DNA of 64,000 nt from a virus (taxonomy: Duplodnaviria > Caudoviricetes), in the IMG/VR virus record IMGVR_UViG_3300028591_000099, positions 64,001-128,000 of that record, one strand, 5' to 3'. The notes under the pieces are model-generated. The model was given only the letters and a program-made list of their open reading frames with translations, had not been told where the DNA came from and ran no database searches. This document shows, piece after piece, positions 1 to 64,000 of the stretch; position 1 is the stretch's first letter; each line of letters opens with the position of its first letter. A program made the position numbers and the translations under genes.

Positions 1-2
1 AT

Positions 3-803
3 ACTTTGTATTTTGTTTATAACAATGATGAAGCGAATGACCTCGGCGAGCCTATTGGAAAATTATATTTAGGTAATAGACTAATTTCTAGCTCTTCTTC
101 TAGTATCGGAGGAGATATCTCGCTCTCAGATATAGCCGATATAGTCTTTGATGAAGGACTTGCGGACGGAGACTTTTTAGTTTACGATGAGGCCGAAGAC
201 AAATGAGTGAATAAGCCACTTGCTGAAGCACTGAATGTCCCGGTTATGCGAGGTGCCACAGCGGAAACCGCAGGTGTATCTGGATTAGTTCCAGTTCCAA
301 ATGCTGGTGACCAGTTAAAGTTTTTAAGAGGTGATGGAACCTGGACTGAAGTTATTGGTTCATTATCTCCAGAAGACTTACAAGCGATCCAAGATCTTCA
401 AGATAGGGTAGATACTTTAGTAGGCGAAAATCCTGATGATGAGGGCAAATCTGTTAGAGAGATTTTAGCGAGTGTCCTTGTTCCAGAAGGTGCTAAAGAG
501 AGTCTTGATACACTTGAAGAAATTGCCGCATGAATCCAAGATCACCCAGATGATGTCGCAGACATGAATGCCGACATTCAAGATTTACAATCCAGGGTGT
601 CTAGTTTGGAGAATGTAATTAATGGCACAGAAAGTATTCCTGGATTAGAAGAGAGGGTTTCGACTTTAGAGACTACAATGGGGACCTTTACCCCAGTTGA
701 AGGAAAATATCTGAACGTAGGTTCAGCTATATCCTATTTAGATACGTCTGTAACTGAGATTAACGAACGCTTAAGATGGCATGAACTCAGTGAGGGCGAA
801 TAA
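3..803 (+). CDS. Partial (5'-truncated) virion/tail-associated protein, read through 2 TGA-Trp codons
   Basis: ORFs 6-206, 207-533 and 564-803 share one frame separated only by TGA; gives EDK-W-VNKP and LEEIAA-W-IQDHPDD; ends TAA. Confidence 0.75.
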
Positions 804-825
804 TTAAACGAAAGGAGAATTAAAA

Positions 826-2541
826 ATGGCTTTTAATTTAATTAACTTTAAAAAGGGTACATTAGCCGGCTTAAACACATTAAAACAAGGTAATGGTGTT
901 GAGGAAGGTACTTTTTATTTAACTATTGATGAAGCTAAGCAAACCAGTAGATTATTTATTGGTACAGGTCAAAGTACCGCACTTCCAGTTAATAGTGATA
1001 TCCATATTTACACCACTTTATCAGAGTTAGAAGCTGCAAATGCCGCAACTCCATTCAACGATGGCGATTTTGCGTATGTTTCTAATGACAATATTCTTGC
1101 TGTTAAAATTGGTAGTGAATGGAAACAAATTAATGCTCCAGATAGTAGAGCTATTAAAGATTTAACTCCAAGTATTACAACAGCAAATGGTGTTGCTACA
1201 GTACAATGGGCCTTAAGAGATCAGAGTGATAATGTTATTCACGAAGCGGGCGAAGGCAATGTTGTACCATCTATCTCAATGGAAGGTGCAAATGGTGTTA
1301 GCGTATCCAGCAGTGGCAAGGCTTTAACTATCACTGGCACTTCTTATGAAATGGGTTCTGCGGCTGTTGTTGCTGATAGCGATACTGCTGTAATTAAATT
1401 ACAGAGCAAGGCAAATGCAAGTGCTACAGCTGTCGATGTTAGCAGTATTACTGTTTCCGGAGGACAGAATGTTTCTATTACTGGTGCGGCCAATAACATT
1501 GAAATTGCTGCAGCAGATACTACATTAAAGAGTGCTACCGGAGCGGCAGAAGCTCAGGGCTTCTCCATTACAGTTGAAGATACACAAGAAAATGCTCCAA
1601 AAGCAACTATTGATCCAAAAATTACTTTAGGTACTCATACTGCGGCCGCAGATGAAGTTCATTTTGTCAATGGCGTTGCTAACTTAAATGTTTATACTAA
1701 AGACGAAATTGACAGTATGAATAAGAGCCTCGATGCCTTAAAGTATAAAGGCACTGTTGGTACAGGTGGTTCTTATGCTGATGATGTAGAAGGTATTACT
1801 GCCTCTGGTAAACCAGCACTTGAAGTTGGTGATACTTTCAAATTAGTCGGTGCTAGTACTGATTCTTATACTGTTCCAACTAGTGGTGGTGGTTCAGTAA
1901 CCGCACATGGTGGAGATTTAATCATCGCTAATGGTACTGAAGGTTCTGATGGCAAGATTACTTCTACTTCATTATTCTATGATGTTGTCCCATCTGGTGA
2001 TGAAGTATTTGCATTCAAGGGTTTAGGTGCTAATAATACTGGCAATGGTATCCAGATTGAAGATGGTGCCAATACAGTTTTAGCATCTATGGAAGTTGCT
2101 GCTGGCAACCAAATCGCAGTTAGTTCTACTCATACTGGAACAAATGGTGAAAAAGCAGTTGTCACAATTGCTCATGGCTCTATTTCTAATGCTACAAACG
2201 GAGATGCTTCTACTGGTACTAAAGACAGTCAGAGTGCTCATGCATCTAAGACATTTAATGTTGTTACTGGTTTAACAACAAATAATGGCCACGTTACTGC
2301 TACTCAAATTACTCCAATTGAAGTTGTTGATACTGTATCTAAATTAGATTTAACCAATACAGCAGTTGCAGTTTCTGCTGCTAATAATGTTGCTACTGTT
2401 AGCGAAACTATTGCTTTGGTTGATGAAGCTGATGTTGCTGTTAATAGTAAAGCATTAACATTCACTCTTGGTTCTGATAATTTACAGATTACTGCTTCTG
2501 GAAATGCTATTACAGCTAACTATGTCTGGGGAACATTCTAA
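826..2541 (+). CDS. Virion structural / tail-fibre-like protein (571 aa)
   Basis: RBS AAAGGAG; Ala/Thr/Gly-rich; ALKYKGTVG...GDLIIANG module also seen in downstream fibres; its 3 Trp are all TGG. Confidence 0.65.
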   Translation: MAFNLINFKKGTLAGLNTLKQGNGVEEGTFYLTIDEAKQTSRLFIGTGQSTALPVNSDIHIYTTLSELEAANAATPFNDGDFAYVSNDNILAVKIGSEWKQINAPDSRAIKDLTPSITTANGVATVQWALRDQSDNVIHEAGEGNVVPSISMEGANGVSVSSSGKALTITGTSYEMGSAAVVADSDTAVIKLQSKANASATAVDVSSITVSGGQNVSITGAANNIEIAAADTTLKSATGAAEAQGFSITVEDTQENAPKATIDPKITLGTHTAAADEVHFVNGVANLNVYTKDEIDSMNKSLDALKYKGTVGTGGSYADDVEGITASGKPALEVGDTFKLVGASTDSYTVPTSGGGSVTAHGGDLIIANGTEGSDGKITSTSLFYDVVPSGDEVFAFKGLGANNTGNGIQIEDGANTVLASMEVAAGNQIAVSSTHTGTNGEKAVVTIAHGSISNATNGDASTGTKDSQSAHASKTFNVVTGLTTNNGHVTATQITPIEVVDTVSKLDLTNTAVAVSAANNVATVSETIALVDEADVAVNSKALTFTLGSDNLQITASGNAITANYVWGTF

Positions 2542-2600
2542 GGACAAAGTAAGTTAATAAATCTTCGAAATTCTTTATGTGTATTAGAGGATAAATACAT

Positions 2601-2636
2601 TAGGGAGAGAGGTATGTCCTCTCTCCCTATTTTTTT
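2601..2636 (+). terminator. Intrinsic terminator-like hairpin
   Basis: TAGGGAGAGAGG-tatgt-CCTCTCTCCCTA followed by T7. Confidence 0.75.
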
Positions 2637-2661
2637 ATACTAGGAAAGAAAGGAGAATTAT

Positions 2662-5600
2662 ATGGCTGATAAAATAAAGTTCTGGCCTATTAGAGGAACG
2701 GAAGCACAGATTTTAAGCCAACCTTATTATGATGGTAAGTTATATTTTGCGACAGATACCAACAAAATCTATCTTGACGCAAAAGGAACAAAACATTTAA
2801 TGGGTGGCGGTAATTCTGGTATTATTTATGCTAGAGGTACTGAAGAAGAAATTAAAAAAGTTTCTGAAGATGACAGCGATGATAATTATATTATTGCATT
2901 TAGTGCTCTAGAAAATCCAGACGTAGCTCCGCAAACTGACGATCTGATTTTAAACTCAGATGGACGCTTTTTTAGAGTTCTTTCTATTGATGTGGCTGAA
3001 TCAGTTATAAATGCTCAACTATTAGCTGTAAGTGGCTCAGGTGGCGGCGGAGGCGGAGAAGTCGTCGTACAGGAACTTACTATTGTTCCAGACACCTCAA
3101 CAGTCGGAAGTAGTTTTACTTATATTTCAGGACAGTCTTACAACATTAGTCTTACTATTAATACAACTACGGTTGATGATGAAGCCAATTTAACATTAGA
3201 GTTTTTTGCGAGTTCTAATGTTGGTACAGACCCAGTTTATACAATTATTAGAAATGGTGTGCCGATTGGCGAACCTATCTTAATTGATGTCGGGGAAGTA
3301 AGTTATATTGGAACCGGAATGTCATTGCGTATTAGAGCTGAGGCCGCAAACGCAAAAAATGCTGCGACTAGAGTATTTAATAACTTAAGATTTGTTGATA
3401 TGCATCTTGAAAAACCGGCTGGTTCTGGTTATATAAAAGCAGTTCTTGAATCGGATGTTGGTGGACTTAATTTAAGTTATATTCCTTATGGTAATAATTT
3501 AACATTAGCATTACATGCTGCAGTTGATAATAATGAGTTCCCTACTGGAGTTACGTTAACTAACCAAAATATGGGTAGCAGACAAACGTTATCTATTCCA
3601 GATCAATCTCATGGTATGCACACTGTCGATTTATGGGTTAGTACCGAAATTAATGGTACTACTTTAGAGTCAGATAGAGTCAGTTATGAGGCTGCTTGAG
3701 TTAAAAATGATGAAAATGTCCCAGTTATTTGGACTGGTCCATATCAAGAGACAGTCGTCCAATATGAAAATGCGATTATTCCATATATGGTATATGACCC
3801 AGTCCAACAGCAGTATGGTTTAACAACAGAAGTCCATTTCTATCACAATGGTGTAGAAATTGCGGCTTCACCAGTAAATGTTGCTTATAGCAGCTCTGGT
3901 TGGTTAACTTGAGACGTTACATCTTTATACCGTGTTGGTGAAAATAGATTTACTATTGTTTGCGGTGTTAGCAGTAAAGATGTAATTATTAATATCACCA
4001 CAGAAGGTTCAAGAGATTTAGGTTTAGTTAATGAATCTGCATTAATTACTAATTTCAGCTCTGCTGGTCGTTCTAGTTCAGAAATAAGAACTAATAGAAG
4101 TACTTGGAAATCTTCTGTTGGTAATTTTGCGGCTAATTTTGAGAACTTTAACTGGTATAATAATGGTTGAAAAGATGATAATGATGGACGTGGTTCATAT
4201 TTATCCGTAGCAAATGATGCATCTGTTACTATACCATTTGGTAATTTAAGTATTAATAATGATACTGATTACAGTTTTGAAATTAGATTTAGAATTAGGA
4301 ACGTTCAAAAATATTCAACCCTTGTTACTCAAATCCCGTTATATAAATATTATGATAGAGATGGTAGAGAAAACGTAAAGGGTGAAGAATTAACTCTTGA
4401 AGAAATTGAAGCAAGAGGATATACTGTTAAGGTAGATTCTGACGGCAACAAAGAAATGGAACAATCTAACCCGACTAGAAAGATTGTTGAAACTGAAAAT
4501 GGTGTTGCCTTTAAGTATTTAAATGGTAACGGCTATGGTTTCGCAATTGGCACTCAAGAAGCATATTTTGCGACCGCAGGTAAAGTTGTTAACGTTCGTT
4601 ATAAAGAAGATGAAGTTATTAGTATTACATTTGTTGTAGATAAGACTAATACGACTTTATACATTTATTTAAATGGTATTTTAACTGGTGCCGCAGATTT
4701 AAATAATGTTCCATATTTCTTAATGCAATCAATTCCATTCTTAATTAATTCTAAGTATTGTGATTTTGATTTATATAGTTTTAGAATCTACAAAGTTGCT
4801 TTAACGATGCCAGAAGTAATTCATAACTACTTATCTGACATGAAAGATATTTCATTGTATGATGAAAACCAATTAACTAATGTCAATGATGATACTGCAT
4901 TAGACTATAATAAATTAATTCAATACAATGAAGACCATCCTGATAGTCCAACAATGCCTTATGCTGTCATTGATATGTCAATGTATGACGATGATAGATT
5001 GCCTTATATTAAAGCATCTAATAATACTAAAGCAGCTTCTATTACTTTTGTTAACCCAACAGCAGATAGACTATTGGCTAAAGGTGAAATAACTGAGTTT
5101 GAATATTATACACATTGTCCGAGTTTTACCTCAGAAAATGTAGATATTAACGTTCAAGGAACTTCTTCTCAAGGTTATCCAAGAAGAAACTATAAGACAA
5201 AGTTTAAAAATGCTAAGAAAACTTGGGTTTATACACAAGGTTCTTTAGCAGGTACTCCAATTGCGGATGGTGGTACAGATAAAGATGGCAATAAAATTGG
5301 TAAAAAATGGCATATGGATAATACTTCATTAGCCACTAATAAGTTCACCTGGAAAATTGACTACATGGAATCTTCAGGTTCTTATAATACTGGTTTTGCC
5401 AATATGATGGGAAATGGCTTATATAATAAACACCCATTAGATGACCTCGGAATTAATGGTGAAAATTATCGTACTTCTGTCTATGGATTCCCACTCTTAG
5501 TATTCCACAAGAAAAAAGATGGTTCTTATGTTTATATTGGTAGATACAATATTAATCTTGATAAGAGTGCTAATGAATATTATGGATTTGAAGAAGAAGT

Positions 5601-8600
5601 CGAACATCCTTATGTCGTAAATGAAGATGGTTCTCACCCAACAATCGCAGAAGTTTCTGAATGCTGGGAATTAAGAGATAACCAGGGTGTTTGGTGCTCA
5701 TTCAAATATCCGAACGAAGAATCAAGACAAGCTGGATTTGGCACATTATCTGGTGATGCCACTGAAAGTGCTCCAAAGTTAGAGGCTCCATTACATTTTG
5801 AACCAAGATATAATAAAGAAGCTGATGAAATTGAGGCCGCTGCAAGTTATACGACAACACTTGATGGCAAAGATTATAGTGAGACAATTGGTAATGATAA
5901 TACTGCCATGTGTAACTATCTCCGTAAAAAATATGCTAATCTTGAGGTCTTATTTAACTGGCTAGATTCTACAGATACAGACAAGGCAACTAATCATGTC
6001 TGGACTGCGGAAGAAGGCGGGCCAAAACGTATTCCAGTCGTGTCTACTATCACTGGTGATAATACAGTATCTTATGAAACTATTGGAGATAAAACTTACG
6101 GTATATTTACTGCAGATACAAAAGAATATAGACGTCAAAAGTTCAGAGCAGAGTTTAATAAGCATTTAGACGAACACTATTGTGCTATTTACTTTATTAT
6201 GACTGAATTATTATTATGCTATGACTCTCGTGGTAAAAATATGATGATTGCGTCATTTGGTCCAAGAGAAGAAGGCGGCGATTATATCTGGTATCCAATT
6301 TTTTATGATATTGATACACAATTAGGCTTAAATAACGTTGGTGCTTTATTATGGGATTATAATGAAAATGCTACTGAAAATAAAACATTCTCGACTCCTG
6401 AAAGTGTGCTTTGGGTTAATTTTGCTGATATGTTTGGGGCAAATATTAGAAGTACATATGCTTCTTTAAGAAGCGGTGGAGATGGAGCACTATTAAGTTA
6501 TAATACCATTGAAGGTGCTTACACATGTAATCCAAATGTATTCAAAAACTCTATTGCGATGAGAGGTAAGAGACCAATTATCGCTATTGGATTAGATGAA
6601 TATTATAAATACTTAGCTCCTATTACTCAAGGTTATTATGATACTGCTGGTACAATTCAATCTGGTAGTAGTGGTAACTATTTATACGCTTGCCAAGGTG
6701 ATCGTATCTTATCAAGAGAGTTATTTATTACTAATCGTTTGAATTATATGGATGCTAAGTGAACTGCGGGTGACTATGAAGTTGAAGCGGCTAAACAGCA
6801 AGTTTATATGCGTTTAAATGTTAATGCTTCTGGTACTTCTGATATTTACTTAGATAGTAATACATTATCTGAATTACCTTCAACCGCAAGACCAGACCAA
6901 GAATTGGCTCCATACCCAGTGCCATATTTCGATACCATTCCGCAATATACTGCAACTCCATTCTTAAATCAATATGTTGTAGTCTGGTATGATGATACCA
7001 ATAGAATAGTATCTCCGGAGGCCTATAGCCCAGAAAAATATCCAAATGGTATAACTGTTGATGTAGAACCAAGTCGTGTTGACTCATTCAAAACAAGTGT
7101 TTTACAACAACAAATTGTTTATTTCCCAGCTGGTGATTTCTTATCTAGTTTAGGCGATTTAAGCACAAAATATCTTGACTCTATTGGTATTTATCATGGT
7201 AAGAGATTACTTGATATTACTCTTGGTAGTGATATTCCAGGTTATTATAATGACCAAGCTGGTTCTGGTACTATCTTTAGTTTAGGTGATGATGCTAACA
7301 GTAACAATAAGAAAACTCTGCTAAAGAAGATTAACTTAACTGGTCTTCGTAGACTAGCAGATTTCCAAGATGTTTCTGGTTCTGAAAAACTACAAGAGTT
7401 TAGAGCATTAAATACAGCATTACCTTATGCAGTATTTGCGAAAGGTGCTCCTCTTGATACATTACATTTGCCAAAATCAACAACTGAATTAAGATTGGCT
7501 GAGAATAAAAACTTAACTAAGATTTTAACAGAAAGACCGGTTGTATTAGAGTTCGATGAAGAAGGCAATGTTGTTCTTAATGCTGATGGTACTCCGAAAT
7601 ATAGAGACCATGAGACATATGAAGGTTTATATCTTGAGAATATCACTGACTATGATCCAAATAGAACTTATGAAGAGGCTTGTAAATTAACAACAATTCA
7701 AACCGATGCGGACGCACTTGGTTATGGTTCTTACCAGATTTTAGCAAATACAGTTGCTAGAAAAGTAGGGACAGATGGAACCTTAGCAATCCAAATGAAT
7801 AATGTTAATTGAACTCCTTATACTTTAGTAGAATATGGTGAAAGTCCAGTTGCTGGAACGAATTATTATGAATTAACCGACCATAGTACTTATATAGCAT
7901 ATACTCCAGATAGTAACTGAGATAATTTAACCTTGAATGGGAAGATTTATACATTAGATGAGAGTATTGTCCCAACAATTACCGATTTATCCTTATTAGA
8001 TACTTTCATTGAAGACTATGAATCTGCTTCTGAATTAGGCTTAATTAATCAGTTCACTAATACAAATGGTTCTGCGAGTGCGACAAGACCTACTATTACT
8101 GGTGAGATGTATGTTAATAATGCGGACGGCGAAGCAATCGCCGAAGACGAACTAACCTCTGTGTATGGTTTAGCTTGGCCGCAATTAACAATTAGAGCCG
8201 CAAAAATTAAGGAATCTTATTTAGCAAAATATATTCAAATTGATCCTAATACAAATAAGGAAATTGAATTAGACGTTGTTAGATATAATCCAGATACTTA
8301 TACTGGACAACCAATTCCTGAAATTAGCACTAAGGCTACTCCATATAGACAGTATTATGATTTCATTGGTTGGGCCTTTGAGCCAGATGGCGAGTTGGCT
8401 TATGACATTTCTACTAACTCCTGGACTGCTTTAGGTCAAAGTAAAGTATTTAGTGCAGAACAAAGTGTTATCACTTTATATGCAGTATTTACTCAGACAT
8501 TATACACAATTGAATACTATAATCCAGATGGAACATTGTTTGCTACTCAGCAAACAACTTATGGTCGTCCAATTCCTGCATTAACAGAATTACCAATATA

Positions 8601-9606
8601 CGCACCAAATGATTTAGAAGAACAAGAGATTTATTATTTCAAAGGTTATACTAGAGATATAGCAAATGCTTTACCTTCTAAAAATAAACTGCCATCTGTA
8701 TTATTAGATTTAAGCAGAACTTCTGTAACTGAAGATAATGTTAAGATTTATTTAGTCTATATTAAGCAAAATGTTCATGATGAAGCAACTGATTTAAAAT
8801 ACTTTGTATTCGAACCAGCGTCTTATAATGAAAGTGCGACTACGATTATAGCCGCTTATCAAGATGCGAGTTACAACGTAGCAAATGGTTATAAGATTGA
8901 CCTTAACCCAGACTATGTGGTATCTGGTAAGATTACTTTACCAAGTTATTATAATGGATTACCAGTCATTACACTTGGTAATAGTTTCACTAAATATCAT
9001 GGTGATTTAAGTAAAGATATTACTCACATCTTCTGGAAATCAAGTTCATCTGAACCTTGCACTGTTAGAACATTGGCCGCAAGTTCAAGACCAACTGGCA
9101 CAGTGACAATGAAACTGGAATATGTTGAAATCCCAGAAGGGGTTAGAACTCTTGGTAATTTCTTCTTCCAAGGTTTCCAATCAATAAAGACTGTTACTCC
9201 GGTTGCGGAAGGTGCGGAAAAGAATAGCATTATATTACCATCCAGTCTAGCTCTTATTGGATCGGATGTATTTAATAATGCTTTTGCTACTGGTGCTTCA
9301 CTTATCGCAATTAAGGTACCAGAAAAAGTCTGCTCTATGGGCGTAAGAGCATTTGGTAATATGTATGCATCTGTTGAGTCATTTGAAATTGGAACTTCTG
9401 ATGGAGGTTCTGATTTAGTTAGACTTGATAGTAGAAATCTTATTGAAAATACTGGTAGTATTGGCGGGCAGATTTATAACCATAATGCTGGTAGCACAAA
9501 TAGTTTAACATTCTATTACAAAACAACCGCTCAATATAATGGATTCTTAAGAGCAGATGGCAATTTCTCTAACATTATGTCAAAGAGTTATATACAAGTC
9601 GGTTAA
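2662..9606 (+). CDS. Giant tail/baseplate-associated protein (~2314 aa) with CotH-like kinase domain and C-terminal LRR-like region; 6 TGA-Trp
   Basis: One frame through TGA at 3697, 3910, 4168, 6760, 7810, 7918; NFNWYNNG-W; CotH-like motifs QGTSSQGYPRRNYK, YDSRGKNMM, WYPIFYDIDTQLG; BspA-like IPEGVRTLGNFFF and LPSSLALIGSDVF. Confidence 0.75.
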
Positions 9607-9617
9607 GGAGGATTAGT

Positions 9618-9839
9618 ATGAGAAAAACACCTATTTATACATATTTAGGAACAAACGGCATAATAACATCTCCTGTTCATCTTGAAGATATTTACTATAC
9701 ATTAAAATACCGCTTAGAGGCGGATGCTAATAAAATGTTGACAAATGATGGCGGAGAAACAATGGTAAAGTCAGTCACTGTTCCAGCTGATGAAATCGAC
9801 CAATGGAAAGAAGTATATTCCAAGGTCAGTTCTAAATAA
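9618..9839 (+). CDS. Small hypothetical protein (73 aa), possible fibre-associated chaperone
   Basis: RBS GGAGGA; directly follows the giant tail gene. Confidence 0.65.
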   Translation: MRKTPIYTYLGTNGIITSPVHLEDIYYTLKYRLEADANKMLTNDGGETMVKSVTVPADEIDQWKEVYSKVSSK

Positions 9840-9932
9840 TCAAACTTAATGCAAAATTAAGTATAATAGTAGATTAAGAGGGAGATAATTAATATCTCCC
9901 TCTATTTATAAGGAAGATAAGGAGGAAATTAG

Positions 9933-12155
9933 ATGATTACTTATATTGATAGTAGTAATAAGGAAAAATACACCGTATTATTCCAAAAAGCCTCTGCAAA
10001 ACTTGGATTAGCTCCAATTATTAAAGAAGTTCTTCTAGAAAATGGTGATATTGATTACAAATATTTTAGAAGAGTTCAAGAAGATGGAGAATGAAAAGAA
10101 GTTGAACTTAATCCAGAAGTCGCAGAAGATAAAGCCTTTATCGATGGGGAAACTTCAAAAGAAATCACTAGTTTAAATGAATATTTTCAACATATCAATG
10201 ACTTAGCTCAGCTTGCTATTGGTCAGGGACGTGCGGGTTCAGACCCTTACTTTTTAAGACTTCCATTAGACGAACCTTTTTTAGAGATTAACGCAAATAC
10301 TCGTGTTATCACAGTTCCAAGTCAATTAAGACAAATTGGTGTTCGTGGTGATAAGTATGCTGAAGTAGTATTCTTCAAAATTGATAGATATTATGATGCA
10401 GTTGATTTAGCAACTCGTCATATTTATATTGAATGGGAAGATGCTGCTGGAAAGAAAGGCGTCTCTAGAGACTTCTTAAAAGATACTCAATCTGAAAAGG
10501 ATAAAATTATCTTTGGTTGGGTTATTGGTGATGAATTAACAGAAGCTGTTGGTAATATTAAATTTGCTGTTAGATTCGTTGAATGGGCAACACAGGAAGA
10601 TTCTTCAGTTGCTCCAGAAGAGGGTAGAGGATTAGAATATAGTTTCAGTTCATTACCAGCTCAAATGTCAATTGTTGACAGCTTAAATTATTCATTATTT
10701 GAAGATGATGAAGCAGCAAAAATGATTGATACTGAAGGCCAGGGAGCAATGATTTTATTCTACTTAGAAGACTCAGATCCTGATTCCGCAGATGAAACTG
10801 CTCCTGAGCTCGCAGATGTCCCAGTATTTGTTCGTAATTTAAGACATATCATGGGAGCTGCTGAAGCTGAAGGTTTATATGAGGCTGATTTAGCTGATGG
10901 CAAATTAGAATTATTAGTTGAGGCTTCATCTCTTGCTGATAGTGGTAATATTAGTTATATATTTGCTAAGAAAGATCAGCTTGATGGCGGAGCCAATGGT
11001 ATAGTTGCTAAAATTAAGTTTATTCCGATTGAATTAGAGAGTGCGGCCGCAGCCGAAACCGATCGGATTTACTATCAAAAATTGGCTAATGACACATTTG
11101 AAGTTGTTAGTGTTGATAGTTTAGACTTCGTAGAAGGCCCAGTCACAGTTTATGAAAAGGTTGCTTATGCGATTGTCAGTGAACCTGGTTATTATTTCGC
11201 AAAAGCAAGAAATAGCGTAAGTGGCAAAAAGGCTAGTTCAAAAGAAAGTGATATGTTATATATCCCATATGCAAGTGCTCCAGAAATCAAAAAAGAAATG
11301 CCGAAGAGATTCGTCATTAAAGAAGCTGAGTATAGTCTTGCGAAGAACGAAACTATTGACCAATCTCAGATGCCAGGTGCACAACAGTCCAATATCCAGG
11401 TTCAGGCTGGCGAAGTAGGCCCGGCCGCAATCACTTTAGGTGCTGCTGAAGTCGGCCCAGTATTTGAAGCTGCTAAATCAGCTGGTTTATCCTATGAGTG
11501 GTTTAAGAGTGAAGCATTAGACGCTGAAGGTCATATGGTTGAGCCAGTTTCTATTAGCACTTCTGGACCTGAATTAGAGGTTACAGAACCTGGTTATTAT
11601 GCAGTTAAAGTAGTTAATAGTTTTAATAATGATACTGAAGAAATTGACAAAGAAGCTGCTGGCATCATCAGAGTTACAGCAATGCCTGAAGTGCCAGAAG
11701 TCTTATTCGAAGATTGGACTAAGACTGTTGTAAGCGGCGACCCAAGCACTAAAATTGAAATTGCTGAACCAGCTGCTTATGATGAAGTTAGTTATGAATG
11801 GCATATGGTAACTGGTGACAATGCTGATATGGACCCAATTGCTGAAGGATATATGGCTGACGCCGCAGGTAAGATTGAGTTCACTGAAGGAAAAGGCGTT
11901 ATTCCATTCCATCCATTAGCAGCAGGTTTCTATTACTTCATTGTTAAGAATGAATTAAATGAAGCTTCTATCTTAATGAATAGTGGCGAACAATTCGGCA
12001 CAATTTATGTTGCTACTGGAAGCAATGCCCCAGTAAATCCAACACCAACTCCACAACCAGAACCAAGTGATGAACCAGCAGACGTTATCGATGGTGGCGA
12101 AGCAGGTAATGGCGGAGAAGGCCAAGTTGACGGCGGAGAAACAAACGAAGGATAG
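9933..12155 (+). CDS. Baseplate upper protein (BppU-like N-terminus) with Ig-like repeats, ~740 aa; 1 TGA-Trp
   Basis: RBS AAGGAGG, ATG 9933 in frame with ORF 10665; TGA at 10092; GVRGDKYAEVVFFKIDRYYDAVDL; repeated EPGYY strands. Confidence 0.65.
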
Positions 12156-12174
12156 TAAGAGAGGTAGATAACCT

Positions 12175-12831
12175 ATGATTACAACTCCTGAGGAATATAT
12201 AAAATACCTATGAGGGATTGAGTCAAAGGATGAAGAAGGCAATGTTATAAATCCTTATAACAATAAGCCTATTCTATCTATCATTTTGCCGTCAGATGAA
12301 AGAACTTTTGATGTCGATCTCAGCAAGAGAGAAATATCTGTTCCTACTTTTTTAAGTGTTTCAAAAGACCACAGAGCAGAAACAGTATATTTCTTAGTAG
12401 ATAGATATTATGAATACAAAGATTTAGCTCAAACATCTTGTATGATTGAGTATATAAATGCGGCCGGGGAGGGTGGCTTCTACCCGGTCCCATTCTATGA
12501 TATCTCTTCTTATCCGAGATATTTTGATGAGAATGAAGTCGCTCACGAAGCTAAGATGCTTATACCTTGGTGTATCGAGGGTGACGTTACAAAAGCCGCA
12601 GGTGCAGTCCAATTTGTATTGAGATTTTATGAATTAGACGATGCCAATGAAAAGTTCGTTTATAATATAAGAACAAAGGACGCTACTGGGCAAGTTTTAA
12701 ATGGTCTTGATGAAAGCACCATTGACGCGAGTATCAATAACGATTTTATGAGTAATATCGCTCAACAAATTAACGCAAAGTTAGATAGTGTTGAAGGCAC
12801 AATATATTGAGACGATTTACCTAATTATTAA
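12175..12831 (+). CDS. BppU-N-like baseplate protein, 218 aa; 2 TGA-Trp
   Basis: ATG 12175 in frame with ORF 12286; TGA at codon 13 and at 12808; SKDHRAETVYFLVDRYYEYKDL is paralogous to the upstream gene; ends TAA. Confidence 0.65.
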
Positions 12832-12834
12832 CCT

Positions 12835-12869
12835 ATAAGGGTCTCCTTTTGGAGACCCTTATTTTTTTT
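12835..12869 (+). terminator. Intrinsic terminator
   Basis: ATAAGGGTCTCC-tttt-GGAGACCCTTAT plus T-tract. Confidence 0.8.
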
Positions 12870-12980
12870 GGCCAAATGAAGGTAAATATATAGTCTTAAT
12901 TTTCAATTAACTTAGGAAATAAAGATTTCCTATTACTGGAAATTTTATGATATAATAAAGAGAGAAAGGAGACGTATAAA

Positions 12981-13676
12981 ATGCCAGATAATGAAAGAAC
13001 AACACCTTTAATTAAGATGAAAGTAGGCACAATTACCGACTTAGCAGAAAATACAAATTATCCAGCATTAGAACCCGGCAGTGTTTTGTTTGCGATAGAT
13101 GCTGAAACCGGTAAAGGCAAAATCTTATTTGATTTACCTACTGAATTGAGAAATAGTGAGCATCCAGAAAACTACCGCATTATTATGTCAACCGATGCGG
13201 AGTTCGCTGATTATGCAACTACTGCTGGAACGGCTCAACAGGCAAACGTCGCAACAGCAGCAGGCGTTTTATCTAACTTCCCACCTATTGATGGTGTAGG
13301 TTTTGATGGTTCCAAATCCATTATTCACTACGGCGTTTGTAATACCGGAGCAGCGGTCGCCGCAAAAACAGTTACTTGCCAAGATTTTGGATTATTAACT
13401 GGTTCCAGAATTATGGTAAAATATACTTATACAAATACAGCAGAAAATCCGACTTTAAGTGTTAATAATTCACCAGCAAAACCAATTTACTATAAAGGAG
13501 CAGCAATGCCAACTCCTTATATTCAAGCCAATTCAGTTCACGAATATGTGTATGATGGAACTAATTGGAACTATGTTGGCACATTAGCAAGTGAATTAGG
13601 AATTACGATTGATGAGAATATAAATACTTTATTTATCACCTCGCCAATCGAGAATGGAGATGGGGTGAGTTACTAA
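12981..13676 (+). CDS. Tail-fibre-associated protein (231 aa)
   Basis: YGVCNTGAAVAAKTV...PTLSVNNSPAKPIYYKG fibre module; ends NGDGVSY and overlaps the next start. Confidence 0.65.
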   Translation: MPDNERTTPLIKMKVGTITDLAENTNYPALEPGSVLFAIDAETGKGKILFDLPTELRNSEHPENYRIIMSTDAEFADYATTAGTAQQANVATAAGVLSNFPPIDGVGFDGSKSIIHYGVCNTGAAVAAKTVTCQDFGLLTGSRIMVKYTYTNTAENPTLSVNNSPAKPIYYKGAAMPTPYIQANSVHEYVYDGTNWNYVGTLASELGITIDENINTLFITSPIENGDGVSY

Positions 13677-16636
13677 TGCCAGAAACAACAGTTTATACTA
13701 ATAATAAATACTATCAAGATATTGCTGATGCGATTAGAGAAAAAAATGGCACAGAAAATACTTATACTCCAGCTCAAATGGCTCCTGCTATTAGGAAGTT
13801 AGCCGGTGGAGAAACCCCAGGTGAAACTATAAATAATCAAAATAAAACAGTAACTCCAACAGAAAGCCAGCAATTAGTGACAGCAGATAATGGCTATACT
13901 GGACTAGGAACAGTTACAGTAAATCCGATTAGCAGCACATATGTAGGCACCGGTGTAACTCGTCAAGGTGCCACAACAATAACCCCAAGCGATAGTCCGC
14001 AGATAGCGGTTGCCGCAGATACTTATGTAACGGCACCGGTTGAAATTGAAGAAGTTCCAACAGAGGAAATAACTGCAACCGCAAATGGTATAGTAACACC
14101 AAGTAGCGGCAAGTTCTTATCTAGAGTTACAGTTAATGTGCCTGTTGGAGCAACTATCAATAATCAAGATAAAAATGTCGCTCCGACAGAAGAAGAACAA
14201 ACTATTGTAGCCGATAATGGCTATACTGGTTTAGGAGTTGTTACTGTTAGAGCTATTGATGAAAATTATGTCGGTAGTGGAGTTGCTAGAAATAATAGCA
14301 ATAGTTTAAGTGCGGTCGGCGGCACTGTCACGGTGCCAGCCGGGTATTATAGTATACAAGCGACTAAAACGATAACTGCCAGTGAGTTAGTAAATGGAAC
14401 ATTAAATATTGATGATGATGGCACTTACGATGTAACTAATTATGCTTCTGCAGAAGTGGCGATTGATTATGTGAGTAAAACTTTACCATTAACGATTATT
14501 AACCACCTATCGTCTAATATTACTTTGACAAGTTCAGTATTAACGGCGAACATTATTGGAACCCTAAAAAATAAGCAATATATAAGAACAATGAATGCGG
14601 GTATCGTTAATGCGAATAGCCAAAATACATATAGGGTTCCAGGAGCAGGATTTCTTCTATATTTAATAGGAGCTTCAAGGGATACAAATTTTGAAGTGCA
14701 TATTAATGATACAGTTAAAACTCCTTTGCTAGAAGGTAAAAATAGTAACGGCAGACCAATTAAAATTTATCATATTAGTAGTTCCAACTGTCCTGCTCCA
14801 GATGGCGGTGTTATAGATATTTATGAATCAACTGATTCATTTAAAGAATCTGTTATATTAGATACTTTAATAGCGACTACTAATGATACATATACAGCAC
14901 CTACTGGCACAGCATACTCATCTGTCACAGTCAACATCCCATCAGACATTAACAACCAGAATAAAACAGCAACCCCTACTGGTGATACACAAACAATAAC
15001 ACCAGATACGGGATACTCTGGATTGGGCACAGTTACTGTTTACCCAATCCCAAGTCAATATATCGTTCCAACTGGAACATTAGAAATAGTCGCAAATGGG
15101 ACTAAGGACGTCACTTCATATGCAAGTGTTGATGTTAATATCCCATCTGATATAAACAATCAAGAAAAAACTGTAACCCCAACAAAAGCCAGCCAGGAAG
15201 TAACTCCTGATACTGGATATTCTGGATTAGGGAAAGTCACAGTCAATCCAATACCAGCCAGCTATATTACAACCAGTGATGCTGATGCGGTCGCCGCAAA
15301 TATTTTATTAAATAAAACGGCCTATGTAAATGGTTCAAAAATTACTGGTATAATGGCTAATAATGGAGCCACTGGTGGAACAATTACAACCCAAGGTGGC
15401 ACATATACGATCCCCGCTGGATATACATCTGGTGGAACTGTAACCGCCAGCTTAACTGGAACTACATTAACTGATTCAATTATCAGCGGGACTGCTTATG
15501 AGGAAACATCTGGCGATTATGCTTGAAAAAGCACAGTTCAAATTCCAGAAGGTTACCATAATGCGGCAACGATAACCAAAGAGTTTAGCTCAATATTCCC
15601 AGCTCCTGAATCTGAAGGAGATGCCGCAAAAATGTTGCTAGGCTATCAGTTATATGACCACGATGGGAAAGTAATAACTGGTACAATGCCAAACAGCACA
15701 TTCTCAGCGACATTAGATGATGTTACTGCTAGCGTGCCGATCCCAGCTGGATATCACACAGGAACTGGAACTATAAGTCATAACACAGTTGCGATACCAT
15801 CACCAGAGATGTCATTCAATTCAACTACTGGTGTTATTACAGCAAGTGGAAGTTGGACTAAAGGTTATACTACAAACAATAGTTATTCTAACACTTATAG
15901 TTTAACTACTAGAAGTGTTAGTGATTTAACAGTAAGTGGTGCTACGGTGACTGCGCCGGCCGGCTATTATGCTGCTGCGGCATCGAAGTCAGTAGCGGCT
16001 ATGACCCTGCCGACCGCAATCTCCAATACCAGTTCAGGCACAAGAAAATTAACAGTTGGTAGAAGCACAAATACTCAATACATCAATATCCCAGTGGGAT
16101 ACAATAATGCAGCGGCTTATTACGAAATTAGTTCAGTAGCAAATGGTTCAGCGACTAACTCGGGTTCAGCATCAGGATCATCTGCTACATTATCTACTGG
16201 AACAAACACTTTAACATTAAGTAAAGCTGTTTCAATTACACCGACAGTAACTGCTGGTTATATCTCAAGTGGTACTGCTGGAAATGTTACAGTATCATTA
16301 ACCGCAAATGTAACTACAAAGGCTGCTGCTACTATTACACCAGGCACTTCAAATCAGACAATTGCGTCTGGTACTTATTTAACTGGCACGCAAACGATTG
16401 CCGGAGATGCAGATTTAGTTGCAGGTAATATTAAATCTGGTGTTAATATTTTCGGAGTAAGTGGAACATTCACAAGCGACGCAGATGCTACTGCTAATGA
16501 TATTATTTCAGGAGCTACGGCCTATGTCGATGGAGAGTTAATTACTGGTGGGTTAGTAGTTAATAAGTATTATACAGGCACAACTGCTCCAGCCGCTGCG
16601 TTGGGAAATAATGGCGATATTTATTTACAACAATAA
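13676..16636 (+). CDS. Tail fibre / receptor-binding protein, ~986 aa; 1 TGA-Trp
   Basis: ORFs 13676 and 15632 joined through TGA 15524; repeats INNQxKTVTPT...DxGYxGLGxVTV; N-terminal IADAIREKNG. Confidence 0.7.
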
Positions 16637-16653
16637 GGGGGGGTAAATAAAAT

Positions 16654-19044
16654 ATGGCTAGACAAATAAACATTAATGATACAATAAATAAAGATATTAC
16701 ATATTTTGATAGTGATAATTCTACATATGATAGAATTAGTGATTATTACCCAATCTCAGGTGGCTTAGGCGGAGCTGATGACGGAAATTACGCATATTTC
16801 TATCTTAATACTGGTTCTAGGGCTGAAACTTGAGTTTATTACGGTTTTGATTTTAGCGATATACCCGCAGGTGCAACGATTACATCTGTTTCTTGTCGTG
16901 CAAAAGGATATATTAATACTACTAATAGTAATAGAATTACTACTCGTACGATTGCTGCTTATACAGGTACAACGCAAAAAGGTAGCACTACCGACATTTC
17001 CAATAGTACCAATGCGATTACTCTTTCTGTTGGCTCTTGAACAAGGGCAGAATTACAAAATGCGAAGATTGGTATTCACGCAGTTAGAGGTAATTCAAAT
17101 ACAACATCAGATTATCATGTGCGTTTTTATGGTGCTACTATGACAGTTAATTATTCTGCATCAGGCACCGCTTATACAATCACTGCCTCTAGTTCAGTTG
17201 CTTCAACTACAGTAACGCCCGATTCTCAAGAATTAATAAACGGGGAAGAAGCGGTTGTTCGTATTGATACGCCGAATGTTGATGATATTGTTGTAACTGA
17301 TAACGGTGTTGAAGTAAATGATTTGCTAGAACAACATCAAGTACCAACTGGGGGCACCGTTTCTGCGGTTCCTGCCTCATATACTACAAGTGGCAGTATT
17401 AGTGGCACTAGATATAGAAATACTGTTGGGTGTGGTGTAGATAATCCATCTGGTCAAACTGGAAATGACTATTGCGGTAGCAGCGGTTCAACTGCGACAA
17501 TATATTATCATTTTAATTTTGATGATATTCCAGATGAAGCTACAATTACCAGCATGACCGTGCGAGCATATGGACATTTAGAAAATGCTTCGCAATCAAA
17601 TGAAGTTGCTAGATTAAATACCTATTATGGAACAACTGCGAAAGGTACGGTAACTGAATATACAAGTACTTCAAATCAAATTAAAACAATTCCAGCTGGA
17701 AATTGAACTGTAGCTCAATTAAAAGATGACGCAAGAGTTGGATTCACAATTGGTTATTATGGTGGTTTAACAACTGGTATTACTTGAGAAGTAACATATA
17801 CAGTTCCGAGTACGGGCAATGATTATTATTACACGTATAGTATGCCAAATCTATCGGCAGACCACGTTATTTTAATTGAAGAAGCTGGGGTTTATATCCC
17901 ACCAGAAGAAGACCCAGAGGAAACATATTGGCCGATTACTATTTCAAGTATTAATGCAAGCACAAATCCAGTAAATGGCACAGTTCGTGTGGTAGAGGGC
18001 ACTAATCAAACGATTACTATTACTCCGACTGATCCGCAATTAACTTTGGCGCTGGATAATGGTGTTGATATTACAAGCCAGTTACATGGTGGTATTCCAA
18101 ATAACACATATACTGTTGACACGCAAGTGTCTGGTGCTTCTTATGGATTTACTTTAAATTCATCTACTGGCTATTATAGATCAACAAATGGTGGTGTTGG
18201 TTCATCCGCTTCTGTTGCAAGAGTTAATTTTGATTTAGAGTCAGATGTATTGGTTACAATTCAATATATTAACCAAGGTGAATCACAAGCTGACTATGGT
18301 ATGTTTGGTAAAATTGATACTACAGTTTCTACAACCGGAAATACCTATAATAATAGTTCTGCTAGTCCAGATGACCCAAATAATTATTATTATATGTGTG
18401 CAGCGTCTAGTGACTCCTCCACTTCCGCAAAAACTTTAACATATGAAATTCCAATGGGGCAACACTATATTGATATTAAATATGCTAAAGACCAAGCAAG
18501 TGATTCTGGTTTAGATTCACTACAATGAAAAATTTTAAGTGTTGAAGCAACTAGTGCAGGTGGTGATTACACATATACATTAACAAATGTTACCCAAAAA
18601 CATAGTTTAATATTTGTATTTGGTGATGTTACCTTTTGGTATGTCACATCATCTGGCACATCTGGTATGCGTTTATTCCCAGATGGGCAACAAGTAAAAT
18701 TAGACGGCGATGGTTATGTATTAAATATTGTCCCTGATAATATAAGTTCAACAATTACAATCACTGATAATGGTAATAATGTAACATCATCATTAGAACG
18801 AGAAACAGGAGTGGATAAAAATAATAATCCTGTTGTAAGTTATAAATATAAATTAAATAACATTACAGCTAATCACACAATAAATGTGACAGCTGGAGGT
18901 GCAACAATACAACTTTATGTTAAAGAAAATGATACATGAAGAATGTATTCAAAAGTTTATAAAAAAATAAACGGCTCTTGAGTAGAGCAAAGCGATATAG
19001 CTAGTGTATTTAGTACATCGGCTAATTATGTTAGAAAGAATTAG
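16654..19044 (+). CDS. Tail-associated beta-rich adhesin-like protein, ~796 aa; 7 TGA-Trp
   Basis: ATG 16654 in frame with ORFs 17119, 17842 and 18667; TGA at 16831, 17038, 17704, 17785, 18526, 18937, 18979; duplicated FDFSDIPAGATITS / FNFDDIPDEATITS; ends TAG. Confidence 0.7.
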
Positions 19045-19058
19045 GAAGGAGAGAAGAA

Positions 19059-22000
19059 ATGGCCCAAAGAATACAAAAAATAAATTATAATGGCAGACTT
19101 TATAATGTAGGTGGGATACCCTATGCCATTTGTTCTACCGGAGGTTCAACTGCAGCGAAAGTTGTAGATAGTGGAAACGACTTAGACTTTTTATTAGCCG
19201 ATGGAGCGAATATTATTGTTAGATTTACTGAAACAATACTATCAGAAAGCCCTACTTTAAAAGTAGGAAATACACCGGCAAAACCTATTAGATATAATGG
19301 CTCTATATTAACTCCAGAAACCATAAGTGCTAATCAAACTTGTGAGTTCGTCTATGATGAAGCACAAGATTCTTGACTATTAGTTGGTGGAACTGGCTCT
19401 GGTGGTTCAGCGACCATAACTGATGGCGTAGTATTAAAAGGTGCTGTCATGGTAGCTGGAGATGTGCCAGCAATTCACGAGACAGGCTGAGCCTATAGAG
19501 TTGCTACCGCTGGGACTTATGTAGGACAGCGGTGCGAAGTTGGTGATTTACTACTTTGTATCTCTGATGGTTCCAGTAGCAATAACAACGACTGAATTGT
19601 CTTACAAAGGAATGTAGATAATGCTTTATATAAAGGCAGTAATACATTAACAAACAATCAAATGTTGCTTGCGGATGGGGCAGACGGTAAGGTAAAATCT
19701 GTTGCTATTAATCCAGTATTAGCGAATACGGCCAATAGCACAGAATCACCTTCTAGCATTACAGTAACCGTAGGCGGAGTTACAAGTGCAGCACTTGGAT
19801 TTAATGCCGCTACAACTGGAAATTATGGTGAAACTATTTTAACTAATACCCCGAGTGCAAATGAGGAAGCTAAGGCGGCTACACCAAAATTAGTAGATAC
19901 AGCAATTACTAATAAAATAAATGATTTAGATGTAACTGATACTGCTGTTGGAACTCAATATGTTTCAGCAGTAAATGAAACTAATGGAGAGATTTCAGTT
20001 AGTAGAGCTAACTTTGCTCCTACTGTAACTGTGGTCTCTGGAGACGATGAAAATACTCCAAAAGTAAAGATAAATGTTGCTGGAAATGAAAGTGCGGCAG
20101 TCGCTCTTAATGCAGCAACAATCGGGGCGTATGGTGCAACAATCCTAACCAACACTCCAAGCGGAAATGAAATGGCCAAAGCCGCAACTCCAAAATTGGT
20201 AAATGATGCTATTGCTTCTACAATAGAAGGGTTGGCAGTTACCGATACCGCAGTAGCCGGAAAATATGTTTCTAGTGTATCTGAAGAAAATGGAGAAATC
20301 TCAGTAACTAGAGTAAACTTCTCACCAGCAATTACAATTACAAGTGGAGACCAAGATAATACTCCTAAAATCAACGTATCTGTTGGAGGAGCAACCGGCA
20401 CCGCACAAGGCTTAAATGCTGCGACAGCATCTGCCTATGGCGTTACTATTCTAAATAATGACCCAGGCAGCACTCCATCAAATGAAAGCACCGCAGTTAC
20501 ACCTGCGGGCTTGATATCAGTGATACAAACTCTGGATGCGACGGTTACTGGCACACCGGGGGCCGCAAAAACTTTAACTGCTTTTGGAGAAACCGATGGT
20601 AAAGTATCTGCGACCTTTGGAGATATCGCAATTGCGGCAAGCCAGATTACGTCTGGAACGCTTCCAGTTTCAAGAGGCGGCACAGGCCAGACCGCAATCG
20701 CCAATATCCAAGCCGGCAAAGACGCAGCAGGAAATACGATTACAGAAACTTACGCAACAAAAGAAGAATTAAATGATATTGTATCAGCCACAAACGCGAT
20801 GGTCTTTAAGGGTCTTGTTATAACTGAAAACGACCTTCCTGCTATTCACGAAAAAGGTTGAACTTATAAAGTAGCAACTGCTGGAACATATGCGGGTCAA
20901 GTTTGTGAAGTTGGAGATTTAATCATCTGTATTGCGGAAGGAAATACCGCAAATAACGCAGATTGAGGAGTTATTCAAGTAAATGTAGATAGTGCTTTAT
21001 TCAAAGGAACTAACTCATTTACTAATAATCATATTTTATTAGCGGATGGCACAAATGGAAAAGTTAAATCAGTAGCCGCGAATCCAACATTAACATTAAC
21101 TGGTGCTTCTGGAGATGATACAGATAAAATCAAGTTCTCTTTTGGAGGATTTGAAAGTAGTGAAGAAGCATTAAGCACGGCTACAACATCAAATTATGGT
21201 GTTACAAAATTAACATCAACAGTTGCAGACAGCAATGAAGTCTTAGCAGCCACTCCAAAATTAGTTGCTACTAAAGTTAATAATGTTATTAATGGTCTAA
21301 ATGTGACAGACAGTGCTGACAGTTCAAAATATGTATCAGCAGTTTCTGAAAGCAAAGGCAAAATCTCAGTTAGTAGAGCAAGTTTTAATCCAACAGTTAC
21401 TATTAGTGATGGTGCTACAAGTGATGATACACCCACTGTTAGCATATCGGTAGCAGGAAATAGTGCAACTGCGGTAGCGATGCCGTCTGCAACAACATCT
21501 AGCTATGGCGTAACAAAGTTATCAAATGCTACCAACAGCATATCCGAATCAATAGCAGCGACTTCGAAGGCAGTAAAGGCTGCCTATGATTTAGCGGCGA
21601 GTAAGACAGATAATGTAGGTACTATTACCGGAGTTACCGCAAATGCTGGATTAACTGGTGGAGGAACTTCTGGAACTGTTACCATTGGGCATAGTAATTC
21701 AATAGATGCCGTTGCCGATGAGGCTTTATATAAATTAAAATGAGATGCTTACGGTCATATCACTGGGGCAATATCTCAAGGAGTTACTGATAATACCACA
21801 AATAAAGATGTAACTTCAAATGATAGTAATTTAATTACAGCAAGAACATTATATTATCAATTACAAAAGAAAGGTTATACAACCAATACTGGTACTGTTA
21901 CTTCAGTCAGTGCCGGAGACGGTTTAACTGGTGGTCCAGTAACAACGACTGGATCATTAGCACATAGCATCCCTACTGGTGCAGAAGCCGGAGTTAAAGG

Positions 22001-22682
22001 GACTACTGGTAGAACATATATCCAGTCTATTACAACAGATAAGTTCGGTCATTTAACTGGTTATACAACAGCAACTGAAACTGTTACTGATACTCACTAT
22101 ACTGCGAAGAATGTTGTTGCTAATTCAAAAACTAGCACAACTCAAACTGCGAGTGCTCTCACAAATGGAAATGTTTATTTGAACTTAGTTGAAAATGGTG
22201 TGGTACAAAGTAGTCAGAAAATTGCCGGGGGTGATTTAGTATCAGTTGCGGCTGCAGCCACAAGCGGAGATATTACAGTTAGCCATACTGCTCCAAGCGG
22301 GGCGACAGCAGGTGTAAAGGGCGGTACAGGCAGAAGTTTTTTACAATCAGTCACAACCGATTCTTTTGGGCATATTACTGGATATTTAACAAATTCAGCT
22401 GGTTACGCACCAGAAACAGGCGGCGTAGAAGGACAAATGTTAATTGCTACTGGAGCAGATACATTGCCAGTTTGAACTACAATGCCAACAGCATTAATTA
22501 ATACCACTTATACTTTAACAAGTCCAAATAAAATGAATGCAACATTTGACGCTGCTACTGGTATATTGACATTAACTACAACTAATGTAGGATTAACTGC
22601 GACAAATAGTGCTACAGTATTACTTGGAAATAGTTCTGTTGCAGCTGCAGCCGCACCAGATGGAAACGGGGTGGAATACTAA
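19059..22682 (+). CDS. Long tail fibre protein, ~1207 aa; 7 TGA-Trp
   Basis: Five track ORFs in one frame; tail-fibre repeats (YGVTKLSNATNSISESIAATSKAVKAAYDLA); ends DGNGVEY-TAA. Confidence 0.75.
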
Positions 22683-24352
22683 TGGCAAATAGAAATGTTT
22701 TAATAAATGAAAATTCATTAATAGCAATTGCTGATGCTATTAGAAATAAAACTGATTCTCTTGAAACTTATACCGTTGAAGAAATGGCAGATGCTATTAG
22801 TGCTATAAAATTAAGTGAAGGAGGAACTCCTGCTATTGGGATTGAAGATACTATTGATTCTCATGGTGGAATAATTAGAAATATTACTGCCGTAGATATT
22901 TCAGATACTACGGCAGTAGCCTCTAATGTTTCAAAGGGTAAAACTTTTTATAACGCAAAGGGCGTTAAAACAGTAGGAACTTCTGAGAATGCGAGCGGAT
23001 GAATTAGACCCGCAGATTGGCCAGATTTATCTTTAATGGATATTTCTGAACAAGTTTTATATTTAACTTATAAAGCCACTGAAGAACAAGGATTTTGTGA
23101 TTTAAAAATACGCCCAGCAGGAGTAATAGAAATAGGCAATATTGTTAATGGTAATTTTGTCGCAGAAACTACTTACAATGTTGCTGATAATGCTAATATA
23201 AGACATTATTTCGGCTCTCCTTCTGGTGGATATAAGGTTATAAAAATTACTAGCCCTAATAATATTTATACTTTTGATCAATTATTAGGCACCGGTGTTT
23301 ATCAATATGATAATGAATATAGGTTTAGCTCGAATAGCGGGTTGCTTGAAATTTATGGTAATTTGCCTAATCTAACAACTTTTTCAGCAGATTATTCTAA
23401 TTGACTTGAAAGTTGTAATATTAAAAACTGTAAACCTAATTCAATGGCGAGTGCTTTTCAATATGATTATAAATTAAAAAATGTTGATTTTTCAACATGG
23501 AATTTTTCTAACTGCACTTCTATGCAATATATGTTTAGAAGTTGCTCGAAATTAGAGTCAGTGTCTTTAAAAGGCACTTCTTCTAAACTAACAAATTTAG
23601 ATAGTACTTTTGTTAGTTGCTATATGATAGAAGAAGTTAATATCACTGATTTTGACACAACTAATGTTGCAACTTTTAATAATATGTTTTCTGGATGCAC
23701 TCGATTGAAAAAACTTACAATTCCTAAAAACTTTATTCAAAGCAAAGCAACTACTATGGCTTCAATGTTTAATAATATTAGTTTTTTAGATAGTATAGAT
23801 TTATCTCTTTCTAATCCTGAAAAAATGGCAAATTTTTCTTCAGCTTTCGCAGGAATGAAAGAATTAAAAACTTTAATTTTACCGTCTAATTTTGTTCAAA
23901 GTTCAGCAACTAATTTATCAAATATGTTTAATGAATGTAGAGATTTGCAATCTCTTGATGTGTCTCGCTGAAATACTTCCAATGTTACAAATATTTCTTC
24001 ATTTATGCAAAATGCTTATTGATTAGAAGAATTTATTGGTTTTGAAAATTTAGATTTAGGTAAATGTACTAATACACAAAATATGTTTAATAGTACTTAT
24101 AAGTTAGAATCTATTACAGTACCAGCTTCTTTAACAACAATTTATGCGAATACATTCCCAAATACAAGGGGTTGTTATGAATATCATTTTTTAGCTACAA
24201 CACCTCCGACTTTAGCGAATACAAATGCTTTTAATAATATGAATGATTTTGGCGGTAAAAAAATATATGTCCCAGTAGGATGTAGCAATGCTTATAAAAC
24301 AGCAACTAATTGAAGCACTTATGCTTCTTATATAGTAGAAGAAGGGAGTTAA
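22682..24352 (+). CDS. Leucine-rich-repeat (BspA/DUF285-like) adhesin, ~556 aa; 5 TGA-Trp
   Basis: One frame through TGA; repeats NLSNMFNECRDLQSLDVSR-W-NTSNVT; C-terminal KIYVPVGCSNAYKTATN-W-STYASYIVE. Confidence 0.75.
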
Positions 24353-24354
24353 TT

Positions 24355-25560
24355 ATGGCTATTTCAAAAGTAATTTTAAATGGTGAGACATTAATGGATG
24401 TTACGAAAACTACCGCAATATCTAGTCATATTTTAGCACCTTATAAAATAATAGGGGTAAATGGACAAGAAACAATTGGAGTTTTAAAAAATAATAGTGA
24501 TTGAGTAAGGCCTTCAGATTGACCAAATTATGATAAATTAAGATTATGAGAAACAAAAGAAGAATCTCTTTATTTTACATATGATAACAGAGTGACAGGG
24601 GGATATATTATATTACATATTACCCCGAAATATTATGTTCAACGTGTAAGAATAGAAAATAATGGCTCTGTTACTGTATTAGCAAGTAGTGGATTAGTTC
24701 AAAATCATTATGAAGAAGCCATTCCTGCAGATGCAGGAGATTGAGTTTGCTATAGGGTAATACCAGAAGACGGACAACATTTATTGAATTTAAACCATGA
24801 AAATTTATCTGTTGCTCCTAATACCAATTGAGCAAATCAACTTTGCGTTGAACGATATGGATATTTGCCCGCAGCAACGTGAATAGGTTCTGGTTATAGT
24901 TATAGGGATTGATATGTTAGATCAGTTCAATCAGAAACTTTATTTGGTTTATTACCAAATATATCTATTAATTATACTCATAGCACTTCCCTACAAAATC
25001 TTTATATTGATTCTCCAAGAGATTTAAAATTTCAAAATTGTTATAGTTTGGTTGGACTTGATTGAAATATGGAACTATTAAATACAACAAGAACTTCAAT
25101 TAACTCTCTTATAAGAGCTTCTTCTTTAAAAGAAGCAGATTTTTCTAAGTCTACTTTAACTAATATAACAGATATGGGATATTTTGCAGCAGATTGTAAA
25201 GAATTAAGAAAGGTAAAACTTCCAAAAGGAGATTACTCTGGATTAACAACTAATGCAAACGCTTTCCAAAATTGTGAATGTTTAGAATATGTTGATTTTC
25301 CTAGTTCATATACGTTAACAATTAGTCAATCTATGTTTTCAAATTGTTATACATTGAGATATCTCATATTTAGAGCAAATTCTGTTGTACCTTTAGGAGG
25401 AACTGGATATATTCCTGCCGCTGTTTTTAATAGAGGTGGTACACGAATTTATGTTCCTGCTGCACAAATCGAAAATTATAAAACCGCGAGTAATTGAAGC
25501 ACATTATATGCAACTTATCCAAATATGTTTGGAACAATAGAAGGGAGTGCTTTTGAATAA
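24355..25560 (+). CDS. Second LRR (BspA-like) adhesin paralogue, ~401 aa; 9 TGA-Trp and no TGG
   Basis: W-VRPSD-W-PNY aligns with W-IRPADWPDL of the upstream gene; RIYVPAAQIENYKTASN-W-ST; ends TAA. Confidence 0.75.
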
Positions 25561-25745
25561 TGATTAAAACAGAAATAATTGTAATTAATAACAAAGAATT
25601 TATTCATACTTATTCAGATTCTGGGTTTATGATTCATGGAGGCTCTCCTGAGGCCAATTACTCAGAGGCTTTTGACCCGACTGAATTTAATAGAACTTAT
25701 ATAGAAACAAATATCCCGATTAAGCAAGAATCGGAAGAAGAATAA
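25560..25745 (+). CDS. Small hypothetical protein (61 aa), partner of LRR fibre genes
   Basis: Translationally coupled (TAATG); HTYSDSGFMI...YSEAFDP...RTYIETNIPI. Confidence 0.65.
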   Translation: MIKTEIIVINNKEFIHTYSDSGFMIHGGSPEANYSEAFDPTEFNRTYIETNIPIKQESEEE

Positions 25746-25754
25746 AGAAAGGAG

Positions 25755-27230
25755 ATGCTTATGTCTATACTAAAACAAGTTAAAATAGAGACAACTGGCA
25801 CTCCTATTGACATCGGTGCTAAGTATGATGAACAAGAAAATGAAATTAGAAGTAATTATGCCTCAAGTTTGAGCTTAAGCGAGGCAGCAAATGGTGTCAA
25901 TCTTACTCTGCTCGCAAAAGATAATACAGAATTAAGTACTGTTAATTTAAGAATGGGAGCAGATTCTATTACGACAGGTGTATTACCAATAGCTAGAGGC
26001 GGAACTGGTTTAATCGTTAATCCAAGCATGTTAATAAACTTAGAAAGCACAACGGCCGCAGACGTATTCCAAGCATCGCCTAGACCTGGTATAGTTGGTA
26101 CTTTACCTATTGGATATGGTGGAACCGGAAATACAACGGGTACCGCAACATTGGCGACGACAACAGCAGATACCACAAGTACATTATATCCCATTGGTGT
26201 TACAAGTGGAGCCAATACCGCACTAAAAAGAAATACTTCTATTAGTTTTGTTGGTGATACCATTACCGCTGGCAGTTTTGTTGGTGCTCTTAGTGGTGCA
26301 GCAACGAGTGCAAATAAATTAACGTCACCAGTTAATTTGAAAGTTAATTTAGCTTCTACTACAGATGTTAGTTTTGATGGTTCTAGTAGTCAAGAAAATA
26401 TTCCAGTTTCTGGTATTTTGCCTATTGGGAATGGCGGCACTGGAACAAGCACCGCTCCATACCAAGGTGGTATTATATATGCTTCCTCTACCTCTACTTA
26501 TGCCTCTAGTGCTGCTGGCGTTGCCGGACAATTACTTCAAAGTGGGGGGACGGGAGATCCATCTTGGATAACAGCAACAAATAACGCAAATGGGAATACT
26601 ATTGTAAAACGCGATTCTAATGGTAATTTCGCAGCTGGCACTATTACGGCATCTTTAACCGGACATGCTTCAGAAGATGTCGCATTAGCTGGTGGTACAA
26701 TGAGCGGGCCATTAATTCTTAGTGGAAATCCTACAAATCAAATGCAAGCGGCTACTAAAGAATATGTAGACCAATCATTTGCCGCAAATGATGCGATGAT
26801 GTTTAAAGGTACTATTGGCACTGGTGGCACTATCACTTCATTACCGAATAATCATAATGCTGGTGATACTTATCGTGTTATTACTGCCGGCACGTATGCG
26901 GGACATAAGTGTGAAGTAGGTGATCTTCTTATTTGTATTACTGATGGCACAGCTGCGAATAACGCACATTGAACGGTAGCTCAGACAAATGTTGATGGTG
27001 CGTTATATATGGGTACTAATAGTCTTCAAGGTGGAGATTTACTAATGGCAGATGGAACACAAGGACAAGTCAAAAGTGCAGGCTTAATTACTGGCACAAT
27101 GAATGGTTTAACTGCTTCATACGATAGCTCATCAGAAAAATTAATTTTTGCTACTAACTCTATTAATGTAGTAACTGGTATTGCTAATGCTACTACTTCG
27201 TTTACGAATGCAAATGCGGAGGTATATTAG
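25755..27230 (+). CDS. Tail fibre protein, ~491 aa; 1 TGA-Trp
   Basis: GVLPIARGGTG repeats; AATKEYVD; AMMFKGTIG module; read through TGA 26970; ends NANAEVY-TAG. Confidence 0.7.
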
Positions 27231-27231
27231 T

Positions 27232-28344
27232 ATGGCAGCACAAGATAGAGATGTCCTAATTAATGAGTTGAAACTTGAAGCGATTGCAAATGCTTTAAGA
27301 GAAAAAACTGGTGTTAGTACTAATACATATACAATGAGTCAAGTTCCAGGAGCAATCGACGCACTTTCTTTAACATCTAGTGGAGGAAGTGCGACGACCG
27401 CTGCTGTTGCGGCAAATGTTCTGGCTGGCAAAAGTTATATAAACGCATCTACAGGTGCGTCAGAAACTGGAACAATGACAGATAAAAGCGGGACCTCGCA
27501 ATCCGCAGGAAGCACTGCCGCAGACGGAAATCTAATAAAAATGCAGATACCATCAGGTGGATACTATAGTTCAACATCATATCTTACTACTGGTAAATCT
27601 ACTTTTGGAAATGCCGCTACGACAGAAGTTCTTGATGGAAAAACATTCACAAGTACAGCTGGATTAAATACACTTGGTTCAATGTCTAACTTAGGTGGAA
27701 CTACAAGAATAGTGACTCCAACTTTTGGGGATGGGTCTGTATTATTAGGAATCCCAGTAGATGGCTATTATAATACAAGTAGCATTTTGGCAGCAGAAGG
27801 GTCTGAATTTGGCGATGCTTCTGCTAGTGATGTATTGTCTGGAAAAACATTTACTAGTGCAGCTGGTATTCAAGTTACGGGTACTTTTACGGCCCAAACT
27901 AAAACACAAGCTGCTGGTACTTCCAATATAATAGTAACACCAGATTCTGGAAAATATTTAACAAGTGTTACTGTCACACCTACTCCAACAGAAGAGAAAA
28001 CTGTGTCTTCTAGTGCATCCGATCAAGTTGTAACACCATCTTCTGGCAAATACTTATCTAAAGTTACAATTAATGCAATGTCGACACCATCAATTACAAC
28101 ACTTGCATATTATCCAAATGAAAACAAAGGAACGACACGCACTTTAACAACAGATAGAAAATATAGGATTATTGTTGCTGCAAATTATGGCTCAGTCAAA
28201 ACTTGGCCTACGGGAACTTATACAGAAATTTCTGATAGTAGTATTCGAATTTATAGAGATTTAGCGGCTGGTTCAAAATTTGAAGCTAAACCAAATCCTG
28301 GCTATAGTAATTGAACGGGTTTAATCGTTTATGGTCTTGATTAA
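27232..28344 (+). CDS. Tail fibre protein, ~370 aa; 1 TGA-Trp
   Basis: RBS GGAGG; IANALREKTG N-terminal motif; VLxGKTFTS and VTPDSGKYL repeats; extends past TGA 28312 to TAA. Confidence 0.7.
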
Positions 28345-28383
28345 CATTACTGAATAGTATTATAAGTTTATTTTATTAAAAAT

Positions 28384-28412
28384 TTGACAAGATTGAAAAA
28401 ATTTTGTATACT
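28384..28412 (+). promoter_or_regulatory. Sigma70/SigA-type promoter
   Basis: TTGACA-17 nt-TATACT. Confidence 0.7.
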
Positions 28413-28417
28413 ATAAC

Positions 28418-28506
28418 TAGATTTAGAGATGAGTTGATACTGAATAAAAAGTTTAAAAATGGAAATGGAATTATATAGAGCAGTTTAATCCTCATCTCTA
28501 AATCTA
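28418..28506 (+). ncRNA. Candidate structured RNA / 5' leader (16-bp perfect inverted repeat)
   Basis: TAGATTTAGAGATGAG (28418-28433) is the reverse complement of CTCATCTCTAAATCTA (28491-28506); starts near the predicted +1. Confidence 0.4.
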
Positions 28507-28579
28507 TTGAAAAAAGATAAAAATATGGAGATAGGGGGACTTATCTCTATTTAATTATATATAGAAAGGTAGGAGTTAT

Positions 28580-30088
28580 ATGGCCGATATAAGTCAAGTA
28601 CAATTAGGTGAAAATACTTATGCTATAAAAGACCCCTTGGCTAGAGAAAGAGGTATCGAATATATAAGAGGTACCTGGGCTGCGGCCTCCGGAGTTTGAA
28701 CCGGTACCTCGGCAGATAGCCAGCTTTATGATGGTAAACAAATAATATTATATATGCCCTATAATGGAAATGGAGCAGAAGTTACCTTAAATCTAACCCT
28801 AGCAGATGGAACTTCAGTTACTGGGCCTAAGAAAGTATATTTTGAAGGCACAACTAGATTCACCTCTCAAAAAGAGGCATATTCACAACTACATTTAATT
28901 TATCACCAAACTCATAATATCAACGGGGTTAATTATGAAGGTTGATGGTATATAGCGAATGCAGATAAAAATGATAACTATTTATCAACACCATATTATT
29001 ATTATGCAAAACCATTCACTGCTTTATACAGATATCAAATATGCTTAACAAAAAATGCTGACTATATTTTACCAATAAATGCAGTAAATAATAGCTACAG
29101 TACAGATAAAATTTTAACAACAGAATCATTTGATCCATTTGGACCTATATTTTATTATAATAGCACAACTAATAAAACTGCTGGTTCAGCGGTTGCTGCG
29201 AATACATTAAGACAAAATGACCTAGCAGATTTAAGATTTTCTTTTAATGTTACAACAGGTGGTTTTACTTCCAATAAAGCAATATATCTAGTAGCAACGC
29301 CTCAGGATGATGGCTCGGCAAAATTATATGAAGTTCCATTGACTCAGACTTTACCAATAATAGATGATGGTTTAATTTATATTCATTTAGGTGTCGTTTA
29401 TGCTAGTTATTATCTTCAAATGGTACCATCTCATGCAATATATTGCTATAAATATGGTGCATTAAGGCCTTATGGTGGCACACCCGTCCAAGCCGCGCCG
29501 GTAGAAAAAGTGATTACTTTATTAGCAAGTGGCTGAGATGGCAATAATGAATATACTGTATTAGATGAAAACGTAACAGCGACTTCAATTCAAGAAGTTT
29601 CTGCGCCTGATGCTAATTACACTTCTATATCTGAATTAAAAGCCTTAGGTTCGGCAATGTTAATTGATGCAGGCCAAGGAACTGGATATTTTAAGTTAAA
29701 AGCCTTGGGAACTGTACCTACAATTGATTGTGATATTAGAGTTATATTTAATTATTCAACTGATGCTAATATAGTAGCAGTAAATAGTGCGGCGGCTTAT
29801 GCTGCGACAGCAGAGGGATATAAAAATCAAATTGCTAGTTATGCTAAAATACAAAGAAAAACAGTTACTATTTCAAGTTTAAGCATAGATAGTTCTAATA
29901 CAACATATCCTTATAAATATGAAGTTGCTTGAAATGGTATAACGGCCGATGACTGAATTGATGGTGCGGGAATAGAAGACCAAAATTGAGCAATTGAAAG
30001 TGCTGCTAATAAAGTTATATTACATTTTAGTAAAAACATATCTGACAGTATAACCATTACTATTTATTGGGCTTCTACAACAGCATAA
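28580..30088 (+). CDS. Tail-associated protein, ~502 aa; 6 TGA-Trp
   Basis: RBS AGGAG, ATG 28580; ORFs 28754, 29339 and 29657 in the same frame; ITLLASG-W motif; ends TAA. Confidence 0.7.
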
Positions 30089-30102
30089 GGAGAGTGCATA
30101 GT

Positions 30103-30606
30103 ATGTTAAATAAAAAAGAAATTACTAAAACTGCAAGTAATACAGATTATGATAATAGTACGAGTGGATTAAATGCAGATTCAGTCCAAGGAGCAATTGA
30201 TGAAATTCAAGAGTCAATTGATGAAATTACAGACACCATGAATGTAGCACATTATTATAATCATGAATCTGATATAGCATGAACGTCAAATACATCTGTT
30301 GTTAAAAATGGTGCAGATTACTCAGGAATAAATATTAAAAATGGTTTTGTTAGTGTGCAAGTTAATTTCTTTACAGCAGCAACGTTAAACAGTGGAACAG
30401 AATATACTGCATATACTCTTCCAGATGAACTAAAAGCATTAACAGGAACTACACAAGTTACTGGTTTTGGTGGAGCTGGTAATACATTAATAAAAATAGT
30501 GTTTGATACATGAGAAACTGCACATACTTTAAAAGTTACTCCAAGAGGCAGCAACGTAGCAGCAAATACTCAGCTTCAAGGAAATTTAATGTTTCCAATT
30601 ACTTAA
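30103..30606 (+). CDS. Tail-associated protein, 167 aa; 2 TGA-Trp
   Basis: YDNSTSGLNADSVQGAIDE fibre motif; read-through to TAA 30606. Confidence 0.65.
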
Positions 30607-30669
30607 TTTAACTGTTAATATTTGAAAATGAACAGTTTAGCTAATAACAGATAGTCAAAGGAGAGAAAA

Positions 30670-31494
30670 ATGGCAACAGAAATAAAACTTAGAGCGGGGG
30701 CCACGACCTCCTGACAAAATAAAACAGTAACACCTGGGGCAGCAACGCAAGTAGTATCTGCTGACCCAGGATACTATTTAGGGCAAGTAACAGTATTGCC
30801 TATCCCAGCTTTAGAGACACAAACAAAAACAGTAACCCCATCTTCAGTAGAACAAACAGTCACTGCAGATGACGGGTATATCCTATCAAGCGTTACAGTT
30901 AATCCTGTTACTACTCAGACTAAGAGTGCGATACCAACAACGTCCGCACAAACAATTACTCCAGATAGCGGAAAATATTTAAGTAGTGTATCAATTGATG
31001 CGATTAGTACTCAAACAAAAACGCAGGCTGCTGGAACAAGTAATATAACTGTAACCCCGGATAGCGGAAAATATTTAACGAGTGTTACAATAACGCCAAC
31101 ACCAACAGAAACAAAAACCGTATCGCCTAGCTCATCAGCTCAAACAGTTACGCCATCTTCTGGAAAATATTTATCTCAAGTTACAGTTAATGCAATATCT
31201 TTAAAAACACAAACTGTATCTCAAACTATAACCCTTAATGCTGGAGCTAATACAACTAAAACATTTACTTTTTCTAATTTAACTACAGTTTATGGTATTA
31301 CAAAAATGCAAAAAACTAATGGTAGTGTATTAATTACTATATTTAACGGTTATCCAGATGCAGGAACTGGCACAAATGCTTTGAATATTCCGTCTGGAGG
31401 AATTAGTGGTAATACTATTACTCAAAGATTTATTAACAACAGTGATGCTAACAACCAGTCTGCGGTAATAGCCATTACCGCCATCGGCGTCTAA
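30670..31494 (+). CDS. Tail fibre repeat protein, 274 aa; 1 TGA-Trp
   Basis: RBS AAAGGAG; TGA at codon 15; tandem TQTKTVTPS...TPDSGKYLSSVTV repeats. Confidence 0.7.
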
Positions 31495-31507
31495 TGGAGG
31501 TGATAAA

Positions 31508-31981
31508 ATGCCTACAATATTAAACTTAGGAGGAGCCGGAGTTGCGGAACTCGCAGGAACGGCGACCGCAAGCGATGTTTTTGCTGGAAAAACTTTTTAT
31601 AGCACAGATGCGGAAACTATGGAAACTGGAACATATAGTCCGAGTATTACTCAATGAAAAAATGGAGATTATGCTGCTATTACAAATCAAGAAATAACTG
31701 CAACAAATTGTATTGGTTATGGTTTAAGTATTGTGAAAGCAGAGACTGGGTCTGCAAGTTATGCTCCGTCTGTAACGCTTCAAGGTTATACCGGTTCGGC
31801 TTGAGAGAACATTTCAGTTTCTTTAACTGGACCCACTTCTTGTGCTGGTGGTTCCGGTGGAGGCAATTTAAGAGCATGACACGCAATGGGCACTTTCAAT
31901 AAAAGATATACAAAAGTTCGTTTAAGTAGACCACAAAATTCTGTTTATGCTTGTTGTACTCAAATTTTTCTATTTACATAA
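31508..31981 (+). CDS. Tail-associated protein, 157 aa; 3 TGA-Trp (absent from ORF track)
   Basis: RBS GGAGGTG; GTATASDVFAGKTFYS motif shared with other fibres; open only if TGA is sense. Confidence 0.65.
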
Positions 31982-32000
31982 TTAAAAATTAACCCTAACC

Positions 32001-32031
32001 AAGAGCCTTTAATTATAAAGGCTCTTTTTTT
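32001..32031 (+). terminator. Intrinsic terminator
   Basis: AAGAGCCTTT-aattat-AAAGGCTCTT plus T-tract. Confidence 0.75.
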
Positions 32032-32065
32032 ATATATTTAGGAAAAAGAAAGAGAGGATAAAACT

Positions 32066-32515
32066 ATGATTTTAGAAAATTTAGATTTATCATTTTTCAA
32101 ACATATTGCTATTTTATTAGCAATAATGATAGCATTTACTGGTTTTAAAATTGCTAGTTGTTCACCCTTTAAAGAAGGTGGAGAACCATTTAGTTGAAAA
32201 AAATTAGGCTTAGGTCTTTCTAAGCATTTAATCGCATTAGCTGGTTTAGCAATCGTATATGCTGTTAGTTCACTATTAGGCCAAGACCTATTGCTAATTA
32301 AAATCAATAGTTCTGAAGTCACCTTACAAGCAGCTTTGGATATTGTTATGTTGGCTATTATCGGTCAATACGGCTTAAAATTAATTCAAGATGTAAGAGA
32401 ATATTTCAAATCTACTGATACTATGGAAATCGCACAAATCGTGAATGAAGGTGTAGTTGATCCAGAAGATACTCCAGTAGTGCCCGCTAATCTTGAAGAT
32501 ATAGCCCAAGGATAA
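32066..32515 (+). CDS. Holin, 149 aa; 1 TGA-Trp
   Basis: Three hydrophobic segments; FS-W-KKLGLGLSK motif; immediately upstream of the endolysin. Confidence 0.7.
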
Positions 32516-32527
32516 GGAGGTATAATT

Positions 32528-34435
32528 ATGGCACAATTCGCAAAATTATGTTTCCAAGATAGAAATGGAAACAACCTTATCTCTGGTGTTACTCAATTAC
32601 AAAAAGAAGGCACCCATATTTTATTAACTGGTGCGAATGACTGAAATGGGACAAGTGCGAGTGATAGAGTATATTTATTAGCACCATATGACTGTATAGT
32701 AAGAGCAATCGCACCTTATGATAATACGGTATTCTTCGAGTCCACAGAAGCAATTATTACTCCTTCTGGAACTTACGACCATTGCTGATTTATGTGCACT
32801 CATATGCTAGATGCAGATAAAAGTACATTAGGGCTTGCGGTTGGGCGTATTTATCGTCAAGGTCAGAGATGCTATGCCGAAGGAACTAAGGGCATTGGAG
32901 CTGGAAACCATATTCATATGGAACAAGGTTATGGCACTTTTGGCGGTGGCACAACTCCTTATAAAGCATCAAAAGATACTTTTAAGTATAATGGAACTAC
33001 TTATACTCAATATTATCCAGTACTTGCGGCCGGGGGTAAAGAATGCCCTGTTGCCGATATGATGTTCTTGGATAAAGTCCAAGTTACAGTTCGTCAAGTA
33101 GATGGAAAAACATTAGTGGACCACTATGGAATGCGACTAGTTCCAGACGCAAAATCTGCGGGGGACGACCAAGTATATATCGGCGTAAGTGCTTTAAGAG
33201 TGCGTGCGAACGCAACTACTTCAGGTAGATTACATGGATATTGCCTTATGGGTGGTTATTACAACGTTCTTAAACGAATTGAAAAAGCAGCGGCCGCAAA
33301 TAAAGACTATGATTGATACCAAGTTGGCCCGTATCAATGGATTGCTGGAGTCGATGGTGTAGAATATAAAAAGGCCAGTGTTGATAAACGCATTTTCAAA
33401 ATTGAGAAAGATCCAGAATATGATTATCAATGGTCCTTAGATGGAAATCGCTACGGAGATAAATATGATGTTACCGTAATGAGTGGTTTTGGAGATACTA
33501 AATTAATTGCTGATGGCTGAGAAGAGGTGTTAGCTGTTAATGGTTCATTATTCTACACCTATGACAATCAGCACTTTGCTCTTGGGGTTGAAAAGAGTAG
33601 AGGTGTTGTTAACCAAGAGTTAGAAATGTCTTGTGTTACTGATAATAATGAAGTTATGGCTATTGGTATGACCTATGATGGAAGATTAGAGTTCGCAAAA
33701 ACTAAAGATATAGTTGCTAATATCAACAACTATTATGGTGCTGTTACTGGTGAATTTGGTATTATGAAAAATGGCGAAAAAGCTGAATGAGGTAAAGAAG
33801 TATTTACAACTCAATATAATGATATTTCAGGAAGAACTATTATCGGTGAAGATAAAGAAGGAAATCCAATATCATTTAGTTTAGCCGGAGTAACTGGTAG
33901 TACTGGATTAAGAGGTAAAGAATTATATGATTTATGTAAATCATTAGGTTTCTGGAATGCTATCTGCTTTGACGGTGGTGGTTCGGTATTCAGAAGAATA
34001 AATGGTGAAGTCGATATTTCAACTACTAGAAAAGTTAAAAATGCGGTTTTACTTTATAGAAGAAAGAAACAAGAAAAACCAGTTGAACCAGAGCCTGAAC
34101 CAGAACCGGTTAATCCAACTCCAACAGAAGACTTAGAAAAATTAAAGGCTCAGATTGCAGAATTAGAAAGTAAAGTTAGCAATTTAACAAGAAGTTTAAA
34201 TGATGCTAACACTTTGCTAGAACAACGTAATAGTGAAATTGCGGTTAAAGAACAAGAACTTTCTAAAAAAGCAAAAGAAGCTGTAGAACTTGCTGAGGAA
34301 TTAAGCAAGAGTGAAACAGAGTGCGGACAAGTAAAATCACAACTTAATCAAATGGAAGAACAATTATCCGTTGTAAAAAATGATTTAACTACAGCCCAAA
34401 CAAAAATCGCAAATGCTAAAGAAGCATTAAATTAA
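32528..34435 (+). CDS. Multidomain endolysin (M23-like peptidase, SH3b, phosphodiester-glycosidase/NAGPA-like, coiled coil), ~635 aa; 5 TGA-Trp
   Basis: One frame through TGA 32642, 32786, 33314, 33518, 33788; GAGNHIHMEQG; ALRVRANATTSG...YD-W-YQVG; GRTIIG...NAICFDGGGS; heptad-rich tail. Confidence 0.7.
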
Positions 34436-34437
34436 TA

Positions 34438-34466
34438 TAAGGGAGACTTCGGTCTCCCTATTTTTT
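34438..34466 (+). terminator. Intrinsic terminator
   Basis: GGGAGAC-TTCG-GTCTCCC plus T-tract. Confidence 0.85.
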
Positions 34467-34479
34467 ATTATAAATAAAC

Positions 34480-34509
34480 TTGACACTAACAGAAATTTTG
34501 TGGTATAAT
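34480..34509 (+). promoter_or_regulatory. SigA-type promoter with extended -10
   Basis: TTGACA-18 nt-TATAAT with TG upstream of -10. Confidence 0.7.
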
Positions 34510-34629
34510 AATTATGTAAGTTAGGCCAAAATAAGATAATTTTGCCATAAGAAATTTTAAGAATATATGAGCGGGAATGGAACCGCTTAGTAGGAAAAAG
34601 TTTACTTAAATGGAAGGAGAAAAAAGGAA

Positions 34630-34995
34630 ATGTATAACAGTTATGGAGCGTACCCAGCAAGTACGCCTTTTTACAATCCGCAATCATTTTTACAAAAACA
34701 AGAAGTTGTAAGAGTTAGCGGTCGAAATGGAGCAGAAGCATATCAAATGGCGCCAAATAGTAGTATACTACTTTTAGATGAAACTGCTCCAATAGTTTGG
34801 CTAAAAACAACGGACGGAGCGTCATATCCAACTATTACGGGATATGCTATCACCCCGGTCAAAACGCAAACCGCAATGGTGGAAGAGGACCACTATAAGG
34901 CATTAGAAGAAAGAATCGTAAAATTAGAGGAGGCTCTACATGACAAATCCAATGTTACAGATGCTAAGCCAACAATCAAGACCATCAAACAATAA
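34630..34995 (+). CDS. Hypothetical protein, cassette gene 1
   Basis: RBS GAAGGAG; VSGRNGAEAYQMAPNSSILLLDETAPIVWLKTTD. Confidence 0.75.
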   Translation: MYNSYGAYPASTPFYNPQSFLQKQEVVRVSGRNGAEAYQMAPNSSILLLDETAPIVWLKTTDGASYPTITGYAITPVKTQTAMVEEDHYKALEERIVKLEEALHDKSNVTDAKPTIKTIKQ

Positions 34996-35188
34996 TATGA
35001 TTGCGATGTTACAAAATTCAAAAAATCCTCAAGAACTTGTTCAAAATATGTTAGCAAATAATCCTCAAATAACTAACATTATTAATCAATATGGTGGAGG
35101 AGACCCAAAGGCTGCGTTCTATGAATATGCTCGCCGCACAGGTCAAGACCCAGAGCAAGTTTTAACTATGTTAAAGAAAATAATGTAG
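34940..35188 (+). CDS. Small Met/Gln/Asn-rich helical protein, cassette gene 2
   Basis: RBS GAGGAGG; overlaps gene 1; NPMLQML...NPQELVQNMLANNPQ. Confidence 0.7.
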   Translation: MTNPMLQMLSQQSRPSNNNMIAMLQNSKNPQELVQNMLANNPQITNIINQYGGGDPKAAFYEYARRTGQDPEQVLTMLKKIM

Positions 35189-35239
35189 TCAATATTTAAG
35201 TAAACTTGACTACTGGATAATATAGGGAGGAAAAAATAA

Positions 35240-35902
35240 ATGGAAAATGGAAGTTTAAGTGCTAGTGATGTTGCTTTATTAAGTGATCGTGGCTATGGTT
35301 ATGGTGATGGTATGTGAGGCGGCAATTCAATGATGTGGATTTTTGCTTTATTAATCTTAGCTGGCGGCGGTTTTGGTGGCTTTGGCGGAGGTTATGGTTA
35401 CCATCCTCAGTATGCTACTCAAGATTTCGTACAGAATGGATTTAATTTCAATGATTTACAAGATCAGAACCGTGATATCTTAGGTGCTATCACTTCTGGA
35501 ACAGCCCAGTCTGTAGCGGCTACTAATCAGTCATTCCACGATATTACAGCAACTTTATCTGATAAATATACTGAATTACAGAGAGATATTGCTGGTTTAG
35601 CAGTTGGTCAGGCTGGATTATTAGCTAAAGAAAATGAATGTTGCTGCTCTACTTTAAGAGCTATTGATGGCGTAAACTATAATGCTGCTATGAATACAGC
35701 TGCTATCAATGCTAATACAACAGCACAAACTCAGAAAATTTTAGATGCTATTACTGGCAACAGAATGGCTGATATGCAGAACCAAATTAACCAGTTGCAA
35801 TTACAGCAAGCAGTTGCTGGTGTAGTTCGCTATCCAAGTGCAACTACATACACTTCTGGTTCTAATCCATTCTGCGGTTGCGGCTGCGGCGGTTCATTTT
35901 AA
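35240..35902 (+). CDS. Gly-rich, hydrophobic-segment, coiled-coil, Cys-cluster protein, cassette gene 3 (220 aa; 1 TGA-Trp)
   Basis: RBS GGGAGG, ATG 35240 in frame with 35330 through TGA; WIFALLILAGGGFGGFGGG; ECCC; C-terminal CGCGCG. Confidence 0.75.
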
Positions 35903-35968
35903 TAGATAATATCAAGGGGGGCATATTGCCCCCTTATTTTTGAAGAAAAAAGTTTAGGAGGAAAGGTA

Positions 35969-36376
35969 ATGTTAGAAGTATATTCTAAAAATATCACAGT
36001 TGCGGAAGATGCCCCAATTGCATTAAATAATGTGGCTTTAGAAAAAGGATGCAGCACCTGTTTAAGAGGTGTCTCAACAATCCAGTTAAATAAATGCGGC
36101 GTATATGAGGTTACAGTATCAGCATCTGCGGTTGCCGATGTTGCAGGTGTCATTTCAATCCAGTTAGAAAAGGATGGCGTGCTCCAGCCTCAAGCGATCT
36201 CATCAGCGACCGCCGCAGACACTACATCAATTAATCCATTAGGCTTCACAACTTTAGTTCAATCTCCAAGAGATAATAGTGCATGCCCATGTGCAGCGCC
36301 AACTACATTTGATATAGTTAATACAGGTGTTGCTGCTACTTATGATAGTATAGATGTTACAGTGGTAAGAATCTAA
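35969..36376 (+). CDS. Beta-sandwich protein resembling the BclA C-terminal/C1q-like domain, cassette gene 4
   Basis: RBS AGGAGG; IQLNKCGVYEVTVSAS...ISIQLEKDGVLQPQA pattern; fold is inferred. Confidence 0.55.
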   Translation: MLEVYSKNITVAEDAPIALNNVALEKGCSTCLRGVSTIQLNKCGVYEVTVSASAVADVAGVISIQLEKDGVLQPQAISSATAADTTSINPLGFTTLVQSPRDNSACPCAAPTTFDIVNTGVAATYDSIDVTVVRI

Positions 36377-36377
36377 T

Positions 36378-36950
36378 ATGACAGTTGAAGAGATTTATTC
36401 AAACCTAGCCGCACATATGATAAAAGGTCTTATGATACACGATCAAATGGTTGATTACTATTGCTTTTTGAACTTAAAAGGTTATGCGATGTGTCATAAG
36501 TATCACTATATTAGTGAAAATTGAGACTATATGAAATTAAAAAAGTATTATATTAAACATCATGGGAAATTAATTCCAGAAAAATCAATAGAAAATCCAA
36601 AAGTAATACCAAGTAATTGATATAGTCATATTAAGGCTGATGTAGATGTGTCTACTGTGCGGAATGGGGTAAAAACTGGTTTAGAAAAATGGGTAGCTTG
36701 AGAGACAGAAACTAAAGAGTTATATCAAAAAGCCTATAAAGATTTAATTGCTCTTGGCGCAGTCGCAGATGCTAATTTTATATGTTGCTTTATTGAAGGC
36801 GTTGACTGAGAATTAGTGCAAGCAGAGTCATTCCACTTAAAAAAGAAAATAGATGACTTTAGTATTAGTTCTATAACTGGCGACCAAGAATGAAAATATA
36901 AAAAATATTCTGAAAAAATAAGATCACTATTGGAATGTAGTGATGAGTAA
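36378..36950 (+). CDS. Ferritin-like four-helix protein, cassette gene 5 (190 aa; 5 TGA-Trp; absent from ORF track)
   Basis: Open only with TGA=Trp; FLNLKGYAMCHKYHYISE...WVA-W-ETETKELYQKAYKDL...ADANFI resembles ferritin helices. Confidence 0.6.
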
Positions 36951-36993
36951 AAATAAGGGGGTTAGTTATAAAAATTAACCCCAATTTTTTTAT

Positions 36994-37023
36994 TTGACAT
37001 TTCTAGAAAAAATATTGTATAAT
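36994..37023 (+). promoter_or_regulatory. SigA-type promoter for the ORF-hsp20-tRNA unit
   Basis: TTGACA-18 nt-TATAAT right after a terminator-like hairpin. Confidence 0.7.
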
Positions 37024-37047
37024 AAATATAGTAAAGGAGAAGGCAAT

Positions 37048-37224
37048 ATGGAGTTATATTTAGATGATTATGAACAGCTTAAAAAGGTAGAGAACTTCTT
37101 ATTCAGATTAATCTATCCAGAGCCTTTTACTTTACACATTTTAATAGACGAGACCAAGGAGCATTTTAATTATACTACAGAGTATAATGATTTAGCGGGC
37201 GGCCTTGTGTTAGTCACTTTTTAG
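37048..37224 (+). CDS. Hypothetical protein (58 aa)
   Basis: RBS AAAGGAG before ATG 37048. Confidence 0.6.
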   Translation: MELYLDDYEQLKKVENFLFRLIYPEPFTLHILIDETKEHFNYTTEYNDLAGGLVLVTF

Positions 37225-37236
37225 GAGGTATTTAAT

Positions 37237-37611
37237 ATGTTATTTGATTATGATTCATTTTTTGATTGGGATAGACCAGCTTATAGTTTTAGTCGTTCAG
37301 TACACGACATGCATCCATATTCTATTAAAACTTTAGAAGATAGAGTTGTATTGGTTCATAACATTGTTGGTGTTAAAGAAGAAGATATCAAGGTTGATAT
37401 TGAAAGAACAGAGGATGGAAGAGACCGACTTGTTATTGAGGGTGTAACTCATAATGATGTATTGAATTATGATTATAAAATTAATTCAAAATTTTATATT
37501 AAAGCTGATATGTTTAAAGATGTAACCTATTATGTTAAGGATGGCTTACTTTATATTGAATTATTCAAAAAAGAACCAGAAGTTACCAAATTAACTGTCA
37601 GAAAAGCATAG
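37237..37611 (+). CDS. Small heat-shock protein (Hsp20/alpha-crystallin-like)
   Basis: RBS AGGAGG; VGVKEEDIKVDIE...LVIEG...VKDGLLYIEL pattern. Confidence 0.65.
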   Translation: MLFDYDSFFDWDRPAYSFSRSVHDMHPYSIKTLEDRVVLVHNIVGVKEEDIKVDIERTEDGRDRLVIEGVTHNDVLNYDYKINSKFYIKADMFKDVTYYVKDGLLYIELFKKEPEVTKLTVRKA

Positions 37612-37636
37612 AGAACACAGAAGTTCTCTACTACAT

Positions 37637-37911
37637 AGGGGTGTCGGTTAATGGTAAGCTCGCGGACTTCAACCGCGTAAGCGTGCAATGGTGCCTTATT
37701 GTAGGGATATAATAAGTGGAGGCAATGATATCGGTGAAGACTAAACTGAAAAGCATGTTAATACCGAGGGAACGAAAGGCCCGTAGAGACTAGATAATTG
37801 CCCAGCTAGATCAGCTGAAGATATAGTCCAGACCACAAACAGTAATGGTAATGAAAATTATAGTGGCAAGCAAACCCGCCAATCCCCGTTCGAATCGGGG
37901 CACCCCTGCCA
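37637..37911 (+). tRNA. tRNA-Trp(UCA), opal-decoding, split by a group I intron (exons 37637-37669 and 37871-37911)
   Basis: Joined exons give 74 nt: acceptor AGGGGTG/CACCCCT, G73, CCA; T arm CCCCG-TTCGAAT-CGGGG; anticodon loop CT-TCA-AA; short variable loop. Confidence 0.85.
37670..37870 (+). mobile_element. Group I self-splicing intron (201 nt, no ORF) in the anticodon
   Basis: P/Q pair TATCGGTGAA / AATACCGAG; R CCGTAGAGACTAG; S GAAGATATAGTCC; P3 GGCAAT/ATTGCC; P8 CAGCT/AGCTG; GNRA-capped P2; preceded by U and ends in G. Confidence 0.85.
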
Positions 37912-37946
37912 AGGAAGTAATCGGCGAATTAAGTCGAAAAATATAT

Positions 37947-37991
37947 AAAAAAAAATAGGGAGAGTATAATTAAATACTCTCCCTATTTTTT
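37947..37991. terminator. Bidirectional terminator between the convergent genome arms
   Basis: A-tract-TAGGGAGAGTAT-loop-ATACTCTCCCTA-T-tract. Confidence 0.8.
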
Positions 37992-38579
37992 ATTTTCATG
38001 GTGTAAATCTTTCATATCTTCTGCAGAAACCAGAACTTCATCAAATGTGCGATCTACCTGATGTTGTTCATCTTCCTTGACTATTGGTAATCTAATAGCT
38101 CTTTCATAATAAGAATCACCTTGAGCATTACCACCTAATTTATTATAGATATGATGTAAATCACTTAATGTATCGAATTGATATTGAGTCATCCAACCTT
38201 GTGCGATATAGGCCTTACAAGCATTGATTAATTGAAATTTATAGAATTGAATATCTTGTTCTTTTAAAACTTTGAAATCTTCTTCAACAGCTTTTAAATC
38301 ATCAACCGCTTCCCAATACATATCACGATAACGTTTAAACTCACTGCTAGTCTCATTCTTAAAATCATTAAAAGTTTTTTCAACACTATTTTTAAAGTCT
38401 TGGCACATTTCTCTAACAATAGATTCAACATGGTCGTGTAAGGCTTGTTGATCATACTTTTCAGCTTTACTCTCTTTTTCATTATGCTGCTTAACAAGTG
38501 TATCTCAAATATATTTGACTAAAAAGCCTCCAAAAGCCACTAAAACGTAGCTTAAAATTGCATCTGCTGAAATATTCAT
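37983..38579 (-). CDS. Membrane-anchored coiled-coil protein (holin-like/lysis-associated), 198 aa; 1 TGA-Trp
   Basis: ATG 38579 in frame with ORF 38408 through TGA at codon 25; N-terminal TM segment; HIYNKLGGNAQGD motif. Confidence 0.6.
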
Positions 38580-38636
38580 AATACAGAAACCCCCTCTCGT
38601 ATCAATAGTTATAAAAAAGGCTTTAATGGTCTTATA

Positions 38637-39152
38637 TTACTCTGACCAATCAAAGCCTTCATTATTTATAACTGTGGTGCCTGCGGACGGCCGCATACAT
38701 ACGTGACTGCCAATACAGATAGCATCGCATTCATCTTGCGTTGCCTTTACTTGATACTGCTGGAGAACATATGCTTGTGCATTACGTTTCTGATCTGGTC
38801 TTGTGCGACCTTTGATCTGTAATGTTGATTTTCAAGTAGAGGAAGGAACAACTATGACATTTTTATTTAACTCCACTGCAGTCTCAAGAACTACACCGAA
38901 TACATTTGCTAATACTTTGAAGGTTTTCACATTATTTCCAACCGAGGACTGCAGTTGTATATCTTCAAAGGCAATTGTGTCTATATCTCACTCTTGGACT
39001 TTTTTGATTATAAAGTTGCGAATGGTGACTAAACGTTCACCAACCTCTTCTTGCTCGGTAGTAAGATGCCCTCAATCTTTAAGCTCGCCGTCAATAAAGA
39101 TAGATCACCCGGATACACGACTCGCTTGATCCAGGGCTAAAAGTTTAGACAT
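38637..39152 (-). CDS. ruvC: RuvC-like Holliday junction resolvase, 171 aa; 4 TGA-Trp (absent from ORF track)
   Basis: LLALDQASRVSG-W-S, IAFEDI, PSST-W-KS, QDECDAICIG catalytic motifs; open only with TGA=Trp. Confidence 0.8.
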
Positions 39153-39154
39153 TA

Positions 39155-39700
39155 TTAATTAGAGGTTGAGCCAAAACCGCCTGTGCGGCTGCCGTTCGCA
39201 TTGTCATCATCAACCAGACCATATGTCTTAATGATACCCTGGCCGATGACATCACCAGCTCTAAGAACAATATCAACCGGCGAGAAGTTGATAAACTGGA
39301 AGAAAATCTCACCTTCATTATCTGGATTATTATAATAATCGCTATCAATAATACCAATACCATTAGCAAGAATCATCCAGTAATTTAATGGAGTGGAACT
39401 GCGGACGGATAACTCAAGATACTTATCAGGATCAAGCTGGCACTTAACACCGGTCGGAACTAATGTCGGACGCAAACCAAGATTCTTTGTTAAAGTTTTA
39501 AGATCTTTTAATCCATAAGGAATTTTATGAGCGAAATATCCATCAGCTTCATCCATAAGATTCCAAATAGATGGGACTACAGTATCTTTAGCCACTGCAA
39601 AGTCGTAGCCTGCTGAATTGGCGGTTGCCCGGACGGGTAAGCGGACAGCGCAGGCTTCTTGAGAACTCATATATTTACTAACAATTTCAAACTTATTCAT
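39155..39700 (-). CDS. dut: dUTPase (trimeric)
   Basis: SAGYDF, RSS, GIIDSDYY, RTGGFGST motifs. Confidence 0.95.
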   Translation of the reverse strand: MNKFEIVSKYMSSQEACAVRLPVRATANSAGYDFAVAKDTVVPSIWNLMDEADGYFAHKIPYGLKDLKTLTKNLGLRPTLVPTGVKCQLDPDKYLELSVRSSTPLNYWMILANGIGIIDSDYYNNPDNEGEIFFQFINFSPVDIVLRAGDVIGQGIIKTYGLVDDDNANGSRTGGFGSTSN

Positions 39701-39710
39701 TATTTATCTC

Positions 39711-39962
39711 CTATAAATCATAATCTACTTCATAAACAGGTTTAATATGCTGAGAAGGTTCCTTTTCATCATTAAACTTTTTAACCAAGGTGACTTTATA
39801 ATATTCATCAATAATTTCACCTTTAGCCTTACGAACCTTGTATTCAGAACTATATTTACCTAACTCAAACATAGAACTTGCTTTAGCTTCTTCAATTAAC
39901 TTTTTAGCTTCTTCATCACTATCAACACGAAAAACTTCAGTTGTGCTTACTAAAAACTTCAT
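39711..39962 (-). CDS. Hypothetical protein
   Basis: RBS and operon position. Confidence 0.7.
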   Translation of the reverse strand: MKFLVSTTEVFRVDSDEEAKKLIEEAKASSMFELGKYSSEYKVRKAKGEIIDEYYKVTLVKKFNDEKEPSQHIKPVYEVDYDL

Positions 39963-40232
39963 TTAAATAGACTCTCTTTCTATAACTGCAATATTTTTAT
40001 TATATTTATCAACACCTTTAGTGTTAATTAATCGAGCTAACTGCTTAGTATAATATCTAGAACCGTATAAAATAACTTCATTGGCATTATACTCATTGCA
40101 GGTAGCTGCGATTAGATTTGGCAATGATTCAACTGGCGCACGTCCAATTTCACGACTTGTGCCGTCATCATTGACTAAATAAACGCTCTGGTCATAATCA
40201 AATAGACCAAGTTTACATGTGACTACTGGCAT
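39963..40232 (-). CDS. Hypothetical protein
   Basis: Tightly packed in operon. Confidence 0.65.
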   Translation of the reverse strand: MPVVTCKLGLFDYDQSVYLVNDDGTSREIGRAPVESLPNLIAATCNEYNANEVILYGSRYYTKQLARLINTKGVDKYNKNIAVIERESI

Positions 40233-40738
40233 TTTATTACCCCCTCATCATATTCAAAGAAATAGTATACATAAGAATTATCTCCAATAGTGACCCAGCA
40301 TTCTATAGCACCTTGGTCTGATAATTCAATACTTTTAATTTGGCCCAAGCTTTGAAGACATTCAATAACTTCATTCTCGACTCTTGGAAGAATAGTAGGA
40401 ACTTTTGCGGCATCTAATGGGATACTAACATCAAATAATGTATAATATTTACGCTCATTATTTAACAGCATATAATACTCATGTTCTATTGGATTAACAT
40501 AATCCTTGATGAGTTTAACTGCTTCATCAATTTGGTCTTGAGTATATTCTGGTGCCTTAGTCATAATGCCTTGATTTAACTCATATAGACTTACATCAAA
40601 TGAAGTGCGGCCTTGGACCTCCCAGTTAGCACCATCCCATTTATATAAGGTATGAGTTTCTTCTACTAAAGCCAAATCTCCAACTTGATTGTTGGATTTT
40701 AATTTCATTAATATCTTGCTATTTGGTACTTTTATCAT
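40223..40738 (-). CDS. Hypothetical phage protein
   Basis: RBS GAGG; YYMLLNNERKYYTLF...AIECWV. Confidence 0.7.
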   Translation of the reverse strand: MIKVPNSKILMKLKSNNQVGDLALVEETHTLYKWDGANWEVQGRTSFDVSLYELNQGIMTKAPEYTQDQIDEAVKLIKDYVNPIEHEYYMLLNNERKYYTLFDVSIPLDAAKVPTILPRVENEVIECLQSLGQIKSIELSDQGAIECWVTIGDNSYVYYFFEYDEGVIKCQ

Positions 40739-40746
40739 ATTTACCT

Positions 40747-40971
40747 CTATTTATGTTTGCGATGTGCGTAGGCATTTTTTAAGGATAAAATACGCTTAAC
40801 ACGTTCATCGTATTCAGAAACCGGCATTTTAATATCAATATAAACCACACCATTATTATCTGGACTATATTCGATAACTGCGTTATCGACTGAGCCGGTC
40901 GGAAGATCTAATTCTTGCTCCACTACAAATGGGCGGAGAGGGTATATCCCATATTTATTTTCTCTATCCAT
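40747..40971 (-). CDS. Hypothetical protein, possibly leaderless
   Basis: ATG lies just downstream of the -10 box at 40978-40983. Confidence 0.55.
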   Translation of the reverse strand: MDRENKYGIYPLRPFVVEQELDLPTGSVDNAVIEYSPDNNGVVYIDIKMPVSEYDERVKRILSLKNAYAHRKHK

Positions 40972-40977
40972 ATTATT

Positions 40978-41006
40978 ATTATAACATAAAAATAAAAAAA
41001 ATGCAA
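40978..41006 (-). promoter_or_regulatory. SigA-type promoter
   Basis: TTGCAT-17-TATAAT with TG extension. Confidence 0.65.
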
Positions 41007-41013
41007 GGAAAGA

Positions 41014-41160
41014 TTAAATCAATCCTTGCATTAAATTTAAGAACCAATAGAACATAACAATGAACCAATATCTAGCTAATTCATTATTATTATTTAATTC
41101 TTGTTTTACTCCTAAATATCCAGAGATAAGAACTAATAATGTTTTTATAAAATGTATCAT
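41014..41160 (-). CDS. Small membrane protein (48 aa)
   Basis: MIHFIKTLLVLISGYLG...RYWFIVMFYWFLNLMQGLI; coupled to the nrdG stop. Confidence 0.45.
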   Translation of the reverse strand: MIHFIKTLLVLISGYLGVKQELNNNNELARYWFIVMFYWFLNLMQGLI

Positions 41161-41648
41161 TAGAAGTCTACCCCCTTATATCTAATTTGTTGATTGCGGC
41201 TGCCCCTTAGATGAAGCGAGACATCTCGCTGTTCCTCTAGGTAAGCCCCGTCTATTAATATATCAATGCACTCCAGCATCTGTTGTGCCTCTTTATCGAT
41301 CGCCGCAACCATTTTTATTTGGTCTAAAGTGTATCCAGTCCAACAGAAGATCTTAATTGTTGGGAACTTATTTCTAACATGTCGTAATATATTGCAAGAT
41401 AGTTTTCGATTATACCAAGCAAATGGCTCACCGCCAAGCAAACTGAAGTTTCTAAGCAAACCATTTGCGGTAATTGCTTTATCAATGAGATCTAGATAGT
41501 TATCAGGAAGTAGTTCACCGCCTTCTGGATCCCAAGTTTGCGGGTTATGACAACCATGGCAGTGAAGTGGACAGCCCTGCACCCAGAATGACGTGCATAC
41601 ACCTTCACCATCAACAAAGTCATCTTGAATTAAACCTGCATATTTCAT
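41160..41648 (-). CDS. nrdG: Anaerobic ribonucleotide reductase activase
   Basis: CPLHCHGCHN radical-SAM motif, LGGEP, LRGSRNQ. Confidence 0.95.
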   Translation of the reverse strand: MKYAGLIQDDFVDGEGVCTSFWVQGCPLHCHGCHNPQTWDPEGGELLPDNYLDLIDKAITANGLLRNFSLLGGEPFAWYNRKLSCNILRHVRNKFPTIKIFCWTGYTLDQIKMVAAIDKEAQQMLECIDILIDGAYLEEQRDVSLHLRGSRNQQIRYKGVDF

Positions 41649-41649
41649 A

Positions 41650-43863
41650 TTACTTTCTCCAATTTGTTAGACTGTTAGAATGCTTATATCTCATTTCAAC
41701 TTCTTGCTGTTTACCTTTATTAAATGCTGTTGTGTAATTACCTGTTAAATAGCCAGTAACTCTACGCAGTCTTTGGATATTATGGCTGCCACAAACTGGG
41801 CAAGTGTCATTCATCTCATCTGTGTAACCGCAATCAAGGCACGTATCATTTGGAACATTGATTGCGAAATATGGAATGTCTTTATCCATAGCGTAATTTA
41901 CAATCTGCTCCAATGCATCAAGATTGTTTTTAGCACCAGAATCTAATTCAACATAAGTAATACAACCAGCATTACTGTATCCCGTTAATTGACTTTCAAT
42001 ATCAATTTTTTCGAATGGTGACATATGCTTCCAAACAGGAACATGAATACTGTTTGTAAAATACTCATTTTCAGAAACATTTGGAATAACACCATATTGT
42101 TCTTTGAACTTCTTCATAGCAGTATAACATAAGTTTTCTGCAGGAGTATAATATACTCCAAAGTTTAAATGATATTTCTTCTTAAATTCTGCACAACGCT
42201 TTTGGAATAATTCTTCAATTTCTTTAGCCATCATCATACCTTCATTATCGGTTTGATCGACACCCATTAAAATCTGTAAAGTCTCTGCCATACCAAGCTG
42301 GCCAATAACTAGAGTGCCATGTTTCATTGCAGAACGGATACCCTCTTCAGGTTTATACCCTAGCATTGTGCCATTTTCATACATGAATTTTGCAGAATCT
42401 GGAGACTGGCTGCAAATCCATTCATAACGTTCGATTAACATATCTTTAGCTTCAGAAATCTTTTTATCCAAAAGATTCATAAAATTATCGCATAAATCAC
42501 CAGATAACTCTTTAGCTTTCATAGCAAGAAATGGAAGTAAGATAGTTACTGGAGCAATATTGCCACGACCATCTTTGGTTTGCGGATTTGTGCCTGGTTC
42601 AGCATTGATATCGCTACCATTATACGTTCTGCACCCCATTGTTGAAACATAGGTTCTAGGATCATTACGATCATATCCGGCATTCGTAGACCAATCAACA
42701 TTAACATAGTTTGGATATAATCTCTGTGCGGTAGATTTTAATGCTAATCTAAATAAATCATAGTTTGGATCACCAGGTGCACGGTTAACGCCTTTCATGC
42801 ACTGGAAGATACCGCATGGGAAGATAGATGTTTTATGTAATTTACCTAAGCCTTCAATAGAAACGTTAAGAATTTCTTCAGTAACCATTCTACCTTCTGG
42901 AAGTGTGCATGTTCCATAGTTGATAGATGTAAATGGTAGCTGATTACCAGAACGTGATTGAAGTGTATTTAGATTATGATACATACCTTCAACAGCCTGA
43001 TGCACCTCACGTTTAGTCATATTCAAAGCATAATCATAAGCAACACAACGCGGATAATCTTCAATTGACATATCAGAATTAGCTTCAAATCCCATAAAGG
43101 AATCATCAACATAATCAATAGCATCTTTCCAATGTTTATAGAAAGATTTTCTGACATATGGGACCATAGTCCAATCTAAATGGCTCGCACTGACGCCACC
43201 AAATTGCTGTAAAGACTGCAACTGGAAAATAACTGCTACGAGCTGGAATGCTGTGTTAACAGAATTAGCTGGTCTAACATCAGTTTGACGAGTATTGAAA
43301 CCTTTAGCTAAAATATCATCAAATGGGATAGTTAAACAGTTATGCATACCAACAGCATAAGAATCTAAATCATGAATATAAATATAATTATTTAAATGAT
43401 TATTACGGGACATCTCTGACATACAATAGTCAAGGGCAAATTTTTTAGTTAAAGCACGATTGGCTTCACCCATGCGGCCGCCGAATGAATGCTCATCAAC
43501 ATTTGCATTTTGATTCTGAACATCACTGGCATCTAACTTACGAGCCACCTCTTGCATAAATTGTGTGTTGTGCTCACGAACTCTATTACGTTCATAACGA
43601 TACTGAATATAAGCACGAGCTACATCCTTACGCTTGCAGGACATCAGACCATTTTCAACAAGATCCTGGATCTCTTCAACATTTAATTCGTGGTCAGAAG
43701 CTTCTGCTTGTTCTTCAACATATTCAGCGATATTTGCGGCTTTCGTCTCAGCATACTGTGAGATCTGGCCATCAACATCTTCAAAAGCGGCTAAAACCGC
43801 ACGCTCAATTTTGCTCTTATCAAATTCTACGACAGAGCCATCTCTTTTAATAATTAATAACAT
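41650..43863 (-). CDS. nrdD: Anaerobic (class III) ribonucleotide reductase with ATP cone
   Basis: IIKRDG ATP cone, HIHDLD-type motif (YIHDLD), MGCR, TPAENL, CxxC..CxxC, RRVTGYL glycyl radical site. Confidence 0.97.
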   Translation of the reverse strand: MLLIIKRDGSVVEFDKSKIERAVLAAFEDVDGQISQYAETKAANIAEYVEEQAEASDHELNVEEIQDLVENGLMSCKRKDVARAYIQYRYERNRVREHNTQFMQEVARKLDASDVQNQNANVDEHSFGGRMGEANRALTKKFALDYCMSEMSRNNHLNNYIYIHDLDSYAVGMHNCLTIPFDDILAKGFNTRQTDVRPANSVNTAFQLVAVIFQLQSLQQFGGVSASHLDWTMVPYVRKSFYKHWKDAIDYVDDSFMGFEANSDMSIEDYPRCVAYDYALNMTKREVHQAVEGMYHNLNTLQSRSGNQLPFTSINYGTCTLPEGRMVTEEILNVSIEGLGKLHKTSIFPCGIFQCMKGVNRAPGDPNYDLFRLALKSTAQRLYPNYVNVDWSTNAGYDRNDPRTYVSTMGCRTYNGSDINAEPGTNPQTKDGRGNIAPVTILLPFLAMKAKELSGDLCDNFMNLLDKKISEAKDMLIERYEWICSQSPDSAKFMYENGTMLGYKPEEGIRSAMKHGTLVIGQLGMAETLQILMGVDQTDNEGMMMAKEIEELFQKRCAEFKKKYHLNFGVYYTPAENLCYTAMKKFKEQYGVIPNVSENEYFTNSIHVPVWKHMSPFEKIDIESQLTGYSNAGCITYVELDSGAKNNLDALEQIVNYAMDKDIPYFAINVPNDTCLDCGYTDEMNDTCPVCGSHNIQRLRRVTGYLTGNYTTAFNKGKQQEVEMRYKHSNSLTNWRK

Positions 43864-43967
43864 ATCGTTTCCTCCTAAGTATTTAATATATGTTAAGGAT
43901 TTTTCGATCCGTAAATTATATAACTTTTATCTTAAATATTTTATCCAAATCAGACCAAAGGAGGACA

Positions 43968-46900
43968 TTAGTCCTCCTCATCAATTTCACCTTGTGCTCG
44001 ATTTGATGTTAATAACACATCTCGACCATCATTATACAATGATTCGATCTTATACAACTGATGACCTTGACTATTACTATATTTTTTCGGAGTAAAATTA
44101 TCGCCCTGTCTAATACCCTGAACAACAATCATACTACCTCTATTGAACCAGCTACCTTCAATTTTATGCTTAACACCATCGGCACCTCTCGCAGATATTG
44201 TCTTATCAAATAATGCGAAATATTCTTTCGCAAATTTAACATCAACAACTCCAGTAGTTGTTAATAATGTTACTGTTGAACGAACCTTATCTTTAGCAAT
44301 ACAAGTTCCGCAAATCTTATGTAATTTAAACTTCCTAATTTCATGACCGTTACGAGTCTTCCAAGATTCTAACACTATTGGAGTTTCTGGTAAACTGAAA
44401 AAATCTTCATAACCATATTTTTTATTATCCAATTTTGCCAACTCATGTTCATGATAATAGAAACATAATACTTCCATCTCCCATGCGGATAAAGACCCGG
44501 ACGCATATTTAACCCAATCTTCTTTAAATATACTATCATTTAAATTTCTCAAAATTTCATCTTTATTTTCAGAAATCCACTGTCTAAATACATCCATCCA
44601 TCCTTGATATACTTTGTCCCAATCTTTAACTGTCACCGTTGCATTACTTTGAATCAAATTATCATAACCAACTTCTGTTAAGAAATTAAATGCTCTTGTA
44701 TCCAAATTATATAAAGTTTTTGAACTATTAATACAAACCTTTTTTAAATATCTATTAAACTCAAAAATACGACGAGCCATTACCTGTTTATCATTATGTT
44801 CTGGCAATAAACCATGGGCAATTAACCCACTCATATTTTGTAAAGTTATACGTTTCTTTTTATCACAAGTTTCCCAAATATACCAAGCCATCACAAACTT
44901 GCGGTCTTCCATATTATCGAAAGCTCCGCCTTTAATCAAACTAATCATCGCTTGTTTATTCGGATGAACTTTTTCTATATAATCTTTTGGAGAACTATAT
45001 GGTCTATACTTAATCGTATTTTCAATAACCTCATCTCCAACATTCAACATACTCTTTAATCCAAAAAGTATCTGATTATTTTCAATATCTGGTTCAAAAC
45101 CATAACCAGATTTATTAATATCAACTAAACTTACTTTAATACCAGCCGCACGGGTATCACCTAATGCTTTCGCCATCTTACCATAAGCTGTTGAACCCCC
45201 ACCAATTGATCCACTATTAACCGCTAAACATGCTGTATTCCAATAGATTGGATTAAAATGAGTCCCAATATATGCAGTCTGGAAACCAATAAATGAATAT
45301 GCCAACGCATGAATAATACTAAATGAATAACCCATCTGCGGACCGACGCCATATTGCCATACATATCGGCCCAAATTTTCAGAACTTGCTTGTTTATAAA
45401 TCTTTTCACGAAGTTCTGGAATCTTATTCATCTGTTTTTTACCAACTATTTTACGAGCCGCATTTGCTTCTCCTAGAGTAAAATGACAAATCTTATCATC
45501 CATCAACATTCTCATTAACTGTTCTTGGCTTGGCGGTACTCCATAAGATGATAAGAAATATGGCTCTAACGTTTTTTGCTCTTCAACTGTTAAACCAGCC
45601 TTCCGCATCTCCTCATACCACAATGAAATGTTATTTTTATATCTAACATATTTATCCATCGGAGTTTCTGCACCCCGTTCCGCAGTCATAAGTCTCATTA
45701 AACCATTTGTATCGGCTAATTCCAAAATATTTTTTGGTTTAATCTTCTTTGCGGCTTGTGCTCCAACCATTGAATCGAACTGGAAAATATTTAATACAGA
45801 CCCTTCTTCGATGGCTTTCCACACCTTTTGGTCATCTAATGGTAACACTTCTGGATGAAAATACTTATCATATACTTCTTTTAAACTTAAATCAGGTTCA
45901 ATTTCATTATTCTTTTGTAACAAATGAATTGCTTCAACTAATTTATCTTGAACATCTGTTACTAAGAAGTCAAACTTCGTCATTCCCAATGATTCACACA
46001 TATGAAGATCAAACTGTGTAATAATTTCACCATTCGGTGTCTTCATAAATGCTCCATACTCATATGGATCTTCATCGAAGAAAATTACACCTGATGCATG
46101 AGAACCACGCTGTTTAATTAACCCTTGAATACCAAACATAATCTCTAATAATCCAGGATAATTATTTACTTCCATGACAAACTGCTGAACCGGATTACGA
46201 TCTTTATCTGGATTCCCATACACAGTATCTTCTAATGTCCATAAGAAACCACGTTCAGATGGAATTAATGATGACATATACTGTGCTTCATCAACGTCAA
46301 TGCCATCTGGGAACTCATCACTTCGATAACCTCTACATGCTGTTAAAATCGCACTTTTTGTCGATTCAGTTCCAAAAGTCGCAATTAATGTGCAACCTAA
46401 ATTCTCTCTTGCTAATTCTGATACACTTTTATCAAAATTTTTACCACGTTCTTCTTTAATCTTTTCAATAATAATCGGACGTTTTGATGGACATAAATCC
46501 AAATCAATATCACCTAATTCAATACGTTCTTTATTCAAATATCTAAAGAATGGCAAATTCCACTTAATCGGGTCAAGCTGCGTTACACCTAATAAATAAT
46601 GATTTAATCCAGAACATGATGAACCACGTCCTGCACCAACCATACTTCCACATTCCCAGAACATATTAATATAATGCTGTAAAGTTACTGGATAACAAAA
46701 CATATTTGTCTCAAGTTTTTCACCAATAACTCTTTTAATATCAGCTTCTTCCTCTAATCGAGAAAGATATGTATCATTATCTTTATCTAATTCTTTTAAC
46801 TTCTTTAAACACTCATTAACCCAATATCTCTCATAAACATCATTTGACATTCTCATACTTTTGAGAATTGGGAATTTATTTAATGAATTATCCTCATATG

Positions 46901-47840
46901 GAGGGGCTGTTTCAACATGAACTCTCGGAATCTGCTGTTTATGTTGAATTGTATAATTCTCAATTTTATTATAAATATCCATCGAGTTCGCACATAAATA
47001 ATCATAATCAAACTCTTCGGATAAATGTTTTCTAATATCCTCTTCTGGTTGCAGATATGCATACTCATAGAATGAATCAACTTCACGTTCTCCACCTTTT
47101 GAGTTCAAATATGCTTTATGAACATATCTATCTTCTTTTTTAAGATAATGTGCATCTGTCCCAACAACAATTTTACGATCATATGCTCTCGCAATCGAAA
47201 TCATTCTTTTATTAACTGCAACCTGCTCCGCTGACATGCCTGGTGCAATTTCACAATAAAAATCATCACCAAACAAATTAATACAATACGTCATGAAACG
47301 ATGAATATGCATTTTAATATCATAAACTGGTTGAGATGCTGATTCCGCTTTGACTAACTCTAAAATTGTTGATGACAATTCACCACCAATACACGCCGAA
47401 GTCGCAATTAAATGACCCTTACCATATTTTTTAATAATATCCTCTAACTCTGAATACAAAGTTGGAACTCGTTCCAAACCACGATCCATATAACTTTGCA
47501 TCCAAGAATTTGAAGATAACTCACGTAACATTCTCCAACCAATTTTATCTTTACTAATTAAAATAAAATGATAATACTTTTGATTACGCTCCCGATCTGC
47601 TGTAAGATAAATCTCATTACCAATCGCTACCTTAAAATCTGGTTTAGATTTTTGAATCTCCTGTGCGTATAAATTAATTTCCGGTGCTGCTGAAAGACAT
47701 TCATGATCTGTCAACGCAATGCCAGAAAGACCGAGTTCAATCGCTCGGTTAATCAAATCTTTGGGTTTATTAATACAATCAAGTAAACGAATGTTCGAAT
47801 ACATACTATGTGAATGAACTTCGAATCTTGGAACCATCAT
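43968..47840 (-). CDS. dnaE: DNA polymerase III alpha subunit
   Basis: PHP domain HSHSMYS/LTDHE, GAGRGS, DIDLD, HASGV, KFDFL. Confidence 0.95.
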   Translation of the reverse strand: MMVPRFEVHSHSMYSNIRLLDCINKPKDLINRAIELGLSGIALTDHECLSAAPEINLYAQEIQKSKPDFKVAIGNEIYLTADRERNQKYYHFILISKDKIGWRMLRELSSNSWMQSYMDRGLERVPTLYSELEDIIKKYGKGHLIATSACIGGELSSTILELVKAESASQPVYDIKMHIHRFMTYCINLFGDDFYCEIAPGMSAEQVAVNKRMISIARAYDRKIVVGTDAHYLKKEDRYVHKAYLNSKGGEREVDSFYEYAYLQPEEDIRKHLSEEFDYDYLCANSMDIYNKIENYTIQHKQQIPRVHVETAPPYEDNSLNKFPILKSMRMSNDVYERYWVNECLKKLKELDKDNDTYLSRLEEEADIKRVIGEKLETNMFCYPVTLQHYINMFWECGSMVGAGRGSSCSGLNHYLLGVTQLDPIKWNLPFFRYLNKERIELGDIDLDLCPSKRPIIIEKIKEERGKNFDKSVSELARENLGCTLIATFGTESTKSAILTACRGYRSDEFPDGIDVDEAQYMSSLIPSERGFLWTLEDTVYGNPDKDRNPVQQFVMEVNNYPGLLEIMFGIQGLIKQRGSHASGVIFFDEDPYEYGAFMKTPNGEIITQFDLHMCESLGMTKFDFLVTDVQDKLVEAIHLLQKNNEIEPDLSLKEVYDKYFHPEVLPLDDQKVWKAIEEGSVLNIFQFDSMVGAQAAKKIKPKNILELADTNGLMRLMTAERGAETPMDKYVRYKNNISLWYEEMRKAGLTVEEQKTLEPYFLSSYGVPPSQEQLMRMLMDDKICHFTLGEANAARKIVGKKQMNKIPELREKIYKQASSENLGRYVWQYGVGPQMGYSFSIIHALAYSFIGFQTAYIGTHFNPIYWNTACLAVNSGSIGGGSTAYGKMAKALGDTRAAGIKVSLVDINKSGYGFEPDIENNQILFGLKSMLNVGDEVIENTIKYRPYSSPKDYIEKVHPNKQAMISLIKGGAFDNMEDRKFVMAWYIWETCDKKKRITLQNMSGLIAHGLLPEHNDKQVMARRIFEFNRYLKKVCINSSKTLYNLDTRAFNFLTEVGYDNLIQSNATVTVKDWDKVYQGWMDVFRQWISENKDEILRNLNDSIFKEDWVKYASGSLSAWEMEVLCFYYHEHELAKLDNKKYGYEDFFSLPETPIVLESWKTRNGHEIRKFKLHKICGTCIAKDKVRSTVTLLTTTGVVDVKFAKEYFALFDKTISARGADGVKHKIEGSWFNRGSMIVVQGIRQGDNFTPKKYSNSQGHQLYKIESLYNDGRDVLLTSNRAQGEIDEED

Positions 47841-47863
47841 ATCATCCCCCTATCTATATATTT

Positions 47864-47892
47864 ATTATAACATATTTAATTTTGAAAGTCAA
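47864..47892 (-). promoter_or_regulatory. SigA-type promoter
   Basis: TTGACT-17-TATAAT with TG. Confidence 0.75.
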
Positions 47893-47924
47893 AGGCGCGT
47901 GCGGCCCCCGATTAAACCGATCGG

Positions 47925-49136
47925 TTAAGGCTGGCGGCGCACAATAACTAATTTTTGACGAGCTCTTGTTACTGCCGTATATAACCAACGTTTGTGGTCT
48001 TCACCCCAAGGAAAATCCTCTTCAAAGACTAGGACTTTATCCCATTCAGAACCCTGACTCTTATGTGCTGTAATCGCATATCCATAGTCGAACTGATGCG
48101 GCTGCAGCACTTGCGGGATACGTCTAAAATTCTCTTTAGTTACTGTTGGTTCATGCGTTGTAAATAATTTATAATCTAAATTTAAATCAGTAAATACTCC
48201 ATCACCATATATAATAGCATCAGATTCTGGTGCATAGTGATCTGGCAAGAAGTCTGCTGACATAAAAGTTTTTATGTACTTTTTAGGCACAACATTTATC
48301 CTATTATTATCTGTATATACAATATTCTCTAAATAGCCAGTAAGGCCATTTACTAATACATCTCCAAGAGGGGTAATAGTATCCCAGTCATTACGCAAAC
48401 AAATAACTTTATCACCCTCCATAGGTTCATCACTATGGTCACCAAATATATAAGTTCTCATTAAGTCATTATAGAAATGTCTTGTAGAGTTTTTTGCAAC
48501 AATAATTTGGTCTGCCCATTGTAACATACCACTAGTAACTTCATATGGGTCAATGATTTGAACTTCAGATCCTTTAAACTTATGTAATGACTTACCCTCA
48601 CGAATATCCATAGATATTCTAATAATCTCTGACTCTTGGGCTTGACGCATAATTTCATCTAGGAATACGTGCGGATGGTCGAGCACACCATTCGGTTCAT
48701 TCAGAGGTGGTAGCTGCCCAGGGTCACCGAGTGCAATTACATGGATGTGATGGCTTAACAACAAGTCCCACATATCTTTTGGAAGCATTGAAACTTCATC
48801 AACTACAATTAATTTATATGGATATTCTAATGGACGTCGAGGCATATGGAAAAATGTCCCATCCCTACGAGGATAAGATTGATATAATAACCGATGTGCC
48901 GTCATAGAATTTAAATTGCCCTTCTCTTGAAGAACTAAAGCTGCTTTGCCAGTATAAGAGATAAAACAAACATCATAAGGAGGAAGATTTAAAGCTTGTA
49001 TAATAAAACTAACTAGCGTAGATTTACCAGAACCCGCATAACCACTAATACAAGTATATGGTTTATGCTGATTGTATCTCTGAACCGCTAGTTCAAGAGC
49101 TTCTTGTTGTTTCTCTGTTAAAATAATATCTTCCAT
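47925..49136 (-). CDS. RecD/Dda-like SF1B helicase
   Basis: GYAGSGKS, VDEVSM, GDPGQLPP, YAITAHKSQGSEW, YTAVTRA. Confidence 0.9.
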   Translation of the reverse strand: MEDIILTEKQQEALELAVQRYNQHKPYTCISGYAGSGKSTLVSFIIQALNLPPYDVCFISYTGKAALVLQEKGNLNSMTAHRLLYQSYPRRDGTFFHMPRRPLEYPYKLIVVDEVSMLPKDMWDLLLSHHIHVIALGDPGQLPPLNEPNGVLDHPHVFLDEIMRQAQESEIIRISMDIREGKSLHKFKGSEVQIIDPYEVTSGMLQWADQIIVAKNSTRHFYNDLMRTYIFGDHSDEPMEGDKVICLRNDWDTITPLGDVLVNGLTGYLENIVYTDNNRINVVPKKYIKTFMSADFLPDHYAPESDAIIYGDGVFTDLNLDYKLFTTHEPTVTKENFRRIPQVLQPHQFDYGYAITAHKSQGSEWDKVLVFEEDFPWGEDHKRWLYTAVTRARQKLVIVRRQP

Positions 49137-49193
49137 AGTTCACCTCTTATATATATTATAACATATTTTATCAAAAAGAACAAAAAAAGGAGA

Positions 49194-49421
49194 TTACTCT
49201 CCAGTTTTTTCGCTACTATCGCATGTGACTTGATACCACCACCAAGGATATTGTGGAGTAATACCCGGATTGGCCGGACGCCAATAATAATAGAGGCACA
49301 TCTCTCCAGTTTTATCACATTTACCACATGGCAAATAATATTTACAAGTAGGATTATAATTTAATGTATATGAGGTAGAAGTCCCAGTTGTTGTTGTTTG
49401 ATTTTCCATATTTACCTCCAA
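49194..49421 (-). CDS. Small Cys-rich hypothetical protein
   Basis: CKYYLPCGKCDKTGEMC; likely start is the second ATG (MENQ) after GGAGG. Confidence 0.55.
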   Translation of the reverse strand: MEVNMENQTTTTGTSTSYTLNYNPTCKYYLPCGKCDKTGEMCLYYYWRPANPGITPQYPWWWYQVTCDSSEKTGE

Positions 49422-49488
49422 AATTTTCCAAAGGATTTTTTAATTGCGGCTACGGTGCGCACATTTGGCACCGGCCGGCCACTGCTTA

Positions 49489-51228
49489 TTAGAAGTAATA
49501 AGCTTGCTTTCTAACAATATTATAATCTTCAATAATAATCTCAGGCCCATTATCCCAACCAGTATTACGCACGCATCTACCAACAATATCTAATATAGTG
49601 CATCCTTCACCAGGATATAAATTATCAAACTCATCTTGAGAACTCTTAAACTTAACTATTGATAAATTGTCTAGTAGGTTAATTTTTAAAGTAGTGCCAA
49701 ATAATTTAATATTATTTTTAGTTACTGAAACATTTTTAAATGCGATTAATGGCTCATCAACACCTTGGCCCCAAACATAATCCGCATCCGCAATCTCCAA
49801 AATATCAGCAATATCAATTTTATTTGGTAGATATTCAATATCTACATTATATACTGGAGAGAAATCATAGTCTTTTAATAAGCCATTACTATAACTTAAA
49901 AATAAATCTACATTAGAATCAGGAATCGCAAGTCCAAGTGCATTATCATGACCTTGTGCAAGTGTGAAATAACCACTATCTAAAGCTAAATGTTGTAAAG
50001 ACTCAACGCCCATTGATGGGTTATTCCGACCAGAACCTGCCCAAGTTAATTCGCCAGTCACATCATCAAAAGTCTTATTTAATAACATAACTGGATGTCC
50101 ATAAGTAGACATTAACTTATTTGCTACTAAGCCTGTAATTGACTTACTATCTTCTGTTGGTTCTTCTAATTTAATAAATAAAATCTTATTATCTAATAAA
50201 TGCTGTGATTTGATTTGGAAATCAATATCTTCTGCAAGAGCATCTCTTAATTTGTTTTGACGATTTTTTACATTATTACAAATACGACAAGATTGCTCAA
50301 CTATAGTTTCAGTATCTCCAACTTTATGACCTCTTTTAGTGGATGGAACTAAAGTATAAGCACGATGATCTAAAAATGATTCAAATAAACATTGTTTTTC
50401 AACATTAGTGCCAACTCGTGTTACCGCATTAACTGCTGGTGCAATATACCAAGCAACACCAGTAGCAGTTAATCTGCCTTTTAATGAATACTCATTTTTA
50501 GCAACCATAGCTTTAATGAAAGGATTTTCGATATTAGCTAAACCTTTATTAACAATGCGTCTTGTTTCATAATCTTTAAGCTCCATAACATCAGCAATAA
50601 TACCAAGAGCAGCAATATCTAACAAATCATTAGCATCTGTATCGCCTTTAAGATTATCAATATAAGAACAAAACTTATACACCATACCAACGCCACTTAA
50701 ACTCTTAGTAGGATAACCAGAATCTAATTGGTTATTTATTACGATAGCATCTTCTGAATAATAATCAGTATTATGGTGATCGATAATAATAAGATCTATA
50801 CCATCATCTTTTAACTTCTTATGATATTCATATTCATTACTGCCTGCATCTGGGCAAACTACTAATTGCGGCTGAGCGGCACTGATTTGATCCATCAATA
50901 AACCGTGACCCTTATCTTGATGTAAACCCCATTTTACATGGTTAACTGTAAATCCAGGGAACTTGCGATACATCCAGTTAATAAAGAAAGCAGAGCTGGT
51001 ATAACCATCGCAGTCCGCATCTACATTAACAAAAATATCATGCTCAGAACTGATATGCTTAATTAGACATTTTGCGGCCTCCGGCATGTTGCGTATCGTG
51101 GCCGGATCAATAATATCATTATCTGTTGTGTTCAAATAATGAATGGGGTCATCAATACCCCTATTTTTTAATATTCGAAACAAGGCTGAACCTTGTGTAT
51201 TTTCACTATCTATTACCTTATATTGCAT
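49489..51228 (-). CDS. recJ: ssDNA exonuclease RecJ-like (DHH family)
   Basis: DADCDG, IIDHH, LSGVGMVYK, GSGR, GHDNA. Confidence 0.9.
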   Translation of the reverse strand: MQYKVIDSENTQGSALFRILKNRGIDDPIHYLNTTDNDIIDPATIRNMPEAAKCLIKHISSEHDIFVNVDADCDGYTSSAFFINWMYRKFPGFTVNHVKWGLHQDKGHGLLMDQISAAQPQLVVCPDAGSNEYEYHKKLKDDGIDLIIIDHHNTDYYSEDAIVINNQLDSGYPTKSLSGVGMVYKFCSYIDNLKGDTDANDLLDIAALGIIADVMELKDYETRRIVNKGLANIENPFIKAMVAKNEYSLKGRLTATGVAWYIAPAVNAVTRVGTNVEKQCLFESFLDHRAYTLVPSTKRGHKVGDTETIVEQSCRICNNVKNRQNKLRDALAEDIDFQIKSQHLLDNKILFIKLEEPTEDSKSITGLVANKLMSTYGHPVMLLNKTFDDVTGELTWAGSGRNNPSMGVESLQHLALDSGYFTLAQGHDNALGLAIPDSNVDLFLSYSNGLLKDYDFSPVYNVDIEYLPNKIDIADILEIADADYVWGQGVDEPLIAFKNVSVTKNNIKLFGTTLKINLLDNLSIVKFKSSQDEFDNLYPGEGCTILDIVGRCVRNTGWDNGPEIIIEDYNIVRKQAYYF

Positions 51229-52331
51229 TACAACACTATCCTTTCATTAAATAATTTTAAGAAAATCTCTTTACCTCTATCTATTGGACTATCTTTATAT
51301 CCTGTTATCATTTTTTTATCAAATATAAAACTAATCTTAACATAATTGTTATACTTAGAATAAATTTTTAATAAATTACGTTTAAGTTTTTTAAACTCAT
51401 CATCGCCAATATCTTGAAACTGCCTATCAAGAGCGATTACGATTTCCCTAACGCCAGCTTCAATTAATAAATTAATTTGATATGCGGAAACATTGCTACC
51501 GCAACATGCAACAGAGATATCATTATCATGACCGAAATAAGTCTGGTATTTAAGACATGATTTCTCCCCTTCAAATATCACTGCACGACCGGACGCCGCA
51601 ATTGCCTTTTTAGCATTGTTAAAATTATATAAGTTCATACCAAGAGGATGATTATATAACATTCCATTAATAATTAACGGTCTATATTTGCCATAAAGCT
51701 CCGCATCTTCTCTACTTAAAGTTCTACCTCTAACTCCAACGAGTCTACTGTCTTTATCAAAGTGCGGAATAGTAATCTGATTACCTCCTGGAAAATAACC
51801 TATTTTATTAAAATCTAAAACCTCTTGAGAAATACCTTCATTTAACCATGGTTCAAGTTTAACATCATAATTAAACACTGATAGAATATTTTTATCATAT
51901 GGTTTAAGTTTTACATCATAAGTCTTAACTTCAACCTGTTGAATGCGATCATAATTGCTAAATATAGCCCAATCTTCAAGTTCAGTCTTTTCACCTTCAA
52001 TAATAAATGAACCTGAAATACCCAATCTGAAAGCAATTAATCTAATCGCATCGTTAAGGTTTAACTCTTGTTGTTTTTGAATTGCGTAGACTTTAATACA
52101 TAATTCAAAAATATCAAATGAATCATCGCCAGCAGTATAAGATTTAAATAATCCACTATTTTCGTAAAAATAGAGCTTGCGGCTGCCGACTCCAGGCGGA
52201 TTATGGTCTATCGTCTCTGCAATAATACCAAATCCAGTATATTGAGGATTACCTCCCCACTCAAGCAGGAGGTCAAAAATATCGCTTGTTGTTATTTGGT
52301 CTCTGACCTCTTGCTTGTCGTAATTAATCAT
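51228..52331 (-). CDS. dnaG: DNA primase (DnaG-like, TOPRIM)
   Basis: ITIPH, GVRGR, IFEGEKS, IALDRQ. Confidence 0.85.
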   Translation of the reverse strand: MINYDKQEVRDQITTSDIFDLLLEWGGNPQYTGFGIIAETIDHNPPGVGSRKLYFYENSGLFKSYTAGDDSFDIFELCIKVYAIQKQQELNLNDAIRLIAFRLGISGSFIIEGEKTELEDWAIFSNYDRIQQVEVKTYDVKLKPYDKNILSVFNYDVKLEPWLNEGISQEVLDFNKIGYFPGGNQITIPHFDKDSRLVGVRGRTLSREDAELYGKYRPLIINGMLYNHPLGMNLYNFNNAKKAIAASGRAVIFEGEKSCLKYQTYFGHDNDISVACCGSNVSAYQINLLIEAGVREIVIALDRQFQDIGDDEFKKLKRNLLKIYSKYNNYVKISFIFDKKMITGYKDSPIDRGKEIFLKLFNERIVL

Positions 52332-53856
52332 TATTAAATGCTCCTGGTTCTACTTTAATTTCGAAATCATCCATCTCAATTAACTGATATCTCCAGTCTG
52401 TGGCAAACATAGGATTGATTCTACAAGTTCCTAAATCTGCTTTACACCAAAGATAAATACCTTTGTATTGACCTCTACGGTTCTTATAAATAGATAATTT
52501 TAAATTAGGTTTATCAAATATATTTTGTTTCAATAAATTATCTAAAGAATCTAAATCTTTTTGAGTTACTGGCAATAAGATACTGCCATAGTCAATTTTA
52601 TCAGCAATCGCCTTTGCGCCTCTCAATAAGTTTTGATCCGGGGTCTCTGATTCCTGATAATCAGCATTTAACTGTGTTGCTGATTCAATAAAAATTCCAT
52701 ATTTATTGCAAATATCTTTTAATCTAATAGATAACATAAATAATACGTTATCTTCTCTTAATCTAACTCCACCAGAACGTCTTGTAACTTCTTCCAAAAT
52801 CTTCATTGAAGTATGAATATAATCATGGAATACATATTTTACTTGATGTTCACGAATACCTTTTTTAATACGATCTTCAACATCTTGCAAAGAGAAATCT
52901 GGTAACTCTTCTACATAAATTGGAGATTGTTTCAAAATTTCTGCGGCCTTGCGAACCCGATCGACTTCATCGCCTTCATACTGATTATTAATGATATGTT
53001 CTTCATTAACTGAAGATAAAAAAGCTAACATCATTGTCTGAATTTCTTCTAATTCCTGCTCAGTTGAAATGTATAAACATGGTTCAGCAATACCATTACC
53101 AATCCAACCTAACATATCATCATAAATCATATCTGCCCCAATATAGCAACAATCGGCGATCATAGATCTGGACTTGCCAACACCCGTAGGCGCAGACCGC
53201 AAATAAAACTTCTTTAATCTCGCACCACGAGTAACTCTATTGATAAATTTTCCATATAAAGGTGAACCTACTTCTGGATACATCATTAATCGATCAATTA
53301 AAGCATCAATACCCTCACCAGCTTGATGTGTATTTCCAAAAGTATCACTTACGCAATCTAATCGAATACTATCAACAATAGCATCAACCTTATCTGCAAT
53401 TTGAGTTAAAGTTAAATTATCTAATTGATCCTCTTGTAACTGTAATTTCTTCGTATCTAATTCATCTGGATCATAAATAAACCTAACATCAATTCCATAT
53501 GAATCATATGCTCTTAAAAGAGTCATTTTCTTCATTTTGTTATAATAAAAGTCAAATGCTGATGGGATGGCTTTTTCAGCAACACTTTTTAACCATTCTT
53601 CACCTTTGTTTGTTTCAAAAACAGCTTGACTTTTCGGCTTATTTGCTAAAAAATCGCAAATACTTTCAATTGAGATTTTTTCAGCACCTAATTCGTATAT
53701 TTTATAAATTGCTCCAAAAACAACTTTATGAAAATCTGTAACAAAATCTTCTTCAGTAATAGTATATTTATCAGTCTCATCAAGTAGTTCTGGTTTTATA
53801 AATACACTACCAATTACTTGAACTATTGCAATTTGATCTACATATTTACTGCTCAT
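52324..53856 (-). CDS. dnaB: Replicative DNA helicase (DnaB-like)
   Basis: APTGVGKS, ISTEQ, FHDYIH, ATQLN, KNRRG. Confidence 0.9.
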   Translation of the reverse strand: MSSKYVDQIAIVQVIGSVFIKPELLDETDKYTITEEDFVTDFHKVVFGAIYKIYELGAEKISIESICDFLANKPKSQAVFETNKGEEWLKSVAEKAIPSAFDFYYNKMKKMTLLRAYDSYGIDVRFIYDPDELDTKKLQLQEDQLDNLTLTQIADKVDAIVDSIRLDCVSDTFGNTHQAGEGIDALIDRLMMYPEVGSPLYGKFINRVTRGARLKKFYLRSAPTGVGKSRSMIADCCYIGADMIYDDMLGWIGNGIAEPCLYISTEQELEEIQTMMLAFLSSVNEEHIINNQYEGDEVDRVRKAAEILKQSPIYVEELPDFSLQDVEDRIKKGIREHQVKYVFHDYIHTSMKILEEVTRRSGGVRLREDNVLFMLSIRLKDICNKYGIFIESATQLNADYQESETPDQNLLRGAKAIADKIDYGSILLPVTQKDLDSLDNLLKQNIFDKPNLKLSIYKNRRGQYKGIYLWCKADLGTCRINPMFATDWRYQLIEMDDFEIKVEPGAFNND

Positions 53857-54376
53857 CAGAATCTCCTTGATCTAAATCTAAAAAAGAAAATAATTTGCGG
53901 CGTCGCGTTTTCCGAACGGGCTCAGGTATCGTAATTTCAATAACTTTTGGTTCATAACGCTCTAAAATCTTAGGTGCATTATTTTGATTAGCTAACCATA
54001 TAGAATAATAATAGTTATACGCATCATTATAAATATGCGGGACTATACCAATAGAACCATTTGATTTATCTATTGGGTTATGCTTAATTTCATACCAATA
54101 TTTTAATGCTCTTAAAATACCACTGTAAGTATATTCATATTCAGTATGGTATTTCTCAATTAATTTCTTAGTTGTGACGTAATTATAAGTTTTACCAAAT
54201 AAATTTTTACAGTATTCAAAAAGGGCCTCTAAATCTCGTTCTTCTTGAGTTTTTTCTTGTTCTGCTTTTTCAAAACAAGCCTTATGCCAATATCTGCGGC
54301 TTTTGATAATATATTCCTCAATACTAGCATCAAACGTCAACCCGCATCCGGGGCATTTAACCATATGTTTCGGCAT
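53846..54376 (-). CDS. Zn-finger protein upstream of the helicase (possible loader/initiator)
   Basis: CPGC...HKAC; GSIGIVPHIY; overlaps the helicase start. Confidence 0.6.
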   Translation of the reverse strand: MPKHMVKCPGCGLTFDASIEEYIIKSRRYWHKACFEKAEQEKTQEERDLEALFEYCKNLFGKTYNYVTTKKLIEKYHTEYEYTYSGILRALKYWYEIKHNPIDKSNGSIGIVPHIYNDAYNYYYSIWLANQNNAPKILERYEPKVIEITIPEPVRKTRRRKLFSFLDLDQGDSDEQ

Positions 54377-54394
54377 AGAGTCCTCCTTACTATT

Positions 54395-54423
54395 ATTATA
54401 ACATAATAAAATAAAAAAGTCAA
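54395..54423 (-). promoter_or_regulatory. SigA-type promoter
   Basis: TTGACT-17-TATAAT with TG. Confidence 0.75.
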
Positions 54424-54455
54424 CTCCTCTTTGAGGAGGAGCTGACTCTCTATTA

Positions 54456-55427
54456 TTACTTCATTAAAGTGTTTTTAATTTCATCAACAATAAGATAGAC
54501 AAATTCGGCCTGATCTCTAGTTGTTTCAGAAACCTTTTTACCTTTACCTAAGTATTTATCTACAATTTCAACAATCTTTGTCCCTGCAGATGGATTCTTT
54601 TGCATGATAGCTCCTGTAATTGTCTGGAACTCACTCATTAATGCATCATAATCATAAGTCGGTGCAATTACATCAGCCACACGATCGTTTGTAACAAACT
54701 TATTGTTGGTTTCAGCAGCTTCCTTATCAATTGCTTTATTTAATGCTTCAACTAAGGCGTCATAAGTAAATGGAATTTCAGGTTCAATATATTTAAATCT
54801 ACAACCTGTATCAACAGAACCATCTAATGAACGAAGAATTAATTTACGTTCACCATTTACGATATCTGCACAAGCATAAATATCAGCCATGCCTTTAACA
54901 ATTTCATTAACAGAACGCTGGGCGGTTGGAATCATTTGATTATATTCAGTGCCATCTTTGCGTTTAAATGTCTTATCCGCAGAGTGGGAAATAAAACATA
55001 CAGCATATCCAAGTTGGGTGATGATACGGAAAGAATCCTCAAACTCTTTCTTATATTTAGACCAACCATTTGTAGACCAGCCTCCATCGCCAATGTTTTC
55101 AATACCCAACTGACTACAAATATATTTTTCACAAAGTGAAGCAGCAACATCTACTGTATCAACAATAATTGACTTATATACTTTCTGAACTTCTGGTTTC
55201 TTAAGTTCACGTAATACCTGCTTAAATTCACCCCAAGTAGTAATATCTTGAGCAATAACTCCAGGTAATGCATTATAACCTCTTTCAAAAGCAAGAATTA
55301 ATGCACCTGGAAACTGGCTACCAAAGGTAGTTTTACCTACCTTCGGTACTCCATATACATATGTAATATAACCAGATAAATCTCTTGATACTTTATGAGG
55401 CTCAATAGCGAGAAGATTTATAGCCAT
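54456..55427 (-). CDS. P-loop NTPase, AAA_24/Sak4-like recombination protein
   Basis: GVPKVGKTT, IIVDTVD, FISH. Confidence 0.8.
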   Translation of the reverse strand: MAINLLAIEPHKVSRDLSGYITYVYGVPKVGKTTFGSQFPGALILAFERGYNALPGVIAQDITTWGEFKQVLRELKKPEVQKVYKSIIVDTVDVAASLCEKYICSQLGIENIGDGGWSTNGWSKYKKEFEDSFRIITQLGYAVCFISHSADKTFKRKDGTEYNQMIPTAQRSVNEIVKGMADIYACADIVNGERKLILRSLDGSVDTGCRFKYIEPEIPFTYDALVEALNKAIDKEAAETNNKFVTNDRVADVIAPTYDYDALMSEFQTITGAIMQKNPSAGTKIVEIVDKYLGKGKKVSETTRDQAEFVYLIVDEIKNTLMK

Positions 55428-55439
55428 ATTTGCCTCCTA

Positions 55440-56414
55440 TTAGAAATTAAATTCTGCTGTCTTCGGTGTGCTTGCGGTGCTGGTTGAACTGATCGCATTA
55501 GGCCCCGCCGCACGACTTGCCTTATACTCATCAGATCTCTGCTTAATCTCAGCCAGACTATTTTCTCTTGCCTGAGCTGCAGCCTTCAAATCTTCAAATG
55601 TAATTGTTTCTTCTAATCCAAATTCATACGGTTCAGAAGCTGCCCAAGTAATTACATAATCTCTATTGGAACTCTGAACTTCTCTAACAGAATCTTCACC
55701 AAATGCAGATTCTTCATGAATATATCTTGTAATCTGCTCAGAAACGATCTGGCCTCTAACCTTTGTGAATACCGGATTCTTCGGAGATGCTTCAAGTCCA
55801 ACAAAATAACTAATCGCATTCGGATTAATTGCAGAGAACTCAACCGGCATCATATCATTTCTAAAATTGAAAATTCTGCCATTAATAATCGCCTTTGCTG
55901 GAGATGTTACATTTCCATGATCATCTTCAACTGCATCTCTTTCAGAAACACCAACGATAACAATATCAGTTTCAAAAGTACTTCTCTGTTTTTCATTTTC
56001 ACTAATTGAATTTACGACATGAACAAATCCACCCTCATTTCTCTTAACAGAAACAAGTTCTTCTGCTCCGTTTCTATCAGAATAGAATTCATTCAAACCA
56101 ATCGCAGAATCAACTCTCAATTTGGCCGCATTATCCTTAACATCTGGATCTGTATAACAACCAATTTTCTTATCAATAATTGACTTTAAAGTCGTAAATG
56201 TTGCATTTTCCTTACCCTGAGCAGTTGTTGCTGTTACATAAGTAAAATGAACTGGAACAATATTGGTTTTTGCATCATTTGTTGCAATTTCAATATTTCC
56301 ACTAATGAATTCAGTACCCGGCTTTTTAGAATTCGGTCCAGATACCTTTAATTCAAGACTGTGCTGGTATAAAACCCCTTCTAAATGTGTTGTGTTAATC
56401 ATTCTTTTCTTCAT
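55440..56414 (-). CDS. Putative single-stranded DNA-binding protein
   Basis: Adjacent to Sak4-like gene; beta-rich; flexible tail ending in F. Confidence 0.55.
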   Translation of the reverse strand: MKKRMINTTHLEGVLYQHSLELKVSGPNSKKPGTEFISGNIEIATNDAKTNIVPVHFTYVTATTAQGKENATFTTLKSIIDKKIGCYTDPDVKDNAAKLRVDSAIGLNEFYSDRNGAEELVSVKRNEGGFVHVVNSISENEKQRSTFETDIVIVGVSERDAVEDDHGNVTSPAKAIINGRIFNFRNDMMPVEFSAINPNAISYFVGLEASPKNPVFTKVRGQIVSEQITRYIHEESAFGEDSVREVQSSNRDYVITWAASEPYEFGLEETITFEDLKAAAQARENSLAEIKQRSDEYKASRAAGPNAISSTSTASTPKTAEFNF

Positions 56415-56425
56415 AACATTTCTCC

Positions 56426-56773
56426 TTAATCAATACTATAATTTCTACCTTTTTCACTAATAGCATAAACAATTGGATCTTTACCAATCTTCTCAACAAA
56501 ACCATCATTCACAAGTTTTCTTAATGTTCCAGATACTGCTCTTGACGACATAAACAAACCTTCTGCGATGTCTTTTGCTTTCGCCATTTTTATATTATTA
56601 TCCTGCATATATTTCAGAATAACTTTACCATTATCGGTGATTTCAGGTTTTTCTACAACTTCGTTTTTCAGAATCTCAAGATATGCTTCTACATTATCTG
56701 TCATAATCGTTTTTGTAAACTTTTCATCATGATTCATTAAACTTTCAATAAATTTTAAGAACTCTTCTTTCAT
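56426..56773 (-). CDS. Winged-helix DNA-binding protein
   Basis: AKDIAEGLFMSSRAVSGTLRKLVNDGFVEK. Confidence 0.8.
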   Translation of the reverse strand: MKEEFLKFIESLMNHDEKFTKTIMTDNVEAYLEILKNEVVEKPEITDNGKVILKYMQDNNIKMAKAKDIAEGLFMSSRAVSGTLRKLVNDGFVEKIGKDPIVYAISEKGRNYSID

Positions 56774-56802
56774 AAAAATATCCTTTCAATTCCTGTATTA
56801 TT

Positions 56803-56831
56803 ATTATAACAAATTTTTTAATAATTAGCAA
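56803..56831 (-). promoter_or_regulatory. SigA-type promoter
   Basis: TTGCTA-17-TATAAT with TG. Confidence 0.65.
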
Positions 56832-56873
56832 CAAATAAACCATAAGGGTGGAGTTGACCTCCACCCTAGGTTT

Positions 56874-58229
56874 TTACAGAATATAATTTAAGATGAACAA
56901 GAGATCACTTACTAGAATAATAGGATGAACCTCTTTAATTTTACCTTTACATAATTTTACAAATGTATAAGACCAGAAGCCAAGCATAATACCATTTGTA
57001 ATACCGTATGTGAGAGCCATTGGAACGCTCGCAAATGTTGCTGGAATAGCTTCTTCAAGGTTATCCCATTCAATCTCTTTAAGAGGTGCCATCATCATGA
57101 CAGCTACTACAATAAGTGCCGGGGCGGTTGCTGCGGACGGAATACCGCTAACAAAACCTGCGAAAGGCATGCTAAGTAAGAAGCAAATTGCTACGATTAC
57201 AGAAACTAAACCTGTGCGGCCGCCGGCTCCGATACCGGCTGCGGATTCGACATATGTTGTAGTAGACGAGGTGCCGATCACTGCGCCGATAGGTGTAGCG
57301 ATCGCATCAGCAAACAGCGCACGATCCATTTTAGAAGCCATGCCCTTAGTTTGCTCCATATTATTCAAATCCTCTTCAGAGAAAATACCACTGACCTTAC
57401 CGGTGCCAATAAATGTGCCAATAGTATCAAATAAATCAGATAGTGAGAATGAAAGAATACCAATTAATGTAGGAATAAGATTTTTAATATTACTGAACAC
57501 TTCTGGTAAGCCTTTTGTAATTGGCGTACCAAACCATTGCATATATGCACCCCAAGCTTCACCTACGCTATAACTCGTAGAGAAATTTGTAACTCCAAGC
57601 GGAACTCCTACTGCTGCCGCAATAATAATACCGATCAAAATTGCACCAGTTACATTCTTTAAAAGTAAGAAAATTGTTAATCCTAAACCGATTAAGAATA
57701 CAACTAATACCTGCCAAGAAATAGCAGTATTAATTGCTGGAATACCGAAATTGAAATGAACCAATCCAATATTGCATAATGCAATAAAAGCAATAAACAT
57801 ACCAATACCAGCACCAATTGCGTTCTGTAATGTCTTTGGAATAGCCGTGATAATATATTTACGAATATTCGTGACGGTAATAATAACATTAATAATACCA
57901 GACAGTAAGACAACTGCGATAATACCTTCTGGACTTAAACCAACAAGATATGCAGTATAACCAGCCAGAATGTTAGCAGCAGTATTATTAAGTCCTAAAC
58001 CAGGAGCAGCAGCATATGGAATATTAGCGATTAAGCCAAGCAACAATGTGCTAATTGCAGAAGCAAGAATCGTGGCGATGAACATCGCACCTGGTGCCCC
58101 AAATCCTGTAAGAGTTGCCGGATTGACTACGATAATATACGCCATTGCGGCAAAGGTGGTTAAACCAGCAAGAACTTCACGAGAAACTGTAGTATTATTG
58201 TCTTTTAAATGAAATAATTTTTCTAACAT
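56874..58229 (-). CDS. NCS2 family AzgA/PbuG-type purine (adenine/guanine/hypoxanthine) permease
   Basis: EVLAGLTTFAAMAYIIVVNP, APGLGLN, FDTIGT, TTYVESAAGIGAGGRTGL. Confidence 0.92.
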   Translation of the reverse strand: MLEKLFHLKDNNTTVSREVLAGLTTFAAMAYIIVVNPATLTGFGAPGAMFIATILASAISTLLLGLIANIPYAAAPGLGLNNTAANILAGYTAYLVGLSPEGIIAVVLLSGIINVIITVTNIRKYIITAIPKTLQNAIGAGIGMFIAFIALCNIGLVHFNFGIPAINTAISWQVLVVFLIGLGLTIFLLLKNVTGAILIGIIIAAAVGVPLGVTNFSTSYSVGEAWGAYMQWFGTPITKGLPEVFSNIKNLIPTLIGILSFSLSDLFDTIGTFIGTGKVSGIFSEEDLNNMEQTKGMASKMDRALFADAIATPIGAVIGTSSTTTYVESAAGIGAGGRTGLVSVIVAICFLLSMPFAGFVSGIPSAATAPALIVVAVMMMAPLKEIEWDNLEEAIPATFASVPMALTYGITNGIMLGFWSYTFVKLCKGKIKEVHPIILVSDLLFILNYIL

Positions 58230-59492
58230 TTACTTATCTTCCTTCTCTTTTAAAATTAAGTTTAATAATACGCCAACTACCATAGAGAGTGCTGTACCGC
58301 TGAAAGAATTGGATAAAAACCATATTCCACTAATACCAATCGTTAATACCGCACAAATAATTAACGTATTTTTAGAATCATTAATATCCACAGAATGTAA
58401 AGTGGATAAACCACTTTTTATAATAAAACCATAAAGTATCATACTGCATCCTCCAAAGACACAGCTTGGAATACTATTAATAAATGCTTGAACTGGAGTG
58501 ATAAAACTAAGACTACCCAACAATAAAGCCGCAACGGTAATTACGCGAACTGAAGCCACTCGGCTAAAACCAGTTGTGGCAATAGATTCTCCATAAGAAG
58601 TATTCGGTAATCCACATAATATAGTTCCTAAAAGAGATGCTGTGCCATCACCAATTAATGTTTTATCTAAACCAGGAGTCTTCGTTAAATCTGTTCCAAT
58701 AATATTTGATAATACTTTATGATCGCTAATATGCTCTAACATAGCACAGATTGCGACTGGAGCAAATAACACAATTGTCTGAATAACAACGGAGAGATTT
58801 AAGGATTTTATATCCCATGTCAAAAAGGTGAAATCTGGCAAACTTAATATTGATATTCTACTAAAAACCGAAAAATCAATCATTTTATAGCCAAAGATTG
58901 TTAATAAAATGCACACGATATATCCGAACAGTAGTCCAATTAAGAATGGGATAGTCTTTAAGAATCCTTTACAATAATGAGAACTAATCGCAATTACTAA
59001 CATTGTAAGTAATGCTACGATAATTCCGATATTACTGTGTTCTCCCTCTACTGAAACATATGTGGGAATAAAAGTTGCTAAATTGGCTCCAATTACAATA
59101 GTAACTGCTCCAATAATTGCTGGAGGAAAGATTTTATTAATTGCATTTACCCCTTTGGCTTTAACAAGTAAACCAAATAATAAATAAATTAATGCAATAA
59201 CAATACCACCAACCGCAACCGCAGTATAACCGCCAATCGCAAGTGCTCCTATAACAGCACTACAGGTAGCCCCACTACTGGAAATAAACATTGGACTTGA
59301 GAACCTGGTGATTAATTGATATAATAATGTGCCACAGCAGGCTCCAAATAAACAAGAACTAACTGGTGTCCCGCAGATATTGGCAATTAATACTGTTGCC
59401 ACAAAAACTGCCAATAGCTGTTGAAGGGCATAAAGAAATAATTCTTTAAATGTCCGGGGAGTGTCGTGAATATTATAAATTAAATTATTCAT
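58230..59492 (-). CDS. NCS2 family UraA/PyrP-type uracil permease
   Basis: ALQQLLAVFVATVL, EHISDH, GLPNTSYGES; ATG 59492 after AAGGAGG. Confidence 0.9.
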   Translation of the reverse strand: MNNLIYNIHDTPRTFKELFLYALQQLLAVFVATVLIANICGTPVSSCLFGACCGTLLYQLITRFSSPMFISSSGATCSAVIGALAIGGYTAVAVGGIVIALIYLLFGLLVKAKGVNAINKIFPPAIIGAVTIVIGANLATFIPTYVSVEGEHSNIGIIVALLTMLVIAISSHYCKGFLKTIPFLIGLLFGYIVCILLTIFGYKMIDFSVFSRISILSLPDFTFLTWDIKSLNLSVVIQTIVLFAPVAICAMLEHISDHKVLSNIIGTDLTKTPGLDKTLIGDGTASLLGTILCGLPNTSYGESIATTGFSRVASVRVITVAALLLGSLSFITPVQAFINSIPSCVFGGCSMILYGFIIKSGLSTLHSVDINDSKNTLIICAVLTIGISGIWFLSNSFSGTALSMVVGVLLNLILKEKEDK

Positions 59493-59772
59493 TATCTTCC
59501 TCCTTATATATTTCAAACTCAATTAAATTCATAATAGCATAACTTGCTAAATCTTTAAAAGTATCTTCTAAGGATTCAAAATCATTATGTCCTCCTTTAA
59601 TAAGATTTGTAGCTCTACTTAACTTATTATGAAGAGGGACTAAACCAGAAATTGGCCCAAGAGTATGATATAATACCCCAAAGCTATCTCCATAGTTGGC
59701 ATTTTTCTTTTCATAAAGATCTGCCATTGATGTTGCTATTTCTCGAAAACGCTCAACTTTATTCACAGCCAA
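59485..59772 (-). CDS. Nucleotide-modification-associated domain 1 (Nmad1/DUF1599-like) protein
   Basis: KKNANYGDSF...KLSR...ESLEDTFKDLASYAIM. Confidence 0.75.
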   Translation of the reverse strand: MAVNKVERFREIATSMADLYEKKNANYGDSFGVLYHTLGPISGLVPLHNKLSRATNLIKGGHNDFESLEDTFKDLASYAIMNLIEFEIYKEEDNE

Positions 59773-60304
59773 GATTTGCTACCTCCTGGTTAAACTCTGG
59801 AGCAATTTTTTTCATATATTCAATAACATCTCCAATATTATTCACTAAAATTCCTGATTCTTTAATACATCCCACAACATATAAATTTTGATAAGAATAT
59901 TGCTGTTCACAAATATCTGCGGCCGCACCCATATCTTTAGCTTCACTATGTGTGCGAGAACATTCTCTATTATCGGTGCAAATACCAATAATATATTTAT
60001 GGTCTCCTCTGCGGATTTTTTCTCTCATAACACCGATTTCAGCACATGTCCCACTAGGTAATACATCACCATCAATGCACGCAATTAATACATCTGTATT
60101 ATCAAGACGAGCGTTGTCTCCATCAGCAATTAATTTTGAGCCAGCAAATTTCTTTTTTCCTTCGATTCCATTAATTTCTGTATTTTCGATAGGTGAGTAT
60201 AAATCAATACCAGGAAAGACTTTTCTTATCCTATCTGCCCAGATAGTATTTCTATAATAATCTCCTTCATAGAAAATACTACCAGCTAAATATACTTTCA
60301 TCAT
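59759..60304 (-). CDS. Nucleoside 2-deoxyribosyltransferase / dNMP N-glycosidase family protein
   Basis: KVYLAGSIF, YSP, DVLIACIDG, SGTCAEIG, QNLYVVG. Confidence 0.8.
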   Translation of the reverse strand: MMKVYLAGSIFYEGDYYRNTIWADRIRKVFPGIDLYSPIENTEINGIEGKKKFAGSKLIADGDNARLDNTDVLIACIDGDVLPSGTCAEIGVMREKIRRGDHKYIIGICTDNRECSRTHSEAKDMGAAADICEQQYSYQNLYVVGCIKESGILVNNIGDVIEYMKKIAPEFNQEVANLGCE

Positions 60305-60316
60305 ATATTTTCTCCT

Positions 60317-60583
60317 TTATATTGTACCGCCGAATCCAAGGCATTTACATCCAATAACTTCTAAAAATTCATCTATATCATCAAAATAAGCATTATTATT
60401 ATTGTAATCAGATGTTTGTAAAAAATCATTATATGAAATTATTTGTATTGAATATCCATAGGCATATGCTTTTACTTGCATAGCTTCTGGATTTTTACAA
60501 ACAAAAATTGCTTTATCTTTTTCACATAATTCCATAATTTTTTTAGTTTTTCCAGACCCAGCTGGACCTATAATTTTAACCAT
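60317..60583 (-). CDS. Small P-loop protein
   Basis: GPAGSGKT and YFDDID. Confidence 0.6.
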   Translation of the reverse strand: MVKIIGPAGSGKTKKIMELCEKDKAIFVCKNPEAMQVKAYAYGYSIQIISYNDFLQTSDYNNNNAYFDDIDEFLEVIGCKCLGFGGTI

Positions 60584-61547
60584 TTAATTCTCCATCCTTG
60601 TTGCCTTGAGTGCTATTAAATCCTCAAGCGGTACTATCATAAAAATCAATCCAATAACGTTCTCTTTCATTTAATTTATTTCGAGAACATTCTTCTAAAA
60701 TTTCATACATAAAATTTTCTGGACCAAGTGTTTTCATTTCAGTGTAAAATCTATTATTTCAAGACCCAATTCCAAGACCAGCTTTTATATGGTCTCTAAA
60801 TCTATTTCTAATATCAACAGACTGTCCAATATAACACTGTCCTGAATGGATATTAGTAATCTTATAAATGCCACAATATGTTTTTCCAGTAGGAGTTAAC
60901 CTACCAAGTAAATCCATAGTTGGTTTTTTATAATATACTTCCCATATAACTTTATTAACCGGTAATGGGTCACATTTTAACTCTTTTACAACTTCTTTTA
61001 AACACTTAATATCTCATAACTCATCTTCTGAAATTTTAATTTTATAAAAATCTTTTTGATTTTCTTCTAAAATTCTGCGTTTATCCGCTTCAATGGCTGC
61101 GGCCTGCTTGCTTTTTAAGTCAGCAAGTTCTTCTTGTTTAAGGGTAATTTTACCAATTAATTTAGCCAATTCAGCAGCATTTTCTTCAACTAATTTTAAA
61201 TACTGTTTCTTATATTCTTCTTCGGCTTTTTGATATTTTGCTCCCGCAATTTCAGCAGCCTGAGACATCCGTTCTTGCATTAAATCATAAGATTTTTTAT
61301 ATATTTCATTAGCCGCCACTGTTGCTTGCGAACTAATTTGCTTAATGTCTTCATTAAGTGAGACCTTTTGACGTTCTAATGCTCGATTTTCAGTCTCCGC
61401 AGAAGCGATATCCGCAGTCAATTTATTTCATTCTTGTTTTAATTGCCCATTAATTTTAACTTGTTCAATATCTTGCTTATGCTTTGGAATAAGATATATT
61501 ACTAATAAAACTAATGCAGCAATAATACCTATTCAAATATATTGCAT
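60576..61547 (-). CDS. Membrane-anchored coiled-coil GIY-YIG nuclease, 323 aa; 5 TGA-Trp
   Basis: MQYI-W-IGIIAALVLLVIYLI TM segment; long coiled coil; CGIYKITN...CYIGQSVDIRNRFRDH...NERERYWI...GFN. Confidence 0.8.
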
Positions 61548-61617
61548 AATCTGTTCCTAATAAATAGGGGTAGGTCTCTACCCCGCCTACCCCTTGTTTT
61601 TATTTATTTATTTATAA

Positions 61618-61884
61618 TTATTCAGCTTCTTCAGCATCTGGGTCAAATGCCATACCTTCAGCTGTTAAGCTCAGTAACTTAATAGCCTTATGAGAACCGT
61701 CATCTAATTCGACTTCAGCCGGTGTACGAACGCCGAGACCCTTTCTCTGAATTGCACTAGTGAAGATACCATCAACGGAACGCTTCTCAAGTCCCAGAGC
61801 AGCTGCAACATCAGCAGCAGTTAAATCTTCACCATTGTGTGCCTTTAAATAGTCAAATACTTTTCTTGAATTTTCTTTCATCAT
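61618..61884 (-). CDS. Small winged-helix DNA-binding protein
   Basis: LTAADVAAALGLEKRSVDGIFT; RBS AAAGGAG; own SigA-type promoter at 61922-61951. Confidence 0.65.
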   Translation of the reverse strand: MMKENSRKVFDYLKAHNGEDLTAADVAAALGLEKRSVDGIFTSAIQRKGLGVRTPAEVELDDGSHKAIKLLSLTAEGMAFDPDAEEAE

Positions 61885-61964
61885 GTTAAATTTTCTCCTT
61901 TATTAATATATCTCTGTAAAAATTATAGCACAAATTTTTTATCTAAATCAACCTATATGAGAAA

Positions 61965-62150
61965 TTAGCCGAGTATATCTTGGACAATAGTGTCAATTTC
62001 TTCTAAATCCCACAAAGTTAGCTGATATTCGGCAATTATCGCGGTGATAGCAGTAGCAAAAGTTTCGTAATCGCTGTCACCGTTTTGCATACCTTTTTCT
62101 AGGTTGGCGATCATTTCCGCTATATGTTGTTTATCTGCTATGCTTGCCAT
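61965..62150 (-). CDS. Hypothetical protein
   Basis: RBS AAGGAG; promoter TTGACA-17-TATAAT at 62177-62205. Confidence 0.6.
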   Translation of the reverse strand: MASIADKQHIAEMIANLEKGMQNGDSDYETFATAITAIIAEYQLTLWDLEEIDTIVQDILG

Positions 62151-62184
62151 ATCTGCTCCTTAATTTTTACATTTATATTATACA

Positions 62185-63999
62185 TTATTTTTTTATAGGT
62201 GTCAAAAATTTTTCAATAAACTCTTTTTCCGAAACGATCGGAATACCGAGCTTTTTCGCAGTCAAATTTTTAGAAGAGGAAGAGGTAGTATCGTTATTGA
62301 TTAAATAGTTTGTTTTCGAACTTACAGAGCCAGATACATGGCCACCTTGAGCCTCAATCGCAGCCTGTAATTCACTTCTATTCTTAAACTCGGTCAACTT
62401 GCCTGTAACGCAAACTGTAATGCCATCAAGAGTTAAATCAGTATTACTCACTTCTGGGACATCTTCTACATTCATAAAATCATAATATAATTTAGTAGCA
62501 TATCTATCATAATCATATTCTAATAAACTACTGGATTTTTCAGGTCCGAAACCATCCCATTGCGAAAAATCAAATTGATTATCAACTAATGTTAATAATT
62601 CTGCGTAGGTTTTAATATGTTTACAAATTTCTTTAGCAACATTTAAACCAATTAATGGAATACCAATAGCAGAAATAAAATTTGGTAATGAACATTTGCG
62701 AGATTCTTCAATCGCATTTAAGATATTGGCTACTGACTTTTCACCAAAACCAGGCATATGTGCCCAGGCGACTTTGTGGTCTTTTAACTTGTAAATATCA
62801 TACGGAGTAGAAATCCATTCATTGTCAATTAACTTTTCTAAAGTTGCTTTTGAAAGACCTTTAATATCTAATCCTTTTTTACCGCAGAAATGGTCTAATT
62901 GATTAATTAATTTACCATCGCAATTTGGATTAGTGCAAATTAATGTTTTTACACCATCTGCGGATGTGGAGATTGCGGTTGGTGCTTCACAGATCGGACA
63001 AACCTGGGGGATACCGATCGGTTCACCCTCGGCCGCAGTATCAGCTTCTAAAATCTGAGGAATAATTAAATTAGCCTTAAAAATCCTTACGTTTTGCCCA
63101 ACTACTGGATTTTTTAGAACATTTTCCATAACACTTAAGTTATGCAAACTCGCTCTCTCAACAATAGAACCATCTAGTTCTACTGGAGTGAATACTGCAA
63201 CAGGAGTTAATACCCCAGTTCTACCCATAGTCCAATCAATATTCTGTAATTCAGAATCTACAACTTCGACTTCTGGCTTCCAAGCAATACCATTTTTAAA
63301 ATGATGACTTGTTGCACCTAATGATTTACCATATTCAATATCGTCATATTTCCAAACAATACCATCACATGGATAATTATCATAACTCAAAAGAGCATTG
63401 TTAATATTACTCAAATCATCAATTGTTGTTGTAGAAGAAATAGCATGATATTTAACAACTTCAAACCCAATACTATTTGCTTCGTAGAGATTCTTTGATA
63501 ACATTTTATAAGAACCACCTTCAATGACATCCCAAACAACAAATGATAGCCTACGTCTTTTTACAAAAGACATATCTAAAACATTCAATGCCCCGGCCGC
63601 AGCATTACGAGGATTTTTAAACTCGCCATTTTTATTAACCAATTCAAAATCTGAATATTTAATAATAGCTTCACCATCAACAATATATTCTCTCCAAATT
63701 GGAATTGTTAGTGGAACATTTAAAAAGTGTTTAACATGCTCAGTAATATCAGTACCCTGATACCCATTACCTCTAGTATTAGCAGAAACTAACTTACCCT
63801 CATTATATTTTAAACGAACAGATAGTCCGTCTAGTTTAATCATAGCAAGAGCTTCTTTATTTCTTATAAAAGATTTAATTTCTGCAATATCATGACATTT
63901 GTCTAAACTCAACATTGGTTTAGGTGTAATATCAACCTTCGTTAAGCCTGGTAATACTGGTGCTCCAACAGAATAGTTAGGACTGCCAGAGTAAATGCA
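62185..63999 (-). CDS. ligA: NAD-dependent DNA ligase (5'-truncated by window edge)
   Basis: MLSLDK, KLDG, TRGNG, NPRNAAAG, GRTG, Zn finger, BRCT; frame open to window end. Confidence 0.95.
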   Translation of the reverse strand, partial: CIYSGSPNYSVGAPVLPGLTKVDITPKPMLSLDKCHDIAEIKSFIRNKEALAMIKLDGLSVRLKYNEGKLVSANTRGNGYQGTDITEHVKHFLNVPLTIPIWREYIVDGEAIIKYSDFELVNKNGEFKNPRNAAAGALNVLDMSFVKRRRLSFVVWDVIEGGSYKMLSKNLYEANSIGFEVVKYHAISSTTTIDDLSNINNALLSYDNYPCDGIVWKYDDIEYGKSLGATSHHFKNGIAWKPEVEVVDSELQNIDWTMGRTGVLTPVAVFTPVELDGSIVERASLHNLSVMENVLKNPVVGQNVRIFKANLIIPQILEADTAAEGEPIGIPQVCPICEAPTAISTSADGVKTLICTNPNCDGKLINQLDHFCGKKGLDIKGLSKATLEKLIDNEWISTPYDIYKLKDHKVAWAHMPGFGEKSVANILNAIEESRKCSLPNFISAIGIPLIGLNVAKEICKHIKTYAELLTLVDNQFDFSQWDGFGPEKSSSLLEYDYDRYATKLYYDFMNVEDVPEVSNTDLTLDGITVCVTGKLTEFKNRSELQAAIEAQGGHVSGSVSSKTNYLINNDTTSSSSKNLTAKKLGIPIVSEKEFIEKFLTPIKK

Positions 64000-64000
64000 T

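Follow-up and report, generated by a model that had tools for sequence, protein, structure and literature searches.

The virus record analysed here carries what its sequence identifies as a Trp-type, opal-decoding tRNA gene whose UCA anticodon exists only once a group I intron has been removed between positions 34 and 35. Our preferred reading, to which we assign a probability of about 0.8, is that of a functional opal-suppressor gene carrying a tolerated self-splicing intron, splicing being required and regulation by the intron unnecessary in sister phages. The window, i.e., the whole 64,000-nucleotide stretch of DNA that was analysed, spans positions 64001-128000 of an IMG/VR virus record that is 160,981 bp long and has a rated completeness of 93%; the GC content of the window is 35%. 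Unless stated otherwise, positions are those of the window.

TGA Recoding in the Phage Genome

On the + strand, the ORFs become much longer once TGA is read as a sense codon. TGA and TGG are used in a complementary manner by the two modules of the genome, with 6.45 TGA and 5.57 TGG per 1000 codons in the late module (genome 22.9-101 kb, + strand) versus 0.96 and 13.5, respectively, in the early replication module (103-159 kb, - strand). The 46 late ORFs contain 160 in-frame TGA and the 44 early ORFs contain 14; every ORF counted ends in TAA or TAG. Tail-fibre-like proteins, an NAGPA endolysin-like protein and a RuvC-like resolvase are among the products of the TGA-bearing genes; the early-module genes include those for Pol III alpha, NrdD/NrdG, DnaB, an NAD-dependent ligase and dUTPase. 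The presence of a Pol III alpha-type polymerase indicates that the phage is not crAss-like.

With regard to the meaning of the codon, a TGA occupies the W position in RWNTSNVTN, the hallmark motif of DUF285. The NAGPA endolysin-like protein has a TGA at residue 331, where W is found in 13 of the 15 aligned sequences (the query counted), and W is likewise favoured at the remaining TGA positions of this protein. Judged from codon usage and alignments, TGA is decoded as Trp in the late genes, and the early module is almost TGA-free. Since the early genes nearly lack sense TGA, the host probably uses the standard code.

Two features of the early module are worth recording in their own right. A free-standing GIY-YIG endonuclease ORF (60576-61547, - strand) carries five in-frame TGA within an otherwise TGA-free module, recalling the intron endonuclease that is preferentially recoded in Agate phages (10.1101/2021.08.26.457843). 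In addition, a tandem pair of xanthine/uracil permease genes (56874-58229 and 58230-59522, - strand) and a nucleoside 2-deoxyribosyltransferase gene (59759-60304, - strand) point to nucleobase salvage, which is unusual in a phage.

Anatomy and Detection of the Split tRNA(UCA) Gene

The original prediction placed a 74-nt tRNA(UCA), split after U34 by a 201-nt intron, at 37637-37911, and these coordinates proved exact: when introns were allowed, ARAGORN returned a single tRNA(tca) over this interval, i(34,201), and the joined exons form a 74-nt cloverleaf with the anticodon tca (Table 1). The 3' exon supplies the 3' strand of the anticodon stem, a short variable loop, the T arm, the 3' strand of the acceptor, G73 and CCA. 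The predicted junction of the ligated exons reads GGACUU/CAAACCCGC. The joined molecule is of type I, with a short variable loop, a 7/5 acceptor/T arm arrangement and an encoded CCA, and it displays the A1-U72 pair and G73 that had been put forward as Trp identity features. G73 and A1-U72 are the identity elements by which TrpRS recognises bacterial tRNA-Trp. Charging with Trp is thus to be expected from these elements and from the codon alignments. In the anticodon stem (37662-37666/37875-37879), an A31xC39 mismatch at the bottom leaves 4 bp. This mismatch is found in one lineage, formed by the window phage and locus L079, the sister tRNAs having five anticodon-stem pairs. Anticodon stems of 4 bp in tRNA-Trp have been linked to UGA reading (PMC13092985).

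Table 1. Features of the suppressor cassette, the split tRNA(UCA) gene and its intron (window coordinates).
Feature	Position	Strand	Remarks
Terminator-like hairpin with T run	36958-36982	+	Ends the preceding late gene (36378-36950, five in-frame TGA)
Promoter TTGACA-18-TATAAT	36994-37023	+	12/12 sigma-70/SigA-type consensus; start of the cassette
Small ORF, 58 aa	37048-37224	+	TGA-free; AAGGAG ribosome-binding site upstream
13-nt segment GTAGAGAACTTCT	37087-37099	+	Inside the small ORF; codons K-V-E-N-F-L
124-aa ORF	37237-37611	+	TGA-free; weakly alpha-crystallin/Hsp20-like
Hairpin TAGAGAAC/GTTCTCTA	37609-37630	+	Overlaps the stop of the Hsp20-like ORF; 6 nt 5' of the tRNA; no T run
tRNA(UCA) 5' exon	37637-37669 (33 nt)	+	Acceptor 5' strand, D arm, anticodon stem to U34
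Group I intron	37670-37870 (201 nt)	+	No ORF; IC3-like by resemblance; first base C, last base G (omega G)
Internal guide sequence UGGUG	37689-37693	+	Directly 5' of P2; partner of P1 and P10 (sequence model)
P2 hairpin CUUAUU/AAUAAG	37695-37716	+	Compensatory change in 5/6 pairs
Catalytic core	37721-37829	+	P3, P4, P5, P6, P7, P8; J8/7 AAGAUA
P3	37721-37726/37797-37802	+	Pseudoknotted with P7
P4	37731-37735/37763-37767	+	
P6	37768-37782	+	
P7	37786-37792/37824-37829	+	Pseudoknot with P3
P8	37803-37817	+	
P9 with inner P9a hairpin (GAAA loop)	37833-37866	+	Followed by CAAG and the 3' splice site
tRNA(UCA) 3' exon	37871-37911 (41 nt including CCA)	+	Begins with C35 A36
Bidirectional intrinsic terminator	37950-37991	.	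Late (+) and early (-) modules converge here

In a 551-nt search (37500-38050), the Rfam family Intron_gpI (RF00028) matched positions 37675-37852 with 34.9 bits and an E-value of 3e-7, below the Rfam gathering score of 50. Williams 2020 (10.1101/2020.01.27.920355) worked at 18-20 bits because the Rfam seed contains no bacterial introns. Over the whole window, default ARAGORN found no tRNA and an Rfam E-value search returned nothing, the split-tRNA intron included; at the gathering score, Rfam matched nothing either. With all three scans blank, the gene is demonstrably missed by automated scans, as had been anticipated.

Fold and Splice Sites of the Intron

The assignment to group I, made earlier from the letters alone, is borne out by the Intron_gpI match and by a fold that holds in 17 phage tRNA introns, 12 from tRNA(UCA) and five from tRNA-Leu or tRNA-Ile, aligned with P7 counted as a pseudoknot. 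In this alignment, 95.2% of the cells of the P1-P9 fold are paired, compared with 30-40% when the partners are slid; compensatory changes occur in 27 of the 48 pairs, and none of 500 shuffles matched the observed values. Covariation is strong in P2, P3, P8 and P9a, and P7 shows a C-G to G-C swap. These compensatory substitutions keep the core helices across lineages, which argues for selection on the fold. Every P3-P9 core pair can form in the window intron, which also contains the motifs GUAGAGACUAGA and GAAGAUAUAGUCC. The 3' core shares 80-90% identity with group I introns of Crassvirales dnaB genes, and a motif scan of the genome revealed no further copies of the core.

At the splice sites, U at position -1 and a final G are present in all 12 UCA introns. 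In the P1 model, C32 pairs with G, U34 forms a G.U wobble at the splice site, the first two intron bases form C1-G and A2-U pairs, and U33 faces a U. The four pairs of this short P1 are present in 12/12 UCA introns and, being invariant, yield no covariation signal either way. The initial CA of the 3' exon can pair with the guide UGGUG as P10; the start of the intron, CAACC, resembles that of the 3' exon, CAAAC, because both can pair with this guide. The Leu and Ile introns have GAG at the place of UGGUG. Two other P1 registers were rejected, namely, AAG (intron positions 10-12), which is unconserved in sister introns and lacks the G.U wobble, and a GAG overlapping P3, which is likewise unconserved. 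Overall, the intron is a minimal P1-P9 unit with no spare domain and no fused aptamer, and an Rfam search of 37500-38050 found no riboswitch or other sensing RNA family up to an E-value of 10.

The Suppressor Cassette

The split tRNA closes a cassette in which a terminator is followed by the promoter, the 58-aa ORF, the Hsp20-like ORF, a hairpin, the tRNA itself and a bidirectional terminator. The SigA-type promoter proposed in the original prediction was recovered with a full consensus match. The two ORFs upstream of the tRNA are indeed TGA-free, but the 'hsp20' label given to one of them is weak, the 124-aa product matching Pfam HSP20 with an E-value of 0.0022 and 18.5 bits, under the cut-off of 20.8. 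In sister loci, a TTGAC-17/18-TATAAT promoter, the ribosome-binding site and the small ORF are kept despite differing upstream flanks.

The 13-nt segment of the small ORF listed in Table 1 is perfectly complementary to 37619-37631, which comprises the loop and 3' arm of the hairpin before the tRNA. A complement of 11-17 nt, with compensatory changes, was found at each of the 13 loci checked (the window and 12 sisters), with or without the intron. The duplex that the small ORF and the leader could form may be a target of RNase III, or may couple maturation of the tRNA 5' end to translation.

A Single UCA Decoder

The 161-kb record contains 24 tRNA genes, and only the split gene has a UCA anticodon. 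ARAGORN detects 22 others, clustered at 139-148 kb and including a tRNA-Trp(CCA); a tRNA-Gly(GCC) (genome 143007-143077, minus strand; L039:15007-15077) is found by Rfam, and by ARAGORN only at a relaxed score. An intact tRNA(UCA) elsewhere in the phage had been named as evidence that would speak against the original prediction; ARAGORN and Rfam revealed no second UCA tRNA in the 93%-complete record. Genes for a release factor or TrpRS are likewise absent from the 161-kb record. The tRNA-Trp(CCA) is unrelated to tRNA(UCA), with 42/74 identical positions, and its anticodon stem is normally paired, not shortened. The claim that the TGA-bearing genes depend on the split tRNA can thus be upheld in a narrower form: among phage-encoded decoders, and over 93% of the genome, their dependence on the spliced tRNA(UCA) is a fair inference.

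A tmRNA gene lies on the minus strand of the record at genome 138397-138751 (L039:10397-10751). It matches Rfam RF00023 with 101 bits, and the tag predicted for it, ANFVKNIIAKVKNFFAPSYQVTFAC, is unusual. This phage tmRNA could handle ribosomes that read through host UGA stops.

Sister Loci and History of the Intron

The survey of related phages that had been suggested was carried out through the Hsp20-like protein, which is encoded at 14 loci of viral contigs with 80-96% identity. The hairpin and a tRNA(UCA) lie directly behind it in 14/14. An intron is inserted after U34 at 11 of these loci, which represent about six sequence lineages, one of them with an insertion of about 120 nt in P6. The other three loci (L086, L087 and L091), near-identical to one another, harbour an uninterrupted tRNA(UCA). 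Default ARAGORN detects the tRNA(UCA) of these three, but nothing in the intron-bearing L089 and L082. In-frame TGA are present near the intron-less tRNA(UCA), and L086 contains long TGA-containing ORFs. A tree built from the hsp20-like gene pairs the clade without the intron with the intron-bearing L089 (support 86/88). When this tree is rooted at its midpoint, the clade takes a nested position, which under that rooting fits a single intron loss.

These intron-less alleles were located by synteny, not by junction sequence. The spliced anticodon arm GCGGACTTCAAACCCGC gave four matches in viral contigs, all of them chance occurrences in coding DNA without a tRNA, and the short pattern CTTCAACC..GGTGCCTTAT gave 39 viral matches, mostly chance ones in ORFs.

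The UCA introns of the clade cluster together, separately from the Leu introns (support 94/93), and their divergence from the window intron is 17-27%, which indicates that the association between intron and tRNA is old. Another phage tRNA(UCA) gene, in L027, is interrupted at the same U34/C35 site by a related 605-nt group I intron that encloses an ORF for a PD-(D/E)XK endonuclease (PF11645, E-value 1e-18; L027:10129-10614, - strand), showing that tRNA(UCA) introns of this kind can be mobile.

When viral contigs were scanned for two core motifs, 33 loci were recovered, many of them tRNA genes split by related introns, namely tRNA-Leu(UAA), tRNA-Ile(UAU) and, in several cases, tRNA(UCA); the intron family is present in at least 21 viral contigs. 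No true match to it was found among 185,579 species-representative genomes, the sole bacterial hit, in a Parabacteroides MAG contig, being a chance match in a coding region (translation ...DVHDIGKNIV...). Several automated calls in this set had to be rejected. ARAGORN assigned long-arm 'SeC' tRNAs to L014, L018, L025 and L034 by taking the P9a hairpin of the intron for the 3' half of the anticodon stem, and Gln(ttg) to L023; by alignment, the former four are type I tRNA(UCA) and the latter is tRNA-Leu(UAA), each split after U34. A more distant gene with a UCA anticodon (L053:7977-8236, + strand) is split by a group I intron of 236 nt; its D region is odd and its extra arm is long, and it may be Sec-like or have a second arm. 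In Agrobacterium phage Atu_ph07 (L004; MF403008.1, ~112.8-113.2 kb), where the annotation shows hypothetical proteins only, ARAGORN with introns allowed identifies a tRNA-Leu(UAA) gene interrupted by a group I intron of 278 nt.

Comparison with Known Systems

The closest parallel is the tRNA-Leu(UAA) intron of cyanobacteria and plastids ('Leu.3Ug', IC3), which occupies the same U34/35 insertion site (Williams 2020, 10.1101/2020.01.27.920355); that study gives 21 tRNA/site settings in bacterial genomes. Both introns have U-1 and omega G, are small and ORF-less, and share the P1-P9 core. The tRNA-Leu(UAA) introns of viral contigs are 55-71% identical to the window intron and share its covarying helices. 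However, the cellular intron resides in a sense-codon tRNA, whereas here the host gene is an opal-suppressor Trp-type tRNA of a phage. In addition, the GAG of the Leu introns pairs perfectly with CUU, whereas UGGUG leaves a U33xU mismatch. The PF11645 endonuclease of L027 is of the I-Ssp6803I type, known from the cyanobacterial tRNA-fMet intron, but the window intron itself has no ORF.

That recoded phages encode suppressor tRNAs is well established (Yutin 2021 PMC7886860; Borges et al. 10.1101/2021.08.26.457843; PMC12386605). As in the present record, recoded gut phages use TGA for Trp mainly in late, structural and lysis genes, keep the standard code in early genes, and carry their own tRNA(UCA) within a large tRNA set. 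In those three studies the suppressor genes are contiguous, whereas the present one is split by an intron. Two of them, dealing with crAss-like phages (PMC7886860 and, for Zeta, PMC12386605), also report recoded genomes without a detectable suppressor. A ribozyme has already been coupled to suppressor maturation, with a proposed role in code switching, in the case of the theta (HDV-like) ribozymes adjacent to phage suppressor tRNAs (PMC10879173). These cut the 3' trailer, outside the tRNA, whereas an intron in the anticodon demands both excision and exon ligation.

As for control by a signal, a group I ribozyme of Clostridioides difficile is reportedly placed under allosteric control of a c-di-GMP-II riboswitch (work attributed to Lee et al., 2010). 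To our knowledge, it is the one established case of signal-gated group I splicing. There, a ligand-binding aptamer is fused to the intron; in the present case, no riboswitch match lies in or beside it. Table entries of Williams 2020 aside, full-text searches found no published description of a phage suppressor tRNA interrupted by a group I intron.

Functional Interpretation

In the reading that we favour, the consensus sigma-70-type promoter of the cassette would drive transcription of the tRNA and of the two TGA-free ORFs. The intron would fold as P1-P9 and excise itself in a guanosine-initiated, two-step reaction, with the 5' site after U34 (in its wobble with a G of UGGUG), the 3' site after the terminal G, and the CA of the 3' exon entering P10. 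The ligated 74-nt tRNA would then be processed at its ends, charged by the TrpRS of the host, and would read as Trp the ~160 in-frame UGA of the structural, tail and lysis genes. The intron is most plausibly a tolerated element, once mobile, that has been inherited as part of the cassette; its retention in most lineages without an endonuclease is also compatible with an unseen benefit.

The original prediction went further and proposed that the ribozyme could act as a timer or sensor that switches on the alternative code. Self-splicing that is slow or conditional, depending on GTP, Mg2+, folding or competition between the anticodon stem and P1, would then time the expression of the TGA-bearing late and lysis genes. 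The split tRNA is the sole UCA decoder of the record, and its consensus host-type promoter implies that any delay would be post-transcriptional; even without a homing endonuclease, the intron persists at 11 of the 14 sister loci and in lineages that have diverged by 17-27%; its weak P1, with the U33xU mismatch in place of the perfect CUU/GAG pairing of tRNA-Leu introns, is conserved; and the theta ribozyme offers a proposed precedent in suppressor-tRNA maturation and code switching (PMC10879173). The weak conserved P1, the constitutive-looking promoter and the long endonuclease-less retention are compatible with a timer but are not evidence for one. Against it, the three sister loci that combine an uninterrupted tRNA(UCA) with in-frame TGA indicate that the recoded lifestyle does not need the intron, no aptamer or known regulatory RNA family is present in 37500-38050, and genes of gut phages commonly harbour small group I introns without an ORF as passengers (PMC12363816, PMC7886860). 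On these grounds the proposal of a timer or sensor was not sustained, and we consider a splicing-gated switch unlikely. Slightly more doubtful is the specific version in which the intron, perhaps together with the duplex between small ORF and leader, slows or conditions suppressor maturation, such that the ribozyme sets the moment of passage from code 11 to code 4. If it were true, a switch set by a ribozyme would unlock the tail and lysis genes.

That the gene is instead an unspliced relic, UGA being read by a host tRNA, by a decoder encoded in the 7% that the record lacks or by the near-cognate tRNA-Trp(CCA), appears improbable. The Rfam score below the gathering score, the mismatch in P1, the existence of a phage tRNA-Trp(CCA) and the incompleteness of the record, at 93%, would agree with a dead gene, but compensatory substitutions maintain the core helices across lineages, and all of these lineages retain U-1, omega G and an intact exon cloverleaf. 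Moreover, ~160 in-frame TGA in late genes require an efficient decoder, and the tRNA-Trp(CCA) has a normally paired rather than a shortened 4-bp anticodon stem and is unrelated in sequence to tRNA(UCA), at 42/74 identical positions. Insertion of an amino acid other than Trp, either Sec or, as in code 25, Gly, is the least credible of the alternatives, with a very small chance of being correct: the SeC label of ARAGORN is given to any UCA tRNA, whereas the short variable loop and 7/5 arms of a type I tRNA, A1-U72, G73, the alignment of TGA with conserved Trp, and the complementary use of TGA and TGG between modules all speak for Trp.

Significance

An intron-split suppressor gene is one concrete way in which a recoded genome can appear to lack a suppressor. 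As default ARAGORN sees the uninterrupted sister allele but not the split ones, tRNA searches that allow for introns can be expected to uncover at least part of the 'missing' suppressors, and thereby improve code prediction and annotation. The natural intron-bearing and intron-less alleles share one cassette, so that it can be tested whether the intron has a cost or exerts any control. If splicing proceeds as predicted from the sequence, the translation of all structural and lysis genes in this phage clade would rest on a single act of RNA catalysis.
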